From NCBI GenBank assembly GCA_016209685.1, contig JACQVQ010000013.1, positions 102,341 to 166,340 of the forward strand: DNA of 64,000 nucleotides, written 5' to 3'. The DNA comes from Planctomycetota bacterium (GTDB lineage: Bacteria; Planctomycetota; Brocadiia; Brocadiales; Bathyanammoxibiaceae). The translations under genes were made by a program, and so were the position numbers. The notes under the pieces are model-generated. The model did no database searches. It had not been told where the DNA came from and saw nothing but the letters and a program-made list of their open reading frames with translations. Shown here piece after piece: positions 1 through 64,000 of the stretch (its first letter is position 1; each line of letters starts with the position of its first letter).

Positions 1-156
1 TACAAGCTCAAAGGCTACAAAGGCACCGCCCACGTCCAGCAGGACTATTCCTGGTGGTATGGATGGGCGCCCATGATAGGGCAACTAGCCCTAATTCAGG
101 ACGAGGCCAATAAACTCAAGAGGCTACGCGCCCTTGAGGGAAAGGCCAAGAAGTAA
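1..156 (+). CDS. 3' end of an unidentified CDS (partial, enters from window edge)
   Basis: Frame 1 open from nt 1 to TAA at 154-156 (...DEANKLKRLRALEGKAKK*); no family recognised. Confidence 0.3.
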   Translation, partial: YKLKGYKGTAHVQQDYSWWYGWAPMIGQLALIQDEANKLKRLRALEGKAKK

Positions 157-608
157 ATTTTTTCCCCCGTGGGGCCGTGGGGATTCTATCCTGCGGCCCC
201 ACTAGAGTTAGCAACCCGTACATGCTAAAGGCAACCTGTGGACACCCGTGAACCTGGCTTGGAGAGTTCTATAGATATCCGACCTGTTGAGTTAGAAATA
301 GGCCAGGTGGGAAAGATGACCCTGGAGTTACCCCACCTAAAGCTCTTCCTGTCCGGCCTTAGATTAAGGCTGCTATTACTCCCCTCTCTCCCCATACCCC
401 AGAGCGAGATTAATCTTGAATCAGCCCCGTTAGAGGTAGAGCTAGGGGACGGCCATACAAAAGGAGTACTTCAGCCCCCCGGGCCATAAGTCTTCCATCG
501 GTTGCGGTGAACCAGCCCATCCATACCTCGGTCTAGCAAAGACCTGTTACATCACACATCTACTTGACTTACCTGCCATGAGAGGCTATCCTTTGGCCTT
601 ATTATCTC

Positions 609-638
609 GTAGGGGCAGGTTTCAAACCTACCCCCTAC
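609..638. repeat. REP-like palindrome GTAGGGGCAGG-TTTCAAA-CCTACCCCCTAC
   Basis: Imperfect palindrome with GTAG/CTAC ends; near-identical (27/30) to the copy inside leuS at 32356-32384. Confidence 0.8.
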
Positions 639-650
639 TACAACAAAAAC

Positions 651-1607
651 ATGCACAGTCTCATCCTGTCTGCTGACGTGGGCGGTACAAATATGCGTAC
701 TGCCCTCTTGAACGTGAAAGGGGAAGTCCTCAAGGGCCTAAAGAGGCCATCCATGGCTCATAAGGGGAGAGAGGCCCTTATCAAACGCCTGGTGCAGATG
801 TTTCAGGACACCCTCAGAGAGGGCGGGGCAGACATACGCAAGATAAGGGGAATCGGGGTAGGTTTTCCAGGTCCACTGGACACTGAGCGTGGCATAGTCT
901 TTAATCCCCCTAATCTAAAGGGATGGGAGGAGGTACATTTAAGGGACATCCTTGAGCAGGAGATGGGGAGGCCAGTGGTGCTGGAGAATGATGCTAATGC
1001 CGCCGCCCTTGGGGAGTACTGGAAGGGCGCAGGCAAGGGGACAAGGAGCCTGGTCTGCCTGACCCTGGGTACGGGGGTAGGAGGGGGAGTGGTACTGGAG
1101 GGGAGGGTGTGGCACGGGGCCAAAGGGATTGCCGGAGAGATAGGCCACATGACCCTGGTCAAGAATGGCCGCAGGTGTGGCTGTGGCAACAGGGGCTGTC
1201 TTGAGACCTACGGCTCTGCCAGTGGGATAATAACCACAATGAAAGGGCTGCTTGAAAGACACCACATCAAGCCAAAGGAGGCCATTACCCTGGAAAGGAT
1301 GGGCAAATGGGCCAGGGCAGGAGATAGCCTGACCCGGAGGGCTATCCGGGAGACAGGGGTTAACCTTGGGGTAGGTATTGCCAACGTAGCCAACCTCCTT
1401 AACCCGGAGATGATTGTCCTTAGTGGGGGGGTAACCAACCTTGGAGGATACCTCTTTGGTCCACTCCGGGAGGAGGTAAAGAAGAGAGCCCTCCCCAAGG
1501 CAGTGGAAGGGCTCAAGATAGTAAGGGCTGAACTAGGCGACAACGCCGGTGTCATAGGCGCCGCCAGGGCCTTGCTCCTTACGGTTGCACAAGGACGTAA
1601 TGGGTAA
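651..1607 (+). CDS. glk: ROK-family glucokinase
   Basis: 318-aa ORF; N-terminal sugar-kinase motif ADVGGTNMR and ROK zinc-cysteine motif CGCGNRGCLETYGS. Confidence 0.85.
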   Translation: MHSLILSADVGGTNMRTALLNVKGEVLKGLKRPSMAHKGREALIKRLVQMFQDTLREGGADIRKIRGIGVGFPGPLDTERGIVFNPPNLKGWEEVHLRDILEQEMGRPVVLENDANAAALGEYWKGAGKGTRSLVCLTLGTGVGGGVVLEGRVWHGAKGIAGEIGHMTLVKNGRRCGCGNRGCLETYGSASGIITTMKGLLERHHIKPKEAITLERMGKWARAGDSLTRRAIRETGVNLGVGIANVANLLNPEMIVLSGGVTNLGGYLFGPLREEVKKRALPKAVEGLKIVRAELGDNAGVIGAARALLLTVAQGRNG

Positions 1608-3081
1608 AGTTCCCACTCTTTACCAAAAGGAGCACTCCCTTGTCTGCCGGTCCTTTTGATGCTACGGCCTGGTACTCCTGGAGGTTGTGTACCCGTTCCC
1701 TGTTCACCTCTTTGATTAAGTTCCCTGCCTGGATTCCTGCCCGCTCTGCAGGGCTACCCGGCTCAACGTCCACAACCACCACGCCCATATCCCCTTCGTA
1801 GCCAAAGCGTTTGGCCAGTTCGGGGGTAAGGGTATCAAGGGTCATGCCGAAGTTCTTGGTGGTCTCCTGCTGCGGCGCCCCCCCCTTGGCAAGGAAGTCG
1901 GCAGGCTGTTCCCCAATGGTAACTGAGAGTTCTACCGGCTTACCGTCTCTCAGCACCTTTACCTTCGCCACCTTTCCCACAGGTGTCTGGGCAACCGTAT
2001 TCCGCAGGTGATTGACGTCCTTTATCTCTCTACCTTCAAATTCCACAACAACGTCACCCCTCTGCATGCCAGCCTTTTCGGCAGGGCTATTGGGTGTAAC
2101 GTCGCCGATCAGTGCCCCTTGGTCGGCAGCTAAATTAAAGGATTTGGCCAAATCTGGTGTTATATCCTGAATAGCCACCCCCAGCCACCCCCTTGTTACC
2201 TTACCTGTCTCCATCAGGCTCTTCATAACCGCCTTGGCCATGTTGATGGGTATGGCAAAGCCTATGCCCTGGTATCCACCGGTACGGGTGAAGATGGCTG
2301 TATTAATGCCAATCACCTCACCCCTGAGGTTTAACAGCGGGCCACCACTATTGCCAGGGTTGATGGCCGCATCGGTCTGGATGAAGTCCTCATACTCAGC
2401 AATTCTCATCTGGGAGCGGCCCGTGGCGCTTATAATGCCAGCCGTTACAGTCTGGTTAAGACCAAAGGGGTTACCTATGGCAATAGCCCAGTCCCCCGTC
2501 TTAATCTTATCCGAATCCCCCAGTGTGGCTACTGGCAGGTTCTCCGCCTCTATCTTTATAACGGCCACGTCTGTGGGCTGGTCTCTCCCGATGACCTTGG
2601 CCTTATACTCCTTCTTCTCCGTGGACAGGGTAACGTACAGCTCATCAGCCTCTTCCACCACATGGTTATTGGTGAGGATGAAGCCCTTAGGGTCAACTAT
2701 TACTCCCGAACCAGCACCCTCTTGACGGAACTCCTTGGGAAATTCCCTGGGCATCCTGGGTCGGGGGCCCCTATCAAACTCCTCTCCAAAGGGAAGGTCC
2801 CTCCCTCCAAAAGGAGGGTGAAATCTCTCAAACTCTTCCCCCTTCATTATCTTTACGGCCTTTACGTGTACCACCGAGGGTTTGACTTTCTCTGCCACCT
2901 CATTGAAGAGTCTTTCAAAGAGCTGTGCAGTCTCTTCCAATCTAGCATCCGCAGCGAGGCATTCAGACCCTGGTGGTAACACTGAAGGCGTCCGGGCGGG
3001 AAATTGGGTATTACTAAGAAGGCCCGTTAGCAAGACCACCATACTTACTGCCAGGCCCAGAGACCTAAAAATCCTCATCAT
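1579..3081 (-). CDS. htrA: HtrA/DegP-family periplasmic serine protease with two PDZ domains
   Basis: 500-aa ORF; signal peptide, trypsin-like motifs TNNHVV and GNSGGPLLN, two PDZ-like C-terminal segments. Confidence 0.9.
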   Translation of the reverse strand: MMRIFRSLGLAVSMVVLLTGLLSNTQFPARTPSVLPPGSECLAADARLEETAQLFERLFNEVAEKVKPSVVHVKAVKIMKGEEFERFHPPFGGRDLPFGEEFDRGPRPRMPREFPKEFRQEGAGSGVIVDPKGFILTNNHVVEEADELYVTLSTEKKEYKAKVIGRDQPTDVAVIKIEAENLPVATLGDSDKIKTGDWAIAIGNPFGLNQTVTAGIISATGRSQMRIAEYEDFIQTDAAINPGNSGGPLLNLRGEVIGINTAIFTRTGGYQGIGFAIPINMAKAVMKSLMETGKVTRGWLGVAIQDITPDLAKSFNLAADQGALIGDVTPNSPAEKAGMQRGDVVVEFEGREIKDVNHLRNTVAQTPVGKVAKVKVLRDGKPVELSVTIGEQPADFLAKGGAPQQETTKNFGMTLDTLTPELAKRFGYEGDMGVVVVDVEPGSPAERAGIQAGNLIKEVNRERVHNLQEYQAVASKGPADKGVLLLVKSGNFTHYVLVQP

Positions 3082-3110
3082 CGCATTCTCCTTCTATGTA
3101 CACTAAAGAT

Positions 3111-3148
3111 GTAGCGCGTGCTCCGCCTCAGGCGGATGTCGCACGATT
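3111..3148. repeat. GTAGCG-class REP-like hairpin with a CCGCC mini-hairpin nested in its loop
   Basis: GTAGCGCGTGC-[TCCGCCTCAGGCGGA]-TGTCGCACGATT; compare the 'empty' version GTAGCGTGCGAC-CTC-GTGTCGCACGATT at 28698-28726. Confidence 0.75.
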
Positions 3149-3446
3149 ATAAGGGTGTATTGTTCGCTCCGCCTTGGGCGGACGAACCTGTTCGCCATAG
3201 GCGAATCTGCCTCAGGCATGACCTAAGGTACGACAATCTACCCCTACTTTATACAATAAAGCATCAAGTAGTTTGTTGCTTCTACATAATATCAAATATT
3301 TTTTTAAAAGGGTAGGGCATTTTAGAATCTTTTGTATTTGCTATAGACATAGGTAATCCGCCTAAGGCGGATAAGGGGGGAAATCCCCCCTTACCACCCC
3401 CTAAAAAACAAGGGTTTAAAGGTTTAAGAGTTCAAGCGTTTAAGTT

Positions 3447-3515
3447 GTAGGGGCAGGGCCCGCCTAAAACATGGCGGGTTTTCAACTTGCCCCTGCCCAG
3501 TTGTAGGAACAGGGC
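3447..3515. repeat. GTTGAAAA-core composite repeat (inverted orientation)
   Basis: GTAGGGGCAGGGCCCGCCTAAAACATGGCGGGTTTTCAACTTGCCCCTGCCC; reverse complement matches the cores at 5841-5964, 6331-6454 and 26539-26591. Confidence 0.7.
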
Positions 3516-3535
3516 CGAAGAGGGGTCAGGGTCCA

Positions 3536-3639
3536 GGGGCTAGGGATTAGGGAAAGAATACAGTAGTCAGTCCGCCTCAGGTGGATAGGACGACCGTTCT
3601 TTATACTGACTTCTGAATTCTTAATTCTTGTCCCTAGCC
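3536..3639. repeat. ~105-bp dispersed repeat, copy 1 (with nested CCGCC hairpin)
   Basis: GGGAAAGAATACAGTAGTCAG...GACGACCGTTCTTTATACTGACTTCTGAATTCTTAATTCTTGTCCCTAGCC; homologous to 16882-16992. The right half also occurs at 40720-40775 (reverse). Confidence 0.8.
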
Positions 3640-3738
3640 TGTGCTTATGCCATAAGGAATCCCTCCACCACACAAACTAGTGGATTTGGCAGTTTTAAAA
3701 AGGAGAGAAAAGAGGTAAAATAATTCTCGTGCGTGGTA

Positions 3739-3864
3739 TTGAGACCTCTGCAAAAGTCATCGCACTACTTCGTGTCATTCTGAGCGAAGCGAAGAATCTG
3801 AGATTCTTCGGTCGCTTCGCTCCCTCAGAATGACAAATGCGCGGGATTCTTCAGAGTTCTCGTA
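3739..3864. mobile_element. MITE-like element A (TIR TTGAGACCTCTG..., internal GTCATTCTGAGCGAAGCGAAGAATC hairpin)
   Basis: Left end TTGAGACCTCTGCAAAAGTC, degenerate right end GATTCTTCAGAGTTCTCG, internal inverted repeat TCATTCTGAGCGAAGCGAAGAATC/GATTCTTCGGTCGCTTCGCTCCCTCAGAATGA. Confidence 0.65.
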
Positions 3865-4490
3865 TTACTAAATGTGAGGATAGAGGGTTGAGTATAAAAG
3901 GCATTATTTTTGATATGGACGGCACCATCACGGAATGTGACGTGGACTTTGAGGCCGTAAGGAGAGAGGCTAACATACCCAATGTGCCTATCCTTGAATA
4001 TATGGAGGGATTAGAAGAACAAAAGCGGAGAGGGGTACTGGCCGTCCTTGAAAAGCACGAGGCAAGGGCAGCCGGGACCTCCAGACTCAGGAAAGGTGTA
4101 GTGGAGATACTGGAGGACCTGAGGAAGAGAGGTATAAAGACTGCCCTCTTGACCCGCAACTCCCGCCGCTCTGCAGAGACCATCCTTAAGAGACACAATC
4201 TGAAGTTTGACGTGGTGGTGTCCAGGGACGATGCTCCCCCAAAACCCTCTCCCCAACCAGTACTCTTCATCAGTAAGAAACTGGGTCTAAAACCAGAGGA
4301 GCTATTAGTGGTAGGAAACTTCCACTTTGACGTCCAGGCAGGCAGGGCTGCAGGAGCCAAGACGGCCTTCCTCCTCAACAACACTCATCGCCCGCCTCAG
4401 GATGCTGATTACCACCTGCACCGCCTGGAGGAGTTACTGCAGATTGTTGAAAATCCACCATCTTTGGGACGGGTGGGGACTTCCGAGTGA
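3837..4490 (+). CDS. HAD-superfamily hydrolase/phosphatase
   Basis: 217-aa ORF; HAD motif I IIFDMDGTI, later LLTRNS and VGNFHFDVQAG. First ~10 codons overlap a MITE-like repeat, so TTG at 3888 (LSIKGIIFDMDG) may be the true start. Confidence 0.75.
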   Translation: MRGILQSSRITKCEDRGLSIKGIIFDMDGTITECDVDFEAVRREANIPNVPILEYMEGLEEQKRRGVLAVLEKHEARAAGTSRLRKGVVEILEDLRKRGIKTALLTRNSRRSAETILKRHNLKFDVVVSRDDAPPKPSPQPVLFISKKLGLKPEELLVVGNFHFDVQAGRAAGAKTAFLLNNTHRPPQDADYHLHRLEELLQIVENPPSLGRVGTSE

Positions 4491-5251
4491 ATAAAGTCCT
4501 ATTCAGTAGAAAGTCCGCCTTAAGCGGAGTGGACAGCAGAGAGGTCTTTCCCTCCCTACGGTCTACTGCTTACTATCTACTGCTTTTTGTGGTATGGACA
4601 GTCTTTGTATCCTCTTCACCCCTTAATGCCCAGTCCACCTCTGGCGGAAGGGACCTGGAGTCTGTACTGGACGAGATAGAGAGGGCTAACCAGAGCTTTG
4701 CAAGCATGGAGGCAGAGGTTATCTACACCAGGAGTATCTTCCTACTGGAAGAAGAAGAGGTTTCCAATGGAAAGGTATACTACCAGAAACCCAAGAAGCT
4801 CCGCATGGAATTTAAACCCCCCAGGGACGAGGTGAACGTTGCTGATGGGGAATGCCTCTGGGTCTATCATCCCCAGGTCAAGCAGGTAGAAAAGTACCGC
4901 CTGGCCAAGGGAGAGACCAAGGAACTGGACTTCTTCCAGTTCGGATACGAGGGTTCCGTAAGAAAGGCCAAAGAAAATTACGTTATAGAGCTGGTCTCTG
5001 GAAGTGGTGGAGACATGCCCTATGTCCTCAAACTCACCCCAAAGGGTATGGAGCCTCCCCCGCAGTATATGGAGATAAGACTATGGGTGGAGGAAGGGCT
5101 GTGGCTCCCAATCAGGATGGAACTATACGAGAGTGGGGGAGAGGTGATAAACCGCATTGAATTACGAGATATAAAGCTAAACCGGCCCCTCAAGGAGTCA
5201 CTCTTTCAGTTCACCCTCCCGGAAGGGGTGGAAGTGGTAGAGCCTCTTTAG
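4487..5251 (+). CDS. LolA-like outer-membrane lipoprotein carrier/sorting family protein
   Basis: 254-aa ORF overlapping upstream stop by 4 nt; signal-peptide-like YYLLLFVVWTVFVSSSPLNA; general LolA-like look (by eye). First ~30 codons are made of dispersed repeats, start uncertain. Confidence 0.5.
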   Translation: MNKVLFSRKSALSGVDSREVFPSLRSTAYYLLLFVVWTVFVSSSPLNAQSTSGGRDLESVLDEIERANQSFASMEAEVIYTRSIFLLEEEEVSNGKVYYQKPKKLRMEFKPPRDEVNVADGECLWVYHPQVKQVEKYRLAKGETKELDFFQFGYEGSVRKAKENYVIELVSGSGGDMPYVLKLTPKGMEPPPQYMEIRLWVEEGLWLPIRMELYESGGEVINRIELRDIKLNRPLKESLFQFTLPEGVEVVEPL

Positions 5252-5390
5252 AGATGCAGGATGCCCTGGGAAAGGGCTTGTAATCTCCTGCATATGAAAA
5301 TATAATTTTTGTAGACCGCTTCGGGCGGATGAACGTTCTTTTCCTAGTCAAAGCTATATACTCCATACCTTTGAGAAGGGAGCAAGAGAG

Positions 5391-5804
5391 ATGGACAAGA
5401 AAAAGGTCATAGAAATCCTCAACAAGGCCCTCACTGAAGAACTCGGCGCCCTTATTCAATACATGCAGCATCATTATCTTTATGAAGGGGCCAATTTCGT
5501 CTGTGTGAGCGAACTTATGAAGGAGTTCAGCATGACGGAGATGGACCATGCCTATAAACTGGGCGAGAGGATAGCAATGCTGGATGGGATTCCCACCACC
5601 AAACCAGGAGAGATAAAGGTCCCCAAGAAGAGCATAGATATGCTCAAGGCAAACCTGCAGGACGAACTGGCGGCCATTGAGAACTACAGGAAGTGGATTC
5701 AAGAAGTGGCAACCCTGGGAGACCCTGTGTCCCGTCTCATGCTTGAAAAGATTCTCGGGGATGAGGAAGAACATGCCCATGAGCTGGAGATGCTGCTAGC
5801 CTAG
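5391..5804 (+). CDS. bacterioferritin-like ferritin-fold di-iron protein
   Basis: 137-aa ORF; ExxH pairs (TEMDHAYK, DEEEHAHE) spaced as in a ferritin four-helix bundle. Confidence 0.75.
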   Translation: MDKKKVIEILNKALTEELGALIQYMQHHYLYEGANFVCVSELMKEFSMTEMDHAYKLGERIAMLDGIPTTKPGEIKVPKKSIDMLKANLQDELAAIENYRKWIQEVATLGDPVSRLMLEKILGDEEEHAHELEMLLA

Positions 5805-5829
5805 TAGGGGCAATCCGCCTAAGGCAGAC

Positions 5830-5964
5830 GGTTGCCCAAGACAATGGGGCAGGTGCAAGTTGAAAATCCTGAAAGTCCGCCTTTTGTTGGGGGGACGCCG
5901 TGTTCTGGGCGGGACCTGCCCTGAACCAGCACGGTTCAGGGCCTGCCCCTACAATGGACAAAGG
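5830..5964 (+). repeat. 135-bp direct repeat, copy 1
   Basis: Matches 6320-6454 with 2 mismatches (offset 490). ORF-track entries 5737..5961(-) and 6251..6496(-) share the resulting peptide SIVGAGPEPCWFRAGPAQNTAS. Confidence 0.95.
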
Positions 5965-5990
5965 AGGGGCAATTCATGAATTGCCCCTAC
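5964..5990. repeat. REP-like palindrome GAGGGGCAATTCATGAATTGCCCCTAC
   Basis: Near-perfect palindrome with a CTAC end, immediately after 135-bp repeat copy 1. Confidence 0.75.
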
Positions 5991-6267
5991 AGTCGCATCT
6001 GGGGTGGTTTAATGGCTACGAATTATGGGGTTGCAACGTAAAATGTAGCCCCCTCGCCTCGCCTTTTAGCCCCTAACAATAGTCTTGGATTGCTGGAGTG
6101 GGGTCTTGGCCTATTCTTAGACTATTTGTAAGTCCATTTATCACATAAACTTGGGACAATCTATCAAATACACACACGTTGTATTATAAAATAATTAACG
6201 TATAAATGGCAAACGGCACTATTTTTGATTAATCTGACTCCTTAGCAAGATTATGATGCCGCACTGC

Positions 6268-6305
6268 CCTCAGGCGGAAAGAAATAAAATGGGAAAGAAA
6301 CTACG
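6268..6305 (+). repeat. 38-bp exact copy of the rnfD-rnfG junction
   Basis: CCTCAGGCGGAAAGAAATAAAATGGGAAAGAAACTACG is identical to 21999-22036 (rnfD last codons, TAA, rnfG first 5 codons). Confidence 0.95.
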
Positions 6306-6319
6306 CTTACAACCCTTGC

Positions 6320-6454
6320 GGTTGCCCAAGACAATGGGGCGGGTGCAAGTTGAAAATCCTGAAAGTCCGCCTTTTGTTGGGAGGACGCCGTGTTCTGGGC
6401 GGGACCTGCCCTGAACCAGCACGGTTCAGGGCCTGCCCCTACAATGGACAAAGG
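6320..6454 (+). repeat. 135-bp direct repeat, copy 2 (provides 5' UTR and start codon of the rubrerythrin-like gene)
   Basis: See copy 1; the repeat ends ...CCCCTACAATGGACAAAGG, containing ATG 6444. Confidence 0.95.
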
Positions 6455-6950
6455 GATGGATAAAACCGGGGTAATCAAGATTATTGAAAATGCCATCGGG
6501 GAGGAGATAAAGGCCAGGGACTTCTACAAGTCCATAATGGCCCAACTCCCCGACAAGGGGGCCCAGTTGAAACTGGACGTGATGGCTAAGGCAGAGGACG
6601 AGCACAGGCGGATCCTCTCTGGTTTATACGCCAGGCTAGCAGGGAGAGAATACACCCCACCCATTGAGAAAAAAGAGGGCTACATAAGGATAGAGGTGCC
6701 CAGGCGGGACGCAAGGCTCGCCGACGTAGTAAAGATCATCTACGAGACCGAGGAAAGGGCCTATCAATTCTACAAGAACGCCGCAGACAAGGTAGAAGAC
6801 CCAGAGGAGAAAAAGACCTTCCTCAAACTGGCCCAGATGGAAAAAGGCCACGAGGAGCACTTCAAGGACGAATATCACACCCTTGTGGAGGACGCCTCCA
6901 TAAGATTTGCCGATGAGGAAATCCCCTGGATGATTGAGGCCATGGAGTAA
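6444..6950 (+). CDS. rubrerythrin/ferritin-like di-iron four-helix-bundle protein (no rubredoxin domain)
   Basis: ORF track gives 6390..6950 but the first 18 codons lie in a 135-bp repeat; ATG 6444 or 6456 more plausible. Two ExxH motifs (AEDEHRR, MEKGHEEH). Confidence 0.7.
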   Translation: MDKGMDKTGVIKIIENAIGEEIKARDFYKSIMAQLPDKGAQLKLDVMAKAEDEHRRILSGLYARLAGREYTPPIEKKEGYIRIEVPRRDARLADVVKIIYETEERAYQFYKNAADKVEDPEEKKTFLKLAQMEKGHEEHFKDEYHTLVEDASIRFADEEIPWMIEAME

Positions 6951-7039
6951 TAGGTCCATGATGATAGGAAGGGGCTGCATATCCTGCCCGATTGCACAGT
7001 CTCTCCCCCTTTGGGACATGAAGAAGACCAAGGATAGAA

Positions 7040-7906
7040 ATGATGAGATTATCAGCCAACTTTGCTGTACTCTTATTGGTATCTCTTACTCTCTTACTCT
7101 CTTACCACATCCCCACCTCTGCCGCGCCCCCATCCTTTGAACTTAAACTAGCAGATGTAGAGTCGCCCTTCGGCGGACTTAAGCTGGTGGATTCGCAGGA
7201 ACCTCCTGGTGTAAAGATTGTTGAAGTAGACCGTAAGGGCGAGGCCTCTAAGGTGCTTAAATCTGGCGATATTATTGTAGAGATAGAAGGGATGGCCATA
7301 AATTCACTGGGAGACCTTATGGAAGCCTTTAGTATGTTTCAGTATAAGGAGAACGTTTCTGCTTCAATAAAAAGGGGGGACAAGACCCTCAGTATTACAC
7401 TGGTGGCCAAAATAGAGGATAAGGCTTCAATAGCCCAAGCCTTTGTTAAAAAATATAAGATACGAGAGGTAGTAGGTCCAGAGATACTTTCTTCAGACAC
7501 TTCTGTGTTTGGGAGTGTGTTTGGGAGAAAGATGGGAAGGAAGGGAAAGGCTGTGGCAATCTGCCTGGAGGTTGTAAGGGCGACAGCCGAGAACGAGGGT
7601 CTTTTTCGCTGTCGCGCTTTTTTGTTAGACAGGCCAGTAATTGTCTCTGGCATTCCTGGCTTCACCTTCCAGGAAGGTGAGGTGGTCACCCTTGCCGCAC
7701 GCCTCATTGGCCAGACGGAGCTTCGCGAGACACACATAAACACCCTGGGAAAAGAGTTCAACACTGTACCAAATCTGGAATTCCTGGGCTACGAGCGAGG
7801 GGATATGACAAAAGAGATAGCCGAAGCCTTGAAGAAACAAAAAGGGTCATGGCTGGAGTTCTTGAAAAGGACGAAATCCCGTTTCTTTAATAAGGAAGGC
7901 AAATAA
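7040..7906 (+). CDS. secreted PDZ-domain protein, function unknown
   Basis: 288-aa ORF; signal peptide MMRLSANFAVLLLVSLTLLL; PDZ-like segment GDIIVEIEGMAINSLGDL. Confidence 0.5.
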   Translation: MMRLSANFAVLLLVSLTLLLSYHIPTSAAPPSFELKLADVESPFGGLKLVDSQEPPGVKIVEVDRKGEASKVLKSGDIIVEIEGMAINSLGDLMEAFSMFQYKENVSASIKRGDKTLSITLVAKIEDKASIAQAFVKKYKIREVVGPEILSSDTSVFGSVFGRKMGRKGKAVAICLEVVRATAENEGLFRCRAFLLDRPVIVSGIPGFTFQEGEVVTLAARLIGQTELRETHINTLGKEFNTVPNLEFLGYERGDMTKEIAEALKKQKGSWLEFLKRTKSRFFNKEGK

Positions 7907-7947
7907 GCCACCCTCCCCCATGGCGAATTTCAGATGTCAACATTCAA

Positions 7948-8313
7948 ATGCCAGAGACCCGTTTCGTAGTCCATGAACACCACGCCCGACACCTCCACTG
8001 GGACCTGCGTCTGGAGATGGATGGGGTGCTGAAGAGCTGGGCCGTACCCAAAGGCCCACCCACCGCGCCTGGCGTAAGACGCCTGGCCGTCCAGACCGAA
8101 GACCACCCACTTGACTATATTGACTTTGAGGGCGTAATCCCTGAAGGGCACTACGGGGCCGGTACGGTGAAGGTATGGGACACAGGCCCCTTTGAACTAC
8201 TGGGACAAGACAACATGGAGCTAAAATTCCACTTGCAAGGCAGGAGACTTAGAGGTACTTATTATCTGTTGCATTTTAAGGAAAAAAACTGGCTGTTCTT
8301 TAAGGGGAAGTAA
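7948..8313 (+). CDS. stand-alone LigD-type 3'-phosphoesterase (PE) domain protein
   Basis: 121-aa ORF; FVVHEHHARHLHWDLRLE...SWAVPKGP...EDHPLDYIDFEGVIPEGHYGAG matches the LigD PE-domain signature. Confidence 0.85.
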   Translation: MPETRFVVHEHHARHLHWDLRLEMDGVLKSWAVPKGPPTAPGVRRLAVQTEDHPLDYIDFEGVIPEGHYGAGTVKVWDTGPFELLGQDNMELKFHLQGRRLRGTYYLLHFKEKNWLFFKGK

Positions 8314-8324
8314 GGAGGATTATA

Positions 8325-8504
8325 TTGGAGAGTGTATTTACAGGCGTGTTTGAAAAGGTAGTAGATTGGTACATTGGGTATGTGGAAGAACTACCAGGCG
8401 CAAACACACAGGGCAAAACGCTTGAGGAGGTCCGTGAAAACCTTCGTGAAGCCGTAGAATTGATTTTGATGTCAAACTGGGAGTTGGCAGAGGAGGAGGC
8501 TTAA
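8325..8504 (+). CDS. HicB-like (UPF0150) antitoxin-fold small protein
   Basis: Not in ORF track (59 aa). SD TAAGGAGGA (8311-8319) + TTG 8325; ...YIGYVEELPGANTQGKTLEEVRENLREAVELIL resembles HicB N-terminal domain. No HicA seen nearby. Confidence 0.55.
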   Translation: MESVFTGVFEKVVDWYIGYVEELPGANTQGKTLEEVRENLREAVELILMSNWELAEEEA

Positions 8505-8510
8505 GATATC

Positions 8511-8852
8511 GTGGCCCAATTTGAAATCAAATACGGAGGAGAGTTGCCCAAACAGCCCGCCATAAGGCTGGCCTGTTTCTTCACCATAAAACACGGCGAA
8601 AAGATTTTCTCCTACGAGGTCTATCTAGGCAGGCTCTTATCGGCCACGTGGGGGAACGTCAAGGAGGAAGAGGCAAGGCTCTTTCTAATAGAACTGGGTT
8701 TAAAAGAGGCCAGGGAGCAACTTGCCAAGGGGAATGAGCAAAACGGCTACAAAATTAAACTTGCCCACTGTCCCCGTCCCAGACTCTCTAATGAAAGGCG
8801 GGGCGAACTCCTGGCCTTTATCAGGGGCGAACCAATTACCTTGAACCTGTAG
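8511..8852 (+). CDS. hypothetical protein
   Basis: 113-aa ORF (GTG start) 6 nt after the HicB-like gene; no family recognised; TAG stop lies inside a REP-like palindrome. Confidence 0.4.
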   Translation: MAQFEIKYGGELPKQPAIRLACFFTIKHGEKIFSYEVYLGRLLSATWGNVKEEEARLFLIELGLKEAREQLAKGNEQNGYKIKLAHCPRPRLSNERRGELLAFIRGEPITLNL

Positions 8853-8876
8853 GGGCGTATTGCAATACGCCCCTAC
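8849..8876. repeat. REP-like perfect palindrome GTAGGGGCGTATTGCAATACGCCCCTAC
   Basis: 28-nt palindrome between convergent genes; TAG 8850-8852 stops the + gene and CTA 8873-8875 is the uvrA stop on the - strand. Confidence 0.9.
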
Positions 8877-11776
8877 AAGGGCAAATGTTCCTTCAAGGCC
8901 CCCCCCGTATGAGACCTCTCACACCTGGCCACTGCTTCCGGCGTACCTGCCACTACCACCTCTCCCCCTTCCTCTCCGCCCTCTGGTCCAAGGTCTATGA
9001 CGTAGTCCGCCTGTTTGATGACGTCCAGGTGGTGTTCAATGATTATCACCGTATTGCCCATGTCCACTAGACGGTTGAGGATCTTCAGGAGGTTGTGTAT
9101 ATCTGCAAAGTGTAGACCCACGGTAGGCTCGTCCAGGATGTAGAGGGTCTTGCCCGTAGGGGTCTTGGCCAGTTCGGTAGAGAGCTTCACCCTCTGGGCC
9201 TCTCCCCCTGAGAGGGTGGTGCTGGGCTGGCCCAGGGTTATGTAGCCCAGACCCACCTCCTTTAGTGTCCTTAAGGTCCTCTCTAACCTGGGGATGTTCC
9301 TGAAAAGCTCATGGGCCTCCTCTATCCTCATGGACAGTGCCTCTGCCACGTCCTTTTCTCTATAGGTTATCTCCAGGGTCTCCCTGTTGTATCGCTTCCC
9401 CTTGCATTGGTCACAGGTGACGTAGGTATCGGGCAAGAAGTGCATCTCCAGTCGTTTTATGCCCTGTCCCTCACAACCCTCACAGCGTCCCCCCTTGACG
9501 TTAAAGCTGAAACGCCCTGGGCCATACCCCCTTACCCTGGCCTCCCTGGTCTGGGCGAAGGCCTGCCTTATATGAGTAAAGGCCCCCGTGTAGGTGGCGG
9601 GGTTAGACCTGGGTGTACGGCCAATGGGGGACTGGTCTATCTCTATCACCTTATCTATCTTCTCACTACCCAGGATGCGCTCACAGGCCCCTGGCTTTAC
9701 GTTGCTCCGGTAGATGGCCCTGGCCAGATACCTGTGCAAGGTCTGGTCTACCAGGGTACTCTTGCCTGAACCAGAGACGCCCGTCACGCAGCAGAAGACC
9801 CCCAGGGGTATCTTGACGTCCATTGACTTTAGGTTATTCTCTCTGGCCCCTTTTATCTCTATGCAATTCTTCCAGTCTACCTTCCGCCTCCTGGGAGGTA
9901 TCTCTATCTTTAGACTCCCCTTGAGATAGCTGGCAGTGAGGGAACTATCCCTTTTGAGTATCTCCTCTAAAGACCCTTGAGATACTACCCGCCCCCCTCT
10001 ATCACCGGCCCCGGGCCCGAGGTCCACTATATGGTCTGCGCTGCGGATAGTCTCCTCGTCATGCTCCACTACCAGTATGGTGTTCCCCAAGTCGCGCAGG
10101 GCCTTCAGGGTGGAAATGAGGCGATGCCCGTCCCTGGAGTGGAGGCCGATGGTAGGCTCGTCCAGGACGTAGCAGACCCCCACCAGGCCACTACCTACCT
10201 GAGAGGCCAGCCTTAGACGCTGGGCCTCTCCCCCTGAGAGGGTAGTACTTATCCTGTCCAGGGTAAGGTAGCCAAGCCCCAGTTCTATCATGAACCTCAA
10301 TCGCCCCGTAATCTCCTTTAGAATCTCCCTGGCGATGCGCCCCTTTTCCGCGCCAGAAAAGAGGGTCTGGAATCCATCTAAAGTAGCGAGGGCACGGAGG
10401 GCATCCAGCCCCACGACCTGTCCAATATTCTTACCTCCTATCTCTACTGCAAGAGCCTCGGGCCTGAGTCTGGTCCCCTTACAGCCCTCGCACGTCTGCA
10501 CACACATGTAGGACTCCAGTCTCCTTTTCACGGCCTCCCGTTCCGTCCTGGAATGCAGGTCCTTGAGGAGGGGCAGTGCCCCCTCAAAACCCCTACCGCC
10601 ATGGAGGAGGGTCTCCCTGGTCTCCCTGGACAATTTCCTGAAGGGGGTATCCATCTCCGTGGGGAAGGAATCCCTCAGTAACCTTTCGTAGTAACCATCC
10701 ATCTTACTGCCCCAATCTCTAAGGGCATGGATTGCCCCTTGCCTGAGGCTTAGGGATTTTTCAGGGACTATCAGGTCCGTGTCAAACTCCAGCCTGTAGC
10801 CCAACCCCTCGCAACTCGGGCATGCGCCGTAGGGGCTGTTAAAGGAGAAGAGTCTGGGCGCTGGTTCTTCAAGACCCGTACCGCACTGCCTGCAGGCGTA
10901 GCGTTGGCTGTAAAGGGTGTCCTGCCATGCGGAATGCGGAGTGCGGAGTGCGTTCCGAGTGCGGAATGGGGAGTGCGGATTGCGGAATTTAATTCCGCAT
11001 TCTGCATTCCGCACTCCGCATTCCTGAGAGACTATCATTATCCCCTCTCCCACCTCCAGGCAGGTCTGGATGGAGTTATAGAGCCTGGGCCAGTCGGGTG
11101 TGGCCCTGACGCCCTCTTTCATCACGAGCCTATCCACCATTACCTCTATGTTATGGGTCTTGTAACGGCTGAGTTTTATGGGCTGGGTAATATCCACCAG
11201 GAGGCCATCCACCCTGGCCCTGACGAAGCCCTCCTTCCTCACGGCCTCAAAAACCTCCTTGTGTTCCCCCTTCTTCCCCTTTATTACCGGGGCCAGGAGC
11301 ATCAGCCTGGTACCGGGGGCTATCTGCATCACCCTTTCCACTATCTCGTCCGCACTCTGTCGAGCAACTTCCTGACCGCATTGCGGGCAGTGGGGCGTAC
11401 CCAGTTTGGCAAAGAGCAGTCTGAGGTAGTCGTATGTCTCCGTGACCGTGGCCACGGTGGAGCGAGGGCTGGCAGAAGCGGTGCGCTGTTCAATGGCTAT
11501 GGTTGGGGGGACACCTTCAATGTGGTCTACGTCGGGTTTCTGCATCTGCTCCAGGAACTGGCGGGCATAGGAGGACAGACTTTCTATGTAACGCCTCTGC
11601 CCCTCGGCAAAGATGGTGTCAAAGGCCAGGGAGGACTTCCCGGAGCCGCTCACCCCCGTCACCACCACCAACGCATCCCTGGGGATGTCAATGTCAATAT
11701 TCTTGAGGTTATGCACCCTCGCACCCCTGATAGATATGTATTGGTCTCTTTCTTCCATGATTAAAACCCATATCAT
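8873..11776 (-). CDS. uvrA: excinuclease ABC subunit A (UvrA), carrying an in-frame palindromic insert
   Basis: 967-aa ORF; two ABC modules (GVSGSGKSS x2, LSGGEAQR x2), Zn-module cysteines (CPQCG, CRQCG...CPSCEGLG). ATG at 11758 (MEERDQ...) is an alternative start. Confidence 0.95.
10928..11033. repeat. 106-bp 'CGGAAT/GCGGAGT' word palindrome inside uvrA
   Basis: TGCGGAATGCGGAGTGCGGAGTGCG...GCGGATTGCGGAATTTAATTCCGCATTCTGCATTCCGCACTCCGCATTCC, centre near 10993; read in-frame as [33 protein letters not shown]. Confidence 0.85.
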
Positions 11777-12289
11777 AACCCTTTAAATACTCAGCTTCAA
11801 TAGGGACAAGGGGTCAGAGGTTAGTGGGTAGCAATCTTTTCCCTAATTCCTACCCCCTAACCCCTGATCCCTAATTAATCAACCCCTGTCAGCAGGAGGT
11901 AAGTAATCCTTGACTTCCCATTGGAGAGGGCTAAAATGCCGTTTCTTATTCCTACTAGTTATAGCTAGAGACTCAGGGGGCAGCAGTCAGCCGTGCCCGA
12001 GGCAGGTCTGACGACTTGCTGATTCCTGATAGCTGATTGCTGATTTTTGACATTTGATCCGCCTGAGGCGGAGAAGGGGTGGATTACCCATGCCCATATA
12101 CTCCACACACTATCCAGATTTATGCTTGCGGATTCTTAAGGACTTCATATACAATGGCCAGGGGTTAGGAATCGGGGAGCATGGGTTAGGGAGTAGCGAG
12201 AAGAAATACAGCACTCAGAATATTCTGTATTCTGTATTCTAATTTTGTCCCCCTGACCCCTAGCCCCTGTTCCCTAACCCCTAGAAGAG

Positions 12290-12366
12290 CGGGGAGTGGC
12301 TCAGCTTGGCAGAGCGCGGCGTTCGGGACGCCGAGGTCGGGGGTTCAAATCCCCCCTCCCCGACCA
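12290..12366 (+). tRNA. tRNA-Pro (anticodon CGG)
   Basis: 77 nt cloverleaf folded by hand: acceptor CGGGGAG/CTCCCCG, D arm GCTC/GAGC, anticodon stem CGGCG/CGCCG with loop TTCGGGA, T arm GGGGG-TTCAAAT-CCCCC, discriminator A, encoded CCA. Confidence 0.9.
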
Positions 12367-12401
12367 GTTTAACACCCCGTATTTTAGGGTGAACAACTTT
12401 T

Positions 12402-12443
12402 AAAAAAAAAGCATCCCCACCTTTTGAGCGGGGATGCCTTTTC
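12402..12443. terminator. bidirectional intrinsic terminator between tRNA-Pro and cspA
   Basis: A9 run, stem GCATCCCC (12411-12418) / GGGGATGC (12430-12437), then CTTTTC. On the minus strand the hairpin is followed by T9, downstream of the cspA stop. Confidence 0.7.
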
Positions 12444-12527
12444 AGCATAAATTTATGTCTGGCTCATACGCTATAATTAATCGTCTTTGGGAAGAAGTTC
12501 ATTATAAGTATGAACGTGCAACATAAA

Positions 12528-12731
12528 CTATACCTTGACTACTTTAGTGGCCTTACGCCCTTTAGTGTCTTCGATTACCTCAAATTCCACCTTATCGCCT
12601 TCGGATAAGGACCTGAACCCCTGAGTTTCAATGGCGCTTTGATGGACGAATACGTCTTTACCACCAGCGTCCGGGGCTATGAAACCGAAACCTTTAGAGT
12701 CGTTAAACCATTTCACTATACCGGTAGACAA
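12528..12731 (-). CDS. cspA: cold-shock protein (CspA family)
   Basis: ORF track extends to 12833, but SD AGGAGGTGA + TTG at 12731 gives a 67-aa protein starting [18 protein letters not shown] (RNP-1 motif). Confidence 0.9.
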
Positions 12732-12910
12732 ATTATCACCTCCTTTACTGTCTTCCAAAAGCCTAATTAATAAAAAAAACCACAAAAGCCTCGTACTGTC
12801 CGGCCTTTGTGGTTTCTGACACGACAATACCAACTTTACTGACTACCTCTACTGGCATGTGATTTTACCAGAAATACTAAACTTTGCAACAAAATAATTA
12901 ACAATTTTTT

Positions 12911-12938
12911 GTAGGGGCGTTCAATTGAACGCCCCTAC
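12911..12938. repeat. REP-like palindrome GTAGGGGCGTTCAATTGAACGCCCCTAC
   Basis: Perfect 28-nt palindrome 27 nt downstream of the groEL stop. Confidence 0.85.
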
Positions 12939-12964
12939 CATACTGAACCCTGTCCTACCTAGTC

Positions 12965-14587
12965 CTACCTGACTGCCCCCTCTACCGCCTCGGCCTCTTC
13001 TTCCTCCTCCTTTAGCTCCGTGACCATTGTCTCGGTGGTCAGGAGGAGTCCGGCTACACTGGCGGCGCTTTGTAGGGCAACCCTGGTTACCTTGGTTGGA
13101 TCAACGATACCGGCCTTTATCATGTCTACATACTGAAGGGTATTGGCATCAAAACCTACGTTGGTGGCCTTTCCCTTTACGTCTTCTACCACCACGGCAC
13201 CATTCTCGCCGGTGTTGGTGGCAATCTGTCTCATGGGGGACTCCAGGGCTTTTATTATAATGTCCAGCCCAAGCTTCTCGTCACCTCTGAATTTCTTCCT
13301 GGCCTCTTGCAGGACAGGGATTGTCCTGATATAGGCCACGCCGCCCCCAGGGATGATGCCCTCTTCTACGGCGGCCCTGGTGGCATGGAGGGCGTCTTCT
13401 ACCCTGGCCTTCTTTTCGTTCATCTCTGCCTCTGTGGCCGCTCCTACCTTTATCACTGCCACGCCCCCCGTGAGTTTTGCCAGTCGCTCCTGGAGTTTCT
13501 CCTTGTCGTAGTCAGAGGTGGAGGCCTCCACCTGGTTCCTAATCTGGGTGATACGGGCCTGGATATCGGTCTTTTTGCCTTCTCCGCCCACCACGGTAGT
13601 CTTATCCTTATCTACGGTAACCTTCTTGGCATGGCCCAGGTCTGGGATGTCCAGGGTCTCTAGTTTCACCCCCAGGTCTTCCGTGACGGCCCTGCCATTA
13701 ATTAGGATAGCTATGTCTTCCAGCATGGCCTTCCTGCGGTCGCCGAAACCCGGGGCCTTGACCGCACAGCACTGGAGTACGCCACGGAGTTTATTCACTA
13801 CCATGGCGGCCAGGGCCTCTCCCTCCACGTCGTCTGCAATGATGAGAAGGGGCTTGCCGCTGGTGGAAATCTTCTCCAGCAATGGGATTAGTTCCTTCAG
13901 GGCCGAAATCTTTTTCTCGTGGATGAGGACGTAAGGGTCTTCAAATTCCACCAGCATCTTTTGAGGGTTAGTAACAAAATAGGGGGAGATGTATCCCTTA
14001 TCAAACTGCATCCCTTCTACCACGTCCAGTCGGGTCTCCACTCCCCTGGCATCCTCTACGGTGATAACACCGTCTTTGCCCACCTTTTCCATGGCATCGG
14101 CCAGGAGGGTGCCAATAAAAGAGTCATTATTGGCAGATATAGTGCCCACCTGGGCAATCTCGGCCCGTCCCTTCACGGGTTTGGAGAGTTTTTGTATCTC
14201 TTCTACTACTAATTCTACGGCCCGGTCTATGCCCCTCTTGAGGGCGATGGGGTTGGCGCCTGCCGTAATGGACTTGATCCCCTCTTTAAAAATGGCCTCG
14301 GCCAGGATGGTGGCAGTGGTAGTACCATCTCCTGCGGCATCACTGGTCTTAGAGGCCACCTCGTTTACCAGCTTGGCCCCCATGTTCTCAAAAGGGTCCT
14401 TAAGCTCCACCTCTTTGGCCACTGTGACACCGTCTTTAGTCACAGATGGGGAACCAAAGCCCTTTTCCAGGATGACGTTCCGGCCCGTCGGGCCCATGGT
14501 GACCCGGACGACGTCGGCTAGCTGTTTTATCCCCTGAAGGAGCTTTTTCCTGGCCTCTATATCGTAAAGCAATTGTTTGGCTGCCAC
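12965..14587 (-). CDS. groEL: chaperonin GroEL (copy downstream of groES)
   Basis: ORF track extends to 14617; SD GGGAGG + GTG at 14587 gives VAAKQLLYD..., 540 aa; GDGTTTAT motif; acidic tail ...[15 protein letters not shown] instead of a GGM repeat. Confidence 0.93.
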
Positions 14588-14607
14588 AGTATTCCTCCCT
14601 ATTCGTT

Positions 14608-14661
14608 GGGCGGACACGCAGGTCTACCCTACAATGGGCAGACACATAGGTCTGCCCCTAC
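14608..14661. repeat. tandem REP-like hairpins between groES and groEL
   Basis: GGGCGGACACGCAGGTCTACCCTAC + GGGCAGACACATAGGTCTGCCCCTAC; the terminal CTA (14658-14660) is the groES stop codon on the - strand. Confidence 0.8.
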
Positions 14662-14948
14662 TCCTCTATCTTGGCTAGAAGGTCAGTTTCTTTCATGATG
14701 AGATATTCTTTACCATCCACGGTTATTTCCGTTCCAGCGTACTTCCCAAAGAGGACAGAGTCCCCCTTCTTGACGGGGAGGTGCGCCCTCTTGCCCGATT
14801 CCAGGAGCCTGCCCTCCCCTATTGCCACTACCCTACCCTTTTGGGGCTTCTCCTTAGCAGTATCAGGGAGCACTATGCCTCCCGGGGTCTTTTCCTCTGC
14901 CTCCGTCCTTTCTATCACTATCCTGTCGTCTAAAGGTTTTATAGGCAT
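14658..14948 (-). CDS. groES: co-chaperonin GroES
   Basis: 96-aa [32 protein letters not shown]..., typical Cpn10. Confidence 0.95.
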
Positions 14949-14969
14949 ACTACTTCCTCCTTTAAAAAA

Positions 14970-15058
14970 GGTTACAGGTAACAGGTTACAGGGGACAGGG
15001 AGAAAGATTTTTACATGCTTCCCTGTCTCCTGTTTCCTGTCCCTTGTTTCCTGTTTCC
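14970..15058. repeat. 'ACAGG/CCTGT' word hairpin between groEL and groES
   Basis: Left arm GGTTACAGGTAACAGGTTACAGGGGACAGGG, right arm CCCTGTCTCCTGTTTCCTGTCCCTTGTTTCCTGTTTCC; imperfectly complementary. Confidence 0.7.
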
Positions 15059-15062
15059 TAGT

Positions 15063-16691
15063 TTACATCATGGGTGGCCTGGGTCCGCCTGGGGCTAATT
15101 TTTCTTCTTTCTTCGGTATCTCGCTTATCACGCAATCCACCGTAAGGAGGGTACCGGCTATGCTCACGGCGTTCTGGAGGGCACAGCGGGCCACCTTCGT
15201 GGGGTCTATCACCCCGGTCTCCAGCATGTTGCAGAATTCTTGCCTCTCTGCGTCAAAACCGTAGGCCTGGTCTTTGGACTCCAGTATCCTCTTTACCACT
15301 ACAGAGCCTTCCATCCCGCTATTCTCAGCAATCTGGGCGGCGGGTACCGTGAGGGCCCTTCTTATGATGTCCACCCCTACTGCCTCATCCCCTTTAAGGC
15401 CAAGACCGTTTTCAAGTATGGCGGCCGTCCTGAGCAAGGCCACCCCGCCTCCTGGTAAGATGCCCTCTTCTATGGCCGCCCTGGTGGCGTGTAAGGCGTC
15501 CTCCATGAGGGCCTTTTTGGCCTTCATCTCCGTCTCCGTAGCGGCACCTACGTTTATCTGGGCCACCCCGCCGGCCAGCTTGGCCAATCTCTCCTGGAAT
15601 TTCTCCTTATCGTAGTCACTCGTGGTGGCCTCCATCTCGGTACGTATCTGTTTTATCCGCCCGACCACTGCATCATGGGAACCAGCCCCCTGGATTATCG
15701 TGGTATGCTCCGAGTCTACGGTCACCTTCTTGGCCCGGCCTAACTGGTTCAACTCCACCTCCTCCAGTTGCACGCCCAGGTCTTTGAAGAGGGCCTCTCC
15801 TCCGGTAAGGATAGCAATGTCCTCTAGCATGGCCTTCCTCCTGTCGCCGTAGCCGGGGGCCTTGACGGCACAGCAGGATATGGTCCCTTTGAGCTTATTC
15901 ACCACCAGGGTCGCAAGGGCCTCACCCTCCACGTCCTCAGATATGAGGAGGAGGGGCCTGCCGCTCCTGGCAATCTTCTCAAGTAAGGGTACTAAATTCT
16001 TTATGCCTGACAGTTTGTCCTCATAGACAAGTATGTAGGGGTTGTCCAGTTCTACCCGCATATCTTCGGCATTGGTTACAAAGTGGGGGGAGAGGTATCC
16101 TCTATCAAACTGCATCCCCTCCACCACCTCCACCTCCGTTACGGGGCGGCGGCCTTCTTCTACGGTAATAACCCCGTCTTTGCCCACCTTCTCCATGGCA
16201 TCAGCAATCATCTTTCCTATCTCAGGGTCATTGTTAGCAGAGATGGTGCCAACGCTGGCAATCTCCTGCTGGTCCTTTATCTTCTTACTCATCTCTTTAA
16301 GTCTTTCCACCACCTTCTCTACGGCCTTACGCATCCCACGGTTCAGGGCCATAGCGTCAGCCCCGGCGGCAATGTTCTTCAGCCCCTCCTTGAAGATAGC
16401 CTCGGCAAGGACTGTGGCGGTCGTGGTACCGTCCCCAGCTACATCACTAGTCTTAGAAGCCACCTCCCTAACCAGACGTGCGCCCATATTCTCATAGGGG
16501 TCCTTCAGTTCTATCTCTTCGGCTACGGTAACACCGTCCTTGGTTACTGTGGGGCTGCCGTAACCCTTATCCAGGATGGCATGTCTACCCCTGGGACCCA
16601 GGGTGCTCTTCACGGCACGTGCTAACTTGGCTACTCCCCTTAGTAATGCCTCTCTTGCTTCTTCCTTGAAGGCTAGCTGTTTGGCTGCCAT
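15063..16691 (-). CDS. groEL: chaperonin GroEL (copy upstream of groES)
   Basis: 542-aa [16 protein letters not shown]...; GDGTTTAT motif; tail ...[10 protein letters not shown]. Confidence 0.95.
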
Positions 16692-16808
16692 TAAAATACC
16701 TCCTGTCGGTTCTATACCTACTACCTATCTATTTGTGACTACTTACTTGCTTGTTCGGACAGAAATCGCAAACGTTATGCCAAAGCCTACTGTATACACA
16801 AAGACGGT

Positions 16809-16837
16809 AGTATATTAGAAAAAGGAGACTTACGCAA
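16809..16837 (-). promoter_or_regulatory. candidate sigma70-type promoter upstream of groEL-groES-groEL
   Basis: Minus strand reads TTGCGT-17 nt-TATACT about 115 nt upstream of the groEL start. I did not see a CIRCE inverted repeat. Confidence 0.3.
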
Positions 16838-16881
16838 GTGGACTTTTCTCCAGACCATATCACTACCTGCCAATCTGACAG

Positions 16882-16992
16882 GAGCTAGGGAGTAGGGGGT
16901 AGGGAAAGAATAAAGAATACAGTAGTCAGAATTCAGGACGGCCGTTCTTTATTCTGACTTCTGAATTCTTAATTCTTGCCCCTGGCCCCTGG
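16882..16992. repeat. ~105-bp dispersed repeat, copy 2 (no nested CCGCC hairpin)
   Basis: Homologous to 3536-3639. Where copy 1 has TCCGCCTCAGGTGGATAG, this copy has AATTCAG. Confidence 0.8.
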
Positions 16993-17102
16993 ATTTGGGG
17001 GTGGTAATGGGGCTTTGCCCCTTTATATCTCCAGTTAAAGGCAAAAAATGAAAACCCTTTACAATGGTATACTAACTAGCGTCCCAACACCAGAAAAAGA
17101 AG

Positions 17103-17130
17103 TTGACAGAAGGGCTGGTTTTGCTATAAT
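17103..17130 (+). promoter_or_regulatory. candidate sigma70 promoter for the PPIase gene
   Basis: TTGACA (17103-17108), 16-nt spacer, TATAAT (17125-17130), about 50 nt before ATG 17183. Confidence 0.55.
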
Positions 17131-17182
17131 ACTTTAAGTTTCTATCTTATATAACCTTATAGCAAAGGGAAGTAGTGGTCTT

Positions 17183-18142
17183 ATGCCCAATCCTCCTGGG
17201 ATGTTATATATATTTTGTCTCTTATCCTCCCTACTCTACCTCTTTACAAGCCCCTCTGTAGCCTCTGAACCACTATCCACTGAGGCGGCAATGGAGGCGG
17301 TGGCCCTCCCTGAAGGTGACGTGGTTGCGGAGGTAAACGGACAAAAGATAGGGCGGCAGGAACTCTCTGAACTACTCATAGAGAGCTTTGGGGAGCAGGC
17401 CCTGGACGTCCTCATCAGGAGGGCGATAATCTATCAGCAGGCCCAGAAATTAGGAATAACCGTGGACCCGCAGGAGGTAACTGAAAGGCTTAACAAGCTC
17501 CTGGACGGAGAGATAAACGCACTGGTAAAGGCCAGGGGGATGAAGGACTCCTCAGAACTGGCCGAAGAGATAAAACAGATGGGTATGGACCTGCCGACAC
17601 TGAAAGAACGCATGGCCGCCAGGATAAGGAAGGGGATGGAAACAGAACTCCTTGCGGAAAAGATAGTGGAAGGTACCGTTGTCGTCACCGAAGAGGATCT
17701 ACACCATGCCTTTGAAGAGGAGTATGGAGAAAAGATAGAGGCCTGTCAGATTGTATTGAGCACCAAAAAAGAGGCTGAGGATCTGCTGAAAAAACTTAAG
17801 GCAGGGGCAGATTTTGAGACCCTGGCCAGGAATGAGTCCATAGAAAGACTTTCCGCCGCCAGTGGGGGTAGAATCCGCCCATTTGGTCCCAAGGAAGGGG
17901 TGTTCGGCCCAGCAACGGCCAAGCTGGAAAAGGGGGAGATAAGTGACATTATTAAGACAGATGAGGGCTACCACATCCTTAAGGTAATCAATAAGAAACC
18001 CAGGGCCAGTGAAAAATTTAAGGACGTCCGTCCTGAACTGGAAAAGCTGGTAAAACAAAGGACAGTAAAGAAGAGGCTAGGGCCCTGGCTGGCCAGCTTA
18101 CTGGAAAGGGCAGATATAAAGAAGTATCTTGCTACCTATTAA
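17183..18142 (+). CDS. periplasmic parvulin-type peptidyl-prolyl isomerase (SurA/PrsA-like)
   Basis: 319-aa ORF; signal peptide; helical N-region then parvulin domain (...ISDIIKTDEGYHILKVINKK...). Confidence 0.75.
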   Translation: MPNPPGMLYIFCLLSSLLYLFTSPSVASEPLSTEAAMEAVALPEGDVVAEVNGQKIGRQELSELLIESFGEQALDVLIRRAIIYQQAQKLGITVDPQEVTERLNKLLDGEINALVKARGMKDSSELAEEIKQMGMDLPTLKERMAARIRKGMETELLAEKIVEGTVVVTEEDLHHAFEEEYGEKIEACQIVLSTKKEAEDLLKKLKAGADFETLARNESIERLSAASGGRIRPFGPKEGVFGPATAKLEKGEISDIIKTDEGYHILKVINKKPRASEKFKDVRPELEKLVKQRTVKKRLGPWLASLLERADIKKYLATY

Positions 18143-18146
18143 TATC

Positions 18147-18225
18147 AGGAGACAGGTTGCAGGTTACAGACAACAGGGAAAACATTCTTTTAATCTGTTC
18201 CCTGTCCCCTGTTTCCTGTTCCCTC
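18147..18225. repeat. 'ACAGG/CCTGT' word hairpin downstream of the PPIase gene
   Basis: CAGGAGACAGGTTGCAGGTTACAGACAACAGGG...CTGTTCCCTGTCCCCTGTTTCCTGTTCCC. Confidence 0.7.
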
Positions 18226-18235
18226 TAACCTAATC

Positions 18236-19465
18236 ATGAAGGACACCAAGTGCGAGGTCTTACCCCAGGAAGTAGTAGCGCCTCAGGCGTTTACTATAGA
18301 AGTGGCCTCAAGGGTTAAACGCCTACCCCCATACCTGTTTGGCAGGTTAAACCAGATAAAGTACGAAAAACGTACCCAGGGCATTGACATTATAGACCTG
18401 GGTATGGGCAACCCTATAGACCCCACGCCCCATCCCATTGTGGAAAAACTCTGCGAGGCAGTCCATGACCCCAGGAACCACCGCTACAGCACAAACGCCA
18501 TCGGCCTCTTTAACCTCAGGAGGGAGGTAGCCCACTTCTACGAGAGGGAATGGGGGGTGGAATTAGACCCCTCAAGGGAGGTGGTATGTACCATTGGCTC
18601 TAAGGAGGGGCTTTCCCACCTCTTCCTGGCCCTCCTGGAACCGGGAAACACCACCCTGGTACCCAGCCCGGCCTTCCCTGTGCATCTACACGGTCCTGCC
18701 CTGGCGGGGGCAAGGGTAGCCACCATCCCATTAAGAGAACAAGATGAACTCCTCGGCGAAATAGTACAGGCAATTGAGTCAGAGAAGCCAAAGGTGCTGA
18801 TACTAAATTTTCCTCATAACCCTACTGCCATGACCGTGGAGCTTGGTTTTTTTGAAGAGATAGTGAGCATTGCCCGTAGGTATAACGTTATAGTCGTCCA
18901 TGACTTTGCCTACTGCTGTACGGCCTTTGATGGGTACAAACCCCCGAGTTTCCTCCAGGTAAAAGGGGCCAAGGAGGTGGGCGTAGAATTTAACACCATG
19001 TCCAAGATATTTAACATGCCTGGCTGGCGACTGGGTTTCTGCGTAGGGAATCGCCAGATTATAGAGGCCCTGGCCCGTATAAAGGGCTACTACGATTATG
19101 GCATATTTCAGCCGGTGCAGATTGCCAGTATAATAGCCCTGAGGGAGTGCGGGGCCTACGCCGCGGAACAGGCCAGGCTTTATCAGCACCGGCGAGACAT
19201 CCTCGTAGATGGTCTCAGCCGCTCGGGCTGGCAGGTAGAGAAACCCAGGGCTACCATGTTCGTCTGGGCACCCATCCACGAAAAGTACCGCTCCATTGGT
19301 TCAATGGAGTTCAGCCTCATGATGCTTAACGAGGCCAAGGTCTCGGTGTCCCCAGGGTTGGCCTTCGGACAGGAGGGAGAAGGGTTTTTGCGTTTTGCCC
19401 TGGTAGAGAATGAACTGAGGCTAAAACAGGCGATACGCCAGATTCACAAGGCGATTAATAAATAG
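18236..19465 (+). CDS. class I/II PLP-dependent aminotransferase (AlaA/AlaC-like)
   Basis: 409-aa ORF; LPPYLFGRLN...IDLGMGNP N-terminus, NFPHNPTA, PLP-lysine context SKIFNMPGWRLG. Confidence 0.85.
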   Translation: MKDTKCEVLPQEVVAPQAFTIEVASRVKRLPPYLFGRLNQIKYEKRTQGIDIIDLGMGNPIDPTPHPIVEKLCEAVHDPRNHRYSTNAIGLFNLRREVAHFYEREWGVELDPSREVVCTIGSKEGLSHLFLALLEPGNTTLVPSPAFPVHLHGPALAGARVATIPLREQDELLGEIVQAIESEKPKVLILNFPHNPTAMTVELGFFEEIVSIARRYNVIVVHDFAYCCTAFDGYKPPSFLQVKGAKEVGVEFNTMSKIFNMPGWRLGFCVGNRQIIEALARIKGYYDYGIFQPVQIASIIALRECGAYAAEQARLYQHRRDILVDGLSRSGWQVEKPRATMFVWAPIHEKYRSIGSMEFSLMMLNEAKVSVSPGLAFGQEGEGFLRFALVENELRLKQAIRQIHKAINK

Positions 19466-19480
19466 GACAGGAGATGGCTT

Positions 19481-20884
19481 ATGGCTGCAGAAATGAAAGG
19501 ACTTAAGAGCTTCCAGGGAGGGATACATCCCCCCTTTGACGGAAAATCCCTTTCTAAAGATAGAGAGATAGTCCAGTTCCCATTACCAGAGGTAGCCTAT
19601 TTATGCATGAGTCAGCATATCGGGGCACCTGCCAAGGTAGTGGTGGCTAAAGGTGACGTGGTGAAGAAGGGGCAAAAGGTAGGTGAGGCGCCAGGTCTTA
19701 TCTCTGCCAACGTCCATGCCTCAATAGCGGGCAAGGTAACGGACATCACGTTCAAGCCCCACCCCGTCACAGGTGCCAGGACCCAGGTGGTGGTCATCCA
19801 GAGGGAAGGGGAGGACATGTGGGCACCAGGACTTGATGAGCCACAGGACGTGGAGGCCATGACCCCTGATGATATAAGGAATTTAGTCAGGGAGGCGGGG
19901 ATGGTGGGTCTTGGTGGAGCCACCTTTCCCACGCACGTGAAGCTCAGTCCTCCCAAGGATAAGACGGTGGACGCCGTAATCCTCAACGGTGCCGAGTGTG
20001 AACCCTATCTTACCTGCGATTACCGCCTCCTCATGGAAAAGACCAGGGAGGTTATAGAGGGGCTGAGGATAGTCATGAAGTGCCTGGGCTGCAAAAATGG
20101 CTACGTTGGCATAGAGGCCAACAAGATGGATGCCTACGAGAGGGTGAAGGCCGTCGTGGGGCATGACGCCCACATAAAGGTAGAACTCCTGGAGGTAAAG
20201 TACCCACAGGGTGCCGAGCATCAACTCGTAAAGGCCATCCTGGGCAGGGAGTTCAAGCCCACACAGCTACCCATAGAGGCAGGGGCGGTGGTTCATAACG
20301 TCAGCACTACCTACGCCATCTATGAGGCGGTGAAGCATAGGAGGCCCCTCGTCCAGAGGGTAATCTCCATAACCGGGGACGGTGTGGAAAGGCCCGCTAA
20401 CTTGTTGGTGAGGGTAGGTTCTCCCATTGAGCCGCTCCTTAAGGCCTCCGGCCTCAAGGCAGAGGCCAATAAGGTCGTCTACGGCGGGCCTATGATGGGC
20501 ATTGCCCAACCCGCCGTTACCGACGCCGTTACCATCAAAGGTACGGGTGGAATACTGGTAATGAGCAGTGCAGGGGAGTGGCAGTCCCACGCCTGCATCC
20601 GGTGCGGCAAGTGCATTGAGGCCTGTCCTTATGGATTGAACCCAAGTTATCTGAGTATCCTCTGTGAATCCGAGCACTTCCAGCAGGCCATGGAGTTCAA
20701 CCTCATGGAGTGTAAGGAGTGCGGATGCTGTACCTACGTCTGCACCTCCCGCAGGCCGATTGTGCATCTAATAAAGACTGCCAAGTATGAGCTTGGGAGG
20801 CAGAAGGCCAGGGCCCAGGAGGCCCAGAAGGCCAAAGAGGCACAAAAGGTCCAGGCGGCGGCCGCTCCTGCTACGACCAAATAA
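19481..20884 (+). CDS. rnfC: Rnf complex subunit C
   Basis: 467-aa ORF; GLGGATFPTHVK nucleotide-binding region; two 4Fe-4S motifs CIRCGKCIEACP and CKECGCCTYVCTS. Confidence 0.9.
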   Translation: MAAEMKGLKSFQGGIHPPFDGKSLSKDREIVQFPLPEVAYLCMSQHIGAPAKVVVAKGDVVKKGQKVGEAPGLISANVHASIAGKVTDITFKPHPVTGARTQVVVIQREGEDMWAPGLDEPQDVEAMTPDDIRNLVREAGMVGLGGATFPTHVKLSPPKDKTVDAVILNGAECEPYLTCDYRLLMEKTREVIEGLRIVMKCLGCKNGYVGIEANKMDAYERVKAVVGHDAHIKVELLEVKYPQGAEHQLVKAILGREFKPTQLPIEAGAVVHNVSTTYAIYEAVKHRRPLVQRVISITGDGVERPANLLVRVGSPIEPLLKASGLKAEANKVVYGGPMMGIAQPAVTDAVTIKGTGGILVMSSAGEWQSHACIRCGKCIEACPYGLNPSYLSILCESEHFQQAMEFNLMECKECGCCTYVCTSRRPIVHLIKTAKYELGRQKARAQEAQKAKEAQKVQAAAAPATTK

Positions 20885-20980
20885 CGGAGGCATTTCTTTA
20901 GTAAGCCACACACAGGGATAACGGGTTTCCCTGTTTACTGTCTACTGTTTGCTGTCTACTGTCTAAAGGAGAGCGCTTTT

Positions 20981-22018
20981 ATGTCCAATGCCCAAGAAAA
21001 GGTGGTGACACCCGCCTCAGGCGGACTTCCGACAAGGGAACTGCTGGTTACCACCTCTCCTCATATTAGGGGTCCGGAGGATATACCCAGGGTGATGTGG
21101 ACGGTAGTGGGTGCCCTGTTACCTGCGGGCCTGGTGGGTGTGTATTTTTTTGGTTATTACGCCCTCTTCATCGTCATCTTGAGCGTGCTGGCCGCCGTCT
21201 TGACGGAGGCAGTCATACAAAAATATCTCCTCGGCCAGCCGGTTTCCGTTAAGGACGGCAGCGCCGTAATCACGGGGCTTCTCCTGGCCTATATACTACC
21301 CCCCGGTGTACCCTGGTACATACCAGTGGTAGGGGCCATATTTGCTATTGGCATAGTAAAACATGCCTTCGGCGGACTGGGTAACAACATCTGGAACCCA
21401 GCCCTGGCAGCCAGGGCCTTCCTCCAGGTGGCCTATCCTGCCCCCATCAACTCCGACTGGCGAATCATAAAAGAGAGCGGAGGCATCCTGTCAAATATTA
21501 CCGGTATGGATGCCATCACACAGGCCAGCCCCTTACTCAAGGAATTCGGCGGCAAGACCTATAGCTACATGGACCTCTTGATAGGAAGGGTCCCAGGCTG
21601 TATCGGGGAGACCTCTGCCATCGCCCTGATGCTGGGTGGGGCATATCTAATCTACAGGGGGTACGTAGATTGGCGGGTGCCTGTGGGATACATAGGGACC
21701 GTCTTTGTCCTGGCAAAGCTCCTGCCTGCGCGGATAGAGGCCCCCTGGGCCAATGACCCAATCTACCACGTGCTGGCAGGGGGGCTTATGCTGGGGGCCT
21801 TCTTCATGGCCACGGACATGGTCACCTCCCCCCTGACCAGGAGGGGACTCCTCATCTTCGGTATAGGCTGTGGGGTGCTAACTACCCTGATAAGATTTTA
21901 TGCGGCCTATCCTGAGGGGGTTTGTTACTCCATCCTCCTCATGAACACGGCTACTCCCCTCATTGACAGATTCACTCAACCAACACTACTGGGGTCCGCC
22001 TCAGGCGGAAAGAAATAA
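20981..22018 (+). CDS. rnfD: Rnf complex subunit D (NqrB/RnfD family)
   Basis: 345-aa polytopic membrane ORF directly after rnfC; SPHIRGPE...MWTVVGALLPA N-terminus typical of RnfD. The last 8 codons (GSASGGKK) overlap a CCGCC hairpin repeat. Confidence 0.85.
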   Translation: MSNAQEKVVTPASGGLPTRELLVTTSPHIRGPEDIPRVMWTVVGALLPAGLVGVYFFGYYALFIVILSVLAAVLTEAVIQKYLLGQPVSVKDGSAVITGLLLAYILPPGVPWYIPVVGAIFAIGIVKHAFGGLGNNIWNPALAARAFLQVAYPAPINSDWRIIKESGGILSNITGMDAITQASPLLKEFGGKTYSYMDLLIGRVPGCIGETSAIALMLGGAYLIYRGYVDWRVPVGYIGTVFVLAKLLPARIEAPWANDPIYHVLAGGLMLGAFFMATDMVTSPLTRRGLLIFGIGCGVLTTLIRFYAAYPEGVCYSILLMNTATPLIDRFTQPTLLGSASGGKK

Positions 22019-22019
22019 A

Positions 22020-22649
22020 ATGGGAAAGAAACTACGGTACACGGTAGTACTCGGTATCATCTCCATAATTACGGCGGTAGGCGTGGGGGTCACCTATGTA
22101 ACCACGAAGGAGAAGATAAGACAGAAAGAAGAGGCCAGGCGGATGGAGGCCCTACTAACCGTCCTGCCAGGGCTGGAGGGACAGCCCCAGGAGGTTACGC
22201 CCCCCGGGGCAGCCCCCGAGGAGAAGGTCTACAAGGGGTTAGACAAAGACCAGAAGGTCATAGGTTATGCCGCCCTTGGCCAGGCCCAGGGCTACTCCAG
22301 CACCATAAAGACTATGGTGGGCCTGTCTCCTGACATGCAAAAAGTCCTGGCCATCAAGGTCCTGGCCCAGGGAGAGACCCCTGGCCTTGGCACCAGGGTC
22401 ATGGAGATAGCGACCACCAAGACCCTCTGGAAACTCCTTATGGGCGGCGGGGCTTCCCCTGCCGCAGCCGAACCATTGACCCCCTGGTTCCAGGAACAGT
22501 TCAAAGACAAGGCCCTCAATCAGCTAACGGTGGTCAGGGAGTCCGACCCCACGAAGATTCAGGCCATCACCGGGGCTACTATCAGTACCAAGGCAGTGGT
22601 GGCCTCCGTGGAAAATGGGGTGAAGAAGATAAAGGCTACAGTAAAGTAG
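22020..22649 (+). CDS. rnfG: Rnf complex subunit G
   Basis: ORF track starts 21963 inside rnfD; ATG 22020 lies 1 nt after the rnfD TAA. N-terminal TM helix and FMN-attachment-type motif ITGATISTKAV. Confidence 0.85.
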   Translation: MGKKLRYTVVLGIISIITAVGVGVTYVTTKEKIRQKEEARRMEALLTVLPGLEGQPQEVTPPGAAPEEKVYKGLDKDQKVIGYAALGQAQGYSSTIKTMVGLSPDMQKVLAIKVLAQGETPGLGTRVMEIATTKTLWKLLMGGGASPAAAEPLTPWFQEQFKDKALNQLTVVRESDPTKIQAITGATISTKAVVASVENGVKKIKATVK

Positions 22650-22673
22650 GGGCATGTTGCAACGTGCCCCTAC
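22646..22673. repeat. REP-like palindrome GTAGGGGCATGTTGCAACGTGCCCCTAC
   Basis: The rnfG TAG stop (22647-22649) lies within the GTAG end. Confidence 0.85.
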
Positions 22674-22720
22674 CAGGGGTTAGCAGTCTTTTTCCCTACC
22701 CCCTACTCCCTATCCCCTGG

Positions 22721-22780
22721 TTCTGCAACTGTTCCAGGAAGGCCACACGGGTGCGTATCCGGCTATGGGCGATAGGGGTG
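22721..22780 (-). pseudogene. remnant A of the 3' end of the dehydratase-like gene (23720..25687)
   Basis: 60 nt align to 23733-23795 with a 3-nt deletion and 5 mismatches. Minus-strand translation FTPIAHSRIRTRVAFLEQLQN vs the real C-terminus YTPSAHGQIRTRVEAFLEQLQNVNR. Confidence 0.75.
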
Positions 22781-22853
22781 AAGGGAGGTGGTTTGTTTTA
22801 CCCATTTTGTGCCGTTAAACAGGGGGCATTGAAAATTGAAAGGAGTAGACGCC

Positions 22854-23096
22854 ATGCCAATGGTGAAGTGTAAGCGGTGCGGTGGAAGTGGGGTTTCCAC
22901 CGACCAAAATCCAACAAGACCAGGTGTTTACAATTGGTGTAAAGGATGCGAGGGGGATGGTGCAGTTAATGTGCCCGACCCTAATAATTCGTGTAAAAGA
23001 TGCGGTGGAAGTGGGGTTTCCACTGACCAAAATCCAACAAGACCAGGTGTTTACAATTGGTGTGCTGGATGTGCTGGGTCGGGGTATGCAAGGTAA
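22854..23096 (+). CDS. 80-aa cysteine-rich protein with four DnaJ-type CxxCxGxG zinc-finger motifs (tandem duplication)
   Basis: SD AAGGAG + ATG 22854 (ORF track 22836). Motifs CKRCGGSG, CKGCEGDG, CKRCGGSG, CAGCAGSG. Internal 72-nt units 22869-22940 and 22992-23063 differ at 4 positions. Confidence 0.6.
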   Translation: MPMVKCKRCGGSGVSTDQNPTRPGVYNWCKGCEGDGAVNVPDPNNSCKRCGGSGVSTDQNPTRPGVYNWCAGCAGSGYAR

Positions 23097-23167
23097 TGGG
23101 GTGCTAATCGGCCGGTGGCGTTGATGTTAGGATGCTGGTTTGGGTCTTTAATGCCTGCCTTCTGTTA

Positions 23168-23203
23168 TTCTGCAACTGTTCCAGAAATGCCTCTACACGG
23201 GTG
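23168..23203 (-). pseudogene. remnant B of the 3' end of the dehydratase-like gene
   Basis: 36 nt match 23733-23768 at 34/36 (encodes VEAFLEQLQN in the host-gene frame); overlaps the stop of the NTase gene. Confidence 0.65.
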
Positions 23204-23579
23204 GCAAGAGACTCCAAGACGGGCTGGAATAAACCCAGACGACTTCACGCCTAATCCTTTCGTAAGATTGTCCCTGCCGTGCAAGGCCCTGCCATTCCTC
23301 CTCTGTGTAGACCAGTACGTCTGCCGGGACAGGTAACTCGGTTATATCCCATTCCGAGGCCCGCCGCATGAAGGGGTGTTGTGAGTCCTTAACAATTATG
23401 ATTAGGTCAAGGTCGCTTCCTACGCCCCAGTCCCCCCGGGCATAGGAGCCAAAATAACCGATACTTAGTACATCTTTTCGGGTCTTCACGGCCTTGTCAA
23501 CCCACTGGCCCACTGCCCGTTTGACCGTCTGTGCATCAGGCCATCTGAGAACGGACGAACTCAATAATCTCACGGGCAT
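23193..23579 (-). CDS. MNT-type nucleotidyltransferase-domain protein (orphan, no HEPN partner seen)
   Basis: 128-aa ORF; GYFGSYARGDWGVGSDLDLIIIV is the GS-x10-DxD pol-beta NTase motif. Confidence 0.75.
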   Translation of the reverse strand: MPVRLLSSSVLRWPDAQTVKRAVGQWVDKAVKTRKDVLSIGYFGSYARGDWGVGSDLDLIIIVKDSQHPFMRRASEWDITELPVPADVLVYTEEEWQGLARQGQSYERIRREVVWVYSSPSWSLLPPV

Positions 23580-23640
23580 AATTTTTGGACTTTAGTCCGC
23601 CTGAGGCGGATGGACTAAAATCTTTCAGTCTATTGTCTAT

Positions 23641-23668
23641 AGTAGGGGCGTATTGCGATACGCCCCTA
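23641..23668. repeat. REP-like palindrome GTAGGGGCGTATTGCGATACGCCCCTAC
   Basis: Differs from the 8849 copy by one loop base. Confidence 0.85.
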
Positions 23669-23719
23669 CTACTGTCTACTGTTTGCTGTCTACTGTCTTA
23701 CGCAGGCTAAAGCCTGCGG

Positions 23720-25687
23720 CTACCTGTTTACGTTCTGCAACTGTTCCAGGAAGGCCTCTACACGGGTGCGTATCTGGCCGTGGGCGCTGGGGGTGTAATC
23801 ACAGGTGAGGTGTAGCAGGGGGATGTTCCTCTTCTCAAATTCCTTCTTAAAGAGGGGGTAGTCGTACAGAGAATGGTCACAGAACTTCAGGGTATGGTAG
23901 ATGGCCCCATGTATGGAGCGTTTTTCTATTATGGACAGGATTCTGTTTATCCTGTCAAAGACGTTGGCCATGCGTGAGCAGGGTGACTTCCCAAGGTACC
24001 GGCCTGCCAGGGCCAAAAAGGGGTCGTCCTGTACCTCTACCAGGGCTTCGTAGAATCTGGAACCACTGCAGAGGTCGTCCGCCACTACCCTGGCCCCCGC
24101 CTCTTCTATAGTCTTTATTATCTCTTCGTTCTCCAGGATGCCCCCCCATATAAGGAGTCTTGGCAGTGCCTTGGTCTCTTTTGTGCAAGGGCGACCCACC
24201 GGGTCGCCCCTACCATCTTTCGTCAGACCCGCCGGGTCGTCACTACAATCTTTCATCAGGAGGGTAATATAATCGTGGAACTTCTCAGGGACGGCATTGA
24301 TTCCCCTCTTCATGAGGGAGAAGACCTCGTATCCCGAGTGGTTCAGGTATCCATTCCATTGTTTCTGTAAGAAAAGTTTGGCCTTCCCCCTGACCTTATT
24401 ATAGAGTGCGATGCTCTTGTGGAGCTCTTCCTGGGTAATCTTGCGGTTGCAGTATTTCTCTAACCTCTCCTTGAAGTTCTTTATCAGGAGGCTGAAGTAG
24501 TTTATGGCGGCCGCATCGTTAGTCTTGGGCAGGTCCAGGATGTAATTGAACTTCTTGTCTCCGTCCAGACGCTTCCAGGCGTCGTACAGCCTGCGCATCC
24601 CGTCACAGGAGTTCATGAACACTATCCCTTCCAGCCCTTCCAGACTGCCCGAGAGTTTCTCCTCCATAGCGGCCTTTATGTAAGGGCAGATATTGGTGCA
24701 GAGGTGCTCTTCGGCCAGTCCTTCGGCCTTCTTTGCCCCGGTTATCCTGACGGGATGGAACCCCGCCGCCCGGATGACCTCTATCGGGGTATAGGTGCAC
24801 AGGTAACCCATCCTGGGGAGATTGCTCTCCTCCAAGGAGGCGTCGGCCTTAATCTCTTCCACGGGCCTCTCTTCAGCGGTGGATTTCACCTGGATTGAGG
24901 GGCTGTTTCTTTTGCCGGCACTTTCCAGCCCAATAAGGGCGGCCCCTACTGCCCCGACAATCTGAGGGTCCGGGGACATCCTGAGCCTCGTACTCAACAG
25001 CCTTTCCAGTTCCTTGACCATGCCCACGTTCTTGGCCACCCCTCCGCTCATTACCACCTGTTCCTCTACGCCCACACGGCGGGTCTGGGCGGCAATCCTC
25101 TTGGCTATTGCTATGTGGAGGGCGCGGCAGATGTCCTCCCTCTTGTGGTCTGCCCCTATGAGGGAGACCACCTCTGACTCTGCGAAGACCGTGCAGAGAC
25201 TGCTTATGGAGAGCTTATCGCCTCCCTGGAGAGAGAGTGCCCCCATCTCCTCCAGCTCTATCTCAAGGGTCCTGGCCATCACCTCCAGGAACCGACCGGT
25301 GCCGGCGGCGCACTTGTCGTTCATTACAAAATCCATAACGTTGCCACTCTGGTCAACCTTTATGACCTTGCTGTCCTGACCGCCTATGTCTATTACGGTC
25401 CTTACCTTGGGGAAGAAGTAATGTGCCCCTTTGGCATGACAGGTTATCTCGGTTACTACCTCCTGGGCGAAGGGTACCCTGATGCGGCCGTAACCAGTGG
25501 CCACCACGTAGTCAATGTCCTTCTCTGAAAGCCTGGCGACCTCCAGTACCTTCTTAAAGGCCTTGTCAGCGGCCTTCTTACTACTGGCCCCCGTAGCTAT
25601 TACCTCAGAGGCCACAATCTCCCTCTTATCGTTCAGCAACACTACGTCTGTTGATAAAGACCCAATATCAATGCCAAGACTCAACAT
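23720..25687 (-). CDS. fusion of BcrAD/BadFG/HgdC-type activase ATPase with HgdB/BcrC-like dehydratase-component domain
   Basis: 655-aa ORF; N-terminal GIDIGSLSTD and NDKCAAGTGRFLE (activase hallmarks); C-terminal half resembles 2-hydroxyacyl-CoA dehydratase D-component. Contains a REP-like insert at 24188-24213. Confidence 0.8.
   Translation of the reverse strand: MLSLGIDIGSLSTDVVLLNDKREIVASEVIATGASSKKAADKAFKKVLEVARLSEKDIDYVVATGYGRIRVPFAQEVVTEITCHAKGAHYFFPKVRTVIDIGGQDSKVIKVDQSGNVMDFVMNDKCAAGTGRFLEVMARTLEIELEEMGALSLQGGDKLSISSLCTVFAESEVVSLIGADHKREDICRALHIAIAKRIAAQTRRVGVEEQVVMSGGVAKNVGMVKELERLLSTRLRMSPDPQIVGAVGAALIGLESAGKRNSPSIQVKSTAEERPVEEIKADASLEESNLPRMGYLCTYTPIEVIRAAGFHPVRITGAKKAEGLAEEHLCTNICPYIKAAMEEKLSGSLEGLEGIVFMNSCDGMRRLYDAWKRLDGDKKFNYILDLPKTNDAAAINYFSLLIKNFKERLEKYCNRKITQEELHKSIALYNKVRGKAKLFLQKQWNGYLNHSGYEVFSLMKRGINAVPEKFHDYITLLMKDCSDDPAGLTKDGRGDPVGRPCTKETKALPRLLIWGGILENEEIIKTIEEAGARVVADDLCSGSRFYEALVEVQDDPFLALAGRYLGKSPCSRMANVFDRINRILSIIEKRSIHGAIYHTLKFCDHSLYDYPLFKKEFEKRNIPLLHLTCDYTPSAHGQIRTRVEAFLEQLQNVNR
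24188..24213. repeat. REP-like palindrome AGGGCGACCCACCGGGTCGCCCCTAC inside the dehydratase-like CDS
   Basis: Read in-frame on the - strand as ...DGRGDPVGRPC... Confidence 0.7.
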
Positions 25688-25841
25688 AAATCACTCCTAT
25701 AAAATGAAAATCTGTCCATCCAAGCCTACCCCGCACCGTTCTGGTGCAGGGCCTGCCCTGAGTGAGGCGGCAGTAAGATAGCAAACTCCTACTGGACGGT
25801 CAAGCCTAAAATCAGGGACCAGGGGCTAGGGGGGTAGGGAA

Positions 25842-25909
25842 GAATTGCATTGTAAATTGGAAATTGCAAATTTTAAAATTTAAAATTTCCAATTTACATT
25901 TTACAATTC
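25842..25909. repeat. AT-rich 'AAATTG' word palindrome, copy 1
   Basis: GAATTGCATTGTAAATTGGAAATTGCAAATTTTAAAATTTAAAATTTCCAATTTACATTTTACAATTC; related to 60368-60427. Confidence 0.85.
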
Positions 25910-26105
25910 TGTCTGCCCTAAGCGGTGAGTAGGGGGCAGGGAAAGAATTCAGAATCCAGAATTCAGAATACTAACTACTGAAGACTTTGGACTATAGACT
26001 TTTGCAGGGTTCTCGTTGTATAATCCCTAGAAAGTTTTAATCCGAGGATAATAACACCACCCAGCGTATCGGAGGTAAAGGGCCATTATAACTATCTCAA
26101 AAGAG

Positions 26106-26510
26106 TTGAAGACCAAAGGGGATGGCGACTGCCACAATATCACTCCAGAGGTAGAGCAGGCGGTAAGGGATTCGGGGGTGAGTTCTGGACTGGTTAATAT
26201 CTTTATTCCCGGCTCTACGGCCGCACTGACCACCCTGGAATTTGAAGAAGGGGTAATAAAGGACCTTGCCGGGGCGATGGAAAGGCTTATCCCAAAAAAC
26301 ATACCCTACCAGCACGATGAACGCTGGCAGGATAGGAACGGGTACTCCCACGTAAGGGCGGCCCTCATGGGCCCCTCTCTTACTGTCCCCTTTGTAAATA
26401 GCGAGTTACAGCTTGGGCGCTGGCAGCAGATAGTCCTTATAGATTTTGACAACCGCAGCCGGAACAGGCAGTATCTTATTAATATCCTGGGGGGAGATAG
26501 GCATTCGTAG
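26106..26510 (+). CDS. YjbQ/UPF0047-family protein
   Basis: 134-aa ORF (TTG). ...STAALTTLEFEEGV...YSHVRAALMGPSLTVPF...LQLGRWQQIVLIDFDNR matches the YjbQ pattern. GGAGGT at 26071-26076 suggests an ATT/ATA start near 26085. Confidence 0.7.
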   Translation: MKTKGDGDCHNITPEVEQAVRDSGVSSGLVNIFIPGSTAALTTLEFEEGVIKDLAGAMERLIPKNIPYQHDERWQDRNGYSHVRAALMGPSLTVPFVNSELQLGRWQQIVLIDFDNRSRNRQYLINILGGDRHS

Positions 26511-26591
26511 GGACAGACCTTCAGGTCTGTCCCATCTCGGACAGGGCTAAAGTTGAAAATCCGCCATATTTTGGGCGGGCCCTGTCCCTAC
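26507..26591. repeat. composite REP-like + GTTGAAAATCC-core repeat between convergent yjbQ and immA-like genes
   Basis: GTAGGGACAGACCTTCAGGTCTGTCCC...GGACAGGGCTAAAGTTGAAAATCCGCCATATTTTGGGCGGGCCCTGTCCCTAC. The yjbQ TAG (26508-26510) and the immA-like stop (CTA 26588-26590) sit in the GTAG/CTAC ends. Confidence 0.85.
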
Positions 26592-27307
26592 AATTCAGTC
26601 CGCAATATCACCCTCTTCCAGTCCTCCCTGAAGATTGGCCAGCCCACAACGCTTATCTCTTCGTCCTTCAAGGATACCTCTGCCCCGCTTGTGGTTACCT
26701 CTTTCAGGCACTGACTTTCCAGTAGGTAGGAGGGTCTTACCGTAAAGGGGTAAGAACTCTTCCTCTTGTAGAGCCTCCCATTGTCAAAGATGGTTACTAT
26801 CATAGGTCTGAATTCCAGCATTCGGAAGGCTATAAGCTCGTGGCTGGCCGTGGAGTAGGTCTTTTTTAGCCTCAGGAGGTCAAAGTCTGAGACCTCAGCA
26901 TCCCTTTTGAACCACTCTCCTGGCAGGAGGAGGTTGATGGCCATGAGATTACTGGCCTCCTCCAGGTGGGCCTCCTCTACCCTCCCCTTTAGGGACACCT
27001 CTCCTATCTCATGGGCAATGGTGAACTGCTTTCTCTCTGATTTATTGGGATTCTTACTGCCTACTATTATGGTTCCCAGGTCCCATCTAGTCCGGCTGTA
27101 ACCCCGGGTCTTTAAGTGGGGGTCTATCTGGACGGTTAGCCCCAGCTTCCTGGCTATCAGGTAGGCATCCACAGGGGGGGCATGGATATCCATCCTCTCC
27201 AGTAGCGCCCGGGCCTCTTGTTCTGCCAGGGCCGCTATGTCGGGAACCATCCTGCCGCTCTCCTGCCATTTATAGGGGATGTCCCCGCCACCCGATGGTT
27301 GAAGCAC
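26588..27307 (-). CDS. ImmA/IrrE-like (COG2856) domain protein with degenerate metal motif
   Basis: 239-aa ORF translationally coupled to the upstream XRE gene; FTIAHEIGEVSL occupies the HExxH position but reads HEIGE. Confidence 0.6.
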   Translation of the reverse strand: MLQPSGGGDIPYKWQESGRMVPDIAALAEQEARALLERMDIHAPPVDAYLIARKLGLTVQIDPHLKTRGYSRTRWDLGTIIVGSKNPNKSERKQFTIAHEIGEVSLKGRVEEAHLEEASNLMAINLLLPGEWFKRDAEVSDFDLLRLKKTYSTASHELIAFRMLEFRPMIVTIFDNGRLYKRKSSYPFTVRPSYLLESQCLKEVTTSGAEVSLKDEEISVVGWPIFREDWKRVILRTEL

Positions 27308-27855
27308 TATTGACCCTTTTGCTCTTCTTTATAAAGGGCCTCTAAAAGGGTTAACAGGAGTTTCCGGTTTGGTCCAAGGAGTGTTTGTTTGCACCTTTCC
27401 AGTGCCTCGTTCTCTTCCAGGTGACGGTCTATCCAGTAAGCTGGGTCCACCGGCACACCTCCGTAACCCCTGATTGTGGAAAGCTCTTCCACGTCTTTCT
27501 GGGTGAGGTCCTGGAGTTTCTCAGGCTGGGCCTCAAAGTGTCTTCTAAAGTTTTCAGGAAGGATGGACAGGTCCAGGGGCTCACCGGCGGCACGTACGAC
27601 CTTTTTCGGAGGCCCTGGGGCAATACGGTCAAGGGGACTCGGAGGGTAACCCCTGTCATCGTCCATGAGGTAGTCAAGGGTGACGCAAAATATCCTGGAC
27701 AGCTTCATGGCGGACTCGCCCTTGGGCTTACGGTTTAACTTCTCAAAGGCCTGATAAGTAGAGATAGGGATATTGGCCCTGCGTGCCGCCTCGGAGCGGT
27801 TCCACCCCTTCTCTGCCCTAAGGTGCATGAGTTTTTCAGATATGGTGATTGCCAT
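27307..27855 (-). CDS. XRE-family helix-turn-helix transcriptional regulator
   Basis: 182-aa ORF; N-terminal HTH_3 pattern LMHLRAEKGWNRSEAARRANIPISTYQAFE. Confidence 0.8.
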   Translation of the reverse strand: MAITISEKLMHLRAEKGWNRSEAARRANIPISTYQAFEKLNRKPKGESAMKLSRIFCVTLDYLMDDDRGYPPSPLDRIAPGPPKKVVRAAGEPLDLSILPENFRRHFEAQPEKLQDLTQKDVEELSTIRGYGGVPVDPAYWIDRHLEENEALERCKQTLLGPNRKLLLTLLEALYKEEQKGQ

Positions 27856-27933
27856 TGCTTAACTAGTAAAATATGTTGTGGCAAAAGTCAACAAAAATAT
27901 CCTGTTAAGTTTCTAATCTAACGGTGGTTAGAC

Positions 27934-27962
27934 AGTGGGGCGTATTTCAATACGCCCCTACT
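27934..27962. repeat. REP-like palindrome AGTGGGGCGTATTTCAATACGCCCCTACT
   Basis: Same stem as the 8849/23641 copies, with a degenerate left GTAG. Confidence 0.75.
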
Positions 27963-27967
27963 GACTT

Positions 27968-28669
27968 TTACGTCTTAGCGAAGGTCTTTTCCTTTTTTGA
28001 TGGGAGTCCGCCTAAGACGGATGCCACTTTTGGTACCTTCTCCCAGTCGGCCAGGAAACGTTTGATACCGGCATCCGTCAGGGGGTGTTGTACTAACTTT
28101 TCAAATACCTCAAAGGGGATGGTGGCCACGTCGGCCCCCATCATGGCGGCGTCTCTGACGTGTATCGGGTTGCGTATGCTGGCCACAATGATTTGGGTCT
28201 TGTAACCGTAGTTGTCGTAGATAGTGCGGATTTCCTCTATCAGGGGCATCCCGGCTTGCCCTACGTCGTCCAGCCTCCCGACAAAGGGGCTGACGTAAGT
28301 ACCCCCTGCCTTAGCTACCAATAGGGCCTGGTTGGGGGAGAAACATAGGGTCATATTGGTCTTGATGCCTTCGGAGGAGAGCACCCTTACGGCCTTGAGT
28401 CCATCCTTTACGATGGGCACCTTTACCACCACGTTCTTTGCTATCCTGGAGAGTTCCCTGGCCTCCTTGATAATCTCGTCCGCCTTGAGGCTCACGGCCT
28501 CCACGCTCACCGGCCCCTCCACTATGGAGCATATCTCCTCCACGCACTCCCGCCAGGGCCTGCCGGTCTTGGATACGAGCGTGGGGTTGGTGGTAACACC
28601 GTCCAGGATGCCCAGACTGTGGGCTTCTCTAATCTCCTTCACGTCCGCTGTATCTATAAAAAATTTCAT
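27968..28669 (-). CDS. tal: transaldolase / fructose-6-phosphate aldolase (short type)
   Basis: 233-aa [18 protein letters not shown]...GVTTNPTL...VVKVP. The last ~20 codons run through a CCGCC hairpin repeat (C-terminal extension). Confidence 0.9.
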
Positions 28670-28786
28670 CTTCCGTCCTCCCTAATCTTTTGCAAGTGTA
28701 GCGTGCGACCTCGTGTCGCACGATTCTTAACTGCCCATTTAGAACGTGTGAGACAAGCTCACACGCTACTTCCGTCCTCCCTAATC
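28670..28786. repeat. REPIN-like doublet (28698-28769) bracketed by an 18-bp direct duplication containing the tal SD
   Basis: CTTCCGTCCTCCCTAATC at 28670-28687 and 28769-28786. Between them: GTAGCGTGCGAC-CTC-GTGTCGCACG...CGTGTGAG-ACAAG-CTCACACGCTAC. Confidence 0.85.
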
Positions 28787-29786
28787 ATTTACAGAGTTTA
28801 AAGACCAGTGTCTCCAGGAGGAGCCTGGTGTCCGTGCTATTGGTCTTACTATGTATATCCGTTTCCAACAGAAATTGGTAGTCCCTTTCTAATTCCACCT
28901 CCGAAAAGAGTTGTGTCTGATTCACTAACTCTTCCAGGAAACGAGAGTAACGGATGTTCAACTCCCGGGCTACGGTCTCTCTGTCTTTACCGCTGGCCAA
29001 GATACGCTTGGCCTGCAGGAGCCTTTTCATCTGCCAGGCCATGGGGGGAATGACCTTTTGGGCCTCCTCCCCGGACTTCATGAGTGCCATCAACTGGTGG
29101 AGTACCTTCAGGGCAAGGGCTGTATCCCTCCTGGCCACTGCCCCGGTGAAATCAAAGACCTTCTGCTGACGGTCGTAGCCCACGAGTTCTTCCACGTCGC
29201 TTACTTCTATCCTCGTGCGGCTGCCCAGGTAGAGGGCAAGCTTCTCTATATGGCCGTCCAGCAACAAGAGATTATCACCCACATTTTCTTGTAAAATGCG
29301 GGAGGCGTCAAGGCTAATCTGCTTACCATAGTGCCGCACCCTCTCTAGAATCCAGGGCGTGAGTTCATTCCCCTTTAATCTCCTGCAATCAACACTGCCT
29401 CCTTTTTTCTTTATCTTATCGTATGCCCCACCCTTGGTGTCCACGTCTTTACAGACCAGTACCAGGACGCAATCCGTTGGCGGAGAAGATATATACCGCT
29501 CCCACACCCCACTGCTTTCCTTAAACAATCCATCGGCGTTATATACTAGTACTAATTTTCTACTGCCGCTTGCAAAGAGGGAGGGCGTCCTCACCTCCTC
29601 CATCACTGTAGACAGAGAGGTCATTTCACCATCCGTCTCCACCAGGCCGGTGTCATCACCCTCCAGTGTGCGGGATTTGATAAGGGAAATGGCCTCCTTT
29701 ACGAAGAACCCCTCCTCCCCGTGTATAAGGTACAGGGACAGGAGTTTCTCCCTCTGGAAATGGTTTTTAAAGTGCAGAAAGTCCAT
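28785..29786 (-). CDS. holA: DNA polymerase III delta subunit
   Basis: 333-aa ORF; ...LYLIHGEEGFF... N-terminus and the leuS-proximal position typical of holA. Confidence 0.7.
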   Translation of the reverse strand: MDFLHFKNHFQREKLLSLYLIHGEEGFFVKEAISLIKSRTLEGDDTGLVETDGEMTSLSTVMEEVRTPSLFASGSRKLVLVYNADGLFKESSGVWERYISSPPTDCVLVLVCKDVDTKGGAYDKIKKKGGSVDCRRLKGNELTPWILERVRHYGKQISLDASRILQENVGDNLLLLDGHIEKLALYLGSRTRIEVSDVEELVGYDRQQKVFDFTGAVARRDTALALKVLHQLMALMKSGEEAQKVIPPMAWQMKRLLQAKRILASGKDRETVARELNIRYSRFLEELVNQTQLFSEVELERDYQFLLETDIHSKTNSTDTRLLLETLVFKLCK

Positions 29787-29800
29787 GTCTTATTTGTATA

Positions 29801-29922
29801 TTGAATCCTCTGAAAAACCCGACGGACCTGTCCCGCCATAGGCGGATTTTCAACATTCTGAGGGAGCGAAGCGACCGAAGAATCTCTTAAAAGCCAGATT
29901 CTTCGCTTCGCTCAGAATGACA
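29801..29922. mobile_element. MITE-like element B (right end missing)
   Basis: Left end TTGAATCCTCTGAAAAACCC, internal CATTCTGAGGGAGCGAAGCGACCGAAGAATC / GATTCTTCGCTTCGCTCAGAATGAC. No right TIR before the leuS-end remnant. Confidence 0.6.
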
Positions 29923-29936
29923 GGTAGCAGGTTCAT

Positions 29937-30057
29937 CTACCTCACCACAATATTCATCAACTTCTTCGGCACCAGGATTATATTCACCACCTTCTTCCCG
30001 TCCAGGAATTTCTTTACGCCCTCTTCTTCCAGCACCTTGGCCTTGAGTTTTTCTTCC
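29937..30057 (-). pseudogene. diverged duplicate of the last ~40 codons of leuS
   Basis: Aligns to 30570-30691. Translation EKLKAKVLEEEGVKKFLDGKKVVNIILVPKKLMNIVVR* (own TAG) vs real ...EEVKARALEDENVKKFLDGKKVVNIILVPRKLVNIVVR*; 48 central nt are identical. Confidence 0.8.
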
Positions 30058-30078
30058 TTTAGACTTCTTTATTTATAA

Positions 30079-30231
30079 TTTGAGACCTCTGAAAAACCCA
30101 GCTCATTGTCCCGCCTGAGGCAGAAAGAATCTCTAATCCGAAATGTCACCCTGAGCGAAGCGAAGGGGCTAGATTCTTCGCTTCGCTCAGAATGACACAT
30201 TGCGATGCCGTGGCTTTTTCAGAAGTCTCTA
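30079..30231. mobile_element. MITE-like element C (complete)
   Basis: TIRs TTTGAGACCTCTGAAAAACC (left) and GGCTTTTTCAGAAGTCTCT (right, 17/19 complementary), internal GTCACCCTGAGCGAAGCGAAGGGG / GATTCTTCGCTTCGCTCAGAATGAC hairpin. Confidence 0.75.
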
Positions 30232-30240
30232 TCTCTTCTT

Positions 30241-30558
30241 TTAGACATAGATTAGATTCTGCTCAATATCTTCAGCGATGTGCTCATACCTTGGGTTTTT
30301 GTAACTACTCTTTAAACAATCAAAAGTTGCCACATCTACCTTTACTTTATTTAGTACCTCCTCCAGATAGTATGCAAGGTCTACAAAATCGAGCCCTAAA
30401 GGTTTTTTGAGTTCTACGAGGATGTCTACATCGCTTCCCTTTCGTTGCAAGCCTTTTGCGAAAGAATCAAAAATGGCAATCTTTTCTACCCCGTATCTTT
30501 CTCTTAAATACGGAAGCTCTCTTCTTAGGATATCAACAATTTTCTCTTTTGTAAGCAT
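30241..30558 (-). CDS. MNT-type nucleotidyltransferase (orphan, no HEPN partner seen)
   Basis: 105-aa ORF starting 11 nt after the leuS stop, with SD AAGGA..GAGG; FDSFAKGLQRKGSDVDILV is the NTase GS...DxD motif. Confidence 0.8.
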   Translation of the reverse strand: MLTKEKIVDILRRELPYLRERYGVEKIAIFDSFAKGLQRKGSDVDILVELKKPLGLDFVDLAYYLEEVLNKVKVDVATFDCLKSSYKNPRYEHIAEDIEQNLIYV

Positions 30559-30569
30559 CCTCAGTCCTT

Positions 30570-33113
30570 TTACCTCACCACAATATTTACCAGCTTCCTG
30601 GGTACCAGGATTATATTCACCACCTTCTTCCCGTCCAGGAATTTCTTTACGTTCTCGTCCTCTAATGCCCTGGCCTTAACCTCCTCCTCCTGGAGGTCTA
30701 CCGGGACCATCAGGTGTCCCCTGACCTTGCCGTTTACCTGGACTACCAACTCTATTTCTCCTACCTTAATGGCCTCAGGGTCGTAGGTGGGACGTGGTTG
30801 TTCAAAGAGACTGGGCTTGTTACCTAAGACCTGCCAGAGTTCCTCGCAGATGTGTGGCACAAAGGGGGCCAGGAGTAACGTAATAGACTCCAGGGAGTGG
30901 CGGAGGACCTGTAGAGAGAGGATGTTCTCTGTCAGACTTGCCTCACTCACTGACGCTCTGGGTCTAAATTTCTCCACCTGGTTAAAGAGTTCCATTACGG
31001 AAGCAATGGCGGTGTTAAAATGCCAGGAGGTCTCTATGTCCTCAGAGACCTTTTTTATGGTAAGGTGGGTGGCCCTGTAAAGATGCCTGGCCTCCTCAGG
31101 GAGTTGAGAGGTTTTAGTCTTTGTTCCTGGCAGGTTACTGAGTTTTGCTGCCTCCTCTGCTACCTTTTGCCAGAGGCGGTTGAGGAAACGGGAACTGCCG
31201 ACTACTGCCCTGTCGCTCCACTCGGCGTCCTTCTCTGGAGGCCCGATGAAGAGGATATAAAGCCTGAGGGTATCTGCCCCGTACTTTTTGATAATATCCT
31301 CCGGGCTTACCACATTGCCCCTGGACTTGGACATCTTGGCGCCGTCCTTGATTATCATCCCCTGGGTGAAGAGGTTCTTAATGGGCTCCTGGAATTTCAC
31401 GCAGCCCATATCGCAAAGCACCTTTGTTATGAACCTGCAATAGAGGAGGTGCAGTATGGCATGTTCCACTCCACCTATATATTGGTCCACCGGGAGCCAT
31501 CGGTTCACAAGCTCGCTATCAAAGGGTCTATTAGAATCCCTGGGCGATAGATACCTGAGATAGTACCACCCCGAGTCCACAAAGGTGTCCATAGTATCCA
31601 CCTCCCTCCGTGCCTCCCCCTGACATCTTGGACAAGGCGTGCGGAAGAACTCCTCCACCTCTGCCAGTGGACTCTGACTGGAGTGTCTCAGTTTCTTAAC
31701 AGGGGGCAGGAGTACAGGCAGGGCCTCTTCGGGTACTGGGACTATGCCACAGGCGTTGCAATATATTATGGGTATGGGCGCCCCCCAGTACCTCTGGCGG
31801 GATATGAGCCAATCCCTCAGGCGGTAATTTGTGGAGGGGACGCCCAGTTTTTTCTCTTTTAGATATTCAATTATCTTTGGGATTGCCTCCCGATTAGGTA
31901 GACCGCTAAATGGCCCGGAGTCTACCTGGGTGCCATCTCCAGTATAGGCCTCCTTCATAGCCTCGGGTCTCAGTGTCTCCCCTTCGGGCTGAATCACCAC
32001 CCTGACGGGTAGGTTGTAGGCCCTGGCGAACTCAAAGTCCCTCTGGTCATGGGCAGGTACGGCCATCACCGCCCCTGTGCCGTATTCCATCAGGGCATAG
32101 TTGGCTATCCAGAGGGGTACCTCCTCGTTAGTTACAGGGTTTATGACATGGAGACCCATGAAGACCCCCTCCTTGGGTGCGCCTGCGGCGGAGCGCTGTA
32201 TGAGGTTCTCGTTCCTGGCCTTTTCTACGAAGGAGAGTATATCGTCCCTCCTGGGATTATTCTCCACCAGTAACTTAATGATAGGATGCTCAGGGGCGAG
32301 GACCATAAAGGTAACGCCGAAGAGGGTATCTGGTCTGGTGGTGAAGCAGGTCAGCGTAGGGGCAGGTTTCAAACCTGCCCCCTCAGATGGGAGTGGCCCT
32401 GCCACTCTAAAATCTATCCTGGCCCCTTCACTCTTACCAATCCAGTTCCTCTGCATCACCTTCACCCTCTCTGGCCATCCCTTCAGGAGTTCCAGGTCGT
32501 CCAGTAGCCTCTGGGCATAATCGGTAATCTTGAAGAACCACTGTTCTAAATCCTTTTGCTTGACGGGGGTATCACACCGCTCGCAGAGGCCGTCTATTAC
32601 CTGTTCATTGGCCAGGACGGTAGAACAGGAGGGGCACCAGTTTACCGCCGCCTTTTTCTTATAGGCCAGCCCTCTCTCATAGAGTTGGAGGAATATCCAC
32701 TGGGTCCACTTGTAATACTCAGGGTCGCAGGCGGCCACCTCCCGGTCCCAGTCGTAACCTGTACCCCAGTGGAGGAGCTGGTTCTTCATGGCCGCTATGT
32801 TTCTATAGGTAAGTTCGGCAGGGTGACAACCCTCCTTTATGGCGGCATTCTCTGCCGGCAGCCCAAAGGCGTCCCACCCCATCGGGGTAAGGACGTTGTA
32901 GCCCTTCATGAGCTTATAGCGTACCACCACGTCCCCGAGGATATAGTTCCTTGCGTGCCCCACGTGGAGTGTCCCCGAAGGATAAGGGAACATCACCAGG
33001 CAGTAGAACTTCTCTTTGGAAGAGTCCTCCTCTATTTTAAAGAGCCCCCGGCGGTTCCAGTACTCCTGCCATTTAGGCTCAATCTCCCAGAACTTGTACT
33101 TATTATCTTCCAA
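30570..33113 (-). CDS. leuS: leucyl-tRNA synthetase
   Basis: 847-aa ORF; HIGH-type motif LHVGHARNY, KMSKS motif GAKMSKSRGN, TTRPDT editing-domain motif. REP-like 29-nt element in-frame at 32356-32384. Confidence 0.97.
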   Translation of the reverse strand: MEDNKYKFWEIEPKWQEYWNRRGLFKIEEDSSKEKFYCLVMFPYPSGTLHVGHARNYILGDVVVRYKLMKGYNVLTPMGWDAFGLPAENAAIKEGCHPAELTYRNIAAMKNQLLHWGTGYDWDREVAACDPEYYKWTQWIFLQLYERGLAYKKKAAVNWCPSCSTVLANEQVIDGLCERCDTPVKQKDLEQWFFKITDYAQRLLDDLELLKGWPERVKVMQRNWIGKSEGARIDFRVAGPLPSEGAGLKPAPTLTCFTTRPDTLFGVTFMVLAPEHPIIKLLVENNPRRDDILSFVEKARNENLIQRSAAGAPKEGVFMGLHVINPVTNEEVPLWIANYALMEYGTGAVMAVPAHDQRDFEFARAYNLPVRVVIQPEGETLRPEAMKEAYTGDGTQVDSGPFSGLPNREAIPKIIEYLKEKKLGVPSTNYRLRDWLISRQRYWGAPIPIIYCNACGIVPVPEEALPVLLPPVKKLRHSSQSPLAEVEEFFRTPCPRCQGEARREVDTMDTFVDSGWYYLRYLSPRDSNRPFDSELVNRWLPVDQYIGGVEHAILHLLYCRFITKVLCDMGCVKFQEPIKNLFTQGMIIKDGAKMSKSRGNVVSPEDIIKKYGADTLRLYILFIGPPEKDAEWSDRAVVGSSRFLNRLWQKVAEEAAKLSNLPGTKTKTSQLPEEARHLYRATHLTIKKVSEDIETSWHFNTAIASVMELFNQVEKFRPRASVSEASLTENILSLQVLRHSLESITLLLAPFVPHICEELWQVLGNKPSLFEQPRPTYDPEAIKVGEIELVVQVNGKVRGHLMVPVDLQEEEVKARALEDENVKKFLDGKKVVNIILVPRKLVNIVVR
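32356..32384. repeat. REP-like element inside leuS
   Basis: GTAGGGGCAGGTTTCAAACCTGCCCCCTC, read on the - strand as ...EGAGLKPAPT... just N-terminal of the conserved TTRPDT motif. Confidence 0.8.
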
Positions 33114-33929
33114 CGCCTTCTCTCCAATGCTTAAACGGTACGCCCCTTTTCCACGGTCCGCCCCTTCGCTTCGCTCAAGGGCAGGCTGAGGCGGAGGAGG
33201 AGACGCAATTTTAAATAATTATACCCGAAAATCAATCATATTACCTGTCCCCTCTTCGCCCCAGAATTGCCTTGACATCCATTACGGCTTCTGCTACTTT
33301 TGCCCCTGGCCTTTACTTTGGGAGGGGTGTTGTGTTCGGATGGACATCCGGTAGGGGATTCATCAGCCTTTTTGGCGCCTGGTCCGCCTCAGGCGGATAC
33401 CGCCTCAGATGGATTTCGCTGGTACTCCTTGTACCCTATCTCGCCCTTACGGTAGGGGCGGAGGGACTACACAGGTTCTCCTGCAGGCCCCATCATCATA
33501 ACCTTGCAGGGGCAGTCCACACCCATCCATCCCAGACAGACCAGTACCCCACGTCCGCCTCAGGCGGATTAAGGGCGCCATCGCCAGGACCACAGGCCCT
33601 GAACCGTTCTGGTTCAGGGCAGGGGGAAACCCATGACGCCGATAGCTGTATCCTGTGCCAGTGGTTGAAGTATTCACCCCAGGGTCTAACCCCAAGAGGT
33701 GTAAGCCTTGTCTTTACCTCAAGTGAATTTAGCGACAGTTTCCCTCACACACCATTCCAAATCCTCTCCCTGGACAAGAAACTCTCCAGGGCTCCCCCCG
33801 CTTAACCAGTAGACAGGAAAAGACTTTAGACTATAGACTAAAAAAGTCTGTAGTCCAAAGTCTATAGTCCATAGTCCCTGGCTACTATCTACTAGCTACT
33901 ATCTTCGTGGTCTTCTTGGGAGAAAAACC

Positions 33930-35435
33930 ATGTGGAAATTATTGCCTCTATTTTTAACGACGTTATTATCTTTTGGGAGTGCCCTCTTGTGGCCATATCC
34001 GCCTGGGGCGGATACCACCCTCCGCGCAGAGGAACGAGACGTAGATGAGGAGGTGCTTCGGCTCAGGGGAGAGATGTTGAAGATGAGGATGGATTACGAT
34101 AGTAAACTCCGCCAGATGGAGGAAAAACTCCAGAGACTGGAGGATTCCGGGGCAGGTAACCGCCCCTATGTTCGTACTGTGGCCATGGCCCCGGAGGAAA
34201 AGACCAAGATGGAGGAGGAACTGAAGGCCCTGATGGGGGAGAAGTCGCAGACCACCATTCCCCCGTCGGGGACGGCCATGCCCCCCACCCCGGCCTATCC
34301 CCACGTGGCAGAACGGGCCTACCCCGGTGGATTCCTACAGAGGCTGAGACCGGGTGTCTCCCAGACCTACAACCCCGATATAAGCGTCATCGGCGACTTC
34401 GTAGGCCAATCCTATCACCCTGGGAGGGGCCGCGGGGACTATAACTGGTCTGAAAATAGATATGGGAAGAACAGGGAGTTTGCCGACAGGTTTTCCCTGA
34501 GGGAGATAGAACTCGGCCTCCAGGCGGCCATAGACCCCTACGCCAGGGCCGACTTCTTCCTGGGGTTCCATGAGGGAGGGGTGGAGGTGGAGGAGGGCTA
34601 TATGACCCTCCTGACCCTGCCCAAGGGGTTTCAGGCCAAGATTGGTCAGTTTAAACCTGCCATCGGTAAGGTATCCCGCACGCACAGGCCAGAGACCCTT
34701 CAGGTAGACTATCCCCTTGTTATAAGAAATCTCTTCGGGGAGGAGGGTCTACGCGACCCGGGCGTCTCTGTCAGTTGGCTGGTTCCCAACCCCTGGGACA
34801 AATTCGTAGAGCTGACGGGAGAGGTACTAACTACCCGCGGTATGAACGAGCGTTACTATGTAACCCACCTGAAGAGCTTTTTTGACATTACTCCGAATTC
34901 TTCCTTTGAGGCAGGACTGACAGGTATAACCGGTCGCCACATCAAGACCAACTTTGAGGCCGGCACCAGCCGGCTCCGTGCCAACACGGTGGGCCTTGAC
35001 CTCACCTACCGTTGGAAGCCAATAACCCAAAAGGCGAATCCTTACAAGAGTTTCATCTGGCAGTCAGAGACCTACTTTACCCATCTGGATAACATAGACT
35101 TTCAGAGGAGAGACCCGAACACGGATGCGGTCCTCAGGACTAACAAAGAGGAAGACAGCTGGGGGGCCTTTACCTCTGCGGAGTACCAGTTAAGCAGGCG
35201 GAATTATGTGGGGCTAAGGCTGGACTACGCCCAGGCCCTGAGTAACCACAAGGACGATGAGTTGGCCGTAAGCCCCTACTGGACCTTCTGGCAGAGCGAC
35301 TTTGGCAGGTGGCGGCTCCAGTACACCCATACCCAGAGGAGGCTGAATTCCGTGAATCCCAGTCCTAGCAGTGATGACGCCATCATGCTCCAGACCACCT
35401 TTAGTATAGGTGCCCACAGGCCGCATCCCTTTTAG
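33930..35435 (+). CDS. putative outer-membrane beta-barrel (porin-like) protein upstream of znuACB
   Basis: 501-aa ORF; signal peptide, coiled-coil N-region, strand-rich remainder with alternating hydrophobic pattern, ending in aromatic ...HRPHPF. Confidence 0.55.
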   Translation: MWKLLPLFLTTLLSFGSALLWPYPPGADTTLRAEERDVDEEVLRLRGEMLKMRMDYDSKLRQMEEKLQRLEDSGAGNRPYVRTVAMAPEEKTKMEEELKALMGEKSQTTIPPSGTAMPPTPAYPHVAERAYPGGFLQRLRPGVSQTYNPDISVIGDFVGQSYHPGRGRGDYNWSENRYGKNREFADRFSLREIELGLQAAIDPYARADFFLGFHEGGVEVEEGYMTLLTLPKGFQAKIGQFKPAIGKVSRTHRPETLQVDYPLVIRNLFGEEGLRDPGVSVSWLVPNPWDKFVELTGEVLTTRGMNERYYVTHLKSFFDITPNSSFEAGLTGITGRHIKTNFEAGTSRLRANTVGLDLTYRWKPITQKANPYKSFIWQSETYFTHLDNIDFQRRDPNTDAVLRTNKEEDSWGAFTSAEYQLSRRNYVGLRLDYAQALSNHKDDELAVSPYWTFWQSDFGRWRLQYTHTQRRLNSVNPSPSSDDAIMLQTTFSIGAHRPHPF

Positions 35436-35482
35436 GGCATGAAAACAGGGGTATACAAGGGTTATAATTACAGTACCGTAAA

Positions 35483-35510
35483 GTAGGGGCACGTTACAAC
35501 GTACCCCTAC
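35483..35510. repeat. REP-like palindrome GTAGGGGCACGTTACAACGTACCCCTAC
   Basis: Between the OMP gene and znuA. Confidence 0.8.
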
Positions 35511-35533
35511 AAGGCATGAAAGGACATTCTCCC

Positions 35534-36496
35534 ATGAAGAAGAGATTTAAGGGCATCTTCTGGCTGACAATCTTAGGTCTGGCGTTAACCCTGCCCAGAC
35601 AGGTAGAGGCCAAGGTTAAGATAGTTACCACCTCTACAGACCTGGCCTCCATCGCTCGTCTTATCGGGGGCGATAAGGTAGAGGTGGAGAGCATAATCCA
35701 GGGCTACCAGAACCCACACTACGTAGACATCAAACCCAGCTACATGATAAAACTGCACAAGGCCGACATGTTTGTAAAGGTGGGCCTTGACTTGGAACTC
35801 TGGTCCCCGGTCATCGCAGAGGGGGCAAGGAACTCAAAAATCCTGGCAGGCGGCCCCGGATACGTGGATGCCTCCGTAGGGGCAGAGATAATGGAGATAC
35901 CCCAGGTAAAAATAACCCGTGAGCTTGGAGATATCCACATCTTCGGTAATCCACATTACTGGCTTGACCCCGAGAATGGCAAGGTCATAGCTGACAATAT
36001 CTTGCAGGGGCTAAAGAGGATAGCCCCCGAGGAACATGCCTATTTTGAGGAGAGGAAGGCAGAATTTGACAAAAAGATAGACGATCTCCTGCCCGGATGG
36101 CTTGAGAAGATGAGGCCCTACAAGGGCACCAAGGTGGTAACCTATCATAATAGCTGGCCCAATTTTCTGAACAGGTTCGGGCTGGTAGCGGTGGGGTACG
36201 TAGAACCCAAACCGGGGGTACCCCCCTCCCCTGCCCATGTGACCTCACTCATAGATAAGATAAGGCATGAGGGCGTAAAGGTGGTCATACAGGAGCCTTT
36301 TTACGAGACAAAGATATCCCAGTTTGTGGCCGATAAGTCCGGGGCAACACTGCTGATACTTACCCCCTCCGTCCTGGGGGCGGAAGGGGTTAATGACTAC
36401 TTTGGCCTCTTTGATTTCCTGATTAATAGCCTTATCAGTGCCTTTCAGGAGGCAGGGATAAAGCCTAACCCAGGCGGCGGAGCGCCTGGGCTATAA
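35534..36496 (+). CDS. znuA: periplasmic metal (Zn/Mn)-binding protein, ZnuA/TroA family
   Basis: ORF track starts 35516; the second ATG 35534 (MKKRFKGIFWL...) has an AAAGGA SD. ...IHIFGNPHYWLDP... and the operon with ABC ATPase and permease fit cluster-9 SBPs. Confidence 0.8.
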   Translation: MKKRFKGIFWLTILGLALTLPRQVEAKVKIVTTSTDLASIARLIGGDKVEVESIIQGYQNPHYVDIKPSYMIKLHKADMFVKVGLDLELWSPVIAEGARNSKILAGGPGYVDASVGAEIMEIPQVKITRELGDIHIFGNPHYWLDPENGKVIADNILQGLKRIAPEEHAYFEERKAEFDKKIDDLLPGWLEKMRPYKGTKVVTYHNSWPNFLNRFGLVAVGYVEPKPGVPPSPAHVTSLIDKIRHEGVKVVIQEPFYETKISQFVADKSGATLLILTPSVLGAEGVNDYFGLFDFLINSLISAFQEAGIKPNPGGGAPGL

Positions 36497-36593
36497 ACCT
36501 ATAGGGTTGGGGCTCTGTCCTCAACCCTGGGGACGTCCATTGACGTAGTCAATGTTGAAAATCCGCCTCAGGCGGGGACTCCAAAACAAAGGA

Positions 36594-37358
36594 ATGCAAA
36601 ATAACAGGTTAGTAGAATTCCACGATGCCGCCCTGGGCTATGGTAGGAGGGTGGTGGTAGACCACGTTAACCTTACCATTGAGAGGGGAGATTTCCTGGG
36701 TATAGCCGGGCCCAATGGCTCCGGGAAGACTACCCTCCTCAAGGCCCTGCTCAGGATGCTGAAACCCATCCGCGGCAGTGTCTATTTTGGGGAGGAACTC
36801 CGCCGGAGGAAAAAACCACTAGGGTACGTGCCTCAGAGGGAGTTTCTTGACGAGATATTCCCCCTTACCGTTATGGACGTAGTGGTGATGGGGAGGTATG
36901 CAGGGATAGGTCTTGTGAAAAAACCTGGGAAGGAGGACTACGCCGTCGTCCATGATGCCATTGCCCAGGTGAATATGGAGGGACACGTCCACAGGAACTT
37001 CCGGGACCTCTCAGGGGGGCAGAAACAGAGGGTACTCATCGCTAGGGCACTTGCAGGTAAGCCCTCTATACTGGTACTGGACGAACCCTGCGACAACCTG
37101 GACATTGCCGGCGAACAGGAGATTATGGAACTCCTCAAGGGCCTCCACAAGGAACGTAACCTTACCGTAGTAATGGTAAGCCACCTCCTTACGGTAATGA
37201 CCAACTACGTAGAAAAACTGGCCATAATTGAGAGCGGGAGGCTCTACGTGGGGAAGGTGGACGACATCCTCACTGAGGAGAACTTGCAGAGGATTTACTC
37301 CATGAACGTGAAGATTTATAACGTGGGCGGTAAGAAGGCCATTATCGGGCAGAGTTAA
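36594..37358 (+). CDS. znuC: metal ABC transporter ATP-binding protein
   Basis: ORF track starts 36552 inside a repeat; ATG 36594 (MQNNRLVEFHD...) is preferred. Walker A GPNGSGKTT, signature LSGGQKQR, Walker B ILVLDEP. Confidence 0.85.
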   Translation: MQNNRLVEFHDAALGYGRRVVVDHVNLTIERGDFLGIAGPNGSGKTTLLKALLRMLKPIRGSVYFGEELRRRKKPLGYVPQREFLDEIFPLTVMDVVVMGRYAGIGLVKKPGKEDYAVVHDAIAQVNMEGHVHRNFRDLSGGQKQRVLIARALAGKPSILVLDEPCDNLDIAGEQEIMELLKGLHKERNLTVVMVSHLLTVMTNYVEKLAIIESGRLYVGKVDDILTEENLQRIYSMNVKIYNVGGKKAIIGQS

Positions 37359-38170
37359 TGGAACACCTCCTTACCACGCTCAGTCTCTTCCGCTATGCCC
37401 TTGCTGGCATTGTCCTGGTATCCTTCATATGTTCTTATCTGGGCGTATACCTGGTCCTCAAGAGGATAATCTTTTTAGGGGTGGCCATTGCCCAGATATC
37501 TTCAATGGGCGTGGCCTTTGCCTTCCTCCTGCATCTGCCCCCCATGGTCTTCTCGTTGCTCTTTACGTTCCTGGGGATGCTGATTATGTCTATGTCGCAG
37601 AACCTGGCGGGCAAGAGGCTCTCGCAGGAGGGTATAGTAGGTCTGGCCTTCGTGACCGCCTCGGCGGTTACTACGCTGATGATGGCCAAGAGCCCGTTGG
37701 GCATCCATGAGGTGGAACACGTGGTTTACGGTGACATACTGGCCATCTCCCCACTACAGGTCTACATCGCCCTGGGCATGGTGGTAACGGTGATAACTCT
37801 GCACCTGCTCTTTTACAAAGAATTCATCTTCGTCTCCTTTGACTACGACATGGCCAAGGCCCAGGGGGTAAACTCCGCCCTGTGGAACATGCTCCTATAC
37901 TTCAGTATCGGGGCGGCCATAGCCATTGGGATTATGATTGCGGGGAACATGATGATAACCTCCTGTATAATACTCCCGGCCCTGAACGGTCTGATCCTTG
38001 CCAGCAGGCTGAGGAACGTCTTTATTGTCTCCTGCATACAGGGGGTATGCACTGCCACCCTGGCCTTCTTTATCTCCTACCTCCTTGACCTCCCCTACGG
38101 CCCCACCGCCGCCGCCAGTTCCTTCGTCACCCTCGGCTTTTCCTTTATTGCGTATAGATTTAAGAAATAA
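37358..38170 (+). CDS. znuB: metal ABC transporter permease
   Basis: 270-aa polytopic ORF overlapping the znuC stop (TAATG); ABC-3 family look. Confidence 0.8.
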   Translation: MEHLLTTLSLFRYALAGIVLVSFICSYLGVYLVLKRIIFLGVAIAQISSMGVAFAFLLHLPPMVFSLLFTFLGMLIMSMSQNLAGKRLSQEGIVGLAFVTASAVTTLMMAKSPLGIHEVEHVVYGDILAISPLQVYIALGMVVTVITLHLLFYKEFIFVSFDYDMAKAQGVNSALWNMLLYFSIGAAIAIGIMIAGNMMITSCIILPALNGLILASRLRNVFIVSCIQGVCTATLAFFISYLLDLPYGPTAAASSFVTLGFSFIAYRFKK

Positions 38171-38171
38171 A

Positions 38172-38346
38172 TTGAGACCTCTGAAAAACTTTACTTACAT
38201 GTCATTCTGAGGGAGCTAAGCGACCGAAGAATCTGACACAAAGTGTCACCCTGAGCGAAGCGAAGGGTCTAGTTTCTTAGCCATGAGATTCTTCGCTTCG
38301 CTCAGAATGACAAGTTGTGCGGTGTAGACTTTTGCAGAGGTCTCAA
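38172..38346. mobile_element. MITE-like element D (complete, two internal hairpin modules)
   Basis: TIRs TTGAGACCTCTGAAAAAC / GACTTTTGCAGAGGTCTCAA. Sits between the znuB stop (38168-38170) and thiE. Confidence 0.8.
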
Positions 38347-38431
38347 AAAATAAAGACCACTTACAATGTTGTCTTAAGCTTAGAGGTTTAGTCCTTGAAA
38401 ACAAGGGAATTTTGGTTTAAGGTCTAGCTTT

Positions 38432-39112
38432 ATGTTGCAGAGAAGTCCCTGTAAGGCCCTTGACCGCCTGGGGCGGGCAAGGTTATACGTAATACTGACC
38501 AGCCATCTGTGCAAGAGGCCCATCCTGGAGACGGCCCGCCTGGCCCTTAAGGGGGGGGCAGATATGCTCCAACTGAGGGAGAAGGACATGCCAGATGCGG
38601 ACTTCCTCAGGCTGGCACTAGAACTCAGGGAACTTACTGCAAGGATGGGGAGACTATTTATCGTAAATGACCGCCACCACATCGCCCTGGAGTCCGGGGC
38701 CGATGGGGTGCACCTGGGACAGGGGGATATGCCTATTAGCGAGGCCAGAAAACTGTTAGGAAAAGATTTTATCATTGGCCTATCCACCCACAGCCTTGAG
38801 CAGGTCGAGATGGCCTATAAGCAGGGGGCGGATTACATTGGCATCGGCCCTATTTCCCCCACACAAACCAAGCCAAAGGAACGACCCGTAGGCACAGAAA
38901 TACTGTATAAAATGAAAGACCTTCCCATACCTTGTTTTGTGGTAGGGGGCATTACGTTGACTAACCTGTCAGAGGTTACCGGGGCCGGGGTGGGGCGAGT
39001 GGCCGTATGTTCTGCCGTGATAAGCCAGGACGATGTACTTAATACAACGCGCCTTCTCAGCCAGGCATTACGAAGCGGTAGGGGCACATTGCAACGTGCC
39101 CCTACTTTGTAA
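38432..39112 (+). CDS. thiE: thiamine-phosphate synthase
   Basis: 226-aa ORF; RLYVILTS...GGADMLQLREKD...GADGVHLGQGD...GISTHS...GADYIGIGPI pattern. The last ~11 codons run through a REP-like palindrome. Confidence 0.9.
   Translation: MLQRSPCKALDRLGRARLYVILTSHLCKRPILETARLALKGGADMLQLREKDMPDADFLRLALELRELTARMGRLFIVNDRHHIALESGADGVHLGQGDMPISEARKLLGKDFIIGLSTHSLEQVEMAYKQGADYIGIGPISPTQTKPKERPVGTEILYKMKDLPIPCFVVGGITLTNLSEVTGAGVGRVAVCSAVISQDDVLNTTRLLSQALRSGRGTLQRAPTL
39078..39105. repeat. REP-like palindrome GTAGGGGCACATTGCAACGTGCCCCTAC overlapping the thiE 3' end
   Basis: Translated as ...GRGTLQRAPTL* at the thiE C-terminus. Confidence 0.8.
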
Positions 39113-39118
39113 CGCCTC

Positions 39119-40753
39119 ATGGGTGAACACTCCTTCATAAGCTCTGCCAGGACCATAAGCCTCTGCACCTTACTCAGCCGTATCCTGGGCCTTGCGAGGG
39201 ACGTCCTCTGTGCCAGCGTCTTCGGGACGGGCCTGGTATGGGACGCCTTTGCCGTGGCCTTCCGTATCCCCAACCTCTTCCGTCGGCTCTTCGGTGAAGG
39301 GGCACTGACGGCCGCCTTCATACCTACCTTTACGGAGTACCTAGAGAAAAAGGGCGAGGAGGAGGCATGGAGGCTGGTTAGCGTCGTGACCACGGCCCTT
39401 GCCCTCCTCCTGACACTGGTAGTCCTGGCCGTAGAGACCTCTCTCTTCGTCGCCCTCAGGTCAGTCTCACTGGAGGCCAAGTGGGAAAAGACCCTGGAAC
39501 TCTCGGCCATAATGTTCCCCTACAGCCTCTTTATCTGCCTGACTGCCCTGGTTTCTGCCATACTGAATTGTCTCAGGCACTTCTTTATGCCTGCCTTTTC
39601 TCCGGTTATATTGAATCTCTGCTGGATAGGCTCTATATTCCTTGCCGTCCATAGCCTTGGGAAAGCCCCCGAGGAGGCTATCTACGTGGTAGCTATCGCA
39701 GTCTTGGTAGCAGGACTATTACAGCTAGGTTCGCAGTGGCTCATTGTCCGCAGCAATGGGGGTAGGGTTCGTCTCCTGGTAGAACTCTCCCACCCTGGAT
39801 TAAGGGAAATAGTTACCAACATGGGCCCTGTGGTCTTTGGTCTGGCGGTGGTGCAGATAAACGTACTGGTGGACAGTCTTATTGCCGTAGGTTTTGCAAG
39901 CCCCCCGGGAGGCCCGACCTCTTTTGAGTTTTTGGGCAGGACGGTGGACTTTCCTTTAAAGAGCGGTGCGGCCTCGGTACTCTACTACGGAGACAGGCTG
40001 ATGGAATTTCCTCTGGGTATGATAGGTGTAGCAATGGCAACGGCCGTCTTTCCGACCCTTTCTACTCAGTCTGTGCGTGGGGATTGGAGTGGTTTTTCGG
40101 AGACCCTGAAGAAGGCCCTTTCCATGGTATTATTCGTGGGCATCCCTGCCGCCGTGGGGCTGGCCATATTGGGTGGGCCTATGGCAGAGTTGTTCTTCCA
40201 GCGGAGGGCCTTCACCCTGGAGTCCGCCCAACGTACTGCCTGGGTGATAAGCTTCTATTCCGTAGGGTTATGGGCCTTCTGCGCCATGCACGTCCTGGTG
40301 AGGGCCTTCCATTCCATGAAGGACACCCGTACCCCTGCCAGGGTAGGGGCGAGCATGGTTGGATTAAACCTTATGTCAAATCTGGCGCTTATCTGGTATC
40401 TTCAGGAAGGTGGATTGGCCCTCTCCACCTCCATGTGTGCCATCTTGCAGGTGGCCATACTCCTTTACGCCCTGCATGATAGGTTAGGGTTGAAGGGCAT
40501 GGGGCAGGTAGTGGGCTCTTGCGGAAAGACCCTCGTGGCTACCGGCGTCATGGCCTTAATCTGTTTAGGCACGCTGTACATGGCCCCGCAGGCAGGTGGT
40601 ACGTTTGGGACCAAGGCTGTAAGGTTGTTCTTGCCGGTATCGTCAGGTCTAATCGGGTTCCTGGGTACTGCCTATCTCCTGGGCTCAGAAGAACTCGGCC
40701 AGCTCTATTACACCTTTAGGGGTAGGGGACCAGGGAACAGGGGTAAAAATTAA
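39119..40753 (+). CDS. murJ: lipid II flippase MurJ/MviN
   Basis: 544-aa polytopic ORF; N-terminus SLCTLLSRILGLARDVL...FRIPNLFRRLFGEGAL is typical of MurJ. The last ~11 codons and the stop lie in a dispersed repeat. Confidence 0.9.
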   Translation: MGEHSFISSARTISLCTLLSRILGLARDVLCASVFGTGLVWDAFAVAFRIPNLFRRLFGEGALTAAFIPTFTEYLEKKGEEEAWRLVSVVTTALALLLTLVVLAVETSLFVALRSVSLEAKWEKTLELSAIMFPYSLFICLTALVSAILNCLRHFFMPAFSPVILNLCWIGSIFLAVHSLGKAPEEAIYVVAIAVLVAGLLQLGSQWLIVRSNGGRVRLLVELSHPGLREIVTNMGPVVFGLAVVQINVLVDSLIAVGFASPPGGPTSFEFLGRTVDFPLKSGAASVLYYGDRLMEFPLGMIGVAMATAVFPTLSTQSVRGDWSGFSETLKKALSMVLFVGIPAAVGLAILGGPMAELFFQRRAFTLESAQRTAWVISFYSVGLWAFCAMHVLVRAFHSMKDTRTPARVGASMVGLNLMSNLALIWYLQEGGLALSTSMCAILQVAILLYALHDRLGLKGMGQVVGSCGKTLVATGVMALICLGTLYMAPQAGGTFGTKAVRLFLPVSSGLIGFLGTAYLLGSEELGQLYYTFRGRGPGNRGKN

Positions 40754-40880
40754 GAATTCAGAAGTCAGTAGTAAGTGATGGACTATAGACTTTAGACTTT
40801 TTTTAGTCCATAGTCCAAAATCTTTCCGCCTCAGGCGGATTAGTATTCTGAATTCTGACTACTGAATTCTGTATTCCTTC
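40751..40880. repeat. nested word hairpins (GAATTCAGA / GACTATAGAC words) with a central CCGCC hairpin
   Basis: AAGAATTCAGAAGTCAGTAG...GGACTATAGACTTTAGAC-T7-AGTCCATAGTCC...TCCGCCTCAGGCGGA...TATTCTGAATTCTGACTACTGAATTC. Confidence 0.7.
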
Positions 40881-40889
40881 TTCCTTCTG

Positions 40890-42008
40890 TTACAGCAGTA
40901 CCAAATTGTCCCTATGCACCACCTCATCATAGGGCTTGGTGCCCAGGAGTTTGGCAATCTGGGAGCTGGGTTGACCCTTAATCTTCTCCAACTCCTCTGA
41001 GGAATAGTTTGATAGGCCCTTAGCAAATTCTTCTTTATAACAGAAGAGGGATATTACGTCGCCCCTCTCAAAATCCCCCTCTACATGTGTAATACCGGAG
41101 GCCAGCAGACTCTTGCCCCTCCGTGCGAGGGCCTCAGAGGCACCGTGGTCCACATAGATACGTCCCCTGGGGCGCAGGGTGAAGCCTATCCATCGCTTGC
41201 GGCTCTGGAGCCTATGTGTGGCGGGGAGGAAGAGGGTGCCCAGGGGTTCACCTTGCATAATCTTTACGAGGACGTTGGGCGTCCTGCCATTGACCACGAT
41301 TACTGCCTCACCAGAGGCCGTGGCCACCCTGGCGGCCTGGAGTTTACTCTGCATACCCCCCGTCCCCAGATAGGTCTTGCTCTTAAAGGCAAGGTGTTCT
41401 ATCTCCTCGGTAATCTCTTCCACTACGGGGATTACTTCTTTACCGGCAGGGTCTTTGTATAGTCCGTCTACGGAGGATAGCATTACCAGTAATTCCGCCC
41501 TCAGGAGGTTGGTGACCAGGGCGGCAAGGGTGTCGTTATCGGTAAAAGCAATCTCTTCTACTGATACGGTATCATTTTCATTGATGACAGGTATGGCCTT
41601 CATCCTCAGTAGCGTTGCGATGGTATTGGAGGTGTTGAGGTAGCGGTGGCGGTCTTCCAGGTCTTCCCTGGTGAGGAGTATCTGGGCGGCGTGGTAACCA
41701 TGCGTCTTAAAGGAGTCGTCATAGGCCCGTATGAGTTTACTCTGACCTACGGCGGCGGCGGCCTGGAGTTCTGGCAGGGTGGTGGGCCTTTTCTTCATGC
41801 CAAACTCTCCCATACCTGCCCCAATGGCCCCTGAGCTTACTACGGTCACCTCGTAACCCATGTTTCTTAGTCCCACAAGCTGTGTGGAGAGATTGACTAC
41901 TTGTGGTACGTCCAGGAACCCCTCCCTGGTAGTAATCACCCCGGTGCCTACCTTCACTACCAGTCGCTTTGTCCTTGAAATAATCGCCCTTCTCTGGCCT
42001 TCTTGCAT
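40890..42008 (-). CDS. proB: glutamate 5-kinase with PUA domain
   Basis: 372-aa ORF; KRLVVKVGTGVIT... amino-acid-kinase fold followed by a PUA-like C-terminal region. Confidence 0.9.
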   Translation of the reverse strand: MQEGQRRAIISRTKRLVVKVGTGVITTREGFLDVPQVVNLSTQLVGLRNMGYEVTVVSSGAIGAGMGEFGMKKRPTTLPELQAAAAVGQSKLIRAYDDSFKTHGYHAAQILLTREDLEDRHRYLNTSNTIATLLRMKAIPVINENDTVSVEEIAFTDNDTLAALVTNLLRAELLVMLSSVDGLYKDPAGKEVIPVVEEITEEIEHLAFKSKTYLGTGGMQSKLQAARVATASGEAVIVVNGRTPNVLVKIMQGEPLGTLFLPATHRLQSRKRWIGFTLRPRGRIYVDHGASEALARRGKSLLASGITHVEGDFERGDVISLFCYKEEFAKGLSNYSSEELEKIKGQPSSQIAKLLGTKPYDEVVHRDNLVLL

Positions 42009-42053
42009 GGTTTCTCTCTTTTTGACGGGTATAGCCCTGCCACTAAAAAATAG

Positions 42054-42081
42054 TTGACATTTACTACCCTTATGCTATCAT
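42054..42081 (+). promoter_or_regulatory. candidate sigma70 promoter of the histone-fold gene
   Basis: TTGACA (42054-42059), 16-nt spacer, TATCAT (42076-42081). AT-rich leader, SD AAAGGAGA 6 nt before ATG 42144. Confidence 0.5.
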
Positions 42082-42143
42082 TTCCACCACCCTTTATCCT
42101 TATATCCTTTTATATTCTTATATCATAAAAAAAGGAGACATCA

Positions 42144-42335
42144 ATGGCTGCAAAGAAGGGACAAGAAATCCTGGTAGTAGCTAGTAAAGTACGTGAGTAT
42201 ATCAAATCAAAGGGCTGTCTTACCTCCGGAGAGTTGGTTCCGGCGTTGAGCAGCAAACTGCGCTGTTGTGTAGACGGTGCTATAGCTAGGGCAAAGGCCA
42301 ACAGCAGAAAGACCGTGAGCGCCAAGGACGTGTAG
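42144..42335 (+). CDS. bacterial histone-fold protein (HMf/HBb-like singlet, truncated after L2)
   Basis: 63 aa. ILVVASKVREYIKSKG-CLTSGEL-VPALSSKLRCCVDGAIARAKANS-RKTVSAKDV aligns by eye to archaeal HMfB (PIAPIGRIIKDAG...ARHAGRKTIKAEDI) and, from memory, to Bdellovibrio HBb. Confidence 0.65.
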   Translation: MAAKKGQEILVVASKVREYIKSKGCLTSGELVPALSSKLRCCVDGAIARAKANSRKTVSAKDV

Positions 42336-42388
42336 CCTACTGCTATATATTTATATATTATACGTCCAGAATAACTGAAATGGGGGTA

Positions 42389-43828
42389 CTAACTAGCTTC
42401 CAGCTTCTGTTTTAATAGTTCATTGACCATCTGAGGGTTGGCCTTACCTTTGGTCTTGCGCATTATCTGACCCACCAGGAAGGTGAAGGCAGTCTTTTTA
42501 CCTTTTTTATAGTCGGTCAATGCGTTAGGGTTTTCGGTCAGTATCGCCTGGATAATGCCTTCTAGCTCGGCACTGTCGCTTATCTGAAGGAGGCCCCTCT
42601 CTTGTACCAGTTGAGGGGCCTTCTTTTTTGTATCTACCATCTCTACAAAGACCCCTCTGGCCACAGGTATACTCACTGCACCGGTTTCCACAAGCTTTAT
42701 CAATTCCACCAGCATCTCAGGGCCTACTGGGAAGTCCTTTATTTCAAGCCGCCTCTCCTTGAGTTCCCTCAAGACATCGTTGGTTACCCAGTTACAAACT
42801 ACCTTGGGAGATTCGTAGTGCGACACGCACCTCTCAAAGTAGTCTGCTACGGCCTTATCCTCGGTAAGCACCCCGGCATCGTAGTCAGAGAGGCCCAGCT
42901 CCGTCACAAAGCGGTTTCTCCTGGCCAGTGGTAGCTCGGGGAGGGTGGCACTCAACTCCTCCAACCACTGGTCTTTTATCACCACGGGGGCCAAATCAGG
43001 CTCAGGGAAGTAGCGGTAGTCATGGGCCTCCTCCTTGGTGCGCATCCTTTCGGTCCTCTCACGGAGTTCGTCCCAGAGCCTCGTCTCCATGGCTACCACC
43101 CCCCCACCCTCCAGGGATTCCCTCTGCCGTCCCGTCTCATACTCCAGGGCCTTTAGTACCGCCTTCATGGAGTTGAGGTTTTTTATCTCTACCCGGTTGC
43201 CTAGCTTCTCTTGCCCTGTGGGTCTCAGGGAGATGCTGGCCTCAAACCTCAGCGAGCCCTCCTGCATCTTGCAGTCTGAGACCTCCGTGTAGAGGAGTAC
43301 GTTCCTTAAGGTGTTCATGTATGCCTCTGTCTCCTCCAGACTCCTCATGTCAGGGTAGGTGACTATCTCCAATAGAGGCACCCCTGCCCGGTTGAAGTCT
43401 ACCAGGCTATAGTCTGCCCCAGGTTCTTCGGGGTGGAGGAGCTTGCCGGCCTCTTCCTCTAAGTGGACGTTGTGGATGCGTATCCTTCTTTTCTGGTCGT
43501 CGTACTTTATCTCAAGGTAGCCATCTACTCCCAGGTTCAGGTAGTTCTGGGATATCTGGTAGTTTTTGGGCAGGTCGGGGTAGTAATAATTCTTTCTATC
43601 AAAGGTGGTGAATTGGTTTACTCTGCAATGCAGGGCAAGGGTTGCCTTAAGGGCCATCTCAAAGCCCTTTTTGTTCATAACGGGTAGTACCCCAGGGAGC
43701 CCCAGGCAGACCGGACATACCAGGGTATTGGGTGGTGCACCAAATCTGTTGAGACACCCGCAGAAGAGTTTTGTCTCCGTCAGGAGTTCTGCGTGGGTCT
43801 CAAGTCCTACGACTGTCTCATATTGCAT
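42389..43828 (-). CDS. gatB: Asp/Glu-tRNA(Asn/Gln) amidotransferase subunit B
   Basis: 479-aa ORF MQYETVVGLETHAELLTETKLFCGC...; typical GatB N-terminus and YqeY-like tail. Confidence 0.95.
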   Translation of the reverse strand: MQYETVVGLETHAELLTETKLFCGCLNRFGAPPNTLVCPVCLGLPGVLPVMNKKGFEMALKATLALHCRVNQFTTFDRKNYYYPDLPKNYQISQNYLNLGVDGYLEIKYDDQKRRIRIHNVHLEEEAGKLLHPEEPGADYSLVDFNRAGVPLLEIVTYPDMRSLEETEAYMNTLRNVLLYTEVSDCKMQEGSLRFEASISLRPTGQEKLGNRVEIKNLNSMKAVLKALEYETGRQRESLEGGGVVAMETRLWDELRERTERMRTKEEAHDYRYFPEPDLAPVVIKDQWLEELSATLPELPLARRNRFVTELGLSDYDAGVLTEDKAVADYFERCVSHYESPKVVCNWVTNDVLRELKERRLEIKDFPVGPEMLVELIKLVETGAVSIPVARGVFVEMVDTKKKAPQLVQERGLLQISDSAELEGIIQAILTENPNALTDYKKGKKTAFTFLVGQIMRKTKGKANPQMVNELLKQKLEAS

Positions 43829-43864
43829 TGTCCTGTTCCCTACCCCCTACTCCCTACCCCCTAA

Positions 43865-44488
43865 TTATGGTATTATCTCCACCTCTCCGGGAGGCAAGGT
43901 CTTCCCCGAGTCCTTTACCGCCTTTTCTCTGATGGAGAGGACACCCTCTGGCAGTGACTTTTTTACTATCCAGGAGACTAAGCTCCTTGGGGCGTAGAAG
44001 CCTGGCTGGACGGCCACCTCAAGGGTTAGTAGCGTCCCTACCGGGTTATGGGGCTCTATAGACCAGTGACCATCATATACCTTCATATTGCCACCCACTA
44101 GCCGGAAATCTATCCTGTTGGGGGGGCTCTCCTTTACTGACAGCAGTAGTTCCATAGATACCAGGAAGTGTTTAAAGACCTCCTCCACGGTAAGTGTGTC
44201 CCCCTGGCGTCCTATCACCCTGCATCTGGTCATGTGGGGTACAAATTTTGTCATGTGTTCATAGTCAGTGAGTGCCTTCCACACCAATGCAGGTTCTGCC
44301 TCAACGGGGAGTATTATTCTTACGTGCAGGGGCCACTTCCCCTCCTCCGGGGCCTCGGCCTCCACCAGCATCTGCCCCTCTTTGGGTATGGCAATGGAAG
44401 AGGCCTGGCCTTCCCGCTGGCAGATAAATATGGCCATAAAAGGGATAAGAAACACCTTCAGGACATTTTGAAAGACGTGTCCCCTCAT
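43865..44488 (-). CDS. SRPBCC (START/polyketide-cyclase-like) family protein with signal peptide
   Basis: 207-aa ORF coupled (4-nt overlap) to the upstream SDR gene; assignment by overall pattern only. Confidence 0.45.
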   Translation of the reverse strand: MRGHVFQNVLKVFLIPFMAIFICQREGQASSIAIPKEGQMLVEAEAPEEGKWPLHVRIILPVEAEPALVWKALTDYEHMTKFVPHMTRCRVIGRQGDTLTVEEVFKHFLVSMELLLSVKESPPNRIDFRLVGGNMKVYDGHWSIEPHNPVGTLLTLEVAVQPGFYAPRSLVSWIVKKSLPEGVLSIREKAVKDSGKTLPPGEVEIIP

Positions 44489-45411
44489 GGTTTCAAATAA
44501 GTCCTTATAGCCTCTTCAAACCTCATAGGTTCAAGGCCAAAATCCTTTTTCATGGGCGTTACATCGCCGGTGTTATTGCCCTGGAGCATGATTAGTTGTT
44601 CCCTGGTGAGCATGGGTTTAGGAGAGGTCTTTTCCATCAGGTATGCCATGGGCCAGGCCAGGGTTATGGGCACGTGGAGTTTTATCCGCCTTGCCCCCAT
44701 GACTTTCATAACGGTATCCAGTATCTCATCAATGGTAAGCGTCTCCGGCCCACCCAGTTCATAAGTCCTGTTTACTAGGTTAGTATCAAGGGCTGCCTTC
44801 ACAAAGCAGTGGGCAACGTCTCCCACGTAGACAGGCTGCATCCTGGTCTCTCCAGAACCGATGACTGCCAGAAAAGGCAGGGGCCAGGTCTGACGGATTA
44901 GCTTTGCGAACATATTGACGAATTCATCGTCCTTGCCACAGATTATAGAGGGGCGGAAGATGACGTAAGGTAGTCCACTAGACTCTACGGCTAACTCCCC
45001 TAACCACTTGGTAGTGTGATAGCGGCTCGGGGCATCTGGGCGTGTCCCCATGGCACTCATATGTACAAATTTTTTTACCCCGGCCCTTACACCAGCAGTT
45101 ACTACATTGTGGGTGCCCTCTGCATGTACCCTCTCAAAGGTAACAGAGGGTGGTATCTCCCTAATGATTCCCACCAGGTGTATCACCACCTCTACCCCTC
45201 TCATCGCCCCTTCCAGGCTAGAGGGTTTTGTAACGTCTCCGTCACAGAATTCTACGGGCACTGGGGCATTCCGGTTCGTGGCGGGCATATCTTCCAGTAC
45301 GTGGGAGGTAGAGGCCTTTCTGGCCAGGCATCTAACCTGCTGGCCTTCCTGGATTAGTTTCCTCACTATGCTCCTTCCTACGAAGCCGGTGCCGCCTGTA
45401 ACCAGTATCAA
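44485..45411 (-). CDS. NAD(P)-binding SDR-family epimerase/dehydratase-like protein
   Basis: ORF track extends to 45486, overlapping ridA by 70 nt. TTG at 45411 just after the ridA TAG gives LILVTGGTGFVGRSIVRKL (Rossmann TGxxGxxG). Confidence 0.75.
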   Translation of the reverse strand: MILVTGGTGFVGRSIVRKLIQEGQQVRCLARKASTSHVLEDMPATNRNAPVPVEFCDGDVTKPSSLEGAMRGVEVVIHLVGIIREIPPSVTFERVHAEGTHNVVTAGVRAGVKKFVHMSAMGTRPDAPSRYHTTKWLGELAVESSGLPYVIFRPSIICGKDDEFVNMFAKLIRQTWPLPFLAVIGSGETRMQPVYVGDVAHCFVKAALDTNLVNRTYELGGPETLTIDEILDTVMKVMGARRIKLHVPITLAWPMAYLMEKTSPKPMLTREQLIMLQGNNTGDVTPMKKDFGLEPMRFEEAIRTYLKP

Positions 45412-45415
45412 TCCT

Positions 45416-45817
45416 CTATTCCCCCTCCAATAGGGCGATGGCCTCAATCTCCACCCCTGCACCCCTGGGCAGTCCGGAGACTGCAATGACGGAGCGGGCG
45501 GGCCTGGGCGACCGGGGTGAAATAAAGTATTCGTCGTAGACCTTGTTGACGTCCCCGTAGTCCTCTATCCTGGCCAGGTAGATGGTGGTCTTGACCACCC
45601 TGTCCAGGGAGGAACCAGCGGCCTCCAGGATGGCCTTCAGGTTTTCCAGTGCCTGCCGGGTCTGGACTCCAATGTCTCCGGTAACTAGCTGGCCGGTGCC
45701 AGGTTCAAGGGGTATCTGCCCTGAGACAAAGAGGAAGGGGCCACTGCAGATGGCTTGAGAGTAGGGGCCGATGGCCTGGGGGGCCCTGGGAGTGGAGATA
45801 GCCTGTTTTTCTGGCAT
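45416..45817 (-). CDS. ridA: RidA/YjgF-family reactive-intermediate deaminase
   Basis: 133-aa ORF; ...APQAIGPYSQA...GQIPL...TTIYL...ARSVIAVSGLPRGAGVEIEAIA is the typical RidA pattern. Confidence 0.9.
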   Translation of the reverse strand: MPEKQAISTPRAPQAIGPYSQAICSGPFLFVSGQIPLEPGTGQLVTGDIGVQTRQALENLKAILEAAGSSLDRVVKTTIYLARIEDYGDVNKVYDEYFISPRSPRPARSVIAVSGLPRGAGVEIEAIALLEGE

Positions 45818-45841
45818 CTGTGCCTTCCCCCGAAGTCCCGA

Positions 45842-47113
45842 TTATGGACTACCAGAGACCTGTACAAGTTCGTTCACGGCAGGTACCTTGGAGCCATTGT
45901 TAAGTGTCCTGGAGAGGAGTTCTATCACGTGGAGGGTCTCCACGCTAAGGTCTTTTGAGGCGGCCAGGTCTGCCAGCTGAAGGACGCAACCAGGACAACT
46001 TGTGGCCACTATTCGGGCGCCTGACTTGTCTACGGAGTTTATTTTGTGCTCACCTATCTTCATGGACAAATCCCTGTAGATTATACTGAATACACCTCCG
46101 CCGCCACAGCACCTATCCGCATATTCCATCTCTTTCAGTCTGGCACAGCGGCTGAGGACCGTCCTTGGCTCCCTGGTGACGTTAAGACCCCATTTTAGAT
46201 GGCAAGGGTCGTGATAGGTCACAGTGGTATCCAGGGGTTCGGGGCGGTACTGGGTAAACTTTTCCAGGAAGACGGAGATGTCATACATCTTTTCAGTCAT
46301 GGGCCTCCAGGGCTCCCCCAGGAGTCTCAGGTATTCCCTCTTTATGGTGAGGAGACAGGTACTGCAGGCGGTAACAATGGCATCCAGCTTCTCTGCCTCA
46401 AAGACCTCTCTGTTCTTTTCTGCCAGGATCCTGGCTGCGGTGGTATCTCCGAGACTGCGTGCCGGGATGCCACAGCAGACCTGGGAGGGAGGTACTACCA
46501 CCTCTATGTTGAGCTTATTAAGGACGTCAATAAGGGACTCTGCGATGTTAGGATAGACATAGTTAATGAGACAGCCCACAAAGAACCCTACCCGCATCCT
46601 GGGGCTAGACAGTTTCCTGGTCTCCGAAAAGCGGTCCAGGGCGGTGCGTTGGGTAAGGTGTGGCACCCATCGCCTGCCCATAAAGAAGAGGGGTAGGTGT
46701 CGGAGGTTGCCTTTTCTCTGGCCGGGGATAAGTCTTTGGCTCCAGGAGGCCACCCGGATGGCCAGGTCAAAGAGTCTCCTCCTGGGCAGGAGGTATCGTA
46801 GTACGAACTTGGCCATCAGGGGGATGCCCATGTTCTTCCCTATCCCCTCCAGGAGGGCGTCTACTATCAGGCCAAAATCTACCCCTGAGGGACAGGTGGC
46901 CTGACACCGCAGGCACTTTTTACAGGAGTAGATGTAGTCTCTTAGTTCTTTTGAATAGAAAATCTCCCCCTGAAAGATGGCCTCTGCCAGGGTTATCCGC
47001 CCCCTGGCCACACGGGTCTCATCCCCCGTTTCTATGAATACAGGGCAGACAGAACGGCACTTGCCACACCTGGCACACTTGTCTATCTCCCGTTTTACCT
47101 CTGCCGGCACCAT
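45842..47113 (-). CDS. (Fe-S)-binding oxidoreductase, GlcF/LutA-like (2x 4Fe-4S + CCG domains)
   Basis: 423-aa ORF; CARCGKCRSVCP and CKKCLRCQATCP ferredoxin motifs, then two cysteine-rich CCG-type regions (CCGIP, CCGGGG). Confidence 0.8.
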   Translation of the reverse strand: MVPAEVKREIDKCARCGKCRSVCPVFIETGDETRVARGRITLAEAIFQGEIFYSKELRDYIYSCKKCLRCQATCPSGVDFGLIVDALLEGIGKNMGIPLMAKFVLRYLLPRRRLFDLAIRVASWSQRLIPGQRKGNLRHLPLFFMGRRWVPHLTQRTALDRFSETRKLSSPRMRVGFFVGCLINYVYPNIAESLIDVLNKLNIEVVVPPSQVCCGIPARSLGDTTAARILAEKNREVFEAEKLDAIVTACSTCLLTIKREYLRLLGEPWRPMTEKMYDISVFLEKFTQYRPEPLDTTVTYHDPCHLKWGLNVTREPRTVLSRCARLKEMEYADRCCGGGGVFSIIYRDLSMKIGEHKINSVDKSGARIVATSCPGCVLQLADLAASKDLSVETLHVIELLSRTLNNGSKVPAVNELVQVSGSP

Positions 47114-47266
47114 AAAAAATATAATAATTTATTTGGAAGAGATTATCAAATGAATTTGGTTGTAGATGTGTCCCCCTACCCCCTGACCCCTAGCCCATGG
47201 ACCCTTCCGTGTGATTGACAAATACCTGGGAAGGTGTATATTTGGGAAAAGGATGCGGAACTGACT

Positions 47267-48286
47267 ATGAAAAAGTCTCATACAATACTGGTAGCCTTCT
47301 TGTCCCTGGTACTCTTCACTGGACAGAGCAGCGAAGACGTGATGCGAAATTTTAACAACTTTGAGAAGAGTCTTACGGATTGGATGCGTTCTATGGAGAA
47401 GCTGAGGGAGAGGATGGGAGAGGTGGAAAAAGGCGTGCAGGGAGGGGGGCAGGTAATGGACCGCCTCTCGGAGCTAAATAAGAACCTTAATGCCATAAGG
47501 ACAGAGCTTGCCGATATGACCACCAGGCTCAACAAGATGGATGTCACCCTCGGCAGTGGGGAGAATCCAATGGTGCAGTTTGCCAAGACCCTGGAGGTGC
47601 TCAAGAAGTCTGTTGCCGAACTGGGCAAGAAGACGGAAGACCAGTCGGTAACTGTCTCAGTACTGGAAAAGAGATACCAGGAATATATGCGCCCCCTTGA
47701 CCCTTTAAAGAAGGCGATTGCGGAGGGAGACGAGGCCATTAAGAAGCTGAACGTTGAACTAGAGCTTCAGAAGAAGAATGCAGAAATCCTGCAAAAGAGT
47801 ATCTTAGAGAAGCTCACTGCTTTAGATACGCTCATGACGTCTGCGGCAGGACAGCAAGAGTCGTCCTCTAAACTCCTGGCAAGGGTAGAAAGTCTAGAAA
47901 AGTACACTGGCGCGCCCCCCCCGCCGGAGGCGTTGCCAAAGGAAGTGGCAGAGGCTGCTGCAGAAGAGCTGGCTAGACCCAAGACCCCTGAGGAAGAAGG
48001 CTACGAGGCTATTGGTGGTGGTTTTTATATAAGGAACGTACAGTTCAGTTCATTTGGCTCATCGGCAAGGATTGTGGGGGAGCTAAAGAACCTGTCAGAA
48101 ACGGACCTCGGTATGGCCACTTTTACTATCAGGATATTTGACCTGGAGAACAATCCTGTGGTCGGTCAAGATTTCACTATAAAAGGTTTCAAGAATAAAG
48201 ACGTTAAACCCTTTAAAGAAATAATCCCTGGGATAGAACCGGAGAAGATAAGTAAATACACGGTCAAATTCAAGGGAACGTATTAA
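47267..48286 (+). CDS. secreted coiled-coil protein, function unknown
   Basis: ORF track starts 47234; ATG 47267 gives signal peptide MKKSHTILVAFLSLVLF. Long heptad-rich region, beta-rich C-terminal ~90 aa. Confidence 0.5.
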   Translation: MKKSHTILVAFLSLVLFTGQSSEDVMRNFNNFEKSLTDWMRSMEKLRERMGEVEKGVQGGGQVMDRLSELNKNLNAIRTELADMTTRLNKMDVTLGSGENPMVQFAKTLEVLKKSVAELGKKTEDQSVTVSVLEKRYQEYMRPLDPLKKAIAEGDEAIKKLNVELELQKKNAEILQKSILEKLTALDTLMTSAAGQQESSSKLLARVESLEKYTGAPPPPEALPKEVAEAAAEELARPKTPEEEGYEAIGGGFYIRNVQFSSFGSSARIVGELKNLSETDLGMATFTIRIFDLENNPVVGQDFTIKGFKNKDVKPFKEIIPGIEPEKISKYTVKFKGTY

Positions 48287-48314
48287 GTAGGGGCACGGCA
48301 CGCCGTGTTCCTAC
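48287..48314. repeat. REP-like palindrome GTAGGGGCACGGCACGCCGTGTTCCTAC
   Basis: Follows the TAA of the + gene directly; CTA 48311-48313 is the stop of the SPFH gene on the - strand. Confidence 0.8.
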
Positions 48315-49381
48315 TGTTTTGATGCCCCCAGCTTATTGATCATAGACTCTACATCCAGCAGGTCTACCTGTTGGGTAGAGAAGGACAGGTCACCGAGGTT
48401 GAGGTTTCTTGCCGCCTCCATGGCCACAATGAGGTCACCGCCCAGCCCCACCATGGCAAGACGCCTGTAGTGTTCACCTTCTGCCTGGGATATGCTGACC
48501 AGTAGGGATCCCCTTGCTATCCTTTCCTCTTTGTAACGGTCAGAGATGGCCCTCTTCTCCACCATGTACTTGTCCGCTGCCGCCAGGATTTCTGTTATCC
48601 TCTGCCTGGTAATAGCCTCTAAGATGTTCAGTTTTGCGGCCCTGTCTCCAGATATCTTTTCCGCCAGGGCCTCGGTGTCGGCATCTATGGTCTGGGTAAT
48701 ACCCCGTTGGTCAGCCGCCTTGGCCTTAGAGATGTTGGCAAGGCTATCCAGTTCAGCCACTTTTAGGTTTTTAATCTTCCTGTCCAGCTTGGGGTCAAAA
48801 TTCAGGTTAAGGATAAGCACGTCCACAATGTCCACGTATCTTGGTTTCAGCTTCTGTATCAGGAGGTCCCTGGCCTCGTCCGCCCTTTTACGTTTCTCAA
48901 AGGGGTTATAAAGGTCGGTCTCTACCATCTTACCAAATGCTACACGGGCAGCATCGTAGGCCTCCACACTCACGATACGCTTGTACATATCCCCTGCACC
49001 TATCTCTTTACGGAGTCTATTAACATTCCCCCTCTGGAGCTTATACTTTACAATCATTTCCAGCGTGACGTCATAGTCATCTGCCGTCCTGACCTTTATG
49101 GGATTACCTTCCTTCCTGTCCCTGATTACATCAGCGGTCCTGTCTTCAGTCTGCACAGTACCGTCGTAGAGTTCCCACTCGTCTATCTTGGGAATACCAC
49201 GATGCCATCCCACGTAAGCGTCTTCAGGTACTACACCCCTGACCACACCCCACACTTTTACCCTGACCCCTACCTGGGTTAATTGGACCCTCTTTATGGA
49301 AAAGGGGAGGGCTATAGCAAGGAATATAAAGGCAAAGCCTATTATGCCACCCAGGATATAATATTTTGAGCCGCTTTTCAT
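48311..49381 (-). CDS. SPFH/band-7 domain membrane protein (second of a pair)
   Basis: 356-aa ORF; N-terminal TM helix, SPFH-like core, charged helical C-region; 4-nt overlap with the upstream paralogue. Confidence 0.6.
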   Translation of the reverse strand: MKSGSKYYILGGIIGFAFIFLAIALPFSIKRVQLTQVGVRVKVWGVVRGVVPEDAYVGWHRGIPKIDEWELYDGTVQTEDRTADVIRDRKEGNPIKVRTADDYDVTLEMIVKYKLQRGNVNRLRKEIGAGDMYKRIVSVEAYDAARVAFGKMVETDLYNPFEKRKRADEARDLLIQKLKPRYVDIVDVLILNLNFDPKLDRKIKNLKVAELDSLANISKAKAADQRGITQTIDADTEALAEKISGDRAAKLNILEAITRQRITEILAAADKYMVEKRAISDRYKEERIARGSLLVSISQAEGEHYRRLAMVGLGGDLIVAMEAARNLNLGDLSFSTQQVDLLDVESMINKLGASKQ

Positions 49382-50502
49382 TTTACCACCGCCCCGGGAG
49401 GGAGTACCTCTCCACGTTCCATCCTCATATATGGGAATTCTTCACCTGGTCTTACTACAGGTACACCCATTATCCTTGCCTCCCGCAGTCTCTTGGCATA
49501 TTCCATCTTTACCAGGTTCCTGCCACCTTCCCCTTCCAGGGCCTTTCTTAGTTCCAGGATACCTTCTGCCTCTGCCTTCCGAGCCACCAGGACGGCCTCG
49601 GCACGCTGGGCCAGCCTTTCGTACTCGGCATCAGCCTCTATTTTTACTTTTTCGTAGTAGGCCTCTGCATCGTGTCTTATACTCTCTGCCTTAGCCTCGG
49701 CATCTATCTCCCTCTTCTGGAGGTCTCCAAGGAATCGGGCCACCTCCACGTCCATCTTCTTTGTCTCTTCTACAATAACCCTTCTCTGGTTTTCCATGGC
49801 CGCCGAGCCCCGGGCCTTCTGTTCTTCCACCTCTTTATCGGCAAGCCTTCTTTCGTGAACCTTCTCGGCATATTCCCTATAATAACGATAATCCTGGACG
49901 TTTACCGCCAGGATGTCTATACCGTGGGGGCTAAGATGCTTTTTGAGTTCCGCCTTGGCCTGGTTGGCCTTTTCAGCACGCCTGGAGGCAAAGGGGAAAT
50001 CGTCTACCCTGAGTTCTCCAAAATTGTAGCGACATATGGCCCTGCCGTAGTCATACAACCATTTATCTTTGAAGGCATTGGTAAACCCTGAATCTTGTAT
50101 GATAAAATCGGCCATTGGAGGGATAACGCGGTAATGTAGCGTCATGTCAAGGATGACATCACCACCGTCTATAGTTTTTACCCACAAAGGATTCCCCTCG
50201 GGTTGGCTAGGGGTTATATTGGTTGAACTCATTACCAGTATCTGCTCCCTCTTGTCCAGGGTATATACGTTCTGGAGGAAGGGGACGTATATGACCACAC
50301 CTGCCCTATCTATCGTTTGCACACCACCAGTAAGGTTGTTCACTACCACCGCTACCTCATCCGCCCCTACATAGAAGTAGCCCAGGTTACGATAGGCAAA
50401 GATAGCCCCCACAATTAACGATACCCCCAACACCGAGGCTACTATGATAAGCCTTACTGGTACTCCCCGTGGTTTACGCCTACTTTCAAACCCCTTTTGC
50501 AC
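49378..50502 (-). CDS. SPFH/band-7 domain membrane protein (first of a pair)
   Basis: 374-aa ORF; TM helix LIIVASVLGVSLIVGAIFA, SPFH-like core, long charged coiled coil (…EVEEQKARGSAAMENQRR…). Confidence 0.6.
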   Translation of the reverse strand: MQKGFESRRKPRGVPVRLIIVASVLGVSLIVGAIFAYRNLGYFYVGADEVAVVVNNLTGGVQTIDRAGVVIYVPFLQNVYTLDKREQILVMSSTNITPSQPEGNPLWVKTIDGGDVILDMTLHYRVIPPMADFIIQDSGFTNAFKDKWLYDYGRAICRYNFGELRVDDFPFASRRAEKANQAKAELKKHLSPHGIDILAVNVQDYRYYREYAEKVHERRLADKEVEEQKARGSAAMENQRRVIVEETKKMDVEVARFLGDLQKREIDAEAKAESIRHDAEAYYEKVKIEADAEYERLAQRAEAVLVARKAEAEGILELRKALEGEGGRNLVKMEYAKRLREARIMGVPVVRPGEEFPYMRMERGEVLPPGAVVK

Positions 50503-50731
50503 CAGTTGCTCCCCTTAAATACATCGGTGATTTTCTCCAAGCGGCGATTATATAAAGAAATACATAAATGTCAAACAAAAAATGGTGCTGAGAAAAAAAA
50601 TATTACAGGAGTCCAGGTGGAGGGAATGGTGCTGTGGGTAATAAGGTTATAGAACCCTGCCCTTGTCAACTAATGGCCAGTATGGGCAAGGAATAGCCCT
50701 GCAGAACTTCTATATTGAAGAGACTTACGTG

Positions 50732-51445
50732 TTACCCCCTATTAAGGACATAGAGGAGGAGGTCTAATTGGGTTTTGGCCTGTGATGGACTACTTTGCAT
50801 GGCCGTTACTAACTCCTCCATGAGGTGTGCAATAGCTTTATCTTCACTGCGCAGATTTTCCTTATCAAGATAAGGGGCCTCCTCTCTGGCATGGAGTAGC
50901 TCCTTGTAGGCCTCTTTTACCATGCCCTCCTCTCCATAAACAAACCCCAGCATGACATGGACCAAAGGTTTGTGAGATCCTGACGCATGAATCTGCGTCA
51001 GTTCCCTTTTAAGGTTATGGAGTACTTTCTCATTTTCCGTAATCCAGCGGCCCCTTACGGGGGGGACTTCCGCCGTATCTGGACTTATCTTAAACATTGC
51101 CTCATATTCCATAATCGCATTATTTAAGGCTAACCTCAACGTATAGGCCAGTGCTAAGTACCTGTGGCCCTCCATCACTTCTGGCTGAAGTCTCACCGCC
51201 TCTCTCATCTCCTCTATTGCAAGGTCAGGATAACCCATGTTAATGTGATTCAGGCCCTTTTCATAGTGCTCTTTTGCTACCTTATTTGAATACTCTGCCC
51301 AGAGGGGTGTATTAATATTAAAGAGGACTAATCCAGAGATTGCAAGCAGAGCGGCATTAAATAGGATCTTTGCGGCCAATCTTTGTAGACAAAAAGCTAC
51401 AACCCCCCTAACCAGGTATCCTGCCATGGTAGGTCTCCTTCTCAA
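50732..51445 (-). CDS. TPR-like repeat protein with N-terminal membrane anchor
   Basis: 237-aa ORF; hydrophobic N-segment; helical-repeat look (…AIEEMREAVRLQPEVMEGHRYLALAY…). Confidence 0.45.
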   Translation of the reverse strand: MRRRPTMAGYLVRGVVAFCLQRLAAKILFNAALLAISGLVLFNINTPLWAEYSNKVAKEHYEKGLNHINMGYPDLAIEEMREAVRLQPEVMEGHRYLALAYTLRLALNNAIMEYEAMFKISPDTAEVPPVRGRWITENEKVLHNLKRELTQIHASGSHKPLVHVMLGFVYGEEGMVKEAYKELLHAREEAPYLDKENLRSEDKAIAHLMEELVTAMQSSPSQAKTQLDLLLYVLNRG

Positions 51446-51628
51446 TGTCTCCTAGGCAATAATGTTTAACAGGCAGCGCGAATTTTAATAGGCAACGCGC
51501 AGGCTGGCGGATTCACCCCATGAGCAAACCCTATCCCCCAACCTGCACAGAGCTTAGCATAAAACCACTTTACTGTCAATATGCAGTTATAAAAAAGTTT
51601 AGGAGGCATGGATTTAATAATCAGAATT

Positions 51629-54445
51629 TTAATGTCTTGTATTCTGGACTATGGTTCCTCCATTCAGATATCCCTTCAGGTATCCCCCGGTGTAGGAGTC
51701 TTTCAGGTTTGCAATCTCCTCTGGCGTGCCGGCGCCTACAATGTGTCCCCCTTTCTCGCCTCCCTCGGGTCCAAGGTCTATAATATAATCTGCACACTTT
51801 ATTACCTCAAGGTTGTGCTCTACGACCAGGAGGGAATGCCTTTCCCGCAGGAGGCACTGGAAGCAATCCAGGAGCTTTCTAATGTCCTCAAAGTGGAGTC
51901 CCGTGGTGGGTTCGTCAAAGAGGAAGAGTATGTCTTCCTGGTATCTCTTTGCAAGGAAGCTGGCCAATTTGAGTCGCTGGGCCTCGCCTCCTGAGAGGGT
52001 GGTGGCAGGCTGGCCCAGGCGGAGGTAGCCGAGGCCCACATCGTGCAGGCATTTCAGGTCTTCCACCAGCGAGGGTACGTCCTCAAAGAACTTCAGGGAC
52101 TCCTCCACGGTCATTTCCATCACCTCATGTATGTTTTTGTGCCTGTATCTGATGTCCAGTATATCCCTCCTGAAGCGTTTGCCATGGCACTTCTCGCAGG
52201 TTACGTAGACGTCTGCCAGGAATTGCATCTCTACCTTCCTGTAACCCTCTCCCTGGCAGTAATCGCACCGCCCACCAGCTACGTTAAACGAGAAGGCGCC
52301 AGGGCCGAAGTTTCTTACCCTGGCCTCCCTGGTGGAGGCAAAAAGCCTCCTTATCTCATCAAACGCCTTGATGTAAGTTATGGGGTTAGACCTGGGAGTA
52401 CGTCCAATGGGAGATTGGTCCACCATTACTGCGTCCCAGATGTTTTTTTCCCCCAGTAGCTGGGAGTACTGGCCTGCGGGGCCCCGGAAACCATACCCCA
52501 ACTTCTTCTTTAGGGCAGGGTAAAGGGTGTCTTGTATCAGGGTGCTCTTGCCCGACCCCGATACCCCTGTTACGCAGACCAGCATGTTCAGGGGAAAATA
52601 CACGTCTATGTTCTTCAGATTATTCCGACAGGCCCCTTTGAGGACTATGGCCTTTCCGGTAGGCTTACGCCTCTCGCTGGGGACGGTTATGGACCTCCTG
52701 CCCAGTAGGTATTCTCCCGTCAGGGAACCATTCCTCTCAGGGAGGTCCTGTAAGGTGCCCTGGTACACCACCTGCCCTCCCCTCTCCCCTGCACCAGGCC
52801 CCAGGTCTATGAGGAGGTCTGCCGAGCGGATGATGTCCATGTCGTGTTCCACCACTACCACCGTGTTGCCCAGGTCTCTAAGCCGCTTGAGTGTGGTGAT
52901 AAGCCGCTCCGTATCCCTGGGATGGAGTCCTATGCTTGGTTCGTCCAGTATGTAAAGTACGTTCACCAGGGAAGACCCCAGAGAGGTGGTAAGGTTTACC
53001 CTCTGTGCCTCACCCCCTGAGAGGGTGCGGGTGAGACGGTCCAGGCTCAGGTAGCCCAGCCCGATACGTACCATGTATTCAAGCCTCTTCCGTATCTCCT
53101 GCAGGATGAGCCTTGCTACCCCTTCCTCGTAGTCTTTGAGTCTTAGTCCTTCAAAGAACCCGTAGGCCTCTCCTATGCCCATGGCACAGACGTCGGCCAT
53201 GGTCTTGTCGGCTATTTTTACGTTCAATGCCTGGGGGTTAAGCCTGTAGCCCTTACACCCTGCACAGGTGGCGTACCCCCTGTACTTACTCAGGAAGACC
53301 CTGACGTGCATCTTGTATTTCTTCTGTTCCAGCCACTGGAAGAACTCCTCAATGCCACAGAAGTCCGGCGTACCTTCCCAGATGAGTCTCACGTGCTCTC
53401 TGGAGAGCTTCTGGTAGGGAACGTCCGTAGGGATACCGCACCGCCTGGCCCCTTTCAGGAGTTCCTCCTGGAGGTGGCCGTAGGCAGGGGTAGTCCAGGG
53501 CTGTATCACCCCCTGACAGAGACTCTTTCCTGGGTCAGGGATTACCAGGTTCTTGTCTATCTCAATGGTGTTGCCGAAGCCTTGGCACCTGGGGCAGGCC
53601 CCTAGCGGGCTATTAAAAGAGAAGAGGTTGGGGGAGGGCTCCGGGTATTCCAGGTTGCAGTCCTCGCACCGGAAGCGGTTACTGGACTTCAACTCCCTAT
53701 TCTCGTCAGGCAGTAGGATACTCAACCGCCCCTGTCCCAGACGGAAGGCCGTCTCCAGTGCATCTACCAGACGCTCCCTTATATCTGCCCTCACCGTCAG
53801 CCTGTCCACCACCCCCTGGACTGGTCCCGAAAGGAGGTCAAATCCCGGCTCCTCTGTAATATCTACTACCCTGCCGGGATGCTCATCGGTGCTACCGACC
53901 CAGAGCCTGAGAAGCCCCTGTTCTTTTAGTAGGGCAATCTGCTTCTGACTGCTTAGCTTAGTGCTTATTTGTAGAGGGAAGAGTACCAGGAACCTTGTCC
54001 CCTCCGGCAGGGACAGCACCTTTCCCACCACCTGGGTCACGGAGTCACTCTCCACCTGGCGTCCGCATCCCTGGCAGTAAGTACGCCCTACCTTGGCAAA
54101 GAGCAGTCTGAGGTAATCGTTTATCTCCGTAGCAGTACCTACGGTACTCCTGCGGCTCTTTACTGGATTCCGTTGCTGGATGGCAATGGCGGGGGGGATA
54201 CCCTCAATGTGGTCAACCTCGGGTTTATCCATCCTCTCCAGGAACTGGCGGGCGTAGGTGGAGAAGGTCTCTACGTAGCGCCGCTGGCCCTCGGCATAGA
54301 GGGTATCAAACACCAGACTGCTCTTGCCGGAACCTGAGACCCCTGAGACTACCACCAGTTTCTTCAGGGGAATCTCTATGTCTATGTTCTTTAGGTTGTG
54401 TACCCTTATGCCACGGGCGAGGATGGAGTTTTTGGGTTTGGGCAT
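51629..54445 (-). CDS. second UvrA-family ATPase (full-length paralogue)
   Basis: 938-aa ORF; GVSGSGKSS x2, LSGGEAQR x2, Zn-module cysteines. Diverges from the first copy in the region ...EEFFQWLEQKKYKMHVRVFLSKYRGY.... Confidence 0.9.
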   Translation of the reverse strand: MPKPKNSILARGIRVHNLKNIDIEIPLKKLVVVSGVSGSGKSSLVFDTLYAEGQRRYVETFSTYARQFLERMDKPEVDHIEGIPPAIAIQQRNPVKSRRSTVGTATEINDYLRLLFAKVGRTYCQGCGRQVESDSVTQVVGKVLSLPEGTRFLVLFPLQISTKLSSQKQIALLKEQGLLRLWVGSTDEHPGRVVDITEEPGFDLLSGPVQGVVDRLTVRADIRERLVDALETAFRLGQGRLSILLPDENRELKSSNRFRCEDCNLEYPEPSPNLFSFNSPLGACPRCQGFGNTIEIDKNLVIPDPGKSLCQGVIQPWTTPAYGHLQEELLKGARRCGIPTDVPYQKLSREHVRLIWEGTPDFCGIEEFFQWLEQKKYKMHVRVFLSKYRGYATCAGCKGYRLNPQALNVKIADKTMADVCAMGIGEAYGFFEGLRLKDYEEGVARLILQEIRKRLEYMVRIGLGYLSLDRLTRTLSGGEAQRVNLTTSLGSSLVNVLYILDEPSIGLHPRDTERLITTLKRLRDLGNTVVVVEHDMDIIRSADLLIDLGPGAGERGGQVVYQGTLQDLPERNGSLTGEYLLGRRSITVPSERRKPTGKAIVLKGACRNNLKNIDVYFPLNMLVCVTGVSGSGKSTLIQDTLYPALKKKLGYGFRGPAGQYSQLLGEKNIWDAVMVDQSPIGRTPRSNPITYIKAFDEIRRLFASTREARVRNFGPGAFSFNVAGGRCDYCQGEGYRKVEMQFLADVYVTCEKCHGKRFRRDILDIRYRHKNIHEVMEMTVEESLKFFEDVPSLVEDLKCLHDVGLGYLRLGQPATTLSGGEAQRLKLASFLAKRYQEDILFLFDEPTTGLHFEDIRKLLDCFQCLLRERHSLLVVEHNLEVIKCADYIIDLGPEGGEKGGHIVGAGTPEEIANLKDSYTGGYLKGYLNGGTIVQNTRH

Positions 54446-54513
54446 TGTGTATTTTTAATTCGTTGTAAATTGTAGTGGTCCGCCTGAGGCGGACTCTGCT
54501 ATTTTTGCCTTCT

Positions 54514-54539
54514 GGGCAGACGCACAGGTCTGCCCCTAC
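54514..54539. repeat. REP-like hairpin GGGCAGACGCACAGGTCTGCCCCTAC
   Basis: Same stem class as 14634-14661; preceded by the CCGCC hairpin at 54479-54493. Confidence 0.75.
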
Positions 54540-54551
54540 ACCTACCCCCTT

Positions 54552-56426
54552 TCACTCCCCATCCATCTGGTGGGCCTGATAGAGCCTGCAGTACTCCCCG
54601 CCTTTACTCATTAGTTCCTCATGGGTGCCCATCTCTACCAGGCGGCCGTCCTTCAATACCAGTATCTTATCGCAATGTCTGAGGGTGGACATGCGGTGGG
54701 CGATAATGAAGGTGGTCTTCCCCTTCATGAGGTTGACGAGGGCCTCGTGGACTAGCTTTTCCGATTCGGCATCCAGGGCGCTTGTGGCCTCATCCAGAAT
54801 TAGTATGGGGGCGTTCTTCAGTATGGCCCTGGCTATAGCTATACGCTGACGCTGTCCTCCGGAGACTTTTACCCCCAGTTCTCCGACCGAGGTATCATAA
54901 CCTTTGGGGAGTCCTGAGACAAACTCATGGATATAGGCGGCCCCGGCGGCCTCTTCTACCTCCTTCAGGCTTGCATCCCTCTTGCCACAAAGGATGTTCT
55001 CGGCCACGCTCCTATTGAAGAGGAAGGTCTGCTGGGTGACCAGGGCTATATTATCTACCAGGGAGGCCCTCTTCACCAGGCGTATGTCCTTTCCGTCTAT
55101 TTCTATTGAACCCTCCGTGGGTTCGTAGAAACGGGACAGGAGGTTCACCAGGGTGGTCTTCCCTGCGCCGCTCTCGCCGACTATCCCCACCACCTCTCCC
55201 TTCTTTACCTGGAAGGTAATGTCTTCCAGCACCTTCTCACTGTTGTAGGCGAAACCGACCTTCTTGAAGGTAACCTCTCTCTCCATCCCGCCGAGCTCTA
55301 CCGCCTGAGGGTGGTCCTGGAGCTGAGGGGGGTGGTCAAGGAGTTCAAAGATGCGGCTGGCGCCCGCCAGTGCCTCCTGGAGTCTGGAGTAACTCCTGGA
55401 GAGCAGCCTGGTGGAGCGGAAGATGAGCATACAGGCGGCTATGAACCCCCCTAACTCCCCAAAGGTAAGGCTTCCAGTACCTACCACGTAGCCCCCGCCT
55501 ATTACCATCCCTCCCAATCCCAGGGCATAGAAAAACTCCCCGCTACTCTGGTTCAGTATGGCGGCCTTACTCCACTTCATCCTCTTCTTGAATAAACCTT
55601 CATTAATCTCCTGGAACTCCCTTTGTTCCTCCTCCTCCATCTTGTAGGCCTTGATGATGCGGATGCCTGCCAGTATCTCCCTTAGTGCCTCTGTCAGCCA
55701 GCCCATCCGTTCCAGGGTGGCCTTGCCGTGCTTTCTTATCTTTTTACCTAAGAATATGACGGGGAAGAGCATTACCGGCAGTCCGATCAGTACCAACAGG
55801 AAGAGTTTGCCGCTGAAGTAGAGTGCCAGTACCAGCCCGCATAGGAGCCTGAGGGGCTGGAGCATCACGTCCTCAAACAGTATTACGATCCCCGCCTGGG
55901 TGAAGTACAGGTCATTTGTTAATCTGGACATAAGCTCCCCGCTCTTCCTGGCCTCAAAGAAACTCAGGGATTGGGGCAAGAGGCTGGCACATAGACGGTT
56001 ACTAATGTCTACATACGCCCTCCACATGACGAAATGCTTGAGGTAATCCTGTGCGTATCCAAAAAGGAATATCAGTGGGGCAAGGGCGATGGCCAGGAGT
56101 CCTATGCCTTTATAACTGTTGGTATGTCTCGCCCAGAACGTACGCAACCCCTCTGGAATAAATTGCCGTAGGTAGTCCCTGATACCGTCTTGTTGAAGAT
56201 TCTTCTGAGGGGCGGCACTATCTGGTCTTTCTGTGGTGGGAGATGCGGCGTCTCCCGTAGGTGAGGGGAGCGTACTGCTTTTTGAGAGTTGGTCTAAGAC
56301 AGGCTTAATGAGGACAAGCTGGGCCCCGCTGGCAGCCGTGTAGAGGAACATAAAGACCAGGGCGAGAAACCACTCTTTCCAGTAGGGCCTGGCGAAGGCT
56401 AAAAGTCTTGTACACTCCCGGAACAT
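54552..56426 (-). CDS. ABC exporter, fused permease/ATPase (MsbA-like)
   Basis: 624-aa ORF; six-TM N-domain, Walker A GESGAGKTT, signature VSGGQRQR, Walker B ILILDEATS. Confidence 0.88.
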   Translation of the reverse strand: MFRECTRLLAFARPYWKEWFLALVFMFLYTAASGAQLVLIKPVLDQLSKSSTLPSPTGDAASPTTERPDSAAPQKNLQQDGIRDYLRQFIPEGLRTFWARHTNSYKGIGLLAIALAPLIFLFGYAQDYLKHFVMWRAYVDISNRLCASLLPQSLSFFEARKSGELMSRLTNDLYFTQAGIVILFEDVMLQPLRLLCGLVLALYFSGKLFLLVLIGLPVMLFPVIFLGKKIRKHGKATLERMGWLTEALREILAGIRIIKAYKMEEEEQREFQEINEGLFKKRMKWSKAAILNQSSGEFFYALGLGGMVIGGGYVVGTGSLTFGELGGFIAACMLIFRSTRLLSRSYSRLQEALAGASRIFELLDHPPQLQDHPQAVELGGMEREVTFKKVGFAYNSEKVLEDITFQVKKGEVVGIVGESGAGKTTLVNLLSRFYEPTEGSIEIDGKDIRLVKRASLVDNIALVTQQTFLFNRSVAENILCGKRDASLKEVEEAAGAAYIHEFVSGLPKGYDTSVGELGVKVSGGQRQRIAIARAILKNAPILILDEATSALDAESEKLVHEALVNLMKGKTTFIIAHRMSTLRHCDKILVLKDGRLVEMGTHEELMSKGGEYCRLYQAHQMDGE

Positions 56427-56513
56427 AATGGTTGGGGGTAAAAGTCAGGGGTTAGGGGTTAGCAAGACAAAATCTTACCAATCCCTACTCCCTAACCCCT
56501 AATCCCTAGTTCC

Positions 56514-56777
56514 TTACTCCTGGTCTTCAGGACAGACCCAGTGCACCTTGGATTCCCCCAGCTTCTCAATTATCTTGCCGTACTCCTTTTGAGATAGCTC
56601 GCCCAACTGTTTCCCCGTCCTTTTTACGGCCTCATTGAATTCCTGGGCCTTTTCCACCATGTGGTCGTGGGTTTCCTTGGAACCGCCGTAGATTAAGAAA
56701 TCCCCTCCCTGGGTAATCCTCTTGTGCCCGTCCTTACCATCTAACCCCAGACCGAATAAGACTGTCTTCTTTTTCAA
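56514..56777 (-). CDS. small conserved-looking hypothetical protein
   Basis: 87-aa ORF MKKKTVLFGLGLDGKDGHKRITQGGDFLIYGGSKETHDHM...; no family recognised. Confidence 0.4.
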   Translation of the reverse strand: MKKKTVLFGLGLDGKDGHKRITQGGDFLIYGGSKETHDHMVEKAQEFNEAVKRTGKQLGELSQKEYGKIIEKLGESKVHWVCPEDQE

Positions 56778-56787
56778 GTCAATGCTC

Positions 56788-57510
56788 CTACGAAGAAAAG
56801 GGGTTAACTATCTCATTGTATCCCAGCTTCTTAAAGCCTTGCAAGCGGCGTTTATTACTGGGGACTATTACGACCTCGTACACCTTGCTCTTGAGGGATA
56901 CATCCTCCTCCCCATCGCAAAGGATTACCTCGTAAGAGACCCCCCATTGGTTAGTATCGGCAGGCACTATAAAATTGTTGGCGATTATGCCTGCCAGTTC
57001 AGAGGTCTCTGGCAGTAAGAAGGTTACTACTATCCTGTTAGTGTGTAGCTGACGGCTCTTGAAGCAGAGGACGTCAGCCTTAACCCCTGAGGCAAACTCA
57101 CTGACCACGCTGGCCAGGTCTGCCAACTCCACAGGGTTCTCCTTCAGGTACACCCAGTACTTCTTCACCTTCTGCACCGCCTGGGGTTGACTCTTGTCCC
57201 AGGCATACTGGAGCCTGTAGAGGAGTTTCTTGCCTGCCCTCTCCACGGGGAACATCTCATCCCTGGGGATATTGGGGTCTGCCCAGAACTTGGGCTCCAC
57301 CTGACTTGCCTCCTCTACCGGGTATAGCCAGTATCTTCGGTAAGGTATCTCCTCGAGGTAGTAATCCTTGGGCATGCCCAGTTTCCCGTGGATAGCCTCC
57401 ATAGTGAGTCCAAGCATACCGTCCTGGAGGTGCTCCTCCCCAATTAGATGAGAGGCCATAAAGAGCACCCCAGAGAATGCCATTACAGCAAAAATCTTTA
57501 ACCCATTCAT
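56788..57510 (-). CDS. secreted hypothetical protein
   Basis: 240-aa ORF with signal peptide MNGLKIFAVMAFSGVLFMA; no family recognised. Confidence 0.45.
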   Translation of the reverse strand: MNGLKIFAVMAFSGVLFMASHLIGEEHLQDGMLGLTMEAIHGKLGMPKDYYLEEIPYRRYWLYPVEEASQVEPKFWADPNIPRDEMFPVERAGKKLLYRLQYAWDKSQPQAVQKVKKYWVYLKENPVELADLASVVSEFASGVKADVLCFKSRQLHTNRIVVTFLLPETSELAGIIANNFIVPADTNQWGVSYEVILCDGEEDVSLKSKVYEVVIVPSNKRRLQGFKKLGYNEIVNPFSS

Positions 57511-57587
57511 TATTTAAGTTCCTCCCATAAACCATTTTTTATAGCATATTTATACCATTATGTCAAACCTTGTTCTTTTGGAGGTTT

Positions 57588-57677
57588 GTAGGGGCATCCG
57601 CCTCAGGCGGACTCACCACAAAGGACAGGGCTTCAGCCCTGTCCCTACAACTGGGCAGGGGCAAGCCCTGCCCCTAC
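57588..57677. repeat. triple REP-like composite with nested CCGCC hairpin
   Basis: GTAGGGGCA-TCCGCCTCAGGCGGA-...GGACAGGGCTTCAGCCCTGTCCCTAC...GGGCAGGGGCAAGCCCTGCCCCTAC. Confidence 0.8.
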
Positions 57678-57696
57678 AGAACCCTTGTTTTCTGGC

Positions 57697-59283
57697 TTAC
57701 GGGGGAGTTTCTTCTCTGAGGGTATTGTAAACAATCTGCCCGTCCAGGACGGTCATTACTACCGTGATGTCTTTAATTTCTTCCTGACGGCAGGTTGTGG
57801 GGTCATGGGATAGGACGACCAGGTCTGCCAGCTTGCCCCTGCGGAGGGTCCCCTTGGAATCTTCCTCAAATGAGGAATAGGCCCCGGCCTTTGTGTAGCA
57901 TGAGATGGCCTCCATAGGGCTGACACGGCTCTCATGCACGGGGTGGTTGACTGCGGAATGGATGCCGTAAATAGGCCCGGGGGGCATACCGTCTGAGCCA
58001 AAGACAAGGGGGATGGATTTCCTGAGAAATTCGGCCAGGGGGTTCATCCTACGCCACCTGTCCAGTCCGAGCCTCTTTTGATATAGTCCGCCCGGCTGAC
58101 CCCACATGGAGACGAAGTTAGGCTGGGCCGATACCGTAAGCCCCAGTTTTTTTATCCTTTCTATTGCCCCCTCAGGGACAAGCTCACAGTGCTCCATGCG
58201 GTGTCTGTGCCCCTTCACTGGATACCTCTCCAGTACCTCTTCCATGGCGTCCAGTACAAGCAATATTGCCCTGTCACCAATGGCATGTAGGGATAACTGA
58301 TGGCCCGCCTTGTGGAGTGGGACCAGTGCCTCCTGTAACCCCTTCTCTTCCCAATAGAGTTGGCCCAGATTGTCTGGTTCATCCGTGTAGGGTCCCAGGA
58401 GGGCGGCACTATGCGCCCCAAGGGAACCATCGGTAAAGAATTTCACTGCCCCTGACTTCATGGAGGGGGCTATTTTCTCCTTTGTATACCATGCTACCCC
58501 CGTCTTTTCATCCCAGGTAGGACAGAAATAGGGCCTGAGGAGTAACTTCCCAGTCTCGGCGAATTTCTTTATGAGAGAGAAGTTAGAGCTAATATGGTGT
58601 ACCGAGGTTATCCCCAGGGCAATTAGCCTCTTCTGCACCTCCTCCAGGGCGGAGAGCATCTCTTGTTCAGAAAACTCCAGACATGATTCTACCCTGCTCT
58701 TTGCCCTCTCCTGTACGAGGCCGGTGGGTCTTTCGGTCTTTGGGTTGTAGAATAGGCCAGTAACCTCCCTGGGTAGCCCGGCCCGCTCCAGGGTCAGACT
58801 ATTCACCAGGGCTTGGTGGAGGCATATACGCTTCAGGAAGACCGGGTTATCCGGGCAGGCACGGTCCAGCTCCTCAAGGGTTGCGTGCCGCCCCTCCTCC
58901 CATCGGCTTTCGTCCCAGTGATAGCCTACCAACCACTGGCCCCTGGGTAACCTGCCGCCTTCTTCCTTCAGGAGACTCAGGAGTTCTTTTATGGATTCGC
59001 ACCCCGCAAGGTCTATCCCTGAGTGACTGCGGGCCAGCTCCATGAGATGGAGGTGACTGTCTATAAAGCCCGGCACCACCATACGCCCCCCCAGGTCTAT
59101 CACCTCCCTGTCATTAAAGAGCCCCCGGTCTACGTCATCTTGTCCCCCCACGTAGAGTAGCATTGCCCCGTCTGTTACTACTACCTCGGCCCGTGAGTTG
59201 GCCTCCTCCAGGGTCAATACCCTGGTATTGAGGAATACGAGACCCTTTTTACGCGAAGTCGCCTTACTTCTCACCCTTCCCAC
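57697..59283 (-). CDS. metal-dependent amidohydrolase (amidohydrolase-3/YtcJ-like)
   Basis: 528-aa ORF; VVPGFIDSHLHL metal-binding motif; ...HAIGDRA... and ...FGSDGMP... later motifs. Start overlaps the trpD 3' end by 20 nt and may lie further downstream. Confidence 0.8.
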   Translation of the reverse strand: MGRVRSKATSRKKGLVFLNTRVLTLEEANSRAEVVVTDGAMLLYVGGQDDVDRGLFNDREVIDLGGRMVVPGFIDSHLHLMELARSHSGIDLAGCESIKELLSLLKEEGGRLPRGQWLVGYHWDESRWEEGRHATLEELDRACPDNPVFLKRICLHQALVNSLTLERAGLPREVTGLFYNPKTERPTGLVQERAKSRVESCLEFSEQEMLSALEEVQKRLIALGITSVHHISSNFSLIKKFAETGKLLLRPYFCPTWDEKTGVAWYTKEKIAPSMKSGAVKFFTDGSLGAHSAALLGPYTDEPDNLGQLYWEEKGLQEALVPLHKAGHQLSLHAIGDRAILLVLDAMEEVLERYPVKGHRHRMEHCELVPEGAIERIKKLGLTVSAQPNFVSMWGQPGGLYQKRLGLDRWRRMNPLAEFLRKSIPLVFGSDGMPPGPIYGIHSAVNHPVHESRVSPMEAISCYTKAGAYSSFEEDSKGTLRRGKLADLVVLSHDPTTCRQEEIKDITVVMTVLDGQIVYNTLREETPP

Positions 59284-60325
59284 TGACCTCTATTAGCCTT
59301 GATAGGCACTGACTGGCCCTGCCTGAGTCCAGGGATTGGGTGGCCAGAGAAAGCCCTTCCCGTAGGTCCCCGGCCAGTCCACCCACCATGATGGCCGCCG
59401 CCGCATTGAGGAGTACGATATCCCTCTTGGGGTCCCTCTTCGGGCGGTCAACCTGCCCTGCACCCTTGTGGTGCAGGGATTGCCCACCCAGTATCTCCTT
59501 TATTACCTCGGCGCTCTCCTGGGCAGAACGTACCTCCAGGTCTTTCAGACAAGCCCTCTTTATCCCCAGGTCTTCGGGCTGGAGATAGAAGGTCTTGATA
59601 CTACCCCCCTTTAGCTCCGTGATTTTAGTCTTATCAGTGGTGGTAAGTTCGTCCAGGCCGTCAAGTCCGCTTGCCACCAGTGCCCTCTCCGTGCCCAGAT
59701 TCTTTAACACCTGCGCCAGGGTCTCGGTAAGGGCCTGGGAGAATACGCCGATGAGCTGACGGCTCCTCGGGACGGGGTTGGTTAGGGGGCCAAGGACGTT
59801 AAAGGCCGTGCGTATGCCCAACTCCTTTCGGGGTTCTGATGCGAAACGCATGGACTTATGAAAGAGGGGGGCAAAGAGGAACCCTATCCCTGCCTCCTTG
59901 ATACAGCGGACGACGGTAGCAGGGCCTGCCTCAATATTAACCCCCAAAAGCCTCAAGACGTCAGCACTGCCAGAGAGACCGGTAGCGGCCTTGTTGCCGT
60001 GTTTTGCCACCTTAAGCCCTGCCCCGGCCACCACAAAGGCGGCGGCGGTGGAGATGTTGAAGGTATTCCTGGCATCCCCGCCAGTCCCGCAGGTATCTAC
60101 TACCATAGTATCTCCCAGGGTCAGGGGCGTGACCCTTGCCCGCATCACCCTGGCCATCCCCGTAAACTCCTCCACCGTCTCCCCTTTCATCCTAAGGGCG
60201 GTGAGGAAGGAGGCTATCTGTGATGGTGAGGCGAGACCCTCCATGATTTCTTCCATGCAGGCGGAGGTCTCCCCTTCCGTAAGGTCTTGTCTCTCTACCA
60301 GTCTTGCTATGGACTCTTTAATCAT
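59264..60325 (-). CDS. trpD: anthranilate phosphoribosyltransferase
   Basis: 353-aa ORF; ...VDTCGTGGD...FNISTAAAFV...KHGN... TrpD motifs. Confidence 0.93.
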   Translation of the reverse strand: MIKESIARLVERQDLTEGETSACMEEIMEGLASPSQIASFLTALRMKGETVEEFTGMARVMRARVTPLTLGDTMVVDTCGTGGDARNTFNISTAAAFVVAGAGLKVAKHGNKAATGLSGSADVLRLLGVNIEAGPATVVRCIKEAGIGFLFAPLFHKSMRFASEPRKELGIRTAFNVLGPLTNPVPRSRQLIGVFSQALTETLAQVLKNLGTERALVASGLDGLDELTTTDKTKITELKGGSIKTFYLQPEDLGIKRACLKDLEVRSAQESAEVIKEILGGQSLHHKGAGQVDRPKRDPKRDIVLLNAAAAIMVGGLAGDLREGLSLATQSLDSGRASQCLSRLIEVSGKGEK

Positions 60326-60367
60326 TTATCAGCAGTCAACTATCAGCAATCAGCTTAACCCTGAAAA

Positions 60368-60427
60368 CATTGTAAATTGGAAATTGGAAATTTAAAATTT
60401 TAAATTTACAATTTGCAATTTCCAATG
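60368..60427. repeat. AT-rich 'AAATTG' word palindrome, copy 2
   Basis: CATTGTAAATTGGAAATTGGAAATTTAAAATTTTAAATTTACAATTTGCAATTTCCAATG. Confidence 0.85.
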
Positions 60428-60435
60428 GTCTCTCC

Positions 60436-61227
60436 CTACCCCCTAACCAGGACCTCCTCCAGCTTCTTCAGTATAACTCTGGTCTCCTTTATAAGGGTCT
60501 CATTACCTTCAAAAGAGGCCCTTCCTTTCAGTGATGCCTCCTGTATTTTAGGGTTATAAGAGAGGCAACCCAATAGGGGCATGTCTTTTAGTCCTTTCTC
60601 CAGGAATTCTATTTGTTCGGGTCCCATGAGTTTATTGCCTACGGCGAAGACCCTCTTCATACCGATGTCTGAGGCCAGTCTCTTAATCTTATGGGCTGTT
60701 TCCAGACTGGGCAGGGAAGGTTCCACGACGATGATGAGGGCATTAACCCCCTTCACCGTAGCCCTGCCCAGGTGCTCTACCCCTGCCTCCATGTCCACCA
60801 CGGCCGCCTCGTCCCTCTGGAGGACGAGGTGGCTGAGGAGGTTTTTCAGGAACACGTTCTCCGGACAGGCACAGCCCCCGCCTCCCTTCTGGACTGCCCC
60901 AAGGATTAGTAGTTTTACCCCGTCCCTCTCCACCCAGAACTTCTCTGGGATGTCGGCCACGGAGGGATTGAGCTTAAAGAATACCCCGTACCCCTCGGAG
61001 GTGACCCCGGTACGCTCCTTTATCAGTTCCCTCATCTCACACACAGGCACAAGGTCTGGAGGCACCTTTATCCCCAGGGATAAGGCCAGGCTAGGGCTGG
61101 GGTCTGCGTCAACGGCCAGTACCCTCTTTGGGGAGTGGCCCTCGCCACCCCGTGCAAGTAGCCATGCCATGGCCGCCGCCAGGGTAGTCTTTCCCGCACC
61201 CCCTTTGCCAGAAATTGCTATCTTCAA
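60436..61227 (-). CDS. CooC/AcsF-like MinD-superfamily ATPase
   Basis: ORF track extends to 61452, overlapping cobB. SD AAAGGAGG + TTG at 61227 gives LKIAISGKGGAGKTT (deviant Walker A) and a 263-aa protein. Confidence 0.75.
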   Translation of the reverse strand: MKIAISGKGGAGKTTLAAAMAWLLARGGEGHSPKRVLAVDADPSPSLALSLGIKVPPDLVPVCEMRELIKERTGVTSEGYGVFFKLNPSVADIPEKFWVERDGVKLLILGAVQKGGGGCACPENVFLKNLLSHLVLQRDEAAVVDMEAGVEHLGRATVKGVNALIIVVEPSLPSLETAHKIKRLASDIGMKRVFAVGNKLMGPEQIEFLEKGLKDMPLLGCLSYNPKIQEASLKGRASFEGNETLIKETRVILKKLEEVLVRG

Positions 61228-61288
61228 GATTCCTCCTTTAAATTTTGGATAATTAAATTTATTATATAAGACTTCTGCGGAAATACCA

Positions 61289-62053
61289 ATGGGTAAGGAG
61301 ACGTTAATTGAAAAGGCAGGGAGACTGATTCGGGAGGCCTCCAATATGGTTGCCCTCACCGGGGCTGGAATCAGTACCTCTGCAGGCATACCTGACTTCC
61401 GCAGCCCTGAGAGCGGACTGTGGAATGACCCGGAAAAGATGTTTCTTTTCACCTCCCTTGGTTTTGCCCATAACCCAGGGGGTTTCTATGAACTGGGCCG
61501 GCAACTCCTCCCACTCTTCATGAATGCCAGACCCACTAATGCCCATCTATTCCTGGCCAGGCTAGAAGAGATGGGGAGACTGAGGTGTGTCATCACCCAG
61601 AACATAGACGGCCTCCACCAGAGGGCCGGGTCTAAGAGGGTGCTGGAGGTACACGGAAGCCTCAGGAAAGGTGGATGTATTGGATGCCAGAAGGAATCCT
61701 TGCTGGAAGAGATGGTCAGGAAGATGGAAGGCGGTGAAATCCCCCCCTTATGTGACCACTGCAAGTCCGTTATAAGGCCTAATATTGTCCTCTTTGGAGA
61801 ACCAATACCACAAGGGGTCTTTCAGGAGGCCCTGGAGGAACTCAGGCACTGTGACCTCCTCCTGGTCATAGGCTCCTCTCTGGTGGTCTACCCCGTGGCA
61901 GAGATGCCCCTTACGGCCCTTGAACACAATGCCCGACTTATCCTGTTGAACCGTCTACCTACCCAGTACGACGGCCTGGCAGACGTGGTACTGCAGATGT
62001 CCATAGAGGAGGCCGTTGAGGAAATACAGAATACAGTAGGCAGTAGGCAGTAA
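61289..62053 (+). CDS. cobB: NAD-dependent protein deacylase (Sir2 family)
   Basis: 254-aa ORF; GAGISTSAGIPDFRS, TQNIDGLH, zinc cysteines CIGC...CDHC. Confidence 0.92.
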   Translation: MGKETLIEKAGRLIREASNMVALTGAGISTSAGIPDFRSPESGLWNDPEKMFLFTSLGFAHNPGGFYELGRQLLPLFMNARPTNAHLFLARLEEMGRLRCVITQNIDGLHQRAGSKRVLEVHGSLRKGGCIGCQKESLLEEMVRKMEGGEIPPLCDHCKSVIRPNIVLFGEPIPQGVFQEALEELRHCDLLLVIGSSLVVYPVAEMPLTALEHNARLILLNRLPTQYDGLADVVLQMSIEEAVEEIQNTVGSRQ

Positions 62054-62160
62054 GCAGAACTCCTCCTTTCTTGACAAGCCCCAGACACACCATATAATGG
62101 GCGGGAAACAGGTCACAGGGGATAGCTTACAGGAGAAGCAGGAAAAGCGACTTTTTTTAA

Positions 62161-62230
62161 CCTGTTACCTGTAGCCTGTAGCCTGTTACCTGTTACCTGT
62201 TACCTGTTACCTGTTACCTGTAGCCTGAGA
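62161..62230 (+). repeat. heptamer tandem repeat (CCTGTTA/CCTGTAG) x ~10 ending 2 nt before the hldA start codon
   Basis: CCTGTTA CCTGTAG CCTGTAG CCTGTTA x5 CCTGTAG CCTGAGA. The upstream partner arm AACAGGTCACAGGGGATAGCTTACAGGAGAAGCAGG (62107-62142) can pair with it. Confidence 0.9.
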
Positions 62231-62232
62231 AA

Positions 62233-63288
62233 ATGCACAGTTTAGCCAATTATAAGAAGATAATAGACGCCTTCCCCCGTATGAAGATAGGGGTAGTGGC
62301 TGACCTTGTGGCCGATATTTATGTCTACGGGCGGCCCTTCAGGCTATCCAGGGAGGCCCCTGTGATTGTGGTGAGATACGAGGGGGAGGAGACGGTCCCC
62401 GGTGGAGGGGCCAATACGGTCAACAATATTGCAAGGCTTGGGGCCAAGGTCTTTCCCGTGGGGGTGGTGGGGGAGGACGGACCTGGCCGACAGTTAAAAG
62501 GATATTTTGAGAAGGAGGGGGTGGAAACGGGGGGCATATTCAGCTCCAGGGAACGGGCCACTGTCAGTAAGACCCGGCTCCTGGCAGGGGACCTCCATGC
62601 CTCCAGACGACAGGTGGTGAGGATAGATAGGGAGATTACCTCTACCGTTCGTCCTGCCCTGGAGGATAAGATACTGGGATATATGGAGGAGGTAAACAGG
62701 GCGGTAAATGCCTGGGTAGTCTCTGACTACGGGTATGACATAGTAACCCCCAGGGTGCTGGAGAAGGTGAAGTCCTTTGCCAGGGAGAAGCCGGTGGTGG
62801 TGGATTCCAGATACAGGATACTGGATTTTGCAGGCGTTACCATCCTTGCCCCCAACGAGCAGGAGGCAGAGGCGGCCTCCCTTGAAATGCGGAATTCGGA
62901 ATGCGGAGTTCGGAATTCCGCACTCCGCGATCCGCATTCCGAATTTGAAGGGGGTCTCCTGAAGATAGGTAAGACCCTCATGGATAGGCTAAACCCGGAG
63001 GCCCTCCTTATCACGAGGGGCAACCGGGGGATGATGCTATTTGAGAAGTCCGGTGGGGTAGAGGATATTCCAATTAGCGGCCCAAACGAGGTGACGGACG
63101 TAACGGGGGCTGGCGATACAGTAACTGCCCTCCTGGGGCTGGCCATCCCAACTGGCGCCAACTTTTCCCAGGCGGCAAGGCTCTCCAATTACGCCGCAGG
63201 GGTAGTAGTGATGAAGAACGGTACTGCCACCCTGACCAGGGAGGAACTTATCGCGGCAATACAAAAAGAAATGCCAAAATCCAAATGA
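62233..63288 (+). CDS. hldA: D-glycero-beta-D-manno-heptose-7-phosphate kinase (RfaE domain I type), with in-frame palindromic insert
   Basis: 351-aa ORF; PfkB-family pattern incl. DVTGAGDT; followed (after an inserted gene) by the RfaE domain II homologue. Confidence 0.85.
   Translation: MHSLANYKKIIDAFPRMKIGVVADLVADIYVYGRPFRLSREAPVIVVRYEGEETVPGGGANTVNNIARLGAKVFPVGVVGEDGPGRQLKGYFEKEGVETGGIFSSRERATVSKTRLLAGDLHASRRQVVRIDREITSTVRPALEDKILGYMEEVNRAVNAWVVSDYGYDIVTPRVLEKVKSFAREKPVVVDSRYRILDFAGVTILAPNEQEAEAASLEMRNSECGVRNSALRDPHSEFEGGLLKIGKTLMDRLNPEALLITRGNRGMMLFEKSGGVEDIPISGPNEVTDVTGAGDTVTALLGLAIPTGANFSQAARLSNYAAGVVVMKNGTATLTREELIAAIQKEMPKSK
62888..62946. repeat. 59-bp 'CGGAAT/GCGGAGT' word palindrome inside hldA
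   Basis: TGCGGAATTCGGAATGCGGAGTTCGGAATTCCGCACTCCGCGATCCGCATTCCGAATTT; read in-frame as MRNSECGVRNSALRDPHSEF. Same word family as the uvrA insert. Confidence 0.85.
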
Positions 63289-63695
63289 CAAATGAAATCC
63301 AAAGACCAAATGCCAAAGTATATGATTTGGAAGAGAGAACCGCTAGGTTTGGTGAAGAGGTTATTGAGTTTGTAAAAGGTCTTGAAAGGGACGAAATTAA
63401 TCGTCCCCTAATCAGCCAGGTGGTGAGGTCTGCCGCAAGTATTGGCGCAAACTACATGGAGGCAGACGGGGCGGAATCAAAGAAGGACTTTAAACATAAG
63501 ATTTCAACTTGTAAGAAGGAAGCAAAAGAAACAAGGCATTGGATAAGAATGGTTGCCAAGGCAAATCCACACAAAAAAGAAGCATGTCGGAAATTATGGC
63601 AAGAAGCCCAGGAACTAACATTAATTTTTTCCTCAATCCTCTTGTCACAGAAAAGCAAGGAAGAATCCAAATGTCAAAATCCAAATTCCAAATGA
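63285..63695 (+). CDS. four-helix-bundle protein (23S rRNA intervening-sequence protein / Avd-like family)
   Basis: 136-aa ORF; ...YDLEERTARFGEEVIEFVK...SQVVRSAASIGANYMEA....SKKDFKHKISTCKKEAKETRHWIRM... matches the S23p/TIGR02436-type pattern. Confidence 0.8.
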   Translation: MTNEIQRPNAKVYDLEERTARFGEEVIEFVKGLERDEINRPLISQVVRSAASIGANYMEADGAESKKDFKHKISTCKKEAKETRHWIRMVAKANPHKKEACRKLWQEAQELTLIFSSILLSQKSKEESKCQNPNSK

Positions 63696-63800
63696 AATTC
63701 AAATGTCAAAATTCAAATGTTAGATGCATTAACAATATTTTTGACATTTGAGCTTTGAAATTGATTTGGCATTTGAGCTTTGACATTTGGATTTGATGTT
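63660..63800. repeat. 'CAAATG/TCAAA' word hairpin downstream of the four-helix-bundle gene
   Basis: GAATCCAAATGTCAAAATCCAAATTCCAAATG...GACATTTGAGCTTTGACATTTGGATTTGATG. The right end is complementary to AAATCCAAATGACAAATG at 63275-63300, upstream of the gene. Confidence 0.75.
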
Positions 63801-63805
63801 AATAA

Positions 63806-64000
63806 ATGGGCAAGATAATCACAGACCACAGCCGATTAGCACATATCCTGGAAGGACTCAAGGCCCAGGGCAAGAGGATTGTCTTTTGTAACGGCTGTTT
63901 TGACGTCCTGCATGTGGGACATATTAGATACCTCAGCGGGGCTAAGGCCCTGGGGGACGTCGTGGTGGTGGCCATCAACAGCGATGATTCCGTGAGAAAG
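63806..64000 (+). CDS. hldC: D-glycero-beta-D-manno-heptose-1-phosphate adenylyltransferase (RfaE domain II type), partial
   Basis: ATG 63806, open to the window end; ...[20 protein letters not shown]... is the cytidylyltransferase HxGH motif. Confidence 0.85.

Follow-up and report, generated by a model that had tools for sequence, protein, structure and literature searches.

A candidate face-to-face-type, alpha3-truncated histone encoded between proB and gatB in a Brocadiia planctomycete

The DNA analysed here (the window) is a stretch of 64,000 nt from Planctomycetota bacterium assembly GCA_016209685.1, contig JACQVQ010000013.1, positions 102,341–166,340 of the forward strand. An ORF with an ATG start on its plus strand (42144–42335) was annotated, on the basis of homology, a structural model and selection, as the coding sequence of a putative face-to-face (FtF)-type alpha3-truncated histone of 63 aa, the translation of which is MAAKKGQEILVVASKVREYIKSKGCLTSGELVPALSSKLRCCVDGAIARAKANSRKTVSAKDV. 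The upstream neighbour is proB, which codes for glutamate 5-kinase with AA_kinase and PUA domains in Pfam (40890–42008, minus strand), and the downstream neighbour is gatB, with the Pfam domains GatB_N and GatB_Yqey (42389–43828, minus strand). Since proB is divergent and gatB convergent, the histone gene must have a transcript of its own. The GC content of the upstream and downstream gaps is 0.34 and 0.32, respectively, versus 0.525 for the whole window, in agreement with the earlier description of a lone gene in an AT-rich pocket. The encoded protein consists of a basic N-terminal tail (residues 1–8), helix alpha1 (13–22), loop L1 (23–30), helix alpha2 (31–52) and loop L2 together with a vestigial alpha3 (53–63). 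Its key residues are R49, N53, R55, K56, T57 and D62, and the chain stops with the motif RKTVSAKDV (residues 55–63). The protein is basic, with a pI of 9.9 and 13 K+R versus 5 D+E.

An identical protein has been called by gene finders on 11 public contigs with the same neighbours, and it is annotated in public records as a 'hypothetical protein' of Candidatus Tripitaka californicus (NCBI lineage Planctomycetota; Ca. Brocadiia; Ca. Hypogeohydatales). The nearest species-level genome match is RIFCSPHIGHO2_12_FULL_52_36, with flanking proteins 91–97% identical; this genome was assigned by Zhao et al. to a deep family of anammox bacteria, Ca. Bathyanammoxibiaceae (PMC9723696). Orthologous loci were collected from Ca. 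Brocadiales MAGs, one Planctomycetota MAG (L005, whose protein is assigned to Hypogeohydataceae by NCBI) and two Scalindua species, eight in all (L001–L008). The arrangement of histone gene (plus) and gatB (minus) is conserved in all eight Brocadiia loci, and proB (minus) lies upstream in each of the seven that reach that far (L002–L008), L001 beginning too near the histone gene. In the most distant of these loci ProB and GatB are only 58–63% identical to those of the window. The dN/dS ratio of the histone ORF amounts to 0.19–0.20 against the closest orthologs and to 0.09 against L005, beyond which synonymous sites are saturated.

A spurious ORF, with the true feature being either an antisense ORF of 71 aa (42110–42325, minus strand) or a non-coding AT-rich spacer, is scarcely conceivable in the light of these data. 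In most orthologs the antisense frame does extend for 61–65 aa without a stop, but it is broken in L008, where the run comes to 42 aa. The sense frame, on the other hand, has homologs with a best E-value of 1e-27 among 5.8 billion proteins as well as matches to solved structures, its dN/dS is well below 1, and in all loci both the promoter and the Shine-Dalgarno sequence point to it. The antisense ORF was rejected on sense-frame selection, the direction of the signals and the break in L008. The histone ORF is real and evolves under purifying selection.

The gene is preceded on the plus strand by a sigma-70-type promoter (42054–42081), in which a -35 element TTGACA (42054–42059) is separated by a 16-nt spacer from a -10 element TATCAT (42076–42081), with 11 of the 12 positions matching the consensus. 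The -10 element is of the extended type, TG being placed ahead of it (TGcTATCAT, 42073–42081). The pattern TTGAC[A/T]-16-TGnTAT[C/T]AT is found upstream of the histone gene in the window and in all eight orthologous loci, those of Scalindua included. A Shine-Dalgarno sequence, AAAGGAGA (42131–42138, plus strand), follows, the GGAG core of which ends 6 nt 5' of the ATG; AAGGAG(G/A) occurs 5–8 nt ahead of the start codon in most histone orthologs and is replaced by GGGAGG in L007. The rest of the spacer between promoter and gene cannot be aligned between distant orthologs. As for the first-pass annotation, which had stressed strong expression signals, the promoter and the GGAG Shine-Dalgarno sequence are both there, but the promoter is not unique: seven promoters scoring at least 11/12 were observed in the 64-kb window versus 0.47 expected by chance, so that near-consensus promoters are frequent here and that of the histone gene alone does not set it apart. 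The retention of these signals at such divergence is nevertheless the best available, albeit indirect, argument that expression may be strong and constitutive.

The segment between promoter and gene was taken as a predicted AT-rich 5' UTR of ∼55–60 nt (42082–42143, plus strand) from the sequence and RNA folding, with a transcription start that is itself inferred. RNA folding of positions 42088–42160 gave a structure not stabler than shuffled controls (z = +0.13), and an Rfam search of the histone region returned no matches. At the other end of the gene, a hairpin spans the histone stop codon (GGACGUGUAG ... UAUACGUCC; 42326–42367, plus strand) and has no U tract after it. The folding energy of the 101-nt region around it, -23.3 kcal/mol, is not significant (z = -1.3), and the stem sequences are conserved in L001–L003 only, all of them close relatives. 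The hairpin may perhaps stabilise the 3' end of the mRNA or act as a weak terminator. A search for an intrinsic terminator yielded only this U-tract-less structure and a weak scan match overlapping the end of gatB.

The comparison of the protein with the sequences of the PDB by phmmer led to HLp of Leptospira perolatii (9QT0; E 2.6e-12), HBb/Bd0055 of Bdellovibrio (8CMP, 8FVX; E 1.7e-7) and HTkC of Thermococcus kodakarensis (9F2C; E 3.4e-5). An AlphaFold2 model derived from a 37-sequence alignment (mean pLDDT 83.9) contains, according to DSSP, helices at residues 13–22 and 31–52, the second being 22 residues long, and no third helix. In a Foldseek search of the PDB with this model HLp was again first (TM 0.83/0.93, rmsd 1.0 Å), and the best nine matches were all HLp, HBb or HTkC (query-normalised TM 0.79–0.85, rmsd 0.8–1.2 Å); the nucleosomal histones rank after these, HMfB having a TM of 0.69. 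The ORF had been described in the first-pass annotation as a gene for a histone-fold protein of 63 aa, with Foldseek and profile searches named as the way to challenge it. Histones were what these searches returned, with HLp, HBb and HTkC leading the sequence as well as the structure matches.

The by-eye alignment to HMfB that had been offered at that stage, extending from alpha1 to L2 with no full alpha3, was reproduced by profile alignment: hhalign paired residues 18–63 with HMfB 10–60 (E 6.5e-5), leaving a 4-residue gap in alpha2 and stopping at D59–I60 of HMfB, ahead of its alpha3. In the window protein V63, which comes directly after D62, is the last residue before the stop codon, and since the histone fold stops right past the R55–D62 'RD clamp', alpha3 is vestigial. 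In the alpha3-truncated histones described by Schwab et al. alpha3 is 3–4 residues long, alpha2 is 4–5 residues shorter than that of nucleosomal histones and RxTxxxxD is kept (PMC11390915). This last motif is represented here by R55, T57 and D62; among 84 representatives, which are the single-domain proteins within the best 150 family representatives, R55 and D62 occur in 84/84 and T57 in 80/84. By its fold, short alpha2, truncated alpha3 and RxTxxxxD motif, the window protein is an alpha3-truncated histone.

Domain databases give little hint of this. A Pfam scan of the protein produced no match to PF00808, PF00125 or PF09123 and nothing but noise (HTH_9, DUF6197), and in NCBIfam the archaea_histone model NF043032 stayed sub-threshold, with 14.9 bits over residues 46–63 versus a cut-off of 50, which together account for the 'hypothetical' label. 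A nucleosomal archaeal histone was rejected on the missing alpha3, the score below the NF043032 cut-off and the lack of a PF00808 or PF00125 match. Likewise discarded was a pseudodimeric DUF1931 histone of the Aq_328 type (PF09123), as the protein is a single fold of 63 aa in which PF09123 is absent. In UniRef, homologs from Scalindua rubra and Leptospira are named 'DUF1931 domain-containing', and several of the orthologs are already labelled 'histone H3/H4' by JGI.

Single-domain alpha3 histones fall into two groups, FtF histones and the HBb-like 'bacterial dimers', which are without R48 and N52; the FtF category is formally defined by a torus-shaped homotetramer, whether predicted or observed, and that of the bacterial dimers by sequence clustering (PMC11390915). 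The HMM signature of the former comprises R48, N52, R54, T56 and D61 (PMC11390915), and all five are present in the window histone as R49, N53, R55, T57 and D62. Full-length HLp (63 aa) aligns with residues 1–63 of the window histone without gaps, at 46% identity (48% by Foldseek and 45% in a further alignment), so that HLp numbering carries over directly. R49, N53 and R55 are tetramer residues of HLp whose conservation across the tetrameric FtF histones of bacteria has been described (PMC12701072). R49 and N53 are found in the window histone and in all eight orthologs, and jointly in 80/84 of the single-domain representatives within the best 150; in HBb they are replaced by S and D. When scored against two home-made profiles, both built without the Brocadiia FtF orthologs of the window gene, the window histone obtained 89.1 bits for FtF versus 62.9 bits for the dimer type, and all orthologs behaved likewise. 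The FtF profile was assembled from Leptospira, two other planctomycetes, a 'Deltaproteobacteria' MAG clade and HTkC, and the dimer profile from HBb, B. exovorus, Kuenenia, Brocadia sinica, two Scalindua sequences and a Bdellovibrionales MAG. Amino acid identity is ∼45% to HBb versus 55–67% to FtF-type clades. By sequence criteria, the window protein can thus be filed as an FtF-type alpha3 histone.

The lysine of the RKT motif, K56, requires a separate comment. It has been described as a feature of nucleosomal histones and bacterial dimers, and the FtF profile shows no strong conservation of it (PMC11390915). It is, however, present in 42/84 of the close family representatives, and as half of these FtF-like proteins carry it, RKTxxxD does not discriminate between the subtypes. 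Judged on sequence, K56 is a variant feature and no bar to the FtF placement. The window histone might be read as a hybrid, with an FtF tetramer interface and a DNA-binding RKT lysine of nucleosomal type.

Resemblance to the Bdellovibrio histone HBb had been suggested in the first-pass annotation, and the protein might accordingly be regarded as a bacterial dimer like HBb/Bd0055, that is, an obligate dimer which bends DNA sharply in the manner of HU/IHF or coats it edge-on, with no tetramer and no wrapping. HBb is clearly homologous (E 1.7e-7, 44–49% identity, TM 0.84), RKTxxxD is among the features noted for bacterial dimers, and bacterial dimers have been reported in Planctomycetota (PMC11390915). 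Three positions that make tetramer contacts in HLp differ as well, S52, T61 and F63 being replaced by A52, K61 and V63; 49 of the 84 representatives have A at position 52, and position 63 is taken by L, V, F or I. Moreover, the supplementary table of Hocher et al. (2023) lists HBb-like singlets in the anammox bacteria Kuenenia stuttgartiensis, Brocadia sinica, Scalindua brodae and S. japonica. The same table contains a second histone of S. japonica, GAX62348.1, which proved to be an FtF-type ortholog of the window gene, 55% identical to the window histone and 82–83% to the proteins of L007 and L008. Scalindua japonica hence carries both an HBb-like and an FtF-type copy, and it is to the latter that the window gene is orthologous, whereas the HBb-like anammox paralogs make up a separate set. 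No HBb-like second paralog was detected in the 64-kb window or in the fetched orthologous loci. Against the dimer also speak the equivalents of R48 and N52, both present in the window histone and replaced by S and D in HBb, the dimer profile score, 26 bits below that of the FtF profile, and the E-value of HLp, the best PDB match, which lies five orders of magnitude below that of HBb. The likeness to HBb therefore stands, while the subtype is nearer to HLp and the FtF histones, and a strictly dimeric protein seems unlikely. We consider it probable that the gene encodes a small, basic, nucleoid-associated alpha3-truncated FtF histone in a Brocadiia planctomycete from groundwater that is related to the anammox bacteria.

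The bacterial histones had initially been called rare, which was an overstatement. At E<=1e-3 a profile search recovered 2258 clusters at the 50% identity level, a number that falls to 506 at E<=1e-10; at the 90% identity level, a second family search gave over 6000 clusters (E<=1e-6). Planctomycetota have already been named as histone carriers (PMC11390915, PMC10627809), and both Schwab et al. (PMC11390915) and Hu et al. (PMC12701072) name them as one of the chief bacterial groups with FtF histones; the accessible parts of the supplements of Schwab et al. hold no anammox names. The homologs of Asgard archaea are 60–67% identical to the window histone, about as close as the Scalindua orthologs and far above HLp (45%), which suggested a transfer between domains. 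In a neighbour-joining tree with 300 bootstraps, however, the clade of Brocadiia and Asgard proteins received 9% and the monophyly of Brocadiia 33%, and in the same tree the monophyly of Asgard proteins reached 97% and the grouping of the 'Deltaproteobacteria' MAG clade with Leptospira 95%. A recent horizontal transfer from Asgard archaea to Brocadiia was dropped on account of that 9% value; as an alignment of 59 columns holds too little signal, such a transfer is not claimed. A common ancestral sequence that has changed slowly accounts for the similarity just as well.

A working scheme can be drawn largely by analogy to the crystals of HLp and HTkC and to the HLp–DNA complexes (PMC12701072, PMC11390915). 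The chain takes the histone fold alpha1-L1-alpha2-L2 and stops right after the R55–D62 clamp. Two such chains would, to judge from the fold, combine into an antiparallel handshake dimer, and two dimers joined at both ends would close into a torus-shaped tetramer like those crystallised for HLp and HTkC, a step suggested by the conserved R49, N53 and R55 and by a C-terminus in HLp register. Of the DNA contacts of HLp, 7/9 are identical in the window histone (A13, S14, K15, K21, T27, G29, T57), and the other two are changed in a conservative or more basic direction (K17 to R, T56 to K). With these residues, K56 and R17 included, the tetramer may be expected to bind the DNA backbone without sequence specificity, through the N-terminus of alpha1 (A13-S14-K15), K21 and the L1/L2 'beta-bridge' (T27/G29/K56/T57), and the lysine-rich N-terminal tail MAAKKGQE probably touches DNA as well. 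The chromosome would then be compacted either by the wrapping of ∼60 bp or by the bridging of two duplexes. High copy number might be ensured by lone transcription from a strong constitutive sigma-70 promoter, an unstructured leader and a good Shine-Dalgarno sequence, as the order-wide conservation of the signals suggests. In L. interrogans the FtF histone is essential and belongs to the top 2% of expressed genes (PMC11390915), which makes an abundant architectural role, as had been expected in the first-pass annotation, plausible by analogy here.

One must bear in mind that, as Schwab et al. caution, prokaryotic 'histones' need not all be global organisers (PMC11390915), and a histone-fold protein devoid of any global genome role could serve as a local transcription regulator or as a protein-protein adaptor, cf. 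eukaryotic TAF/NF-Y and certain categories of prokaryotic histone-fold proteins. Queries of HU, IHF, Fis and H-NS from E. coli and B. subtilis found nothing by tblastn in the 64-kb window, and the absence of HU/IHF from this stretch was counted in favour of such a role; a Dps query run in the same way matched a ferritin-like ORF (5391–5804). No paper that mentions the orthologs by locus tag or accession was found in a literature search. The DNA-contact residues of HLp and the basic tail are conserved, though, and no additional domain is present, the promoter is strong, conserved and constitutive-looking, the gene sits among housekeeping genes with a partner gene absent, and the nearest relatives that have been characterised (HLp, HBb and the histone of L. 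interrogans) are all DNA-binding and abundant. A merely local or adaptor function is for these reasons quite improbable. The nucleoid-associated FtF histone that we favour could also be taken further: in the deep-branching Brocadiia (Tripitaka/Bathyanammoxibiaceae, Scalinduaceae) it would be the principal chromatin protein, forming tetramer particles of ∼60 bp and imposing a nucleosome-like order in a compartmentalised planctomycete. This extension appears rather doubtful at present. In addition, C41 and C42, which are clade-specific and lie near the middle of alpha2, might together with C25 add redox sensitivity.

The window gene is an uncharacterised addition to a catalogued family and leaves the current picture unchanged, since earlier surveys had turned up FtF as well as dimer histones in Planctomycetota, anammox genera included. 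To our knowledge, HBb and HLp are the only bacterial histones studied experimentally, and their DNA-binding modes differ. Against this background the gene would add a third phylum, being, as far as its sequence tells, a clear-cut case of the tetrameric FtF type. Both its location and its promoter have been kept throughout an order of nitrogen-cycle bacteria of environmental importance, and the host lineage is ecologically important and unusual in its cell biology. The case also illustrates that automated annotation still overlooks such histones, NCBI calling the product a 'hypothetical protein' and both Pfam and NCBIfam being blind to it. The practical value is modest: the protein is a candidate for recombinant work on the effect of RKT in an FtF scaffold versus wrapping, and for use as a marker in anammox metaproteomes.

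Among the known histones, HMfB shares with the window histone the alpha1-L1-alpha2-L2 core and the RKT....D motif, but the latter is without the 10-residue alpha3 and its alpha2 is 4 residues shorter. With no full alpha3, a short alpha2 and a TM of 0.69, the window histone would lack the four-helix-bundle interface of the hypernucleosome. HTkC (T. kodakarensis, PDB 9F2C; Schwab et al. 2024) and the Asgard FtF histones bear the same subfamily signature, yet HTkC is only 40% identical to the window histone and has E at position 53. The homologs from Loki, Heimdall and Hermod are the Asgard proteins matching as closely as those of Scalindua; KSKVREYIKSKGC and AIARAKAN(G/S)RKTV are common to them and the window histone, and they differ from it by a 2-residue (DG) insertion at the L1/alpha2 junction.

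HBb/Bd0055 of Bdellovibrio bacteriovorus (PDB 8CMP, 8FVX, 9EZZ) resembles the window histone in its alpha3-truncated fold and in its single domain of ∼60 aa, in the L2 motif RKTV..(K/R)D(I/V) and in the LVV.SKV(K/R) that opens alpha1, with 44% identity by Foldseek and 45–49% by other alignments. Apart from the S and D that stand for R49 and N53, it differs in an L1 one residue longer and in a C-terminal extension, and it is strictly dimeric (PMC12701072). HLp (L. perolatii; PDB 9QT0/9QT1/9QT2; Hu et al. 2025, PMC12701072) has the same fold, the TM of 0.93 being normalised to HLp. The two proteins have the same length of 63 aa, a short N-terminal tail and identical R49, N53, R55 and R55–D62 RD clamp. 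They differ in the interface residues 52, 61 and 63 (S/T/F in HLp, A/K/V here), in the cysteines, of which HLp has none and the window histone three (C25, C41, C42), and in phylum and gene neighbours, smc/map in Leptospira and proB/gatB here. Finally, L2 reads RTT in HLp and RKT in the window histone, which gives the latter an extra positive charge in a DNA-facing loop.

The window histone contains three cysteines among its 63 residues, namely C25 (codon at 42216-42218, forward strand) and the adjacent pair C41 and C42 (codons at 42264-42269, same strand). The first of these is common to the window histone, the Asgard clade and the clade of 'Deltaproteobacteria' MAGs; C41 is present in most Brocadiia orthologs of the protein. 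Additional cysteines are found at positions 37, 40, 42 or 45 among various members of the family, and all four of these positions fall within alpha2, close to the alpha2-alpha2 crossing of a histone dimer. The cysteines could be plain hydrophobic-core substitutions in an anaerobe or, alternatively, could form a redox or metal site.

The predicted 5' UTR of the histone gene carries short direct repeats of the TTATAT type at 42095-42125 (CCTTATATCCTTTTATATTCTTATATCAT). Its length exceeds that of the closest relatives' leaders (loci L001-L003) by 8 nt; the extra nucleotides look like the insertion of a repeat unit. A consensus scan of the 64 kb window for sigma-70 promoters returned seven matches of at least 11/12, against 0.47 expected under a dinucleotide Markov model. 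Four of them lie on the forward strand (17103, 42054, 47215 and 62071) and three on the reverse strand (57566, 50574 and 6212), and three of the seven are perfect TTGACA-16-TATAAT. Near-consensus promoters with a 16-nt spacer appear to be used unusually often by the lineage.

Among the other genes of the window, the ORF at 5391..5804 (forward strand) encodes a ferritin-like protein of 137 aa that matches PF00210 with E 1e-29. It weakly resembles Dps of E. coli (31% over 96 aa) and may be a further DNA-protecting or iron-storage protein; its ORF is overlapped by a longer antisense ORF (5211..5780). Two adjacent tandem genes of the Cpn60/GroEL family are located on the reverse strand (12965..14617, 550 aa, and 15063..16691, 542 aa), the latter having the top Shine-Dalgarno match of the window. 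The same strand harbours two UvrA-like paralogs of 967 aa (8873..11776) and 938 aa (51629..54445), both with UvrA_inter, UvrA_DNA-bind and ABC_tran domains, as well as two small ORFs with a nucleotidyltransferase domain (23193..23579 and 30241..30558; PF01909), a domain typical of antitoxins in MNT-type toxin-antitoxin systems. A stand-alone LigD 3'-phosphoesterase domain protein (7948..8313; PF13298) and a homolog of the 23S rRNA intervening-sequence protein (63285..63695; PF05635) are encoded on the forward strand.

The histone family also includes fused two-fold proteins. Of its 150 best profile matches (database proteins P0040-P0189), 66 exceed 95 aa in length, and most such representatives span 115-135 aa and have an alpha3-type fold duplicated in tandem. 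Precomputed PF09123 (DUF1931), PF00808 or PF00125 matches exist for a few of those from a second search (P0256, P0275, P0299-P0304, P0311 and P0318). In the histone profile search, these natural fused pseudodimers score as high as singlets.

Only the face-to-face (FtF) type was detected in the window and in the eight orthologous Brocadiia loci (L001-L008), with no HBb-like copy found there. Two distinct singlet histone types have been found in anammox bacteria (supplementary files 3 and 19 of Hocher et al. 2023). Copies of the HBb-like type, which lack R49/N53, are present there for Kuenenia, Brocadia sinica, Scalindua brodae and S. japonica; GAX62348.1 of S. japonica is an FtF-type copy and the ortholog of the window gene.
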